Positions 1 to 64,000 of a stretch of 64,000 bases of DNA are shown here, in pieces; the first letter of the stretch is position 1, and the number at the start of each line of letters is the position of its first letter. This DNA is from Octopus sinensis (lineage: Eukaryota). Where the stretch lies: positions 16,226 through 80,225 of the forward strand of contig NW_021834790.1 in the NCBI RefSeq assembly GCF_006345805.1, written 5' to 3'. Both the position numbers and the translations under genes were made by a program. The notes beneath the pieces are model-generated. The model searched no databases. It had not been told where the DNA came from and saw only the letters and a list, made by a program, of their open reading frames with translations.

Positions 1-13652: not shown

Positions 13653-14390
13653 ATGTGTGTGTGTGTGTGTGTGTTCGTGCGGGCGGGCGTGTGTGTGTGT
13701 TTTTGTGTGTGTGTGTGTGTTTGTGTGTGTGCGTGTGTGTGTGTATGTGTGTGTGTGAGTCTGTGTATGTACATGAAAGAAGAAATACTCCGTAGATGGA
13801 AACAAACAGTAGCTCAGTTCTGGATGAAAGCACTAAAAAGAACTGAAACCTGTTGGGCCGATGTTTCCTTTTCTCTCAACGTAGATATTCTATAGGTATT
13901 TATTCCCCGTTGCTGGATGTGTCTAATTACACATGTTGTGTTGGGTAAGCCTTGTACAAATACAATACATATAATCTATTAACAATTAGTTTACGAATCA
14001 CGCTGAGCTCGTTCAATATAATAAGGTGGTTTCACTAACTGCCACTAATACGCTATTTATGCAAATCAGGTCGTTTCGGCTTCATGAAGCCCCAAATTAT
14101 AGTCTTTACATAAACAATTTTCCCATACACAGATGTTTGGCGGGTAATCTGTTCTTGATGAGAGGCCGAAATAGATCCGAAGTCTGATCGCAAGAAGATT
14201 GTAAAGACATTTCCTCACATTTGCCATAAATATCCATTTATCCACATTGTCGGTTGAAGTTTTGTATTTCTGGAGTAAATTTACTTCCTGTTGCCCCTTA
14301 TGTATGTGTGTATGTGTGTGTACTCAATTCTATATGTAGCGTGAAATTTTTTCAATAAATGAAGAATGTAATAAATTCCACAGATTGCCA

Positions 14391-14607
14391 GTTTTAACTC
14401 TGGATTCTTCAAATTGAGGAAAGGAGAATTGAGTGTGCCTGATACTAGAATATACTGAAATTTTCAAATTCTCCTTATGCAAACGTATGCAAAATTCTCC
14501 TTATGCAAAAGTTTTAACTCTGGATTCTTCAAATTGAGGAAAGGAGAATTGAGTGTGCCTGATACTAGAATATACTGAAATTTTCAAATTCTCCTTATGC
14601 AAACGTA
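14391..14607. repeat. Local direct duplication, period 120 bp
   Basis: GTTTTAACTCTGGATTC...CCTTATGCAAACGTA occurs at 14391 and 14511. Confidence 0.9.
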
Positions 14608-14732
14608 CTTACATACACACGCACACACACACGCGCGCAAAATCTCATATAAATATATTTATATAATTTATTATATATATATATACACACACATATGTGT
14701 GTGTGAGTGTGTGTGCATATATAATACATATA

Positions 14733-14824
<92 letters not shown>

Positions 14825-15383
14825 ATATTTTATTTATTATATATATTTATAATATATATACATATATACATACATATATACATATATATATTAGGTATAT
14901 ATATATAATATACATATATATTCTATATACATATATATACACACATATATATAATTATATATATATACATTTATATATATTTAAAACATTGGCACAACGA
15001 AGGTGTAGACCCCAGTTCAAAATCATATATAAGTGCGTGTGCGTGTATATCTGTGTATGTTTGTGTGTGTCTGTGAGTGTGTCTGTGTTTGTATCTACTC
15101 GGGAAATATCTACATGTGTATGTGTGTGTGTAATGAGCAAATGTGTATGTATGCGTATGTATGCCTCTGAGGAGAGCGTGCGTTGATGTACTCCAGTAGG
15201 TGTGTGTGTGTGTGTAGGCGTTGTTGTGTATATGGATAAGGGAAGAGTTTGGAGATGTTTTGTGTGCGTGGATGACTGTTGCTATTATTAGGAAAAAGTT
15301 CCGCTAGCATGTGTGGGTGGAACAAGTCTGTACGTACAGTAAGTAGAGGGGAAGGTGAGTGCCTGTGTGTATGTGTGTGTGTC

Positions 15384-15420
<37 letters not shown>

Positions 15421-15532
15421 ACACATTTATATACATCCATTCATATATATGCATTATCTATGTATGTATATTCACACATACATACATACATAGACATACA
15501 TATATATATATATATATTATATATATAATATA

Positions 15533-15599
<67 letters not shown>

Positions 15600-15840
15600 A
15601 TGTATATATATGTATATATATATATATATATAGACACACACTTACATACACATACATACACACACCGTGGTGAAGAGAAGGGAGACTAAAGGAATGACAT
15701 ACTGTGTAGAGCAAGTAGGAAAATGAAGAAAAAGAAATGTGAACATATATATGTGTGTGCGTTATGAGATAGACACAGACACAAACATATATCAATATAT
15801 ATAAAGCTGATGTATTATATATATATATATATATATATAA

Positions 15841-15873
<33 letters not shown>

Positions 15874-15936
15874 AAGAGGGAGGGAGAGATACATAGCTAG
15901 ACAGACAAATGGATGGATGGATGGATGGATAGGTGA

Positions 15937-16023
<87 letters not shown>

Positions 16024-16062
16024 GGGAGAGAGAGAAATAGATAAATAGATAGATGGATAGAT

Positions 16063-16099
<37 letters not shown>

Positions 16100-16244
16100 C
16101 AGACAGGGCGAGAGAGAGAGAGGCAGAAAGACAGACAGACAAATGGATGGAGGTGATGGATGGGTGATATATATATATACATATATATATATATATCTAT
16201 ATTATATATATATAGAGAGGAGAGAGAGAGAGAGAGAGGGAGAG

Positions 16245-16275
<31 letters not shown>

Positions 16276-16388
16276 CGTAGTGACACATCTCTTTCTCCTA
16301 TCATTTTTTGTTGTTGTGCTTCTCTGTTACCTTTTTGTTTCAAAAGTTTTTCTCCTCATCCTCTCCTTACTCTCATTTTATCTGTCCG

Positions 16389-16428
<40 letters not shown>

Positions 16429-16990
16429 CTACCCCCTTTCTTTCTCTCTCTCCCTCTCTCTTTGCCTGACTATCTCCAAGTCTGCCTGCTGTGTTACGAT
16501 AGTTTTGTTGTTTCTCACCCTCTTCATATGTGTATGTGTGTGCGTGTATGTGTATGTGCGCGCGCGTAGATGCGAGTGTGTGGATGTGTGTGGATGCGAG
16601 TGCATGTATATGTACATATATATTTCTAAGTGTGTATATGTGTGTGTCTGTGTGTGTCCCTATACCAATCTCGTTTAGCTATTTTATCATTGTTGCTCTC
16701 ACCTCTCCTTCTCTTCTTTCTCTCCCACACTCTGTACTTACTCGCATTATGTATATAATTTCTTTCTTTCTCTCTTTCTTTTTATTCCCTCTTTCCCAGT
16801 TCTTCTCTCTCTTTCTTTCTCTCTCTCTCTCTCTCTCTCTCTTCCTCTGTTGTACTCGCTCTTTTTCTCTTCTTTTTCATCTATCCTACGTTATTTTTTT
16901 TTCATGCTCTCCACCCCACTTTCTCCCTTTCTCCTTTTCCCTTCTTTCTCTCTATTTTCCTTCACATGCCCGCTCTCCATCACCACCACC

Positions 16991-17058
<68 letters not shown>

Positions 17059-17144
17059 ATACAGCAATAACACTTCCACCACCACTACCACCGCCAGGAT
17101 CTCCTTCACTGCCACCACCACTATCATTGCAGTGACTTGCAGCA

Positions 17145-17174
17145 TCACGTGACGGACAGAGACTTAGTGATTGG
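17145..17174. promoter_or_regulatory. Possible promoter module: E-box TCACGTGAC next to an inverted CCAAT box
   Basis: Both motifs are visible in a short non-repetitive island. Function is not shown. Confidence 0.2.
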
Positions 17175-17281
17175 CGGACAGCAAACTACTCTACTTCCCA
17201 CGTTTATCGCATCTGCTAAATCAACGCCTATATATTGATTGCCGCCTTTATACTCAAACATATATATACATATATACATAC

Positions 17282-17313
<32 letters not shown>

Positions 17314-18020
17314 GTATCTATCTATCTATATATGTCATACATATATATATGCGTGTGTTGGTTTATATATGTATGTCTGTGCATGGGCATACATATAAAG
17401 GGGGTGTTGAGAATATATAAGACCTACACAGAAAGTATATACGCGTGAATATATAGACATATAGTTGTAACGACAGTCATAGATGTACTTATATATATAT
17501 ATACAAAATATACATACACATTAAGATATAAATAAAGCTATATACGAGTGTGTATATGCGTATATATGTATATATACATGCATATTTGCAATGCAGGACC
17601 AGATCTGATCATTTGGACAGTAAGCAGACAACCTCTACAACTCTAATTTCTGCAGACGATCTTTTTTTCCGAACATACAAGCAGTTACATTTATTGAAAA
17701 AAAAAAGATATATATATATAGAGAGAGAACAAAGAAAAACTTAAACACTTTTTTAAAGAACTGCATATTTTCATATTTATTTAATAACTTTCTTCACTTT
17801 CATCCCTGTCTCCACTTAGCTCTGCTTTTCCTTTGTTTTATTCTACATCATCTACCTATCTAGCTATCTCTCTACCTACTCAATGTATCTTTCTGTTTAT
17901 CTGTCTGTCTGTCTGTCTATTTAATCAACACACACATATATTTACGCGCACACACACCCCAGTTTTCTTTCTTTCTAGCATTCCTTCTTTCTTTCTTTTC
18001 GTCTTTCTTCTTCTTCCCTC

Positions 18021-18170
18021 ATGTATGCAATTAGAGTATCAAGCTCAAGGCGAATAAGCTGTTTTTTACAAGTATCCTTGCTATTTTCCGGACTTTTGAA
18101 CACTTTGCAATGGGGTGCGTTTGCCAGTTATCTACCCAAGCAATTGGAACCACAGCAGAAGAACTATGAG
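18021..18170 (+). CDS. Possible first coding exon of a host gene (signal-peptide-like)
   Basis: ATG-initiated 50 codons with a hydrophobic stretch (CFLQVSLLFSGLL), ending at GAG|GTAC. No homology recognised and no downstream exon found. Confidence 0.15.
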
Positions 18171-18176
18171 GTACTT

Positions 18177-18207
<31 letters not shown>

Positions 18208-19179
18208 CTCTACCCCACCTATCTGAATATGTTTTGATATATTTTTCACTTGCTTCTTCACTTGTTTGTTTTATTTATTTTTACAAGTTTATCTTTCACA
18301 CAAGTTTGAATGATTTCTTTCAAAGTTGTTTTTGCAAGTTACAAAGGTTTTTATAAATACGTATATTATATAAGAAATTGATTATACGGTCTTTTGTTTA
18401 AATTGTACACGAAAACTTAATGACATGACAGATAAAAGAATGGAAGGAAAACAGGGGGGAAGTTGGAAATTTCGTGCCGCTCTTGTATTTCAATATTTCA
18501 ATATATGACGTTCAGTATCTAAGGAATCTTACTCTCGACCTGGCACTATGCTGTCTTTAACAACATCTATTCTGTTTGTAAACACTGCAGCCAGGATCCC
18601 GTTCTTTGTCAAGTTTTACCCAGCCATTCGCAAGTGCTCTGAAAAGCTTTATGGATTCTAACCCACCCCCAGTAATTAAACTATTTAAACTACTAAAATT
18701 GAAACAGGAGCCACAGATTGTATATCATTGCTGATATACTCTGTCGATTCACGCATGCGCTCTTAGTTATATATATATAAATATATATCAGAAAGTTATG
18801 ATGTTCATGACTTTCAGAAGAACAATAGTTTATCAGGGAAGTCATACAGAAATCGTAATGTTTTCTTTTAAACGTGCCTGACGTGTCAAAGTTATGTCCG
18901 TGAAAGAGGTGGAGGGGGAGGGGCAAAATAGGACGTGGTGGTATGCATTCCTTTCTTTTCCAATCCCCGAGTTGCTAGTATTGGGAACTATTACAAAATA
19001 CAAGTTTGAACTGAATTAACAGATCGCTTGTTTCATCTGCAATGTTGTGGCATTCATGATTTTTCAAATCAGTTGTTGTATTATACTATATTAGATAGAT
19101 TACATCAACAACAATATGCTTCTTTTTCAGTTACCTTTAGCGAATGGAGCAGTTATTCAGGGGAAATATGGAAGTTTGT

Positions 19180-19264
<85 letters not shown>

Positions 19265-19760
19265 GCGTGTATATACACATATGTGTATGTATATATACAT
19301 ATATATATATAGCTATATAATCGGTTTAAGTAATTGAGATTCAAGTGAATTCTAATGAATTCACATGAATATGGTCCTTAACTAGGATGCACCGGAAATC
19401 TATATGGTGTTAACCATACGACAAGTTGGGTGATTACAAATAGGAAAAAAGCAACAAGAATGGATTAAATCCATTCTTGTTGTTTTTTTCCTATATATAT
19501 CTATATCTATATATGTATTATATATACAAACGTACACACACACACACATAAATATATAGTTATACATACATGTGTACATATGCACGTACATGTGTGTTGC
19601 CTGTGGTTTATATATATATAATATATGTGTGTGTTGTGTGTGCGCGTGTATGTCTGTCCGTTTGTTCATGTTTACTTAAAGTCCTGTAAAATAGATAGAT
19701 AGATGGATATATATTATATATATATATATAATATATATAATATATATATATATATATAGA

Positions 19761-19805
<45 letters not shown>

Positions 19806-21076
19806 GAGATAAACAACAACGATGAAATATGTATTTGAAACAAATTCAGGGATCGATAGGTCTGAAAGTAGTAAACGGATTAAAGATTAAAATGGTATAT
19901 CCAATCATTAGTCAAAATAATATTCTGAAGACCTTTCGTTAGTCTTTACTTTCTGAGTTCAAATTCCGCTGAGGTCGACTTTGCCTTTCATCCTTTAGCG
20001 GTCGAGAAATTAAGTACCAGTTGCGTACCGGGTCGATCTAATCGACTAGCCCCCTCACCCAAAATTTCGGGTCTTTGCCTAGAATAGAAACGAATATTCT
20101 CAAGATCACCAGTAACGCCATCACACGTCAACTACGAATATCTAAGATACTAAATTTTCTACCACCAGCACAGACGATATTGTTGTGGTTGTTGTTGTTT
20201 TGGCCCCGGGCCATCCCTAATCAAACAGGGCAGATCTTTAGGTCAATGATATACATGTTGTAACTGTCCTCTCATTTAAGGGTAATCTAGAACTTCATTA
20301 ACATGTATGTCCTTTCGTTATTTATGATGGGGAAGACGGCGAGCTGGAAGAATCGTTACCGCGCCCTGACAATATGCTAAGCAGCATTTTTTCCCCTTTT
20401 CACGTTCTAAGTTCAAATTCCGTCGAGGCCAACTTTGCTTTTCAATCTTTCGGTGACGATTAAATAAGTATCAGTCAATCATTGGAAGTTAATATAATCG
20501 ATTAGCCTCCCCCCTCCAAATTTTTAGGCTCTCTGCCTATAGTAGAAAGGACCATTTATGATGGACGAGTGCAGTTGAGTGGCCGAATCGTTAGAGTATC
20601 GGACAAAATGATTTGTGATATTTCTCCCTACCTTTTATGTTCTGAGTTCAAACCCCACTGAGGTCAACTTTGCCTTTCATCTTCCCAAAATCGATAAAAT
20701 ATTGTACCAGGCAAGTAACAGAGTCGATGTAATCGGGTAATTTCTTTCCCCAGCAATTGCTGACATTGGGCCTAAAGAGAAACGACAACACGGCAGGGTA
20801 CGATTTGAGGTAGATTTCGTTGTTATTTCTGGCAGACTGAACAGTTAAAAACAGTCGTTCTCAACCGGGATCCACATCACCCTTAGGGGTCCATATAAGA
20901 TTTCGTTGTTAAAATTTGTGCAATAAATTGATTATACGTCTACAGTACACAAAATCCTAATAAGATTTAATTATAAAAATAAAATAGGAATTTTGAAAAC
21001 ATCAAATATGATTAAGTAGGGATCACCAGAATAAAATAAAAATAAAACAAAGAGAACAAAGTGTACGCACGCCGCA

Positions 21077-21146
<70 letters not shown>

Positions 21147-21476
21147 TAGGGAGTTATATGTTTTATAAAAATATATATTATTGTTATTTATGTATTGGTT
21201 TATGTCTGTAACTGTTTGAGTTGCATAATAGTGGTTTTATCTCTAATTTATATTTTATATATATATATATGCATATATATATATATAATACAAAATGGGG
21301 CAAGAACACAAAACATCCGGACAGCTAGGTGATACAAAAAGGGACAACAAAACATCCAGATAGACGATACAAAGAAAACAAGGACGGGTCATTCGAAGTT
21401 TTCTTTCTTAAACAAAGAGATCTATTGCCAAAAAATGGTTACGAAACACTGATTTGGAAGTTGCTGCTTGTTTATA

Positions 21477-22122
21477 CAGGGCAGCGCAAAATATAGGAAG
21501 ACAATAAGTACCGCATCAATGTTATGATACTTAATTCATTAAAATTATTTGCACATTTGTAGCTTGCTTACCAGCCACATGGTTCCGGGTTCAGTCCCAC
21601 CGCGTGGCATCTTGGGCAAGTGTCTTCTGCTATAGCCCCGGGCCGACCAATGCCTTGTGAGTGGATTTGGTAGACAGAAACTGAAAGAAGCCTGTCGTAT
21701 ATATGTATATATATATATATGTATGTGTGTGTATATGTTTGTGTGTCTGTGTTTGTCCTCCTAGCATTGCTTGACAACCGATGCTGGCGTGTTTACGCCC
21801 CCGTCACTTAGCGGTTCGGCAAAAGAGACCGATAGAATAAGTACTGGGCTTACAAAGAATAAGTCCCGGGGTCGATTTGCTCGACTAAAGGCGGTGCTCC
21901 AGCATGGCTGCAGTCAAATGACTGAAACAAGTAAAAGAGAGTAAAAGAGAGTATTAGATTAGTTAGCCTCATTTTTTATATTTTCACTGTCATTAATCAT
22001 AATAATGCATTTATCATAACTATACTAATACTTTTGTCGTAACTTTTTTTGATAAAAATAAATGAATATTGTACGTGTTTTATTTTTTTTCATCAGTGTA
22101 TACCTACTTTTGCACTACCCTG
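21477..22122. mobile_element. Tc1/mariner-type MITE interrupted by a family B SINE (~21565-21953)
   Basis: TA-CAGGGCAGCGCAAAA ... TTTTGCACTACCCTG-TA. Confidence 0.65.
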
Positions 22123-22499
22123 TAGGTATCTGTGTTAAAGTTTAATACCAAATAGGTTTACAATGGCCACTACTAAGCTTCTGGGGAAGATACGAACTCA
22201 GAATCTATCGAAGAGAAACTAAGTGCTACAGAAAAGGCCAATTAGTCTGGTTTTAGCTATTCGAAGAAAATTGACGGAAAGTTATGTTCTGAACTACCCG
22301 TGTTGTTCTAGTCCTAACTATACACATGCGGGGGTGCACGCGTGCACACACACGCACATACACACACACACGCGCATGTATATACACACATTTTATATGT
22401 GCATACAAATGAAAAAAACATGCATGCATACACACATACTCACACCCACACTAGGAGTAAAATATTTATTCATGAACTTGGTAGAAGGTTCTCTAACTT

Positions 22500-22730
22500 A
22501 AAGGCGAGCTGGCAGAAACGTTATCACGCCGGACGAAATGCTTAACGGTTTATCGTCTGCCGTTATGTTCTGAGTTCAAATTCCGCCGAGGTCGACTTTG
22601 CCTTTCATCCTCTCGGGGTCGATAAATTAAGTACCAGTTACGCACTGGGGTCGATGTAATCGACTTAATCCCTTCGTCTGTCCTTGTTTGTCCCCTCTAT
22701 TTTTGGCCCCTTGTGGACAATAAAGAAATA
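22500..22730 (+). mobile_element. SINE family A with perfect 17-bp TSD
   Basis: AGAAGGTTCTCTAACTT at 22483-22499 and 22731-22747. Confidence 0.9.
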
Positions 22731-22840
22731 AGAAGGTTCTCTAACTTCATGGCGACCAACAGTTTCCTAAGTAGTTACGTCACGCGGTGTAGGGACCTTT
22801 AGATCAATCTGGAGACCCCCGTATCATTGATATCTACACT

Positions 22841-22903
<63 letters not shown>

Positions 22904-22973
22904 TCTATCTATCTACCTATCTACCTATCTATCTATATGTCTGTCTGTCTATCTACCTGTCTGTCTGTCTGTC

Positions 22974-23025
<52 letters not shown>

Positions 23026-23642
23026 ATATATACAGAGAGACAGACAGACAGAATCAATCAGAGAGATATAAGGAGTCACAGAGGCAGAAGAGAGAGAGAA
23101 AGAGAGGTAGATAAATAGATAGATACACATAAATATATATATATACACACATATCTATAAGCATGCATATCTATACATGCACAGTAAAATGATAACTTCA
23201 TTTGTTGTTCCTCTTTAGCCCCAACATCAAAGACATTTCCTTCAATCTTTTAACAGTGATCATTAAACTATCTTATACATGGTTTTCCTTATATTAATAA
23301 CAGTGTCATTTGAGTGAGATTTGGCTACTGTTCAACTAGATCTATCAGATAAACCTTCCTAAAATGACACCTCTCTATATCAAAAAACTAAACCACTGTA
23401 TTGGAAAATATGGTCTTAGATATACTGCTTAAATAGAAGAAAAGACAGGATGGTCTCAGCTGGAACGCTTAGATCATAAGTTCGATATGACACCCGTAGT
23501 CGATATTTCAAACAGCAGTTTTGCTGTCACACTGTAGATTATATCTAAAAATGCAGACTTGTTAATCTGTGTTACATTGGGAAACAGACTTCACCAGAGA
23601 TACGAGCAAAAGTGACAATATATGTATGTTTGTATGTAAACG

Positions 23643-23680
<38 letters not shown>

Positions 23681-23689
23681 ATATTATAT

Positions 23690-23890
23690 TACTCTTTACT
23701 TGTTTCAGTCATTTGACTGCGACCATGCTGGAGCACCGCCTTTAGTTGAGCAAATCGACCCCAGGACTTATTCTTTGTAAGCCTAGTACTTATTCTATCG
23801 GCCTATTTGCCGAACCGCTAAGTAACGAGGACGTAAACACACCAGCATCGGTGATCAAGCGATGTTGTGAGGACAAACAGAGACACACAA

Positions 23891-23960
<70 letters not shown>

Positions 23961-24151
23961 CACATACATACATACATACATATATACGACGGGTTTCTTT
24001 CAGTTCCCGTCTACCAAATCCAGTCACAAGGCTTTTGGCCGGTCCGAGACTATAGTAGAAGTCACTTGCCCAAGGTGCAATGCAGTGGGACTGAACCCAG
24101 AACCATGTGGTTCGTAAGCAAGCTTCTTGCCACAGAGCCACTCCTACGCCT
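23690..24151 (-). mobile_element. SINE family B
   Basis: Reverse complement of family B with internal (CA)n(TA)n. Confidence 0.85.
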
Positions 24152-26837
24152 CTATATGTGTGTGTGTATGCATATATGTGTGTGTGAATGTGTGTGTGTG
24201 TGTTTGTATGAGTGCATACATATTGAGATATGTGCAGTTGAGATGTTGATGCCTTTCTCAATGAAATAGATGACATAAGTGAAATGATATGCTTGCAAAC
24301 AAACTGGAAGTCATGTGTCAATGCGTTAAAAAACAATTTAAGCTGAATGGGAAAATGTGAAGGGCAAAAGCTCAATGACACAAGCGCTGGATTTGAAATT
24401 AATATACTTCATTTCAAAAAGATGTACAAAACGTAGGGTTTTTTTATATTCTTGTGAAATGGTATATTAGCATTTAGCCTAAGAACTTTCAGAAGTTACA
24501 GAGCTGGCTCATTAGTTTTCGCAGTACGAGGTGGTGCTGCGTGTCATACGATACGGCCTCCTGTATAAAAATGGGCGGTGCGAATATACATAATATAATT
24601 TATAATAACGAAAACAAATAATAGGATATCAAATGGCAAGACATCTAAATGAAGGCGTGATCTAAAGTCAGATATGATTACTAAACTGGTATGTGATTTG
24701 GAAAATATAATGAGATATTGCGAAATCTAAGCAACTGTGCGGCTTTACAAAACTGTTCTGGGATGGTTAAACTATGATGAGGTTATTAAATTCTATATAC
24801 GGGGATGGGAAAACCCTCAGCCGCAGGCGAGATTCCGACTGCAGCTAAATTTGAAACCATTTCTAACGAAGTTGCTAAAGGCGGATATAAAAATAAATCG
24901 GTTTCCCCTTGAGGCCTATAAGACACGCTTAAGATACATATCTATGAATTTGTAAAATTATTGATTCAGTATTTTTCTCAACACGCACATTAATTAATCC
25001 CAAGTATTGAAGAGGCCATCCACCCCTCCTCTGTGATATTGTAAAATCGAAATATTATGTGGCTTAACTAAATATCATATCTGAAACATGACGTCATTAT
25101 TAAAGTTCAATATAGACAGAACTTGTTAGAGTCTGCAAAATTATCTAAAATTATTGTTCTTTGCGTCTCTAGTTCAAATCTACCGAGCTCAACTTTTTTT
25201 CTTTTATACTTCTGTGGTCGATAAAACAAAGTACCAGACAAGTACTGTACTCGATTTAATCGACTGATTTTGTGTCTATATGTAATCAAAACGTCATGCC
25301 TAAATATAAATCTGTGAAATTAGATATTTGTTTTTTTTTTTAATACAGATGGAGACTCACTCATTGCTATATACTTGCTATTCCCCCATTCAGTGCTTGG
25401 ACACACCGTTAGTGTTGTTTCCTAGTGACTCTGAGTGTTTTAGGTCTTACAACATACACTTCCATCGTCGTAAATATAAAAATATTTATGATATTATGCG
25501 ATATAATGTACAATATAATGTGACTATTAAGTTGCCATGTGATATTTTGATATACTCTAATGAGATAACCTACAAGGGCGTTCCATTGGCAGAATCGTTA
25601 ATGCAATGGACTAAATGCCGTGTGGTATTTGTTCCTCCGACTTTTTACATTCTGGGTTCAAATCTCGCTAAAGTCAACTTTACCACTCATCCTAACGGGC
25701 TCGATAAAATAAATTATCAGTGAAGTTCGATTTAATCGACTAACTCTTTCTGTACTAAATTTGTTGTATAATGTCCATGTGAAAAATTATCATTATTATT
25801 TAAACAATGATAGCATTATTACATAAGATGTGATATGACGTGATACTTTAACTATGAATAAAATTATGATGTGATTGTGTGAGGTATTTAATTACAGAAT
25901 TGTTTATGTTGGTGATATCTAATCTATGGTATATTTAATAAAATGTATATTGTGGTATATTTAATTTCTAGTGAGATTTTGTTATATATTACTGTTATAA
26001 ATTATCCCTAAGTTAATCTCCAAACTAGCCCTGATCGAATAAAGCTATGATCATTATCCAATGTGATGTTTTTTTAAAGGTCTTAGTATGTACTTTGATG
26101 TATATTTGGATGCTATTTTCAGTGATTCTCTGTGTTTCATAAGGGATGGATTCAGCCAGCACGTCGGTAAGAAATACAGAAAAACCAAAAGGAGTTACGT
26201 GAATATCAAACGAGTTCCCCATTTAAAAACAAAACCTCACAATCCCCTTATGTTTAGAGAGGATTCCCGCACGAAGGACCCAAAACATTTTTGCTCCAGC
26301 TTCAGAAAATTTTCTGGGGCCCAGGTCGTAAATCACAAAGTTATACATACATACATACATACATACATACATACATACATACATACATACATACATACAT
26401 ACATACATACATACATACATACATACATACATACATAGTAAGAATTTGCAAAAACACAAAAGACTAAGACGGGTGTGTAAACAACAAACAGATGTTTTAG
26501 TTTAACGCTCGTGAAGTGATATATATATTTATGAAGGCGCATGGCTTAATGGCTAGGATGTTACAATCGCGATTGCGAGATCGTGATTTCGATTCCCAGA
26601 CCGGCCGTTGCATTGTGTTCTTGAGCAAAGCACTTCATTTCTCGTTGCTCTGCGATCACTTCGTCATACGACATGCGGCACGCAGTGCACCTGTACAGAT
26701 AATGTCGATTTGATGGAGGGAGTGAGCTTATGTGAACACAAACGTATGATCACTAAAAACAAATCACCAGTGTGATTGTTTGGCAAGAAATTAACCCTCA
26801 TACGTCATCTAACGATGGGAGAGTCTATGATATATTA

Positions 26838-27250
26838 AGGCGGCGAGCTGGCAGAATCGTTAGCACGCCGGGCGAAATGCTAAGCAGTATTTCGTCTGTC
26901 GCTACGTTCTGAGTTCAAATTCCGCCGAGGTCAACTTTGCCTTTCATCCTTTCGGGGTCGATTAAATAAGTACCAGTTACACACTGGGGTTGATATAATC
27001 GACTTAATCCCTTTGTCCTTGTTTGTCCTCTTTGTGTTTAGCCCCTTGTGGGTAGTAAAGAAATAGGTATTTCGTCTGCCGCTACGTTCTGAGTTCAAAT
27101 TCCGCCGAGGTCGACTTTGCCTTTCATCCTTTCGGAGTCGATTAAATAAGTACCAGTTGAACACTGAGGTCGATATAATCGACTTAATCCCTTTGTCTCT
27201 CCTTGTTTGTCCCCTCTGTATGTAGCCCCTTGTGGGCAGTAAAGAAATAG
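26838..27250 (+). mobile_element. SINE family A tandem dimer (second unit lacks the 5' head)
   Basis: The body from GTATTTCGTCTG onward is repeated. One TSD, GTCTATGATATAT, brackets the pair. Confidence 0.85.
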
Positions 27251-27975
27251 GGGTCTATGATATATGTATACAATATAAAAAGATTCAGGGGGTACCCAAA
27301 ACATTTGTCAGGAGTTACATGTACTATTTACAACTGCTTGGTTCAGTTCCATGCGACTTAATTAATTTTATGTGATACGAACTATGATGTGGTCAGTAAA
27401 TTGTAAAGTGATATCTCGAATGCATAGTACTGCCAACATATTCTAGCTGGATGAAATATAAGCTGAACTGTCAACTGCTACCTGTTAAACTGTATATTAT
27501 TTTAACAACATAAGGTGGTGCATAAGCCGTGTGTTATTCTAACAACGTAGCATGACATATCAACTATGCTGTTACTTCCCAACTCATTCGCTATCGTATT
27601 TAAATGAGAAGATATGATATTTTTGATATTTAACCTCTGTAATGTGAAACCGAAATCGAATATGATATCATGATTGTTTAGTTACGAGACGTCACAATTT
27701 TTACAAGCATTCTGTAATTTCTAAATTATTTTCTGTAATATCAAGATTGAGTTGTTATATTTATTTAAATGACGGTATGAAATCGAAACCCCTGTGTAAC
27801 GTACCAAGACTATAACCAGATGGCGCTAAATAAATACAGATGTAACACCTTAGATCAGGGATACAACAGAAGATTTTGGATTCCTGTTGTGTATTTAGCT
27901 ACAGTATGACCGAGCGCATATTCTCACGTTTGAGCCTTATTGGACATACTTGCGTATGTATATGTATTGTAATAT

Positions 27976-28360
27976 GTGGAGGCGCAATGGCCCAGTGGTT
28001 AGGGCAGCGGACTCGCGGTCATAGGATCGCGGTTTCGATTCCCAGACCGGGCGTTGTGAGTGTTTATTGAGCCAAAACACCTAAAAAAGCTCACGAGGCT
28101 CCGGCAGGGGATGGTGGTGATCCTGCTGTACTCTTTCACCACAACTTTCTCTCACTCTTACTTCCTTTTTTGTGTGTACCTGTATTTCAAGGGGCCGGCC
28201 TTGTCACTCTCTGTGTCACGCTGAATATCCCCGGGAACTACGTTAAGGGTGCACGTGTCTGTGGAGTGCTCAGCCACTTACACGTTAATTTCACGAGCAG
28301 GCTGTTCCGTTGATTCGGATCAACCGAAACCCTCATCGTCGTAACCGACGGAGTGCTTCC
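27976..28360 (+). mobile_element. SINE family C
   Basis: TSD ATTGTAATAT; near-identical to 7684-8068. Confidence 0.9.
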
Positions 28361-28744
28361 ATTGTAATATAATAGTTGTAAAATATACTGGTTTCTAAAT
28401 TTGGCACAAGGCCAGAAGTTTCAGGGAAGGCGGTAGGTCGATTACATCGACTTTAGAACTCAACTGATACTTGTTTTATCGATCCCAGATGGATGAGTTG
28501 TAAAATACACGAAATATATATTTTACAACTCTATTCATTGCAGCCTTCCTCCTTTAACACGGGTAAAATGTGATACTAGGGAGATGTAGATTGCTTCTAG
28601 CGGTTGAGTGTTTTCAGGCCAAGATACGCTGCCTCGTTGTGACGCAGGAAGCTATGATGTGGTATTTAAACAAGAAAGGAATATTTAGACTAATTTGATA
28701 TTCTTCATTCAGGGTCTGTGGAGGAAACCCTTCTCCGTGAAATA

Positions 28745-29001
28745 TCTTTACTCTTTTTACTCTTTTACATGTTTCAGTCATGTGACTGTGGCCATGCTGG
28801 AGCCCCGTCTTTAGTCGAGAAAATCGACCCCTTGACGTATTCTTTGTAAGCCTAGTACTTATTCTATCGGTCTCTTTTGCCGAACCGCTAATGTTACGGG
28901 GACGTAACCACACCAGCATCGGTTGTCAAGCGATGTTTAGGGTGACAAGCACAGACACACACACACACACACCCACACACACATCACACACACACACGTA
29001 T

Positions 29002-29065
<64 letters not shown>

Positions 29066-29236
29066 TTATATACGACGGGTCTCTTTCAGACTCCGTATAC
29101 CAAATCCACTTACAAGGCTTTGATCGGCCCGAGGCTATAGTAGAAGACACTTACCCACGTTGCCACGCAGTGGGACTGAACTCGGAACCATGTGGATGGT
29201 AAGCAAGCTACTTACCACACAGCCCCTCCTTCGCCT
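28745..29236 (-). mobile_element. SINE family B
   Basis: Reverse complement of family B. Confidence 0.85.
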
Positions 29237-30147
29237 CCTATAAAAATTACTCTGATCTGTTGTATGAAATCTAAGTTGTGTTATATCTAATTAAATTGGT
29301 GAGTGTAATATTATTACTCGGCAATTAAAGGTTGCTAACTGGAAGAACCGTCATTGCTTCGGACAAAATTCTTAGCGGCATTTTTTCCGGCATTTTATGT
29401 TCTGAGTCCAATCTCGCCAAGGTCAACTTTGCCTTTCCTCGTTTTGGGGTCAACAAAGTAAGTACTTGTGAAGTACTGAGTCGATGTAGCCAACGTGTCC
29501 CGTCTCCCTGGCATTACTGGCCTTGTGCCAAAATTTGAAACAATTATTATTCCTCAGTTATGTACAAACTGCCGGGTAATATCATACTCACATCCAAAGG
29601 GGAAATATACAGCATCTTAATACAAGGCCTAAGAGGTAAGTTGAGTATTTCGAACCCGGAAGAGTAAAAGGCAATGTTGACCTCCGAACGCAAAGAGGCC
29701 AAAGATATTCTTAATCGACGGTCTAACGATTCTGCCATGGTAGCTATATACTGATGTGTTATTTAAACTAAGAAGAAATATGATATCTGCTAGATTAATA
29801 TGATGTATAAAGTATCGTTTAAAAACATGTTATATGAAGTATTGTTTAAAAAAATCTCGTATCTACAGACGTACAAGGCTGGAGTTCGTCTTAAACGACT
29901 GGAAGTACAAGACTTACTCTTGAACGGAAGGCCAGTCTGTCGCAAGGTTAACCCGCAGTGGTAGTGGACACACATTCATCCGAAAGAAATAACGTGAAAA
30001 GTAGTGCTTTGTTCAAAGACACAATGCGTTCTTATGTCTGGATATCGAACCCAGAACATAATGACCGTTATCCCAAGATCAAAAGCACATTCTCTGCGTG
30101 CCTTTCAATGCGATATGTGATAGCACTATATATATATATATATATAT

Positions 30148-30525
30148 AATACAAATAAGATAATGGAGAAACAAATTCAGTTTGTTTATCAACCTACGGA
30201 TATCATAATGTTAGATTATTTATTCATTTTAGAAATGAGAACATCAGCTTTTGAAGTTCTCATTTGTAAAATGAATAAATAATCTAACATTATAATATCC
30301 GTAAGTTGATAAACAAACGGAATTTGTTTCTCCATTTTCTTTTTTGTATTGTAAATTTACGGCAAAAAATATTTCTTTATCTTTCACCCGTTTAATACAA
30401 TAAATGAATTAATTGCATTGCAATTAAAAACATTTATGTATTAAGAATTTGGGCACTTTACCAACAGTATATTGGATAAATGAAATCCCATAGTGGGTTA
30501 CACCCATAACCCCTATCTTACTTTG
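30148..30525. repeat. Foldback repeat (~95-bp inverted arms, 30148-30350) with a unique extension, between (TA)n tracts; PLE-like architecture
   Basis: AATACAAA..GGAGAAACAAATTC...ATGAGAAC mirrors GTTCTCAT...GAATTTGTTTCTCC..TTTGTATT. Confidence 0.7.
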
Positions 30526-30544
30526 TATATATATATATTGTTTT

Positions 30545-30932
30545 ATTAGCTTTCTTGATTCAATCATTTGACTGTGGTCATGCTGGATTACCGCCTTGAA
30601 GGTTTTAGTCGAACAAATCGACCCCGGGGCTTATTTTAAAGCCTAATACTTATTCTATCAGTCTCTTTTGCTGTTTTAATTAAGGGGACGTAAATACACC
30701 AACACAGATTGCCAAGCGGTGATGGGGCTGGAGACAAGCACAGGCACAAAGACACACACACACACACACAGATATATACGACGGGCTTCTTTCAGTTTCC
30801 GCCCAATCACAAGGCTTTAGTCGGCCCGAGGCTTTAGTAGAAGATACTTGCGCAAGGTGTAACGCAGTGGGGCTGAACACGCAACCATGTGATTGGAAAG
30901 CAAGTTTCTTACCACACAGCCACGCCTGCGCC
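30545..30932 (-). mobile_element. SINE family B, diverged
   Basis: Reverse complement of family B. Confidence 0.75.
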
Positions 30933-31013
30933 TATACAAACACACACATATATATTCGCCATGATAGATCGCTAGCCAACGCACATTCTTTATTTTCTCT
31001 CGTTTCTTTCTGT

Positions 31014-31056
31014 GTTCCTTTCTGTGGAAGAGCGTACGCTCGAAACGTTAAAAACC
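31014..31056 (+). ncRNA. Degenerate hammerhead-like motif, second copy of the 3627 repeat
   Basis: CTGTGGAA-GAGC GTAC GCTC-GAAACGTT. Confidence 0.4.
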
Positions 31057-31151
31057 TTTTCACTGCCAGAGCGTTATACTAATACATCAGTTTGTTGTCT
31101 ACACCACCTGTCTTCGTCTTTTGTTTTTGCTTTATTTTTTGTGAATTGTCC

Positions 31152-31223
<72 letters not shown>

Positions 31224-31226
<3 letters not shown>

Positions 31227-31456
31227 GGTGGCCCAAAAGTAGGTTCACAGTTATTCAACTATCTCTTCGCATTCATATATTAACAGTTTAGATCTTGATT
31301 ATAAAAATTTGAAATCATTATTGTATGCTAATTTAGTTAATTTTGTCAAGCTTCCTTTTCAGTTTGTCAGATAGAAATTTTTATGTAATAAAATGTTTTT
31401 AAAAGAAATTTCAGGTGCCTATGTAATAACTGTAAACCTAATTTGGGGCCACTCTG
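31224..31456. mobile_element. Tc1/mariner-type MITE in (TA)n
   Basis: GGGTGGCCCAAAAGTAGGTTCACAGTTATT mirrors AATAACTGTAAACCTAATTTGGGGCCACTC. Confidence 0.7.
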
Positions 31457-31602
<146 letters not shown>

Positions 31603-31643
31603 CGATAGATGATATGAATGATATATATATATAATATGGTATA

Positions 31644-31698
<55 letters not shown>

Positions 31699-32627
31699 AT
31701 AATGTACACACCCGCATATATATATATATACACTCATATGTATATATTTCTTATGTATATATATTTCAAGAACTTCTGTAATATCTAATAATAAATTTTG
31801 TAATAACTTTTGTAATATCGGCTTCTGATAGGATATCTGATACTATTTTAGGATATCAATTTAGTAGACCAATGTAGATATTTCAATTGTGAGCCAATAT
31901 CCAAGATGCGTATTAGGTCTATGCTGTGAGTTATATATCGTAGAATGGGCGGTAATATTTAATCATATTTGTCTTTTTTCTTTTTCGAAAATTCTATAAT
32001 ATTGAATACATTCTCAATGATCTCAAAATAACTTATTAATTATGGAAACTAGTTTAGAGACTATGGTATACTTATATTATTGCAAATTTTAAACAAATGT
32101 AATAAACGGAATGTTTCCAACGCAGAAATAAAATTGCGAAAACGAAAAATAAATTAAAATATTTATTTCTTCATAACGATGATCTATTCCATATTCTGTC
32201 TTATGATGTAAACATATGACGTCATAGCTATGACGTAACAGTGTGGAATATCCAAATAAGAACTGATATCTAAATTATATGATAAATAACGTGATAGCTA
32301 AACTATTTGGAAACTATCTAAGGTTTATAACAATTATATAAATGGTTTCAAATTTTGGCATAAGCCCAATAGTTTTAAGGAACGGGGCTTGTCGTTTACA
32401 TCGACCCTAGTGTTCAACTGCTTCTTATTTTATCGACCCCGGGATGTCGGCTTTACCATCCAGTCTTTGAGCGTCGATAAAATAAGTACCAGTCGAGTAC
32501 TGGGGTCGATGTAATTGACTTACTCCCTCTCCCGAAATTGATGGCCATGTGCCAAAATTTGGAACAATGTTTAAATACTGAAACCAGTGAAATAACGACT
32601 CCATCTATCTCTCTATCCTATAATATA

Positions 32628-33137
32628 TCTTATATATAAAATAGACTTGTGTGTGTATTCGCTTTTCACGTGAAAACGGCTGCGCGAATTGGTTTCATAC
32701 TTGGGGTGCATCAATAATTTGATCCCGGATACATAATAGGGTCTTATTAAAAATAAATGATATTGCTTTATATATACGATTCACTTCTTTAAAAAGGTAT
32801 TTCAATCTTAACTTCCGGTATTGATGTAGCAACCGTTGCAGGCGACATTTTCTGTTTTCATTTGCGACATCTCTCACCCTCTATTTTAATGTTTACATTT
32901 CAAGTTTTAATTCGCTATTTACAAACAACTGAGATAAATTAGTAAAAGAAATATTCACTAAGCAAGTGAGATTTTTTATAAATTGAAGTTTTCAAGAAAA
33001 TTTGCTTTCTGAACTACCTTTCATTATTGAATATTTCAAGATAAATTTAAATTCGGTACAAGATAGTTTTAACGAGCTTTTATTTATACGATTTTTTCAT
33101 TTCATGTTTATTTCATTCATTGTTTGTAATGTTCTCT

Positions 33138-33181
<44 letters not shown>

Positions 33182-33191
33182 TAAACACAAA

Positions 33192-33222
<31 letters not shown>

Positions 33223-33240
33223 GCACGCATACACACACAT

Positions 33241-33283
<43 letters not shown>

Positions 33284-34081
33284 AGGTTTGATTACGTTAT
33301 CGCACAAATATCACATTAGAATTTTACAATTCAACATGGGGCATCCAAAAAAATATGGGCATTCTTTCGCTTGAACCCGCGCACTTTGTTAATTTCCGTA
33401 ATTTTTTTCTTTTACTTTTTGTATGTACGCTTGTATATTATGTATGAGTGTGTATGTGTGCGTGAGAGAAAGAGAGAGAGGGGGGGATAAAGAGTGTGAA
33501 TAAAAGGGTGTGTTATCATGTATACGCACATACATAAATACATATGCACACATCTGTTTTGTATGTATGTGTGCGTGTGCATCTGTGTGAGACAGAGAGA
33601 GAGAGAAAGACAGAGATGTCTAAGTGGCACTCACTTTCTCTCTATCACACACACACAAACGCACACATACATACAAAAAAGATGCATTCATATTCATTTG
33701 TGTATGTACATATACATGACAACACCCCCCCCCTTCACTCACTCACTCTCTCTTTCTCTCTTTCCCTCTCTCTCTCTCTCTTTCTCTCTCACGTCCATTT
33801 CATATACACGTACATACATCTTTCACTTTCGCCTCTCTTTGATTTTAAAACAAAAGTAAATAAATATAAAAAAACGTCACGGAAATTAACGAACCACAAG
33901 CTGTTCCTTTTGACATTTCTGCGGGTTCAACCGAAAGAACACCAAAATATGCGATGGAAAAGAGCATTTAGCAGCAAAAACACGACGGCAGACAATATCA
34001 TAAAAATTATTAGAACTGTGAATTAAATGTGGAAATATTGTAGCTAGCAGAAAACCGCCCGGAGGGTGGTCCTTCTGCTAG
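32628..34081 (+). mobile_element. Non-autonomous Helitron
   Basis: 5' A|TCTTATATATAAAA start, 3' hairpin ACCGCCC-GGA-GGGTGGT followed by CTAG|T, and no TSD. Confidence 0.65.
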
Positions 34082-34332
34082 TATATATGTGTGTGTGTAT
34101 GTATATGTGAGTGTGCGTGAGTGTGTGTGTATGTACGTATGTGTACATGTATGTATGTACATATGTATCTCTCTATCTATCTATCATCTATCTATACACA
34201 CACACACACACTCACACACACATATATAGGTAAAATTGATATATACGCACACACATATATATATATTCATACATGCACATACTTACACACATACATGAAG
34301 ACATACACATACTCATACATGCATACTTACAC

Positions 34333-34733
34333 ATGGAATGGAATGGAATGGAAGCACTCCGTCGGTTACGACGACGAGGGTTCCGGTTGATCCGAATCAA
34401 CGGAACAGCCTGCTCGTGAAATTAACGTGTAAGTGGCTGAGCACTCCACAGACACGTGTACCCTTAACGTAGTTCTCGGGGATATTCAGCGTGACACAGA
34501 GAGTGACAAGGCCGGCCCTTTGAAATACAGGTACAACAGAAACAGGAAGTAAGAGTGAGAGAAAGTTGTGGTGAAAGAGTACAGCAGGGATCACCACCAT
34601 CCCCTGCCGGAGCTGCGTGGAGCTTTAGGTGTTTTGGCTCAATAAACACTCACAACGCCCGGTCTGGGAATCGAAACCGCGATCCTATGACCGCGAGTCC
34701 GCTGCCCTAACCACTGGGCCATTGCGCCTCCAC
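34333..34733 (-). mobile_element. SINE family C with (TTCCA)n tail
   Basis: TSD ACTTACACAT; near-identical to the other family C copies. Confidence 0.9.
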
Positions 34734-35851
34734 ACTTACACATACATACATACAAATTAACTTACACATACATACAAATATACACATACACATACATAAC
34801 ATACACTTACACATACATACATACAAATATAACTTACACATACATACATACAAAAATACGCGCGTACGCAAAAGAGAGAGAGATGGATGGATGGATGGGA
34901 CAGACAATGCGTTGGCAATTTACATATGATAATTTTCGTTATATGTAGATATGCATGTATGAATATAGATTCATTATATGCATATAATCATATATTTATG
35001 CGTTATGAGACAATCCGTTCATCATCTATCGACTAAAAAGATCTTTGCAATTTCACTCTTTTCCGGTTATATGGCACCATAGGTGCTGCCAAGGGACATC
35101 GATATTATTAGAGAATCTTTTCTCGGTTTTGGCTTTTAACCTCTTCCCAATCATTCTTTTACATTTTTCAGAATTATTTTGATAGAGAAAAATGAAATAG
35201 ATTCAGCCATTCTCTTACGTAAATCTAAACATCTGTTTCTTCAGCTTCTACGCAAGCCCCTCGCCCATATATTTAAAGAATGTGGTCGGATTTATGTTCC
35301 GAGGGAATTTGCTGCTCATAAATTGAATTGGTTTCAACTGGGTACTGAAACCTCATCGCATTTGTACATGTTATATTTTATTCAGCTATTCTTCTTTATG
35401 AGTTTTCATTTTGCAATTTCCCCCAAAAAATTTGTTTAGTTGTTGCCTAGACTGTAGGAAACTATATCTTAGAATTATGGTGAATTTTTAGAGAGAATAG
35501 CTCTCTCTTTCTCTCCCCCCACTATCTCGCTCTCTCCTGCCCCTATATATATATATATATATATATATCTAATATATATATATATTATATATATATATAT
35601 AATATATATTTTATATATATGTGCGTGGGTCTATGTGTGATGACCCGTTTGTCTTTGTGTTCATCCTTCGTGTATTTACGTTATTTATTTAGGTAAAGGT
35701 ATTATATTATATATATATATTATATATTATATATAGATATTATATAATATTATATATATATATATATATGCATGTATGAATACATTTACGTATATATATA
35801 TATGTGTGTGTGTGTGATGTATATATATATATATTTTATATATATATATAT

Positions 35852-35882
<31 letters not shown>

Positions 35883-36714
35883 GATATATATATATATAGT
35901 GTATATTTGTCTGTGCGTGTGTTGCGATATGTATATATAAGTATGCTGTAGCTTGCTTGAAGCACTGCAAAATATATAAAAACTGTTATTGTATAACACT
36001 ACAACAGCTGAAGATAGAACATAAATAAGAACAAAGACAAAGATTGAATTGCTACCTTGAAAATTTTCAACAGCCCCGATATTTCGAGTAAAAGCTTCTT
36101 TCAGGAAAGCACAAGAGAAAAAGAGAGACAAAGAGTGAGAGAGAGTGGGTGAGAGTAAAGTGAGAACCAAAATACAGTTTAGGTTGGCGCGTTGGGTTAA
36201 GTGAAATTAAAGTGAACACGAATATTGAAGTGTGGGAATTGAGCAACGTTCTATGTACTGCTGGTTTCAGCGTATGGATGTGATGTGTACGCGAGGAGGA
36301 ATCGGGTGAAGTATCGTAATGCCGGGTGGCTACTGACAGTGACTATTATAACCCCTGGATGCCATTTAATACATAAACTTTCTTGGCATTTCAACAGCTC
36401 CATCACCAACACTTCAGAAATTGTGATGTCTGCTTTTCTGAACTGTCGGCACCAGTTAACTTTATGTAGCTACTCGTATTCTTGAAATACGTGTGTTCTA
36501 GTTTTAGGGAAATGCGTCTATATGGTCAGTAGACTCGGTGGAAATAGCAGCTAAGGTCTCATTTGAATAGCACCCTATCACCTTTAAAATATATAGTTCT
36601 AGGTGCACTGTGTGGAAATAGGAACGAAGACGGGATGATCACGGCAAAAATTAGTTTCAATTAGAGCTGACCAACATCTTATTCCAACAATATACACACA
36701 TGCGCGCATACAAT

Positions 36715-36747
<33 letters not shown>

Positions 36748-36774
36748 GTATGTATATATAAAGAGAGGAGGAGA

Positions 36775-36915
36775 ACGCGTGAGTGAGAAAGAAAAGAGGA
36801 GCGAACCCTACGTACGCGTGAGGGAGAAAGAAAAGAGGAGCGACCCCTACGTACGCGTGAGTGAGAGAGAAAAGAGGAGCGACCTCTACGCACGCGTGAG
36901 AAAGAAAAGAGGAGC
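36775..36915. repeat. 39-bp minisatellite, about 4 copies
   Basis: GAGGAGCGA recurs at 36796, 36835 and 36874, then a shortened unit at 36909. Confidence 0.85.
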
Positions 36916-37375
36916 GGCCTCAAATCAAACTCTTCCCTTCTTAATGAAGTATTGCTTTGGCTAATGTAGTCAGTGATGTCACTAAAAATGATGAGATGGT
37001 CACAGGCGGAACGTCTTTGGTGATAGATCTGCTTGATGAAGTCCAACTTGTATAGGACACCGCCATTCTATCTTTTAGTCAACGAGAGACTAATGGCCGG
37101 ATCCGATACATAGTAATGTTTAGTCATGTTTTCGACTCGCTTTTACAAGAAAATAATATTATTATTTCTTTTAAACCTTTGTATGCTACGCAATGTGTCC
37201 CTTCTTTTACATTGTATACCGTGTATACCTTTTTTATCATTTCATTATATGTAAACCCCAAAACTTTATATCTCTCTTTGTATTGCCCCCCTCATCCTTC
37301 ACTCTTGTGGAAAATAAATGAAATCATCGTCATCATCTTTATCATCATCATCATCATTATTATTATTATTATTGA

Positions 37376-37636
37376 TTGAGAGAGCAGTGCATGCCATCAA
37401 AGTGACGCTGGGGTAAAATATACGAAGCCCAGTATACTCATCATGACTACCCGTCTGATAAGGGTACACCAGATACATGCATCACAACCATGTGTGCGCG
37501 ACATGGGGATCTCATATCAAGACAAACAGCACATGGCCTTGCAGGTTGGGCCCAATTAGAATTTTCTTCTGGTCGAGTAACCCATCCCGTTCCAAAGGTC
37601 CCTGAAAAAGGGTTGTTTAAGGATGTTGAACGAAAA
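37376..37636 (-). mobile_element. Probable retroposon 3' fragment inserted in a (TAA)n tract
   Basis: 260 bp of complex sequence bounded on both sides by (TTA)n. Family not recognised. Confidence 0.4.
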
Positions 37637-37655
37637 ATTATTATTATTATTATTA

Positions 37656-37699
<44 letters not shown>

Positions 37700-38287
37700 G
37701 GCGGCGAGGTGGCAGAATCTTTAGCACGTCCATCTTCACATTCTGTGTTCAAATTCCGCCAAGGTCGACTTTGCTTTTCATCCTTTCGGGGTCGATAAAT
37801 TAAGTACCAGTGAAACACTGGGGTTCCATGTAATCGAGTCATCCTTTCGCCTAAAATGTCTACCCCTGTGGCAAAATTTGAAACCATTATTATTATTAAT
37901 CAATTTTAAAAGATTCTGTAAGCATGCGTTCCGAACCGGAGCTCGACTAGAGGCAAAATTAATATCGGTTCTGATTGGTCAAATCAATGCATTTTAGAGA
38001 ACCTTTTCTTGTCTCAACCATTGAAAAGGAAACTTATAAACTCATATATTTAACATGACGTATTCCTCTTCACTTTCGCTGTACATGCGAGCCAAACGGA
38101 TGTTCTTTCTTTTTTTATTTTACATTCTTTTCCAAATGCGTTTGATCGAATGGATTCTAGCGTAATGGACGATAGTGTAACATTTTGCAGAAGGTTATCA
38201 TTCTATCAAGTATTGGTCTTCTCGAAATCTGTATGCGTTTATATGGATAATTTCTATCTTGTTCTCAATTTAAGGATTTAATATCAC

Positions 38288-38329
<42 letters not shown>

Positions 38330-39572
38330 TAATTAAGGGCTAAAGAGGGTTATTCTAAAGCCAAATACACTGTTTATCCACTTATAATCCGCTTGTTACA
38401 GGAAAATTGAAACTGAAAACGGGCAACTAACTTTAGAAAATTTAAATTTCGTTATCTCTATATTGAATCAATTTCGGACTTAATCTTATAAAAAGATATA
38501 TTCTTCTTCAGTAGAAATTTCGATGGGATATAAATAAAATACTCACGTATGATCATGGAAAAAGCACAAGCTAAAAACATAACTACACTTGAGTACATCA
38601 TTTATATCTAAAAATAAAATTCTTTGGTCAGCCTCAGAAAACAACGTCCAGACCTTTCGCGCTACAATGTAATGTTACCAGTCCTCCTGTAGCAAGCATC
38701 GAGTTTACTACTAAGCAATATAGGATGAAGTCCCTTACTCTACAGCAAAGGAATTCATCAGGAAGCGTGGGCAGTATATTTAAAAACCGTTACGGTTTGC
38801 AATATACATCATAATTAAGGGCTAAGAGGGTTATTCTAAAGCCAAAATCATGTTTTATCCACTTATAATCCGCTTGTTACAGAAAATTGAAACTGAAAAC
38901 GGGCAACTACACCTTAGAAATTTAAATTTCGTTATCTCTATATGAATCAATTTCGGACTTAATCTTATAAAAAGATATATTCTTCTTCAGTAGAAATTCG
39001 ATGGATATAAATAAAATACTCACGTATGATCATGGAAAAAGCACAAGCTAAAAACATAACTACACTTGAGTACATCATTATATCTAAAAATAAAAATTCT
39101 TTGGTCAGCCTCAGAAAACAACGTCCAGACCTTTCGCCGCTACAAATTGTAATGGTTACCAGTCCTCCTGTAGCAAGCATCGAGTTTACTACTAAGCAAT
39201 ATAGGATGAAGTCCCTTACTCTACAGCAAAGGAATTCATCAGGAAGCGTGGGCAGTATATTTAAAAAAACCGTTACGGTTGCAATATATCATTATAATTA
39301 AGGGCTAAAGAGGGTTATTCTAAAGCCAAATACACTGTGTTATCCACTTATAATCCGCTTGTTACAGGAAAATTGAAACTGAAAACGGGCAACTAACCTT
39401 AGAAAATTTAAATTCGTTTATCTCTATATTGAATCAATTTCGGACTTAATCTATAAAAAGATATATTCCTTCTTCAGTAGAATTTCGATGGGATATAAAT
39501 AAAATACTCACGTATGATCATGGAAAAAGCACAAGCTAAAAACATAACTACACTGAGACATCATTATATCTC
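38330..39572 (-). repeat. ~484-bp tandem repeat (about 2.5 units), each unit with a hammerhead motif; retrozyme/PLE pLTR-like
   Basis: TAATTAAGGGCT recurs at ~38330, 38812 and 39296. (TA)n flanks both sides. Confidence 0.85.
38455..38517 (-). ncRNA. Type I hammerhead ribozyme motif (repeated at 38935-38996 and 39421-39483)
   Basis: Minus strand: TTTCTA-CTGAAGAA-(G)GA..ATCTT/AAGAT..TCC-GAAA-TTGA T TCAA-TA^-TAGAGA. Stem I has 6 bp and stem III is palindromic. Confidence 0.6.
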
Positions 39573-39580
39573 AATATATA

Positions 39581-39651
<71 letters not shown>

Positions 39652-39810
39652 GTGATATTAAATCCTTAATTGAGAACAGAGATAGAAATTATCCATATAA
39701 ACGCATACAGATTTCGAGAAGACCAATACTGATAGAAAGATAACCTTCTGCAAAATGTTACACTATCGTCCATTACGCTAGAATCCATTCGATCAAACGC
39801 ATTTGGAAAA

Positions 39811-39855
<45 letters not shown>

Positions 39856-39859
39856 ATAT

Positions 39860-39922
<63 letters not shown>

Positions 39923-40047
39923 ATGTGTGTGGTGGTGTGTATGTATATATGATGTATATATTTATTTATATATATATAAAATATATATATATACATACAT
40001 ACATACATACACACACATATATATGTATGTGTTATGTATATATACAG

Positions 40048-40084
<37 letters not shown>

Positions 40085-40160
40085 CATACATGCATGCATA
40101 CATACTAATACATATATAACATACATACATATAATATACACACACACACACACACACACA

Positions 40161-40207
<47 letters not shown>

Positions 40208-40771
40208 GATATATATATATATATACATATAATATATATATTAATCTCAAAATCTCATATTCTTACCTTTATTAGTATAAATAAAGTTGTTATAATGTAT
40301 ATTGGCCCTTTATTCATTTATCCATTTTGATCTACATTACGAATAAGGTTTTGAAGTATAATTGCTTCTATCCTGCCTGCAATTCCGGTTTAAACTGCAA
40401 TTCGGCACGCAAAACCAAACGAGTTAAACACTTTGATGTTAAAAAATGTAGCCAATTCTTTAGAAATAATAGAACATGTATAATCTTTAAAAGGGTTAGA
40501 CTATCAGCGTAAGAGCGCTTTCTTTATAGATCTATTGAATCTGGGATAACTTACATCACACGTAATTTGTTTTCAACTTTTTTTTCTGATATCACATCAT
40601 CTGCACTGATTAAATCCTGTCATTACTGCCTAATCAAGGCTATCGGGCTAAAGCTAAAACATGAAAACATCTCCCGATCTCTCCTTCTCATCCCCGCTAC
40701 TTGCGCAATGTTGTCAAGTGCGGAAATCCTGAATCTTGCTAGGCCCTGGCACTATTAGGCCACAAAACCAG

Positions 40772-40903
40772 TGCTTACCAGCCACATGGTTCCGGGTTTA
40801 GTCCCACTGCGTGGCATCTTGGGCAAGTGTCTTCTACTATAGCCTCAGGCCGACTAAAGCCTTGTGAGTGGATTGGTAGACGGAAACTGAAAGAAGCCCG
40901 TCG

Positions 40904-40962
<59 letters not shown>

Positions 40963-41212
40963 ATGTGTGTGTGTGTATGTGTGTGTGTGTGTGTGTGTGT
41001 TTATATGTTTGTGTTTGTTCCTCCCAACATCGCTTGACAACCGATGCTGGTGTGTTTACGTCCCCGTAACTTAGCGGTTTGGCAAAAGAGACCGATAGAA
41101 TAAGTACTAGGCTTACAAAGAATAAGTCCTGGGGTCGATTTGCTCGACTAAAGGCGGTGCTCCAGCATGGCTGCAGTCAAATGGCTGAAACAAGTAAAAG
41201 AGTAAAAGAGTA
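40772..41212 (+). mobile_element. SINE family B, 5'-truncated
   Basis: Family B sequence. Confidence 0.85.
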
Positions 41213-42212
41213 AACTTTTCCCTTTTATTCTACGGAGATCCCCCCTAATCGAATAATGTGCCACATTGCCCTCAGAGGTAAATTTTGTTACAGTGCCAAT
41301 TTCTGTCGACGTCATTTCCAGCGTCTCAACGATATTTAATACAGAAATCTTAAGGGATCTACTCTTTCGTTACCCGGAGTTTCTCTCTCTTTTCACTAAT
41401 CCGTTGCTGAGACAGATCTACTGCTGACTCGAACTTCTACCAACTACACCAGTTGTTTTAAACTTTTGAAACCTTCAACGAAGTCAATGCAAAATTTTTC
41501 GATTATATATGGAATGTGAATGCCAAAACGATCCATCCATCTCCAATGTTTTTTGATAGGAAGTTACCTTTCAGCTTACTTCAGAAGAAGGAGCTTTGAT
41601 TGTCCTGCTTTCTTCTCCCTCTTGTCTGTTTTCTTCCCGCTTTCTGTCAAGTCTACGGCGCCTAATGGTTTGGTTATATCTCCACTACTTCTTTATTCTA
41701 ACGATTTTCTTGTTCGCACTTCTAACAACACTTTATTGCAGATGCTTTAGCACATCATTCCTTCTTAGACTTTCACTCACACAGACGTAATATCTATTTA
41801 ACCTGACACCTCATGTCAAACTTATACCACCTTCAGGAATACACTTCGACCCCATCTTTCAACGAGGACATGTCAAGTTGCCCGTTTCCTTCAACATTAC
41901 AAGCACACAATCAGTTGTTAGGATGTTTCATTGGTGCATTATTCTGTTGTTCATACAACAGAATAATGCATCAACGAAGGCATCTCTACGTAGTTGTTCA
42001 ACTTACTATAAACAGCAATCTTAAGTCCTTCAAATCAAATCATAATATCTTAGAATATGGAAGGATAAATTGAATGGAGAATTATACAATTTCTCAGGAG
42101 AGGACGGCATCGTTGAGGCTGGCGCCTTTGGTGGTAAGCCTGCTGTCAGATTCGATATTGTCTCAAGGGCAATGACAACGACAATAGCAGAAAAAGCAGA
42201 AGCACAACAGCA

Positions 42213-42578
42213 TGGAGACGCAATGGCCCAGTGGTTAGGGCAGCGGACTCGCGGTCGGAGGATCGCGGTTTCGATTCCCAGACCGGGCGTTGTGTGTGTT
42301 TATTGAGCGAAAACACCTAAAGCTCCACGAGGTTCCGGCAGGGGGTGGTGCCGACCCCTGTTGTACTCTTTCGCCCCAACTTTCTCTCACTCTTTCTTCC
42401 TGTTTCTTGTCCCCGACTTCCTACGCAACCGCTGAGCCTTTATGCGCATTCATCCATCCGTCGATGCTCTCGGCGTCTGGGGTCGACCTGCTTTCTCTTC
42501 TGCGGGTCTTACAAATAGCAAAGGACCACGTTTCGGACTTCTCTCATCTTGCGAGCTCTGGGACGAAGACCGTTCGCT
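42213..42578 (+). mobile_element. SINE with family C 5' half and an alternative 3' tail
   Basis: Matches family C to CTTCCTGTTTCT (~42406), then an unrelated tail ending in a (CAA/CAG)n tract. Confidence 0.8.
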
Positions 42579-42649
42579 CAACAGCAATAGCAACAGCAAC
42601 ATCAGCAACAGCAACAATAACAACAATACATCAAGATAAAAAATAATAA

Positions 42650-42895
42650 ATGCGCCTTTTTAAAGCCTAGCCTGGCTCATGATCCCGGTTTCCAGTTTCT
42701 ATGGCGTATGTTCCCCCAGCTGGACGGGACGCCAGTCCATCGCAGCATTACGCATTTTTGCCAGCTGAGTGGACTGGAGCAACGTGAAATGAAGTGTTTT
42801 GCTCAAGAACACAACGCGTCGCCCGGTCCAGGAATCGAAACCACAATATTACAACCATGATGCTGACACCCTAACCACTAAGCCACGCGCTTCCA
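42650..42895 (-). mobile_element. SINE family D (tRNA head, V-domain-like centre)
   Basis: Minus strand: TGGCTTAGTGG A-box, GTTTCGATTCC B-box, TTGAGCAAAACAC, and CTGCGATGGACTGGCGTCCCGTCCAG (V-SINE-like). Diverged relatives lie near 6870 and 26532. Confidence 0.75.
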
Positions 42896-43056
42896 CAATA
42901 CATCAAGAAGACAACTAAAATCTTCAAAGTTACTACAAATGACAGGTTTTAAGGTTTTATAATTCTTCACATTACCTTCCTCACCTCAAAATTTCGGGCT
43001 TTGTATCTAAATCAGAAACCCTTATCACGCAGCGACTAACATCTATAGTATTACCA

Positions 43057-43283
43057 AGGCGGCGAGCTGGCAGAAACGTTAGCGCACCGGGCTTAGCATT
43101 ATTTCGTCTTTCTTTACGTTCTGAGTTCAAATTCCGCCGAGGTCGACTTTGCCTTTCATTCTTTCGGGGTCGATAAGTTAAGTACCAGTTACGCACTGGG
43201 GTCGATGTAATCGACTTAATCCCTTTGTCTGTCCTTGTTTGTCCCCTCTGTGTTTAGCCCCCTGTGGGCAGCAATGAAAAATA
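43057..43283 (+). mobile_element. SINE family A
   Basis: Family A sequence. Confidence 0.85.
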
Positions 43284-44324
43284 TATATTACCAAAAGCGT
43301 CAATTTTGTCTTCCGATCCACAAAATAGTTCCACTTTCAACAACTGTTGACCAACTACAAATATGTGAGGATACTTATTACACCGTATTTGACCTGGTGC
43401 AGATACTCTGTACTCTACCATTGCTGGCTAATGTATATTTTACCACAGTATGGCCACTGATCGTTAGTTAAATTGGGGAGCCTTTACATGGTTGCTAAAT
43501 GATGACAGAAATAGCTATCGTATCTCTCTGGAAACGCGCTTAAGAAATAAAATAGTACATTGTATAATACACGGTCTAAGACGGGATGGTCATAGTTGGA
43601 ATACTTTTCATCAAAATTCTGATGAGTTATGGATGACCTGGGGCTTGACAATAATAAACAGCAAACCAGCAAAAGTTCATGAAAACAAATGCAATTACCA
43701 GCTAGAAATAGCAGCTAAATTTTACCATACATCACCTAATCCTAGATTTCCAATATAGGTAATATTGACATGGCTGTTATACGCGGCATTGTATGATCGC
43801 AATCCCTTACAAACTCTGGTTCACAAAGTCATTGACTTAACATTCTGTCTCTTCTATGGATATTACGAATAATAGAACAGAAAGCAATGGAATAATATGG
43901 GAGGGTTTGCAAAGGTTATAGGCGCCTCTTTTCTTCCTTGGACTAAAATATCAATGAAAAAAAATATCGACTACTATACTATATGTTCGTGTGTGAGTAT
44001 GTATGTATATGTCTAAGTAAATCTGAATTTATTTATATATATATATATAATATATATTATATATATAATTTATATATATTATATATATATATATAGATAT
44101 ATAGATAGAGACAGATGATAAATAGATAGATAGATAAATAGATGGGTAGATAGATAGGTTTATAGATGTGCGTGGATGTAAGCATGTATAGTGTGTGTTT
44201 GTGTGTTTGTGTGTGTGCATGCATGTATGTATGTACTCATAAAGACAGACAGTGAGAGATGATAGGAGAGAGTGCTGGAGCGATTTTTAACTTTTCACCC
44301 TGTAAGCACATGCATATATAGTCG

Positions 44325-44380
<56 letters not shown>

Positions 44381-44499
44381 CTAACACGCGTGCGTACACA
44401 TAAGTATGTGTGCGCATGTAGCTCTTTGGTTTTAGCCATCCTCTCTAAAGCAATATTCTTTATCCTAGATAATATTTTATTAATAGGAATAACCTTTAT

Positions 44500-45680
44500 A
44501 ATGAACAGATTTTTTTGCTTGTAACAAACATTTCTTCCGAAAGCATAGAATTTTGGAGTTCTGAAACTGATGAATTTTTCGAAGACGTCTCTGCTGCAGC
44601 TTGGTTATTGAAGACACTCTTTTGCAACAAGTTATCAAGGAATCGTGTTAATCGGTCTGAGAGAGGCTTGGAGAGTAAGCTGGTAAGCGGAATAACTTCG
44701 TTGAGGTAATGTTCTGTAACCCCGATCGCTCAATTTCTGCAGTGACGTTCGTTTATACGTTGTCGATCGACTAATGGTGGATGCGAACGATGCAATTGTC
44801 GAGGTATTTCGTTGATTTCTTGGCAAGTCTTCTTAGTGTTCAAGAAAGAGTAGTCGAGGATACAAGTAGCCAGCGTCCAAGCAGTGACCAAAACCTTCTT
44901 TCGATGTAGCTTCGGATTATAGAAGTGTTCTGGTGCTTCATCTTCTCTCAGTTGTTTGCAAAGAACGCAGTCTCTTATTTCTTTATTGCCCACAAGGGGC
45001 TAAACACAGAGGGGACAAACAAGGACAGACAAACGGATTAAGTCGATTACATCGATCCCAGTGAGTAACTGTTACTTAATTTATCGACCCCGAAAGGATG
45101 AAAGGCAAAGTCGACCTCGGCGGAATTTGAACTATCGCCTTCATATCACGAATCCATTCTCATTTCATGTCACAATGTGATCAAGAAATGAATAATTTCA
45201 TTGCACAAAAGAAACCCTGAGCAGACTTCATGCAACATCCATCTGTCGAGCACCTTTTGATAATCCATGGCAAAGTAAATATCAACTGTTGAATGGCTAA
45301 TGTTTCTACGACCCTCGGCTGTATTCTGCTTCAGAAATGGCACTAAATTGACACTCACCTGTTATCTCCCTTATCTTCAAGACTCTCTTTTCCATCACGA
45401 AGTTATGGGAACCAGCTAAACAATGAATGCATTCATTGACAGTCCTCTGGTCAAATACTCAGTTGATATTGCGAGCAGTTTCTGTTGTTTGGGATGTCAT
45501 TATGAATTCAAACAATAAAATCACTCGAATCGTTTCTTTTTTCGTGTCCATATTTGTTTTCTTTTTATGTTGTTTTTTGCATCTTTAATTTAATAGTCTA
45601 AAATAAACAAGAGCAAACAGCGAATGTAAGCTATTAGCATAAATCAATAGACCGAAACTTACGTCGCAAAACTGTAAATT
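44500..45680 (-). pseudogene. Decayed mariner transposase, interrupted by a family A SINE at ~44977-45132
   Basis: KVLDRWMLHEV (WVPHEL-like), an IVT..E..I remnant, PKLHRKKVLVTAW and PPLVDR. Many stops and frameshifts. Confidence 0.7.
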
Positions 45681-45775
45681 ACATGAATATATTTAAAAGA
45701 GGTTTATTTCAAAAGAAGCATCAAGGTTTAAAATAACAAAAACTGCAATCAAATTTGTACAACTTTATATATATA

Positions 45776-45856
<81 letters not shown>

Positions 45857-46239
45857 GTGTGTGTGTATGTGTGGGTGCGATGGGTGTGAGTGCGTAAATA
45901 GTCGTATTCATAAATACATATACATGCACAAACACACACACACACATGCCTATATGTAAGATAGCACAAATGTAATTGCTCTTTCGTTATATATATATAT
46001 ATACACACATATATATACATACTTACATACATATATAAATATATATATAGACGTATATGTGTACATATATATATATATACACTATATTTATATACATATA
46101 CGCATATAAATATACACATATATACATGTATATATATTCATATATGTGTATACGGCGATATAATATGCTAAATGTAAGAAACTGCTCTCTTCAGCTTGTA
46201 ATATACATCTATTTTTTCTTGTGTATTCCGTCGTGTGTG

Positions 46240-46283
<44 letters not shown>

Positions 46284-46712
46284 GTGTGTGTGTATGTGTG
46301 TTTCGATTGGAGATAGAGCTCTAAGCGAATTCGGTGAACAATCGATCTGTTGAATTACAGAGTGTCCAAAAATGTGTTTCCACCAAAAGCCTATCAGCAC
46401 TAATGATTATAATAGAAGCATCTTTTGCACGTATATAGTTGTTGTTTTCATATGTAGAATAAACAAATAGTAATTCGAACGCTACCTGGATTCCTAAGAA
46501 TAACGTAAAATAAACAGTGCTTTCCTAATGATTTAGAACCGAAATGGTTGATGCAATTTCTATAGCCCTGCTGTGCTGATCTCCTTCCACAACGACGCTG
46601 CTTACATATGGCCCATGGAGGTCCATGTAAGATTTTGTTGTTAAAATGTATGTGCAATGAATTGGTTATGCTTCTATATTTCACAAAATGCTTTCAACAA
46701 TTTTGATACATA

Positions 46713-47109
46713 GACGTGGTTGTGTGGTAAGAAGCTTACTTCCTAACCACGTGGTTCCAGGTTCACTCCCACTCTGTGGCTACTTGAGCAAGCGTCTTCT
46801 ACTATATATTTCTTTATTGCCCACAAGGGGCTAAACATAGAGGGGACAAACAAGGACAGACAAAGGGATTAAGTCGATTACATCGACTCCAGTGCGAAAC
46901 TGGTACTTTATTTATCGACCCCGAAAGGATGAAAGGCAAAGTCGACCTCGGCGGAATTTGAACTCAGAACGTAACGACAGACGAAATACCGCTCAGCATT
47001 TCGCCCGGCGCGCTAACGTGTCTGCCAGCTCGCCGCCTTCTACTATAACCTCGGCCCGATCAAAGCCTTGTGAGTGGATTTGCTCGGCGGAAACTGAAAG
47101 AACCCTGTC

Positions 47110-47110
<1 letters not shown>
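46713..47110 (+). mobile_element. Family B SINE 5' half with a nested family A SINE (46808-47038, minus)
   Basis: TTCTACTATA is duplicated around the nested copy. Confidence 0.85.
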
Positions 47111-47146
<36 letters not shown>

Positions 47147-47703
47147 GTGTCTTGAATGGCGCGACAATGCACTATAATAACAACAGTGGACTATAATAAC
47201 TGTTATAATTTAATTATCCAGAGTCTGATATAATAATGATATTTCAGTATACAAAAATTCCTTCTTCAGATATCGCTAGGAATTATTCGAGTCACTACGA
47301 CAATCGGTTTTCCAACGTTTGCTAAATTTTTATTCCGCAAGCGTCTCTGTAGTGGTCTCGCGAAGCTCCTTCCGGGATTCCTCATGAGAAGTGCGTGAGC
47401 GGCTATGTGTCTCAAGCTCGTATGTGTTGGCACATCCTCAGCGCTGCTTCTAAGTTATGTATTATACGTGCAGTTTCTTTTTTTTCCTCATTTCCTTTTT
47501 TTAATAATTAATGAGCATATTATCAAAAATGGACCTACACGCATTCAGATGTAGCTAAATAATATATTGATTACCAACCTCCAGCTGGTTGCTAATTTGG
47601 GGTCCTAGTCTGTCTACGAGGATAGATTCCTTAATTCTTAGATTACCCAAATTTCTTTCACTAGTCTCAATTCTGATTGTTATGCTATTGTTGGTGTTCC
47701 AGC

Positions 47704-47752
<49 letters not shown>

Positions 47753-47763
47753 CTATCTATCTA

Positions 47764-47828
<65 letters not shown>

Positions 47829-47989
47829 CAGTCGCAGGAGTGGCTGTGTGTGTAAGAATTGCTTCCTAACCACGTGGTTCCGGTTCAGTCCCACTGCATA
47901 ACACCTTGGGCAAGTGTTTTCTACTATAGCTTCGGGCCAACCAAATCTTGTGAGTAGATTTGGTAGACGTAAACTGAAAAAAGCCCTTC

Positions 47990-48032
<43 letters not shown>

Positions 48033-48220
48033 ATATATATATGCATTTATGTGTTTCTGTTCCCCCGTCATCGCTTGTCAACCAATGCTGGTGTGGCCTC
48101 GTAACTTAGATGTTCGTCGACAAGAGACCGATAGAATAAGTCCTGTGGTCGATTTGTTCGACAAAGGCGGTGCTCCAGCATGGCTGCAATCAAATGACTG
48201 AAACAAATAAAAGAATAAAA
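47829..48220 (+). mobile_element. SINE family B, diverged
   Basis: Family B sequence. Confidence 0.8.
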
Positions 48221-48456
48221 AAATATGTAGCTGGCGATTCATTGTTACTCAGAGTTTCACACATATATAACTTACACATGTGATATCCGTCAGACAATAT
48301 GCCACTCACCATATATTGCCAGACAGATCTTTCGTGTAATTTACGTGCTTAAAACTCCGAGTAACATCAGAGTGAATGTACCATCAATTGATTGCCAGTA
48401 ACTGTACGTACTCAATATTTTTAATTCGCAATTACAAATGTCGGTGTGCAGATGTG

Positions 48457-48660
48457 AGTGTACGTGTATTTTTGTGGGTGGGCGGGTGGGTGTATAGTTT
48501 TGCATATGAATGTGTACGTGTATTTTTGTGGGTGGGTGTATAATTGTGTATATGAATGTGTACGTGTATTTTTGTGGGTGGGTGTATAATTGTGTATATG
48601 AATGTGTACGTGTATTTTTGTGGGTGGGTGTATAATTGTGTATATGAATGTGCGCGTGTA
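48457..48660. repeat. 46-bp minisatellite, about 4.5 copies
   Basis: TGTGTACGTGTATTTTTGTGGGTGGGTGTATAATTGTGTATATGAA at 48511, 48557 and 48603. Confidence 0.9.
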
Positions 48661-49087
48661 TGAGTGTTTCATTTGTTCCAAGGCGACACAATGTCTCGAA
48701 TGTCGCCAAGTATTTCTAACCGAAAGTAATATTCAGGCATAACATCTTTTCTTATGGCAACAAACCATTGTTCGTGATTTCTCAGCATATACCATTGATT
48801 GACTGTTTTGTACAATAAAGTGAATGGAATTGTATATAGCAGCAGTAAATCTCATACATTGCGTGTTGAATGAGAGAAAATTTAAAAACTTCGTAATAAG
48901 TGATAAGTGAGCAAAAAGTGAACAAAAATATTTTGTGTGAATCCTATGCATATGTTTATAATTCCTAGGTTTTAAATTCAAATTTCTAATCCCAGCAAAT
49001 ATTATAAAGAAGTGGTGATCTTCCTTGATTTATCTGCTACCATTAATGGAAAGTATTGCAAGCAATTCTCGAAACTATTTCGCGATT

Positions 49088-49722
49088 GTGATACTACATC
49101 TTTCGCTTGCTCATGTGTGGGATAACGCATCTTTGGTTTGCTCACGAGTGAGATACCACATCTTTCGCTTGCTCACAAGTGAGATACCGCATCTTTCGCT
49201 TGCTCACGAGTGAGATACCACATCTTTCGCTTGCTCACGAGTGAGATACCACATCCTTCGCTTGCTCACGAGTGAGATACTGCATCTTTCGCTTGTTCAC
49301 GAGTGAGATATCACATTCTTCGGTTGCTCACGAGCGGGATACTGCATCTTTCATTTGCTCACGAGTGAGATACCACATCCTTCGCTTGCTCACGAGTGAG
49401 ATACCACATTCTTCGGTTGCTCACGAGCGGGATACTGCATCTTTCATTTGCTCACGAGTGAGATACCACATCCTTCGCTTGCTCACGAGTGAGATACCAC
49501 ATTCTTCGCTTGCTCACGAGTGAGATACCACATCTTTCGCTTGCTCACGAGTGAGATACCACATCCTTCGCTTGCTCACGAGTGAGATACCACATCCTTC
49601 GCTTGCTCACGAGTGAGATACTGCATCTTTCATTTGCTCACGAGTGAGATACCACATCCTTCGCTAGCTCACGAGTGAGATACCGCATCTTTCATTCGCT
49701 CACGAGCGGGATACTGCATTTT
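49088..49722. repeat. 31-bp minisatellite, about 20 copies
   Basis: Unit GAGTGAGATACCACATCTTTCGCTTGCTCAC, head-to-tail with no spacers. Confidence 0.95.
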
Positions 49723-51192
49723 TCCTGTGGTCCCACCGCAACTCATCAATAGCGACGTTCACGATCGATCGTGTCACAATCGATTGCCACACTCATTCGA
49801 GCCCATCGAGGGTACATCCGAGCAGTCGGAGCCGATACTGTTTTTTAAGGTGGACGGTGCCACGCCTCCAGAGGAATAAGCTCACCACACACAAAACGAC
49901 GTCCAAAACCCGTGCGGCAGCCAAGTTTGGTAAGGTTGGCGGGCCCCTCGCGTAAAGCCCTCAGGTGTTGCTCTTGCGATTGCTGGCATTTAGTTCCAGA
50001 TCAACTCTGTTCTAGCTGGTCTATAATATTCCAACTGTGCTCATATGTTTTATTCCAGAAGGAATAGTATACCTCGAGCTACATTATATAATGTGACAGA
50101 AATCTCGTAGCTTCATCGATCCCGTAAAAGCACCCTCAGTTGTACTGTTGCTACTGCTCTTGCTGTAATTCAATTGCTTATTTCTAGATCAGCCCTAATC
50201 TAGAAGATCTCGTATAATTAAATGCATTCCATCTGTTGTCACTTTATCCTTTATTCAGGCACAGTATATCTAGGACTATAATTATCAAGTGTATCCAATT
50301 TAAAGCAGTAAGGTGTGATTTGAGGAAGATTTGCCTGTTCTATTTGGTGTTTATGTTGGTGTTGATGTTGGTGTTAATGGTGTTGGTGTGTGAGTTGATA
50401 TTGATGGTGATGTTGATGTTACCATCTCGACTATTAAGAGATGTTCGGGACTACATTTCCTTTCATTCTTTAAGACTGCGAGTTTTGAATTGAGGGAAAT
50501 TTGGGCTGCTATTTTTTGGAGATCTGATCATGTAATTACTTCTCCGTTTACTCGTTTGTGTTAACAGTTTTTGCGTTAAGGATAATTGAGTTCGTGGATG
50601 GATTGGTGCAGGGTAGTGAAAATGGCAGCTTGAATTTTTTGCAGCTGCTGTTGCAGATGATGATGGCAATGTTGTTCATGATGATGGTTATGGTTTTGGT
50701 GGTGGTGATGGTGGTGGTGGTGGTGGTGGTGGAAGTAGTGGTTATTGATGATGATAATGATGATAATGATGAAGATGATGGGAAAGGCACTAATTAAAGT
50801 TTGAGGTTGTACACTACTGTATTACAGTCAATGCTATTTCATATTTTCATGAAAAAAATATACCTTTTCCTAATTGGATTGGGTCTATAAGCGTATGTAT
50901 ATATGTATGTATATATATATGTATCCATACATGTACGTATATATATGGATGTACGTACGCAGATATGTATGTATGCTAGTATGTATATATCTATCAATGA
51001 TTATGTATGTGTATGTGTATGTGAGTGTGAACGTTTAAGTATCTTTGAAAGAAAATTTTCATATATTTATGTACTTACATCACCTCTACCCAGAAACAAG
51101 TTGACAGCAGCATTGATCATTGATTTTTCTAATGATGTATATATATATATATACTCACACACACACATATATATATATATGATATATATATA

Positions 51193-51251
<59 letters not shown>

Positions 51252-51598
51252 CATTTATTAGAAGCTGAAGTTCTTTGGTTCGTAATCCCGAATTTCAGTT
51301 ACCGATTATACAAACGATTGATTATTTTTCACGATCAATTTTGTGAAACTGAAAGTAACGACCCGAAAAATCTCAGCTTCTGATAAAGTATATATCCTCT
51401 CGGCTGTTTCTTCTCATTTATAAACATAAACGTTTTCCCATCCATATGCGGTCTACCACGATTTTCACCGGTTTGTCTGACATCAATTGACAATACTCCT
51501 GCTTAAAATTTTCTCACCTAAGGTAAGGTGATTATTCATAAACATTATTTTTTGCTTAGTTTACACGCCAGTTCGTATAAAGAGTTCGTACATACTCT

Positions 51599-51673
<75 letters not shown>

Positions 51674-51839
51674 GGTTTGGCCAAAAATCACAGCATCTTA
51701 AAATGAAACATCATGAAAATAGTTCAAACTGAAGCCCTTTTTGAGCGACACATTTTTCCATTCGAGTCAATACAGAATTACAGATAGTATGTATGGAAAT
51801 TTGATTTATACTGTCGGGTGACTTTCGGCATACCTTGTG

Positions 51840-51920
<81 letters not shown>

Positions 51921-52039
51921 GTATGTATGTATGTATATATAAGAGCGTTGTAGTTCGCTTGAAGCATTGTAATACTGAAGAATGTATATAGAGACAAAAT
52001 AGCTTCTGACAATGCGGAAATTTTTTTTTTGTTATAAAG

Positions 52040-52077
52040 CCTTTATATTTCAGGCCTAAAGGCCCCTCTTCAGAAGA
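52040..52077 (-). ncRNA. Minimal type I hammerhead ribozyme motif
   Basis: Minus strand: TCTT-CTGAAGA-G-GGGCC TTTA GGCCT-GAAA-TA-TA^-AAGG, inside a ~170-bp insert between microsatellites. Confidence 0.6.
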
Positions 52078-52112
52078 AGAGAAGAGTCTATTTTCTCTCA
52101 CTTAACATTCTG

Positions 52113-52144
<32 letters not shown>

Positions 52145-52148
<4 letters not shown>

Positions 52149-52348
52149 TTTGTATGTCTGAGATTGTCCCCCCAACATCGCTTGACAACTGATGCTGATG
52201 TGTTTACGTTCCCGTAACTAGCAGTTCGGTAAAACAAACCGATATTATAAGTACTAGACTTACAAAAAAAAGTCCTGGGTCGATTTGCTCGACTAAAGGC
52301 GGTACCGCAGTCAAAATGACTGAAACAAGTAGAAGAGTAAAAGAGTAT
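52145..52348 (+). mobile_element. SINE family B, 3' half
   Basis: Family B 3' sequence. Confidence 0.75.
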
Positions 52349-52686
52349 ACATACATACATTATATTATATATATATATATATGTATGTATGTATATATAA
52401 GTTCATCAAAAATTTAGATTCAAATGAATATGGTACTTAATTTAGATGCACCAGAATTCTGTATGTTTTATCCATAAAAATCCGTGGTGATTATTTTGCT
52501 TATTTTGAGTATATATTATATAATATATATATATTATATATATATAGTTATAGTTATAGTTATAGTACCTCAGTTTAAGCACGTAGTAGAGCCCAGTATA
52601 AAGCTCATCCGGATTTAACCTGTGCAATCCAGAAGTAGTATTATACGTACTCCCAGGTTTGCGTTTGAACATCTGTCGTGTGTGAA

Positions 52687-53157
52687 TACATAATTGAAAA
52701 AATTGGAATAAGCAACAAAGAGTACGGTTGGACATTTATTTTTTAATCACTACAATTGTTTCCACGCAACATAGTTCTCCAGGCGTGCAGGTACTTGATT
52801 GTGCAACCGTTTCCCAGCATTATGAGATCTAGTTGTGTTTCGTCAGGCGGTATGTAACTATTGTCTCCATAAGTTCAAATTCTCGGCTACAAGGACATCC
52901 TCTCTGCCGTGGCCTGAATTTAGTAGTAGTCACTGTGTTTATCAGGGTGTGTTGTCGCTGAGGGACAGTTGGCAAAATTACAGAGACAATATTTACATAT
53001 CATCTGACGAAACACAACTAGATCTCATAATGCAGGGAAACGGTTGCATAATTATGTACTTGAACGCTCAGAGAACTACGTTGTGTGGAAACAATTGTCG
53101 TGATTAAAACATAAATGTCCAATCGTACTCTTTTTCCCTCCAATTTGTTCAATTATA
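52687..53157. mobile_element. Inverted-repeat (PLE pLTR-like) element with ~185-bp arms, each carrying a hammerhead motif
   Basis: 52687-52872 is the diverged reverse complement of 52977-53157. The element ends in (TA)n. Confidence 0.75.
52999..53104 (+). ncRNA. Type I hammerhead ribozyme motif with an extended stem II (mirror copy 52746-52851, minus)
   Basis: ATCAT-CTGACGA-A ACACAAC...GTTGTGT G-GAAA-CAATTG-TC^-GTGAT. Confidence 0.65.
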
Positions 53158-53423
53158 TATATATATATATATATATCAAACGTATAGAAAAGTCAATAAC
53201 TGAAGTAAAGTAGTTATTTTTTCATAAATTAAGTTGATCACATTTCGTTACTCCAACTTTTCAAGCTGCGACTGGAATTTTAGCTTCCTATGATAATAAA
53301 TATTTGCTCTATATTGGTATTGAGAACTTATAAATTAGTATGTGAATATATATGTATCCATCAGTAATTATCTATAATAATGATGCTGACGATGACAATT
53401 ATCATTTTCTTCTTTTTTTTCTT

Positions 53424-53454
<31 letters not shown>

Positions 53455-54465
53455 TTATTATTATTATTATTATATTATTATTATTATTATTATTTTATTA
53501 TTATTATCACATCATCATCATCATCATCATCATCATCATATTATTATTATTTTTTATCATCATCATCATTTTATTATTATTAATTATTATTATTATCTTT
53601 TATATTATCATCATCATCATCATAGTAATAATTTGATATCGTTAAGTACATTGTGTATTGTGTATTTATACATACATACCTACATACACTGACACTTGTC
53701 TCGCTCTTTATCAATCTTCTTTCCTTGTGTTGAGAGAAAGTCACTGATTTTCTTTTAATGAATTAAACTGCTGAAAAATAATACAGTACATGACTGGTTG
53801 TCGTTTTATCGATCTTGAGGAGGGCAGGAGGTCAATGAAATACAAATTCGAAACCAACAGAATATAAACACGGAACAATAATAAAAGGAAAAGAACCGAA
53901 AATCTATGACCATTCAATCTGTCACTCGGCGTCTGTCTGTTTGTATGTGTGTGTGTGCGTGTGTGTGTGTGTTTGGTGTGTGTGTGTGTGTGTGTGCTTG
54001 TGTGTGAATATTACACTTTTACCATCTTCCAGGATGTCGTATTTATTGTAGTATTTAGCAGAGTGTCTTAACAGACTGATTTAATTCCCCATTGTTCTTC
54101 CCTCTGGGGCCTATAAAACTAATTAAGAGCCAAGTGCCAGGAATCGATAAAATTGATTCTTCTTCCCAAAATGTGTACAGAAATCTACAGAAATCAATAT
54201 TAGCTTCCAAAGTGTAGCCCAATCGGTCATTGAACCCCTGCTCAAGAATTTATTGTGTCTAGGGTGAGTCAGTTTAGCATAGCTTCATATTCAATATTTT
54301 GCCTAAAACTATTGCTTACCTCGTTTTATTAATCACAGTTGTGCAAAACAAAATTGTTGATGACGAAGATATGAATAAGAACGGAAACATGCTTGTACAA
54401 CTGTTTCTTCTTTTCATTGTCCACGAACATGCTTAGGTGTGACGTGTTGAGCGGTTGAGTTTAGA

Positions 54466-54925
54466 CGCAGGCGCGGTTGTATGGTTAGGAGGCTCACTTT
54501 GCAACCGTGTGTTTCCAGGTTCGGTCCTAATGCGTGGTACCTTGGCCAAGTGACTTCTATTATAGCCCCAGACTGAACAATAACTTGTGAGTGAATTTGA
54601 TAGAAACTGAAAGAAGCCCGTCATATATATGAGTGAGTGTATGTGTCTGTGTGCGTGCACATGTGTGTGTGTATGTGTGTGTGTGTGCGTGTGTGTGTGT
54701 GTGTGTGTGTGGCTTTCAGTTTGTCGCCATACCGCTTGACAACCTATATTGGTTTGTTTACGTTCCCGTATCCTTGCAGTTCAATAAAAGAGATTGTTTG
54801 AATATGAATCAAACAGGGATCAATTTGTTAGAATAAGAACCAGTTCAGGGGTCAATTTGCTTGACTAAAGCTTTTAAGGCTGTGTCCTAGCATGGCGGCA
54901 ATCAAATGACCGAAAGAAGTCGAAA
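54466..54925 (+). mobile_element. SINE family B, old diverged copy
   Basis: Colinear with family B. Confidence 0.7.
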
Positions 54926-56988
54926 GTTGTATACCATCAGCAATGAAAGAAAACACTTGTTGTCCAACCAATAAATTTATGTTCGATCAGCCAGCAACAA
55001 AATTATGACTAACACTTTTTCCACAACACTCTAGTACTTGTATGGATTTTGTAAAGCAATAAATAGTATTTTAAAAATCTTTGTGCCGCATCATTGCACT
55101 GTAGCTCTACAACACAAGATAATGAATCACTTGTCATTCTCTTTTTCAATCTAATTCACAAGAATCAGCGCTGCAAGAAGCATTGGGATGTCCCAATGCT
55201 ATTCCGCACCTATTTATAATAAAGTGGGTTGGACCATTTGTAAGCTACGTGGACAGTGTCGTAATGCAGTACCCTTGAGAGGACATGAACTGTTGACTTC
55301 ATACTGGCTTGCTCATTAGACACCAACCAATTTCAACCATCTGTTTTCTGTACCATCAATATTTTATCTATAAAAAAGAAAATTATACACCCTAGTTGAG
55401 TTATTGTTTTTAATGTCGCTTAGCCCCAGGTCAGATCAAGCAGACTTTTGATCAATGGAGTTCAGACTTTTGATCAAAGGAGGTAGGCTTTTTTTCTTTC
55501 AAACATAACGTACCTAGGATGACAGTATTGAGTACGTTCTTTCTTTTTAAGATAGTAGATTGTGATTTGAGGATGATTTGGCTGCTACTGCTTGCAGGTC
55601 ATGTGGACCTGTTAAGTAGCAGTCCCCAAAGTATGAATCGTCACCCATATTCTGAAAGGGTCTCGGAGGCAAAATTTTTAAATTTAATACGATGTAAAAA
55701 TGATTAAATTACACCCGCGTATCACACGGTATCATCTTTACAAAAAATAACACGTTAGATGATGTGCTCTTAGCTATACCATTAATGAAAATCAAAAGAC
55801 AAATAATCACGTCTGACCTGGTATCCAGCAAGGACAACAACAACAACAAAAGCAATAGTAACAGATGATTATTGTATTTTATCCTTACCACTGGACAAGT
55901 CAGTATAAAAACTCTGCTAATAATTAAGCATCTCGAGAAGAAATAGAAGTCAACAAAGCCTACCAGCTCTGATTAAAAATACGAATGGTCAAATTAGTTC
56001 CAGCCATGATTATCTCGCCTTTTAAAAAGAGGCAGTAAGGTGTGATTGGATGAGGGTTTGTTTGATAACTTTAACAGTAAGGGTGGCCATGAGAAAATGA
56101 ATCTAACCAAACAGATATATAGAGAAAGGAGGATCGTTAGTGAGGCTATCCCGTCTTTTACCAAACTCATCCTTCCTTCTTTCTGAGCAGTATGGTGTAA
56201 TTTAAGATAAAAATTCGGTTGCTCAGTATAGCAGATCTATATACCACACACAGTCAAAACCAGAATCGAAACCAACAGACGATCGATTTAGGTGAATATG
56301 GATTCGTACATATGATCTGTGTCTGTACGAAGTTGTGTGTGTGTGTGTGTGTGTGGTGTGTGGGTGTGTGTGTGTGTGTCTGTGTGTGTGTGTGTGAATG
56401 AGAGATTCTGAATAAATTAGTACATACATTATTCCAACAACCAACAGCAAAAACAACAACAATATTGGTAGAAAGAACAACTACAACAACAGCAGCAGCA
56501 GCAATTACCATCAATAGCAATTACAACATCACCATCAACAACAACAACAACAACCACAACAACAGAAATTGCAAAAACTGACAGATTTCATATTGGGAGA
56601 ATTAAAACAATCCAAATGATTTAAGCTCAGATGATATCTTGCATATTTCTCTGTCTCTTTGTCTGTCTGTCTGTCATCATCTCTCTTTCTCTCTCTCTCT
56701 CTCTCTTTCTCTTTCTCTCTCTCTCTCTATCTTTCTCTCTCTCCCTTGCTTTCATTCCAATCTCCTTCTGCTCACGCCCCCGCCTCCGCCTTGTTTCTGT
56801 TTATACGGCTTCCACATTGATGTTAATTATTTTTTTTTACAGTCTGCGTATGCATGCGCATGTATGCATATATGTATATGCGTTTATATATATATATATA
56901 TAGATATATATATATATATATTATATATATGGGTGTGTGTGTGGGTGTGTGGTGTATATTATATATATATGTAAATATATATATATAT

Positions 56989-57026
<38 letters not shown>

Positions 57027-57248
57027 GAAATATTAAAATAACTAAGTCTCTCTAAAAGAGAACAGCGGCAGCGTTCCCGGAAAATAATAGTTATCGCCAT
57101 ACTAATGGCATTCTTATAAAAATAAGAAAAAACTGCCCGCTTATTAGCTCCATGAGGCCATCGCCTTAAGTTAGCTATTTGATACACAAACTGTATCCAT
57201 ATAACCTTCGAACAAGGAGGTCAGTCGCTCCACACTACTTGACCGGCA

Positions 57249-57290
57249 GCTACAGACGCGTTTCGGAGTATTGCCCCTTTTCAATGCAGC
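57249..57290 (-). ncRNA. Minimal type I hammerhead ribozyme, U3-A8 core variant
   Basis: Minus strand: GCTGCA-TTGAAAA-GGGG CAATA CTCC-GAAA-CGCG-TC^-TGTAGC. Stem I has 6 bp, stem II 4 bp, stem III is palindromic and the site is GUC. Confidence 0.7.
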
Positions 57291-57551
57291 GTAGCCAGCC
57301 AGTAGGTGTCGCTTCCTAAATCTTTATTATGATTATAAAAATCTTACAGAGATAGTACATTACAATACAAAACATAATACAAAAAGTTTACGTTGTTCGT
57401 TTGATATTTACATATGTTGATTATTGATTATGATACTAGACTTTACTTTTCTCCTTTTTTTTTTTTTTAAATTAAAATGATTTTGGCCAGCTAGGTAATC
57501 ACAGTCAGGATTCTTACCCGACAGCCTAAGAGCCAGAGACTATTTCTCCCT

Positions 57552-60500
57552 TCATGATGACCAAGCAGGGTTACTCACACCCACCTTTTTTATCACATCC
57601 TTCCATCGATTCACATACTTTTTCTGTGTCAGGTTCCTCTTCTCTAAATCCATCTTGCTCTTTAGATGGTATCTGAAGTATTTTAACATACCATATCCAG
57701 AGACAAAGGTCCTGACACCAAACCTTCCAATCTAGTTCTCCACACACACTCTTTCAGTACTGCCACCGTACAGTGAAAACAAGCCTCACCTTCCTTTGAG
57801 AGTCCAGCTGGCGGTATCATCTTTATATAGAACCAGCCGATAGCTGTACTCGTCCCAGATGCGACAACACGTGTTCTACGTAACTTATTAAGCCTGACAG
57901 CTCCTGACAATGTACAAAAGCGTGCTGGACGGTTTCATCGTCCAACCCACATCTTGGACATGTCGGTGGCACTGACATTCCATGCCTATATAACTTATCG
58001 CGAACAGGTAGAGCATTCCTATAGCACTGCCAAGTCAGGGATTTTTGGTAATTGTCCAAATACCCCGGCTTGAAAGTCTTCTTAAACAGGTCGGATAGTT
58101 GATCCTCATCGAACCCCAGAGCCCCTCTTAGGACGTCGTCATTTTTTGCCTCTACCATCCTTCTATAAAATGTCGAGGTGGTATTCCCGCAGCCGGCTTT
58201 GCCTATCTTGTGGATCAGCCAGAGTGCCTGTCGGCACTCTTTCTGCCATAAAGTCAGGTTCCGTCTTTTAATGAAACCGGGTTTAAATCTCTCCATAGAG
58301 TCCGGTTGCGGGAAGAAGATCTGCCAGCGGACTCCACACCTTATCACCTTCCAGGTGAAACCAGAGATGTCTCAGTCTCAGCGCATGCCTGCGCATCATT
58401 AACCAAGGCATCCCCAGCCCACCCTTTAGTGGTCCTGGCAACACACGGAGCGCCTTACAAGTGGCTTTCCTCCCTTCCACAAAAAGCGGAAAAGGAGTCG
58501 ATCCAACTTGCTTAGCCACAAATCGGGGCAAGGCACGACAGTCAGGCGATAGGTGATTACAGATGCTATAAACACCTGTACCACCTCCGCCCTCCCTTTC
58601 AAGGAAAGATGCCTTCCGGACCACTCCCAAACTATGGCTTCTACCTTGGTCACTACCTCGCTCCAATTTTTCTCCGTCTGGGAGTCTGAACCAAACCAAA
58701 CTCCAAGCAATTTAACAGGACCATCTGTCCAGTGTCCAACAACACTGGACGATATCGGCTTGTTCCTCCAGGTGCCGAGGCGCAAACCAGTGGACTTGTC
58801 CTTGTTAACTTTTGCCCCAGCCACCGCTTCGTATCTTCGGAGAGCACCTTCTACACGAGTTAGTTGTGCTTCGTTGGACACGATGAAGGTGACGTCATCC
58901 GCATACGCAGAAACAGACTTACCGCATCCGATTTCATTAGGATTGCATCTCACCGTCTCCAACTTCCGCAGCAATGGCTCAAGAGCCAAAACGTACAGGA
59001 GAGGGGACAAGGGACATCCTTGACGAACTGAACGCTTAATCGAAAACGGTTCCGTTAAGTAACCGTTTATCTGGACTGTGGACTTGATACCGCTGTACAT
59101 AGCTGATATCCACCCGCGAAAGTCAGGACCTAGCCCAGCCGCTTCGAGAACCGTCGCCAGGTACTGATGATCTACCCTATCAAATGCTTTACTTTGGTCT
59201 AAATGGACCAATGCCCCTCCTTTGCCGGCTAATTGCCCAACCCTGTCTATAGTGTAGCGTAGAAGGTGAAGATTATCTTCGATCGACCTGCCTGGGATTG
59301 CACATGTCTGTGCCTTTCCGACAAGTTTTTCCATGACGACCTTCAACCTTTCTGCTAACACCTTGGCCAAAATCTTTAACTCTACATTAAGTAGAGTTAT
59401 GGGCCTATAATTACTAATATTATCCCCCTTGCTCGGGTCTTTCTGGATCAGCGTCACAACTCCCCGGCTCACAGAACTGGGAATCCTCCCATTCTGTTGC
59501 CAGTTTGCGTAGACGCTTGCCAGTATGTCCCCGAACAAGTCCGGCATACAACAATAAAACTCATAGGGCAGACCATCCAGTCCCGGCGACTTTTCCCGGG
59601 CGCATTCAGCCAAACCCCTCTTACCTCCGCGGGAGTAATCGGTCCTTCACAGCGTTCCGCTCTGCTTGGCGAGAGCCGAGGCCCACCAGCTAGGAAGTTC
59701 TGTAAGTCCTCCCCTCGCTCGAGTGGATCGCCCTCCCCAAACAACCGAGCGAAATGCTGTTGAAAGACCTTCTGTATCTCCTCCTGTCCATAGATTTTGC
59801 GTCCCTGTTCGTCAGTTAAAGACTTAATAGAGGACTTTTTGCCCTTCTGACTCTCCACACGACGTGCCCATCCGGCAACATTAATACCTTCTCGTTTCAC
59901 TGCACGTAGCTTAGCTCTGACTCTACATCCTTCATGCTTGGCATTGAGGTGACGGTACAAGATCGTTCTCTCTGCTAACACTCTAGATGCACAGCCAGAT
60001 CCCATTGCCTCGTCTAAGTTCTTAACTAAATCGCCCTCTATTCTAGTCCTATCTAAACTTAGCTGGTTGCTAAATCTAATGGACTCCAAACGGATGGCTC
60101 TTTTGAGGCGATCCACCATCTATTATTAATGATGGTTCCACATAATGCCCTCTGGACTAATTCCATAATCCGGTTACGGAAAGCTTCACAAGCCAAAATA
60201 GACTTGTTCATTTTCCAGTATCCGGGTCCCTGTCTATGGCATTTATCTACATGTACCTCACACGTCACTAATTTGTGATCCGTGTAAGGCACAATACAAA
60301 TTGTGGACAGCTAATGCTATTCCTATCTCGTTCTTTAACAAATACCCTATCTATATACGATCTGCGTGAGCCGTCATTGTTACTCCACGTCCACTGTGGA
60401 ATGCTCGGCTCATCCATTCGAAACCGATCTACTAGATTAAAGCTCGTCAGTAGACCCTTAAGGCAAGGATTCCCCCTTCTATCAGACGAGCCCACACTAT

Positions 60501-60941
60501 CTATCCGCGCATCGATGATAGTGTTGAAATCCCCTACCAATACTACCGTTTTAGACGTCACTAGAAAGTGCTCCAAGTTCCGATAAAACCAGTCTGCCTA
60601 CCCTCATTAGGAGCATAAACAGCTACCAACCTGAAGGACTGCTTACTTACGTGAGTTACATCGAGGACAACCAGCCTACCTTCTGGGTCCATAAAGACAG
60701 TACTTACCTGTAAGTCCAAGTTCTTCCTGATAAGGACTGCCACGCCTGCACTTCCTCCTCGGCTAGGAGAAATAAATTTCTCGTAACCATTGAGAAGATG
60801 CGAGAACGCTTGGGTTCCTCTCATCTTGGACTCGGTGACAATGGCTACATCTATTCTGTGTGTCCTGAGGTCGTCCAGCAAGCAAGCCTGTTTCCATTTC
60901 GACCCCATTCCACGCACATTTATACAGCCCAACTTAATCAT
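57552..60941 (-). CDS. ORF2: apurinic-like endonuclease, reverse transcriptase and C-terminal zinc finger (broken by about 8 frameshifts in this sequence)
   Basis: INVRG, VYAPN, GDFN, IDRVF and TDHK (APE). KSPGLDGLPYEFY, YRPITLLN, KAFDRVDH, RQGCPLSPLLY and YADD (RT). GGLG and CPRC...ETVQHAFVHC (zinc finger). Confidence 0.9.
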
Positions 60942-60961
60942 CGATGAATGAAGAAAGTTTG

Positions 60962-62443
60962 TTACTTACGGTTGTGAGAGGGAGCATGGCAGCTTTTGTC
61001 TGCCTGCTTCCCCACACTCTCCGTTGTTGCTGGGCATTTAACCGGCGTTGCCACCGGGCTCTGGGATGGAGTGGCTGCCGGGCTAATATTCAATTTTCCA
61101 GCTATCACCTCTTGTGTGACATCTTTAATCAGGTTGTCCCTCACGTGTAGTTGGAAGAGTCTCTCCTTCCATTCCTCCTCTCCAACCTTCGCATACCTCC
61201 AATCCGGGTTTTTTTCCGATGATTTGAAACATTTTATGTTTGGTTTCGCCTTTATGTACCAAACTACTCTCTCGTTTTTTGTGTTATAAGCAATGCACCT
61301 ATCGGTTTTTTTGAATCCTTTTAAAGTTGGGGGCTGGGGTTTAATGAAATGCTGGCCTACAAAGTAGTGCCAGCGGGGTGGGATTGGATAATTTTTTTGT
61401 GTTGTCTCTGCGTTTGTTTTCTTTTTGTTTGGGGTGGGGAGTCCGGGGTATTGGATTTCTTCCTTTGTTTGGTTACAGTCGTATATTCCATTACTTCCAG
61501 TTCTTTTCCATTTGATAAATTATTTTCCACCTCGTTTTCGTTTTCGCTTTGTTTTCCATTCATTTTCTTTTCCTCCTTTTGACTTTCATTTTGCTTTTTC
61601 CGGGTATTCTCTTTTGTTGTTGCTGTGATGTCTGCTTTGTTCTCCACAGCGGTTTGAATGGGGGCATTAACGGGTTTTTTCTTTTTGCACTCTGAGCGGA
61701 CGTGACCCTTCTGCCCACATTTGAAACATCTGGGCCTACGTCCCTCAACCGATACCCGCGCAGTGTGTCCATCCCCCACGAAGACCCTGTCTGGCAAACT
61801 CTCCAGCGTTGCATTGTCAGCTTGAACGATCATTTCAAGCTGCTGACCTTTCCAAAATTTTGCCTCTTTCATCCTCATGTTTAAAATGTTTAATTTCTCT
61901 TCTACGTCGAATACGACCGCTGTTGCTGCCCACATTACATCGTAACCTGTTGGTATATCCTCTATTGTTATCTTAGCTGTTCTGCGCCCTAAGTACGTGG
62001 GCAGCAACAGGATGTCTGCACTCTTCAACGTTTGAGTTGAAATTTCCTTCGCTATGCTAGCCGACTCGAAATGCGCTTCAATAGTAGCGCTTCTCACTCC
62101 TCGGCCAACATAGCGAACCTTGTTCCAAATTGGTGCCATGCACCGTTCTACCAATTCATTTCTTACATCTGCAATCTTTTTTTCCTTAATATTATATACC
62201 TTATAAATTACCGTCTTCTCACGGATTGCTTGTAAGGTGTCAGGGGGCGGTATTATTCTCGTTTCTTCTCCATTCCTTTGTATGAACTTTCTGAACTTGA
62301 AGAGATCCTCCATTGTTACTTCCCAGTTCTATAACATTGCCTCCAACGGCTTCCGAAAAACTTTGTTTCTCCTTTGTATCCTTTTGCTTTATAACTTCTC
62401 CCATCTCGGGAAAATCAGAATTTGACGTTAAGTCAAGATCCAT
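60962..62443 (-). CDS. ORF1: gag-like nucleic-acid-binding protein with a CCHC zinc knuckle (2 frameshifts)
   Basis: CFKCGQKGHVRSEC. Three frame-shifted segments join from MDLDL... (62443) to ...SHNRK* (60962), ending 20 bp before the ORF2 start. Confidence 0.8.
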
Positions 62444-62968
62444 AATAAAATGCAAGTGACTTGTCACAAGAGACAAGATAAAAATTAAATCCACACTGAA
62501 TTAAAGTTCATATATAAAAAGAAATTTTCTACCCCGAAGGGCGAAAATTACTTTGTTTCACAAGTTAATACTCCAAAAATTGTACGTGTAAATCCAGAAC
62601 AGAACGAACTAACATAACAGCTTACAGCGTAAAATAATCCGACGTAATCCAAGGAAAATCAGTAGGTGTCGCTTCCGACAATCTCTGTTCGATGGTTTTA
62701 TTTACCTAGTTTCGGTGGAATACATCCACTTGTTTTCAATAATAGAATATTAAAATAACTAAGTCTCTCTAAAAGAGAACAGCGGCAGCGTTCCGGAAAA
62801 TAATAGTTATCGCCATACTAATATGGCATTCTTATAAAATAAAGAAAAAAGCTGCCCGCTTATTAGCTCCATGAGGCCATCGCCTTAAGTTAGCTATTTG
62901 ATACACAAACTGTATCCATATAACCTTCGAACAAGGGAGGTCAGTCGCTCCACACTACTTGACCGGCA

Positions 62969-63011
62969 GCTACAGACGCGTTTTCGGAGTATTGCCCCTT
63001 TTCAATGCAGC
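62969..63011 (-). ncRNA. Hammerhead motif, unit 2 copy
   Basis: Same as 57249-57290 with one extra A in the GAAA run. Confidence 0.6.
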
Positions 63012-63129
63012 GTAGCCAGCCAGTAGGTGTCGCTTCCGACAATCTCTGTTCGATGGTTTTATTTACCTAGTTTCGGTAAATAAAACCATCGAACAGAGTT
63101 GTCGGAAGCGAACACCTACTGCTGGCTAC

Positions 63130-63170
63130 GCTGCATTGAAAGGGGCAATACTAAGAAACGCGTCTGTACT
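63130..63170 (+). ncRNA. Hammerhead motif in the inverted copy, damaged
   Basis: GCTGCA-TTGAAA-GGGGCAATACTAA-GAAACGCGTC-TGTAC; stem II is disrupted. Confidence 0.45.
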
Positions 63171-63517
63171 GCCGGTCAAGTAGTGGGGAGCGACTGACCT
63201 CCCTTTTCGAAGGTTATATGGATACAGTTTGTGTACAAATAGCTAACTTAGGCGATGGCCTCATGGAGCTAATAAGCGGGCAGCTTTTTTTCTTATTTTA
63301 TAAGAAATGCCATATTAGTATGGCGATAACTATTATATTATATATATATATATATATGATTTGTTTTACGCATGTAGTATTTATTGATCTCCTCTCTATC
63401 AATGTGTTGTTTGGCATAATGTTTTGTATGTATGTATACAATATATATATATGTCCATGTTATGCATGTACTTATTTACATATATGTATGTATGCATGTA
63501 TATATATATGTATGTAT

Positions 63518-63548
<31 letters not shown>

Positions 63549-64000
63549 TATAATAATATATATATATAGGGAGCATGTATAACATGTGAGTACGTATGTT
63601 ATGATGTGTATGTATGTGTGGGTGTATGTATTTGTGTATGTACGTACTTACGTTGTATGTATGTATGTATGTATGTTATGTATATATGCGGTGTATGTTG
63701 CATGTGTGGTATGTAGTATTATGTCTGTATGTATGTAGGAAGTTGCAATTCTGCGCTCAGAATTGTAATACTTCGAGGTCAGCTTGTCTTATCCATCCTG
63801 GAGCTATCGAATTAAAAAACCCATCGAAGAAGATGGATTCGCAGATATTTACGGGTCGGGTAACACATCTTCTTGCGATGTTTTCTTCCAGCATTGAACA
63901 TTTTGATAAGACGCTTGCCGGTACAAATGTATTTGTATATTAACAAAGAGTCAAAGGTCTTTAGTTGTCATATCACTAATATGCGCATGGAGAGCGGAAA

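Follow-up and report, generated by a model that had tools for sequence, protein, structure and literature searches.

A likely Tx1-clade LINE of Octopus sinensis probably targets one fixed site in a hammerhead-bearing Penelope-type retrozyme

Structure and coding capacity of the LINE

The window analysed here is a 64,000-nucleotide stretch of Octopus sinensis contig NW_021834790.1, in which a LINE is embedded in units of a 361-bp repeat (Table 1). The two 17-bp target-site duplications (TSDs) bracket the element directly, as the first-pass annotation had recognised when it described a complete 5.3-kb APE/RT element with a perfect TSD. Exactly three occurrences of the 17-mer were found in the window, even with three mismatches allowed (chance mean 0.07): the two TSD copies and an uninterrupted copy one 361-bp period away, which preserves the pre-insertion site as proposed in that annotation. 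The element is complete in length but not in coding, since both of its ORFs are interrupted, by about six frameshifts in all. At or near five of these, short-read contigs carry an extra base, and both ORFs are open in copy L061, so that the frameshifts are probably assembly errors or copy-specific changes. One short-read contig spans the LINE end and 17 letters of the target, too few for it to count as bridging. No ribozyme-like fold stood out in the first 140 nt of the LINE.

Table 1. Features of the LINE and its retrozyme host (window coordinates)
Feature	Position	Strand	Remarks
Downstream partial retrozyme unit	57021-57299	-	Unit positions 1-282; 3' end joined to (TA)n; 97% in blastn of the unit (L001)
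Minimal type I hammerhead core	57255-57284	-	U3-A8 variant, GGGG/CUCC helix II, palindromic CGCG helix III
TSD, 3' copy	57300-57316	-	17 bp
Full-length APE/RT LINE	57317-62659	-	5,343 bp; no poly(A) tail, terminus AATAAAGATTTA
ORF2	57823-60941	-	AP endonuclease, RT, zf-RVT; frameshifted in window copy, 1,132 aa and open in L061
ORF1	60945-62313	-	One CCHC zinc knuckle; frameshifted in window copy, open in L061
TSD, 5' copy	62660-62676	-	17 bp
Complete retrozyme unit upstream of LINE	62660-63020	-	361 bp; hammerhead core at 62975-63005
5'-truncated retrozyme unit	63021-63077	-	Unit positions 305-361; contains empty target site 63021-63037
Inverted retrozyme arm	63075-63339	+	To unit position ~224, beside (TA)n; degenerate hammerhead core at 63136-63164

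Domain searches of the window LINE returned zf-CCHC in ORF1 and Exo_endo_phos, RVT_1 and zf-RVT in ORF2. In L061, ORF2 carries PF03372, PF00078 and PF13966, corresponding to an N-terminal AP endonuclease, a reverse transcriptase (RT) and a C-terminal zinc domain, as in the Tx1 clade; its best matches among solved structures are L1 endonucleases. ORF1 has zf-CCHC and lacks Transposase_22, which makes it a Type I (RRM/zf-CCHC) ORF1, a distinction used to delimit Tx1 in the available part of PMC5203782. On these domain features, the LINE likely belongs to the Tx1 clade. The nearest named protein match was an Argonauta protein (63% in the RT), with Ciona pol-like and Zepp proteins far weaker, and no named Tx1 protein was among the matches of the protein searches. 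ORF1 was also assigned with a high score to a ZCCHC3-type RNA-binding cluster, which is recorded as a lead only.

The host repeat is a Penelope-type retrozyme

The first-pass annotation described the host as a tandem repeat, derived from a Penelope element or retrozyme. Repeat units are indeed present, but not as a satellite-like array: there are merely about two units and an inverted arm, forming a dispersed retroelement insertion in (TA)n. The assignment to a Penelope-type retrozyme held, on the basis of partial tandems, the inverted arm, the (TA)n ends and the U3-A8 minimal hammerhead, a variant already described (PMC4209133, available part). Unit ends at position 282 or ~221 beside (TA)n recur in occupied and empty loci, and both orientations are present in 31 of 40 empty retrozyme loci. 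The repeat thus combines the features of non-LTR retrozymes (non-coding units arranged in tandem, within the size range of 170-400 nt and with a type I hammerhead in every unit) with those of non-autonomous Penelope-like elements (PLEs), namely partial tandems, an inverted 5' arm and fixed 3' ends in a microsatellite.

The insertion site lies 10 nt from proximal helix I of the hammerhead, in agreement with the earlier estimate of about 10 bp from stem I of a type I hammerhead; the core is of the U3-A8 form, however, and an Rfam scan of the window at the gathering score gave no hammerhead match. The core pattern is fitted by 126 of 146 motif copies, 103 of which represent two main forms. The predicted cut falls after C at 57255, 62 nt beyond the LINE end. 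In the predicted fold, helix I is extended and its distal end is formed by the 3' half of the TSD. A second hammerhead-like motif at unit positions ~282-318 was rejected, as it has no hammerhead fold. Among at least 150 listed GIY-YIG loci, 30 were examined; none showed pLTR homology to the retrozyme, and no autonomous PLE partner was found among them. The U3-A8 minimal hammerhead was present at 12 of the 30, and six inspected in detail terminate on (TA)n. These sequence features define the target as a Penelope-type retrozyme of 361 bp that is dispersed, ends on (TA)n, has inverted arms and bears a minimal hammerhead of the U3-A8 form, for which cleavage is predicted.

Site preference in the genome

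Genome-wide, 42 of 51 LINE copies with a 3' end adjoin the same 17-bp site (41 of 44 at ≥96% identity). A further 3' fragment, L084, has a flank other than the target; it did not reach the alignment threshold and is not counted among the 51. The targets make up ~5e-7 of the genome. The in-target copies occupy 34 loci, at least 33 of them independent (L094 and the C8 locus have a flank in common that is 100% identical), and at least 1,413 target sites are empty. Insertions were found in three retrozyme subtypes (A, B and C). In 20 additional target sites the next base is not G; all of these proved to be variants of the repeat, and none contains a LINE, a SINE or any other insertion. By the definition in the available part of PMC4494074, under which more than 20% of flanks lie in one repeat with a fixed junction and TSD, the LINE is target-specific.

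Tabulation of flanks, as suggested in the first-pass annotation, thus revealed recurrence at the same base with differing outer flanks, which fits neither random insertion nor one segmental duplication and supports the family-level targeting of a hammerhead repeat put forward there. That the pattern is an assembly artefact or a single segmental duplication is highly improbable and largely refuted: although the assembly is indel-rich, several copies lie on small unplaced contigs and one pair shares its flank as noted, in-target copies are distributed over 14 chromosome-scale contigs with differing retrozyme architecture and outer flanks, and the flanks on both sides are subtype-matched in the copies typed.

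Repeated insertion versus hitchhiking

Copies could alternatively have spread with their host. In this unlikely scenario, a LINE of the U1 type entered a retrozyme on one or a few occasions, a 5.7-kb unit-plus-LINE RNA, cut by two hammerheads, was copied by Penelope-like machinery, and the haplotypes were then blurred. Between copies that are 99% identical, LINE haplotypes could be scrambled by gene conversion or by polishing with short reads. Repeated insertion is nevertheless favoured, because near-identical LINEs reside in subtypes 3% apart, subtype clades are rejected, and both truncated copies at the target and LINE-TSD-LINE tandems exist. Flanks are 4-5 times more diverged than the LINEs that they enclose: the distance between A- and B-subtype hosts is 0.68% in the LINE versus 3.17% in the flanks, and the closest A-B pair differs by 0.15% versus 3.96% (32 copies). 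On the LINE tree (36 rows), label A needs 10 changes (12.3 when shuffled) and label B 9 (10.2); in AU tests, an A clade was rejected at p 0.0003 and a B clade at p 2e-6. An old LINE haplotype spanning >3 kb was found in A, B and C hosts.

Joint clustering of all four labels on the LINE tree was as strong in 9 of 200 shuffles, and larger LINE distances go with larger flank distances (Mantel rho 0.38, p 0.0008; A and B only: 0.23, p 0.009). The positive Mantel test favours hitchhiking, as do clustering far beyond chance (15 of 43 copies in six multiply occupied loci) and the C3 array, a Penelope-style palindrome in which 5/5 sites are filled at a general occupancy of 2.8% (p ~6e-7). The five copies, however, have no private variant in common, and their grouping as a clade was weakly rejected (AU test, p 0.045). 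The clustering, including the 5/5 sites of this array, is left unexplained under targeting.

The junctions themselves speak against hitchhiking. Copy L070 is 5'-truncated at position 3299 and begins exactly after a full TSD, and L083 is a 68-bp copy after a 10-bp partial TSD; these are the only two truncated copies that carry a TSD. Two LINE-TSD-LINE tandems were found, and a local G/A allele is matched by both TSD copies in all copies except one (read by eye). Of the in-target copies, 39 have a 5' end that could be resolved, and none of these shows a Penelope-type break inside the LINE onto non-retrozyme DNA, despite the short arms of empty loci (71 arms in 40 loci, median 425 bp, none reaching 5.7 kb), and many occupied loci hold empty units too. 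Most in-target copies are full-length (36/39), which would suit hitchhiking; the contrast with the copies outside the target (1/8) is confounded by age. At ≥96% identity, resolved 5'-truncated copies comprise three in the retrozyme (two at a TSD, one with an upstream deletion) and two outside, which are small numbers. Three further candidates (L065, L091 and L092) were set aside as their ends lie at assembly gaps. Hitchhiking may account for a minority of loci.

Taken as a whole, the LINE family probably inserts repeatedly at one fixed 17-bp site of the hammerhead-bearing Penelope-type retrozyme by target-primed reverse transcription; the use of its own endonuclease (EN) and RT is the likely reason why young copies lie mostly at this site.

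Older copies and a probable change of target

Copies diverged by 4-12% lie at the 5' end of U1 snRNA or at ATAC-type sites. L086 has a U1-type flank upstream and is followed by a complete U1 gene (Rfam, 125 bits), L088 has the U1 17-mer between tandem copies, and one old off-target copy has U1 nt 1-17 as its head. The genome has 36 exact U1 17-mers, and the 20 inspected yielded a single clear U1-gene insertion with its two flanks. In all eight copies located elsewhere than in the retrozyme, the 3' junction falls on ATAC, ATAT or CATAC; two copies at ATAC/ATAT sites are just 1.9% from the young family. The position of young copies at the retrozyme and of older sisters at U1 or look-alike sites suggests a recent U1-to-retrozyme target switch.

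Similarity between the two targets is limited to the right-hand end of the duplication (CACAG|G versus TACTG|G). At the retrozyme, as at U1, two nicks would be placed 17 nt apart. The family may borrow host transcription, formerly from the U1 promoter and now from the retrozyme. The downstream hammerhead of the retrozyme remains intact and would cleave the LINE RNA, which has no poly(A) tail of its own, 62 nt beyond the end of the element. The read-through tail could then pair with the nicked target, in which case a single stray insertion into a retrozyme would have redirected the lineage while the endonuclease changed little. We give this pairing step slightly less than an even chance. Precedents for RNA-target pairing are SART1/R1Bm (PMC7265360) and R2 (PMC5035012), in the available parts of these papers. 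The fuller scenario is put forward tentatively: the lineage may have just passed through an RNA-driven switch from U1 to the retrozyme with its endonuclease almost unchanged, the ribozyme of the target forming the LINE RNA ends and the 62-nt tail finding the next target, which would make the LINE a second-order parasite, living on a retrozyme that itself lives on a Penelope element.

Possible, if somewhat doubtful, is a switch made purely by the protein, through D23N, R26M, M84L or other ORF2 changes and with no role for read-through RNA or hammerhead. These three EN differences distinguish the two U1-linked copies from the retrozyme copies in the comparison, the second junction of L070 falls on the same base in the absence of 5' RNA homology, and the available part of PMC4494074 attributes Tx1 target choice mainly to the endonuclease. 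Yet the EN hairpin-loop residues 186-196 are identical between U1-linked and retrozyme copies, whereas in L1-EN loop grafts, and not point mutations, altered nicking (PMC1950540, available part); moreover, the two targets differ in the sequence context of the first nick, and the two copies 1.9% from the young family remain at ATAC/ATAT sites. This alternative concerns the mechanism and is compatible with targeting itself.

Comparison with known elements

The following comparisons refer to the available parts of the papers cited. LINEs residing in other mobile elements include Tx1L of Xenopus (in Tx1D), Tx1-Mar (Mariner-N4_AMi) and Tx1-9_AMi (Harbinger), and LTR retrotransposons are targeted by Tx1-8_Crp and Tx1-4_AMi (Kojima 2015, PMC4494074). 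Like these, the octopus family is an APE-type LINE that prefers another abundant mobile element and forms tandem insertions, and some Tx1 families of that set have a U1-derived head, as does the old copy described above. It differs from the set in its target, a hammerhead-bearing Penelope-type retrozyme, in the use of a single base and in the U1-associated sister lineage 4-7% away in the same genome. The older copies resemble Keno (Tx1 clade, U2 snRNA genes; PMC4494074) in their insertion into spliceosomal snRNA genes, although the gene is U1 (position +1, 17-nt duplication) and not U2. Dada-U1 also inserts into snRNA genes, but Dada is a DNA transposon with 6-7-bp TSDs (PMC8869645).

With non-LTR retrozymes and minimal PLE hammerheads, the octopus repeat shares non-coding units in tandem, sized 170-400 nt, a type I hammerhead with palindromic helix III and the U3-A8 core variant, insertions that are tandem as well as inverted, and a preference for (TA)n (PMC7229834; PMC4209133; bioRxiv 10.64898/2026.07.22.740005; PMC8557442); a LINE aimed at the unit sets the octopus repeat apart from those reported in these four sources. 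For the site-specific LINEs R2, R1Bm and SART1, co-transcription with the target and pairing of RNA to it have been suggested, as proposed here, but their targets are rDNA or telomere repeats (PMC5035012; PMC7265360), and movement of the R2 target has been linked to target-derived RNA sequence (PMC5035012).

The literature searched, most of it open-access, contained neither a LINE aimed at a hammerhead repeat nor a U1-aimed Tx1 element. The retrozyme target class was thus not found in print, though Tx1 elements targeting other transposons are known.

Implications

R2 encodes its own ribozyme. In the octopus LINE, the ribozyme would belong to the target instead, and ribozyme-bearing retrozymes join the list of safe-harbour targets. 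LINE target switches are usually inferred across deep branches. Here, both target states occur in one genome, 4-7% apart and with three shared EN differences, so that simple swaps could tell protein-driven from RNA-driven retargeting. Should the site be set by the RNA tail, this would reveal a natural route to re-aiming an AP-endonuclease retrotransposon.

The LINE copy in the window

The 17-bp target site duplication (TSD) that the first-pass annotation had placed around an APE/RT element was recovered: two exact copies of the 17-mer bound a minus-strand element of 5,343 bp, which encodes a zf-CCHC ORF1 and an ORF2 with endonuclease (EN), reverse transcriptase (RT) and zf-RVT domains. Allowing up to three mismatches, no site was detected in the window beyond the three exact matches (chance mean 0.07). 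The reading frames of this copy are disrupted; at five of the breaks, or close to them, short-read contigs carry an additional base. In copy L061 both frames are open, with 512 codons between stops for ORF1 and 1,132 aa for ORF2. The LINE has no poly(A) tail. Its closest named relative is an Argonauta protein (RT identity 63%), and it likely belongs to the Tx1 clade.

Coordinates of the target sites and of further features observed in the window and in other regions of the genome
Feature	Location	Description
17-mer copies	57300-57316, 62660-62676, 63021-63037	exact matches in the window; the first two flank the LINE
Tandem repeat	window:38322-39578	481-bp unit, 2.6 copies, flanked by (TA)n tracts; layout like another retrozyme or a Penelope-like element remnant
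Other repeats	window:26887-27251, 49083-49714	180-bp two-copy repeat and 31-bp minisatellite, about 20 copies
Related retrozyme family	L209:3037-3250	82% identical to the unit; same end at position 282 on (TA)n
SINE-like insert	L072:3454-3642	189 bp, breaks the EN region of one LINE copy; the repeat recurs behind a Penelope-like element end in L200
U2 snRNA genes	L095:937-1130, 7430-7623	two inverted complete genes bracketing a U1-headed LINE copy
U1 gene cluster	C15:28.98-29.18 Mb (L086-L088, L181-L192)	several decayed LINE relatives, 67-93% identical
Palindromic array	G000:C3:72499000-72532000 (L099-L102)	28 kb; full LINE at all five retrozyme target sites; at least 3 LINE haplotypes; alternating unit variants

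The retrozyme target

Copies of the 361-bp unit are dispersed across the genome, where the target site is found empty, as an exact match, at least 1,413 times. Its layout was read from 40 empty loci on contig C1, which form short tandems, carry an inverted arm in 31 cases and run into (TA)n at their 3' ends, close to position 221 or 282 of the unit, a layout described for Penelope-like elements (PLEs; PMC8557442). In size and layout, the unit agrees with non-LTR retrozymes (PMC7229834; bioRxiv 10.64898/2026.07.22.740005). It contains the motif UUGAAAA-GGGG-CAAUA-CYCC-GAAA-CGCG-UC with a long closing helix I, and 126 of 146 motif copies conform to this pattern. By its sequence, the motif belongs to the minimal type I hammerheads, has a U3-A8 core change and is predicted to cleave; the same change is reported from Schistosoma PLEs (PMC4209133). 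Rfam at gathering score did not detect a hammerhead. After LINE insertion, the downstream hammerhead is intact, and the 3' half of the TSD is predicted to form the distal end of its helix I.

Among 30 loci of autonomous GIY-YIG PLEs examined in the same genome, 12 carried the U3-A8 variant and none showed pLTR homology to the 361-bp unit; all six PLE ends read lay on (TA)n. Young GIY-YIG PLEs are abundant (L197, L199, L200, L209, L212-L215, L218, L219, L221, L222). They have a CxxxxCxxC linker and (TA)n junctions, and a U3-A8 minimal hammerhead lies close to their 3' end; the longest of the listed frames has about 781 aa.

Genome-wide insertion pattern

The genome was searched with both LINE ends, and 50 regions were fetched. 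The target site was adjoined by 42 of the 51 copies with a 3' end and by 41 of 44 at ≥96% identity. Of the three young exceptions, one had its 5' end in the target and an unrelated 3' flank, and the other two, truncated and 1.9% diverged from the family, lie at CATACTTATAC and (TA)n. Outer flanks differed among the 34 occupied loci, save for one pair: over 1,048 bp of 5' outer flank, L094 (a single LINE, on the small contig C3974) is 100% identical to L103-L104 (two tandem LINEs, on C8). One contig of this pair is probably allelic or a duplicate, and the two may be alleles of the same locus. Two further locus pairs had repeat-like flanks in common (78-93%). Recurrent insertion at the target between differing outer flanks, which the first-pass annotation had named as support for targeting, was observed, and this rules out both random insertion and a single duplication.

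Targeting versus hitchhiking

Because the retrozyme is mobile, a single insertion could have spread with it as a composite. Each of the subtypes A, B and C is frequent at empty sites (49, 14 and 27 of 92), and the subtype agrees on both flanks of a LINE. Of the full copies, 32 of 38 had both flanks; in these, LINE distance was correlated with flank distance, which favours carriage, yet LINEs were as alike between A and B hosts (0.68%) as within subtypes (0.61 and 0.72%), their flanks being 3.17% apart. On a LINE tree of 36 rows, from which three of the 39 full copies were excluded for want of a subtype, the four labels jointly clustered (9 of 200 shuffles scored as low), which again favours carriage; however, A and B required 10 and 9 changes, near shuffled values, and AU tests rejected both an A and a B clade. 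An old LINE haplotype, linked over >3 kb, is also present in hosts of all three subtypes, a pattern that short-read polishing would not produce.

Local spread would fit the location of 15 of 43 copies in six multiply filled loci and the filling of 5/5 sites in the C3 array versus 2.8% occupancy, but the five array copies have no private variant in common and their clade was weakly rejected (p 0.045). Further against carriage, L070, truncated at 3299, starts directly behind a full TSD, L083 is a 68-bp copy behind a partial TSD, and two loci show the order LINE-TSD-LINE. Of the 39 5' ends resolved in the target, none breaks off inside the LINE onto foreign DNA, despite the short arms of empty loci (n=71; median 425 bp, maximum 3.5 kb). 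Together with the concentration of young copies at the site, these data make it likely that the LINE has inserted repeatedly and in a targeted manner into the retrozyme, in line with the hammerhead-repeat targeting first proposed from the window. Co-mobilisation possibly adds some loci.

U1 snRNA as a possible former target and a proposed route of retargeting

LINE copies diverged by 4-12% lie outside the retrozyme. In L086, a 5'-truncated copy is preceded by a flank that matches sequence upstream of an intact U1 gene; downstream of it lies a complete U1 gene, starting at position 1. U1 nt 1-17 lie between two tandem copies in L088 and at the LINE start in L095, which is nevertheless inserted at an unrelated ATACTT site and is best explained by off-target insertion of a transcript whose synthesis began at the U1 start. 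The 3' junctions of all eight copies outside the retrozyme are ATAC, ATAT or CATAC, resembling the U1 start. When the tree is rooted on L095, subtype C predominates among the oldest retrozyme copies. Among 36 exact U1 17-mers in the genome, 20 were inspected, with a LINE only in the L086, L088 and L095 cases. The case for U1 as a former target of the lineage is thin.

The duplication is 17 nt at both targets, which have only the right-hand end in common (CACAG|G, TACTG|G). The EN domains of the two U1-linked copies share D23N, R26M and M84L relative to the retrozyme copies compared; residues 186-196 are identical between the two groups and align with the L1 hairpin loop, which governs selectivity in L1-EN (PMC1950540). 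Pairing of a read-through RNA is therefore slightly favoured, as a tentative model, over a change of target by protein change alone, which is somewhat less likely. Tail-less LINE RNA would read through into the target, the downstream hammerhead would cut it 62 nt on, and the resulting tail would pair with nicked target DNA; RNA-target pairing has been proposed for SART1 and R1Bm (PMC7265360) and for R2 (PMC5035012). That 36 of 39 in-target copies are full-length could also be due to a leader supplied by the upstream unit.

Relation to known elements

The octopus LINE resembles Tx1-clade elements in its mode of working and expected domains. Targets described for this clade include piggyBac, Mariner, Harbinger and LTR elements, U2, U5, 5S and microsatellites (PMC4494074). 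The largely open-access articles searched contained neither a LINE aimed at a hammerhead repeat nor a U1-aimed Tx1 element. What the family would add to these known systems is a recent U1-to-retrozyme change within one genome.

Follow-up and report, generated by a model that had tools for sequence, protein, structure and literature searches.

A tail-less Tx1-like LINE in a hammerhead-bearing repeat of Octopus sinensis and the possible origin of a target-ended RNA

Introduction

A Tx1-like LINE of Octopus sinensis sits inside a small non-coding repeat that carries hammerhead ribozymes, and joins its target with no poly(A) tail. How might such an element come by an RNA that ends in target sequence? 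The locus pits two routes against each other: the cell's poly(A) machinery, acting within the target-site duplication (TSD), and a borrowed host ribozyme acting 46–52 nt further on. The original prediction took the second route, with read-through of a repeat array cut by the hammerheads on either side of the LINE. We analysed a window of 64,000 nt (assembly GCF_006345805.1, contig NW_021834790.1, positions 16,226–80,225 of the forward strand); features are given in window coordinates in table 1.

Table 1. Features of the LINE, its host repeat and the associated ribozymes.
Feature	Coordinates	Strand	Basis or remark
Inverted partial unit, fold-back arm, ends in (TA)n	63075..63339	+	94% identity over 273 nt
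Third hammerhead copy, damaged, in inverted arm	63130..63170	+	No descriptor match
Host unit 1, 361 nt, retrozyme-like, non-coding	62717..63077	-
Upstream type I hammerhead	62969..63011	-	Descriptor; predicted cut 62975/62974; extra A in GAAA here
Second hammerhead-like relic	62697..62739	-	UUGAAAA, 5-bp hairpin, GAAA-CUAG-GUA; then host AATAAA, 20 nt ahead of TSD
Host unit 2, 5' part to insertion point	62660..62716	-	100% identity to first 57 nt of unit 1
TSD (17 nt), 5' copy	62660..62676	-
Tx1-like APE-type LINE, full length, 5343 nt	57317..62659	-	TSD boundaries and domains
ORF1, CCHC zinc knuckle, frameshifted in assembly	60962..62443	-	PF00098 in 61357–62328
ORF2: AP endonuclease, reverse transcriptase, zf-RVT; in pieces	57552..60941	-	PF03372, PF00078, PF13966; stop approximate
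Six TGTA motifs, U-rich 3' UTR end	57345..57412	-	Predicted upstream poly(A) elements
AATAAA, 6 nt from element end	57323..57328	-	Sole one on LINE sense strand (1 in 5343 nt)
Host unit 2, 3' part, ends in (TA)n	57025..57316	-	96% identity to unit 1
TSD (17 nt), 3' copy	57300..57316	-
CA 16 nt past AATAAA, within 3' TSD	57307..57308	-	Predicted cleavage/polyadenylation site, inferred
Downstream type I hammerhead, U3-A8 core	57249..57290	-	Descriptor, folding, family-majority letters in runs; predicted cut 57255/57254

Results

The LINE and its host repeat

The window holds a single copy of the LINE. Its features are those of Tx1 elements: ORF1 has a zinc knuckle, ORF2 encodes an AP endonuclease, a reverse transcriptase (RT) and a C-terminal zinc domain, and there is a fixed target with a 17-nt TSD, the junction being repeated in other sequencing runs. 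Neither cluster names nor the Atlas yielded a Tx1 label, and a quick RT tree, built without a named Tx1 reference, joined the LINE to two U2-inserted Keno-like elements within a set of 26 rows (SH-aLRT 86); no viral relatives were found in the RT alignment. The N-terminal frame of ORF1 starts at ATG 62443 and stops after 68 codons. Other runs carry one-base insertions at 57825, 58432, 59611, 60106, 60297, 60584, 61360 and 61416, of which the last two fall in ORF1, while the break points of ORF2 coincide with insertions; in these runs the ORFs look intact. These insertions suggest that the frameshifts of both ORFs, together with the extra A in the upstream hammerhead, are assembly errors of the window. 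The LINE ends in AATAAAGATTTA, which abuts the TSD directly with no A-tail at the junction, just as had been noted from the letters alone.

The host is a 361-nt non-coding repeat unit. No long array is present: between (TA)n tracts lie one full unit, a split second unit and an inverted arm. This host insertion amounts to 1.85 units and is Penelope-style, with a partial tandem, an inverted 5' arm and a microsatellite target, features shared with Penelope-like elements (PLEs), as is the hammerhead in the repeat (PMC8557442 and PMC4209133). Non-LTR retrozymes are defined by tandem non-coding units of 150–450 nt, two or more of which bear a hammerhead in succession, and here both tandem units have one. 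With the metazoan non-LTR retrozymes (PMC7229834 and bioRxiv 10.64898/2026.07.22.740005), the host has in common a small tandem non-coding unit and a type I hammerhead with a 6-bp helix I, a 4-bp helix II, a one-pair helix III and a palindromic tetraloop; it differs in its U3-A8 core and in carrying a LINE. Unlike PLEs, it has no PLE ORF, and the host repeat is a non-autonomous Penelope-type derivative.

The junction in other sequencing runs

The 24 runs are all represented by contigs, and the junction figures for runs X3 and X5 are taken from depth bins and not from listed records. In X3, the 3' UTR contig (depth 914.5) stops at 57318; those starting at 57347 sum to 648 (71%, with 76% of the run read). 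At the junction itself, the latter are free of variant letters, indels and loose ends, and the loose ends of the partly aligned X3 contigs lie away from it in all seven cases. The contig break at 57318/57317 implies that some copies differ in letter there, and 29% of the X3 depth is left unexplained. For X5, the contigs that cross the junction total approximately 2440 against 2093, and among the 15 listed of 21 rows none has a loose end there. An X1 record has the identical junction in another host allele, distinguished at 57298; the X1 junction records extend 30 letters into the host, where the bar for acceptance was 31. The 3' junction record of X1 continues past the predicted CA and has no A-run there, a sign of read-through if X1 is RNA. 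The repeat-to-LINE depth ratio of X1 is far under that of X3 and X5, and its depth rises 5' to 3', unlike plain genomic DNA.

Empty target sites were seen in four of four runs, and the 5' and 3' contig depths are 1037 and 914 in X3, and 1902 and 2093 in X5. LINE depths of about 900–2100, rare contigs of about 30–70 and host bins of 1e5–9e5, taken loosely, point to LINE copies in the tens and host units in the thousands, although depth sums are not copy numbers. With most 3' ends joined to the repeat at one base and with 5' and 3' depths alike, the LINE family is young and site-specific. Its orientation is fixed because the site-specific nick falls at an asymmetric target; orientation bias, proposed earlier as a test of ribozyme release, was rejected for that purpose since the target alone determines it.

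One explanation for such uniformity is that the host repeat carried a single LINE insertion along as it multiplied, through Penelope-type machinery or duplication, and the identical junction, the equal 5' and 3' depths and a host that is itself mobile and inserted Penelope-style would suit this, but we think it very improbable given a junction common to two host alleles (window and X1), LINE ORFs that look intact in the runs, and the strong 5' truncation usual in Penelope-type insertions.

A predicted poly(A) signal at the 3' end

The final 100 nt of the LINE hold six TGTA motifs, against 0.4 per 100 nt elsewhere in the element. Cleavage is expected 10–30 nt past AATAAA (PMC4421977), a mammalian rule; the corresponding interval here is 57313–57293. 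Cleavage inside the TSD would precede the hammerhead cut at 57255 by 46–52 nt (about 50). No clear U/GU-rich downstream element was found in the host sequence past the predicted site. The primer strand ends CGCTTCC and lacks a T-tract with which poly(A) could pair.

We lean, by a small measure, towards the view that this young, site-specific LINE owes its tail-less junction to its own poly(A) signal, which would cut the transcript approximately 10 nt inside the TSD, so that target pairing would be followed by copying from a point upstream of the tail. Transcription by Pol II would be driven either by the LINE's own 5' UTR or by a host promoter lying immediately ahead of the junction, and cleavage and polyadenylation within the interval above, perhaps at the CA, would give a capped, polyadenylated mRNA ending in target bases plus an A-tail. 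ORF2 would then nick a new host unit at the same base, the primer strand would anneal to the target bases of the RNA, and reverse transcription would begin at the last base of the LINE, leaving the tail uncopied. The hammerheads belong to the host, itself inserted Penelope-style; trimming of read-through transcripts would be, at most, a side activity of theirs. Target-paired priming has precedents in R2Ol (PMC6530143) and R1Bm (via PMC7265360 and PMC6530143). The uniform tail-less junction in the runs and the lack of a T-tract on the primer strand support one element of the original prediction, a template RNA with target bases at its 3' end, which is probably correct.

The nearest relatives with DNA context share 51–53% RT identity with the window LINE and group with it at SH-aLRT 100. 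Their 34 distinct 3' junction strings have TGTA ahead of AATAAA in 33 cases, and none has more than four A in the following 30 nt. The hammerhead descriptor gave no match across their 44 loci (396 kb), control arrays that come from a single contaminated bin, with overlapping loci and approximate ends. One relative has five sense AATAAA per period, so a single AATAAA is not clade-wide, and short A-runs are present in the more distant U2-inserted relatives L002 and L030.

In the relatives, conservation of the 3' end reaches AATAAA and gives way to variation beyond it, as might be expected if pairing played no part and ORF2 simply read a 3' UTR structure and started at a fixed base, the tail and hammerheads being irrelevant to the junction. 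The SART1Bm RT does recognise its own 3' UTR and can start internally, but its precise starts fell without the tail and were restored by target-like bases (PMC7265360). Target bases at the RNA end also raised the efficiency of R2Ol (PMC6530143), and a start without pairing should leave more junction variety than the runs show. We therefore consider it rather unlikely.

The host hammerheads

Same-strand hammerheads with predicted GUC cuts do flank the LINE as first described, the cuts lying 62 nt from its 3' end and 315 nt from its 5' end. Their descriptor (core, helix I of at least 5 bp, helix II of at least 4 bp) matches at 57284 and 63005 only in the 64-kb window, and in 0 of 2000 shuffled units. 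All ribozymes had been placed on the minus strand, which holds for the flanking pair but not for the damaged third copy in the inverted arm. The core is not CUGANGA: CTGANGA is absent near both sites, and the core is UUGAAAA with a covariant U3-A8, a change also reported for the Penelope min-HHRs of Schistosoma (PMC4209133). The type I elements UUGAAAA, GAAA and GUC are the majority letters in the runs, the helices have 6 bp (I), 4 bp (II) and a single palindromic pair (III), and folding predicts pair probabilities of 0.91–1.0 for helices I and II of the downstream copy. The sole variant at 10% or more in the runs is a one-sided G-U to G-C change in helix II, at 91–92% in X3 and X5.

Rfam returned no hammerhead at gathering score, nor among 20 matches up to E 10; its sub-threshold matches were miRNA-like hairpins only, owing to the fold-back and microsatellites. 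The exact hammerhead pattern had no matches in metagenome, genome and viral contigs, and neither Rfam nor the descriptor detected a ribozyme inside the LINE (57317–62659). The relic motif at 62739–62697 was rejected as an active cutter, as helix I is not formed and the descriptor makes no call.

Could this pair nevertheless make the RNA ends? With a one-pair helix III, the hammerheads would need a dimer for activity. Both of them, as a 5.7-kb dimer or in trans with host RNA, would then cut the transcript that reads through from the upstream unit, freeing a 5720-nt RNA that begins with 315 nt of target and ends with 62 nt of it, and this RNA would serve as template in linear or RtcB-circularised form. 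The two are well formed and family-majority, the common variant improves a pair, and the double-hammerhead fold is favoured at -28.7 kcal/mol over -9.2 for two closed monomers. Penelope elements have hammerhead pairs approximately 3 kb apart (PMC4209133) and upstream target on the RNA gives R2 uniform 5' junctions (PMC3774820), which would fit mostly full-length copies; self-cleavage can also drive cap-independent translation in viruses (PMC13725137). Against this, the poly(A) signal comes about 50 nt ahead of the hammerhead cut, and the hammerhead-free relatives are also tail-less. Hammerheads with such a helix III are poor cutters in monomeric form (the axolotl motif reached 6% in 1 h), and the only partner in cis is 5.7 kb off; predicted pairing of upstream helices I and II falls from 0.79–0.92 to 0.0 if the inverted arm is co-transcribed. 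The 315-nt leader contains six ATG and the host's own TGTA-AATAAA. R2 cuts at most 36 nt from its 5' junction (PMC3774820), not 315; the relic motif lies closer, 43 nt upstream, but does not take up a hammerhead fold. The predicted monomer length of about 5.7 kb stands, whereas release by ribozymes is unlikely on this evidence, and the hammerheads are probably bystanders, not borrowed scissors.

A bolder form makes the LINE retrozyme cargo: the hammerheads would pair over 5.7 kb, and the 5720-nt RNA, with target at both ends, would close into a protein-coding circle that is translated cap-free and templates precise full-length insertion. We give this little credence. A joint of the TSD end to the post-cut base, indicating capture of the leader, is absent in the window, and none is listed in the runs, a weak negative in that only 20 letters flank that side.

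Discussion

Of the two routes to a target-ended RNA, cleavage at the LINE's own poly(A) signal, if true, would account for the precise, full-length and tail-less insertions of this lineage with no ribozyme involved, and would be relevant to the design of precise LINE-based insertion tools. Ribozyme release, if true, would mean that a LINE had outsourced both of its RNA ends to its host.

Other mobile elements are already known as targets of Tx1-type LINEs. Target-specific members of the clade (Xenopus Tx1 in Tx1D, crocodilian Tx1-Mar and Tx1-9_AMi, and Keno in U2; PMC4494074) share with the window LINE two ORFs, an AP endonuclease and RT, a fixed site in a multicopy element and a TSD, whereas the target here is a hammerhead-bearing non-coding repeat. 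In the main texts of the papers covered, no such LINE was described with a hammerhead retrozyme as its target, and no paper treated retrozymes and Tx1 jointly. R2 is likewise site-specific, with target bases on the RNA making its junctions precise (PMC3774820 and PMC6530143). Its HDV-like ribozyme, however, is self-encoded and releases the RNA from a 28S co-transcript, whereas the ribozymes here are host-owned, 315 and 62 nt away, and a poly(A) signal is encoded by the LINE itself. R1Bm (via PMC7265360 and PMC6530143) is an AP-endonuclease LINE whose accurate start depends on target sequence lying downstream in its RNA; it belongs to the R1 clade and lies in 28S rDNA, while the target bases of the window LINE would stem from terminal poly(A)-signal cleavage.

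As a separate observation, CCACCGAAA occurs 25 nt ahead of ATCG both at the window site and ahead of U2 in relative L002. Newt satellite 2 is reported to have an snRNA-type promoter.

Locus anatomy

The Tx1-like LINE, flanked by a 17-nt target-site duplication (TSD), has an ORF1 of CCHC type; its ORF2 encodes AP endonuclease, RT and zf-RVT domains. Both ORFs are frameshifted in the window assembly, but four compared sequencing runs (served as contigs with depths) carry one-base insertions at the break points, which suggests that the frameshifts are assembly errors. The host repeat, a partial tandem with an inverted arm between (TA)n tracts, matches the published footprint of Penelope-like insertions (PMC8557442), and is therefore a dispersed non-coding insertion of Penelope or retrozyme type. 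The original prediction spoke of read-through of an array; what is present is no long array but 1.85 host units plus the arm. Tx1 families targeting transposons, microsatellites and U2 are on record (PMC4494074, PMC4640811); the literature covered, which leaves out most subscription papers and Repbase, yielded no description of a Tx1 LINE with a hammerhead retrozyme target.

Features of the LINE insertion and its host repeat, in minus-strand order
Feature	Position	Strand	Remarks
(TA)n tract	outermost on upstream side, before inverted arm
Inverted partial host unit (arm)	63075-63339	+
Host unit 1	63077-62717	-	361 nt
Host unit 2, first 57 nt	between unit 1 and LINE	-
LINE	62659-57317	-	5343 nt
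Host unit 2, remainder	57316-57025	-	followed by (TA)n

The fold-back centre (63063-63077) is a small hairpin (ACC, 7-nt loop, GGT) at a second hammerhead-like relic, just before the core of which unit 2 ends. AGATT is common to the last bases of the LINE (57317-57323) and the host bases directly upstream of the TSD (62677-62684), and is perhaps a captured piece of target. Elsewhere, a 481-nt tandem repeat (38322-39578) that runs for 2.6 units and is flanked by (AT)n tracts is probably a second Penelope-type non-coding insertion; near 39477, on the minus strand, it has a loose hammerhead-like motif.

Hammerheads of the host repeat

The identification of hammerheads held as a type I motif found specifically by descriptor, but not in its expected core: CTGANGA is absent near either site, and an Rfam search reported no hammerhead. 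The core is UUGAAAA, with the U3-A8 covariation reported in Penelope hammerheads (PMC4209133); once this is accepted, the motif reads as a canonical metazoan type I hammerhead (helix I of 6 bp, helix II of 4 bp, GAAA, palindromic CGCG loop, GUC). A descriptor search of the window matched these two sites only, and none of 2000 shuffled units. The cut distances from the LINE ends (62 and 315 nt) and the 5720-nt monomer were recomputed and agree; the ribozymes are not all on the minus strand, however, as the inverted arm holds a third copy, damaged and in plus orientation.

In folding, the downstream copy has pairing probabilities of 0.91-1.0 for helices I and II; in the upstream copy these fall from 0.79-0.92 to 0.0 if the inverted arm is co-transcribed. 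Across 57235-57316 the runs carry a single substitution at 10% or more, G-U to G-C in helix II (639256/702622 in run X3; 578872/628455 in X5), and no core indel at that threshold. Helix III has a single pair, capped by a palindromic tetraloop, a type reported to reach 6% cleavage in 1 h as a monomer in axolotl and to be active as a dimer (PMC7229834). Computed energies are -28.7 kcal/mol for the dimer, -9.2 for two closed monomers and -20.4 for two open monomers. At 52073, on the minus strand, there is also an isolated minimal hammerhead-like motif of Penelope type (CUGAAGA core, 6-bp helix II).

The 3' end of the LINE RNA

Once freed at the target, the primer strand terminates in CGCTTCC and lacks a T-tract, so that poly(A) would be unable to pair there, whereas target bases on the RNA would be able to. 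In R2Ol, well-placed target bases are reported to raise efficiency from 12% to 96-98% (PMC6530143), and R1Bm is cited second-hand as requiring downstream target. The proposal that target bases at the RNA 3' end could help prime reverse transcription stands; the hammerhead as their maker is not favoured, since a poly(A) signal would cut earlier. Along its 5343 nt the LINE has a single sense-strand AATAAA, which lies 6 nt short of the end, and TGTA occurs six times in the last 100 nt, compared with 0.4 times per 100 nt in the rest. In mammals, cleavage takes place 10-30 nt past AATAAA, often after CA (PMC4421977); applied here, the rule points to a first CA at +16 (57307), which lies within the TSD, 52 nt ahead of the hammerhead cut. 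Cleavage predicted there would yield a capped, polyadenylated mRNA with 10 target bases, its A-tail being skipped at priming.

We lean, tentatively, towards this polyadenylation inside the target as the source of the tail-less 3' end. Against it, the host sequence has no clear U/GU-rich downstream element, although this is described as missing at about 20% of human sites (PMC4421977), and a record in run X1 passes the CA without an A-run, which counts against it if X1 is RNA. An A-run in the LINE 3' UTR (57455-57467), some 140 nt short of the element end, may serve as a false priming site for oligo-dT and so pass for a poly(A) site in RACE. TGTA and AATAAA are also present in the host unit itself (62697-62724), 20 nt before the target, so the LINE inserts where 3' cleavage of the host RNA could fall.

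Possible ribozyme-made ends and the 5' end

That the host hammerheads make both RNA ends is unlikely. Hammerhead pairs about 3 kb apart are described in Penelope elements (PMC4209133), retrozyme monomers are reported to be circularised by RtcB (PMC7229834), and in viruses self-cleavage is said to initiate cap-independent translation (PMC13725137). However, if a ribozyme made the 5' end, the RNA would start with a 315-nt leader that includes six ATG (6.2 expected by composition; the 216-nt LINE 5' UTR has two, with 4.0 expected) and the host TGTA-AATAAA 20 nt before the TSD, and reported R2 cuts lie no more than 36 nt from the junction (PMC3774820), compared with 315 nt here. Full-length copies would still be accounted for by upstream target bases on the RNA, which a start at a putative host promoter adjoining the junction would supply.

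Insertion orientation does not discriminate. In TPRT the nick at an asymmetric target itself fixes orientation, and same-orientation insertions are therefore uninformative on ribozyme use.

Relatives without hammerheads

The nearest relatives with DNA context share 51-53% RT identity; 39 of 46 loci are in one bin filed as bacterial (G001), whose contigs appear to be host DNA from an animal. In a quick tree (40 rows) these relatives fall together with the window RT at SH-aLRT 100. Many G001 contigs (L081-L118, L123, L127-L131) are head-to-tail arrays of 6.4-6.9-kb LINEs with intact ORFs. TGTA precedes AATAAA in 33 of 34 distinct 3' junction strings (44 readings, overlapping loci), none of the 34 has more than four A in the 30 nt after AATAAA, and two array ends show AATAAA plus about 12 nt before unrelated flank. 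Across 44 loci (396 kb) the hammerhead descriptor found no match. A ribozyme is therefore not required for a tail-less end behind a poly(A) signal. This control comes from one bin with approximate element ends, and one period of the family has five sense AATAAA.

The G001 relatives likewise stack directly behind an AATAAA, and the 5' motif TTGGATTACG is common to one of their subfamilies and the window LINE. More distant U2-inserted relatives (37-40%) have short A-runs; on metagenome contigs, U2 snRNA genes are split by Keno-like AP-endonuclease LINEs (L001:554-604, L002:701-751, L030:3490-3672).

Copies in other runs

All 24 runs listed are contigs, none recorded as RNA, and five were compared with the window. 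In X3, a contig over the 3' UTR (depth 914.5) breaks off at 57318, and this break (57318/57317) implies that some copies differ there. Further contigs (summed depth 648, 71% of 3'-end depth) begin exactly at 57347; their run into host is read from depth bins, not listed records, and must be so because contigs of very small size seem to be left unaligned. They show no other letter, indel or loose end at the 3' junction (76% of the run read), and all seven partly aligned contigs have loose ends elsewhere. In X5, junction contigs sum to about 2440 versus 2093 at the 3' end, with none at the junction among the 15 of 21 loose ends listed. One X1 record has the same 3' junction with a host allele differing at 57298 and a second reaches the 5' junction, each extending 30 letters into host, one short of the bridging threshold.

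Empty target sites occur in four of four runs, and the joints listed include none on the opposite strand. The LINE is a young, site-specific family, most copies of which look full length because 5' and 3' depths are similar (1037 and 914 in X3; 1902 and 2093 in X5). Over 57556-60870 the runs also contain sister subfamilies with 85-92% identity in ORF2, which may have other targets; one has a different 3' UTR directly after the stop.
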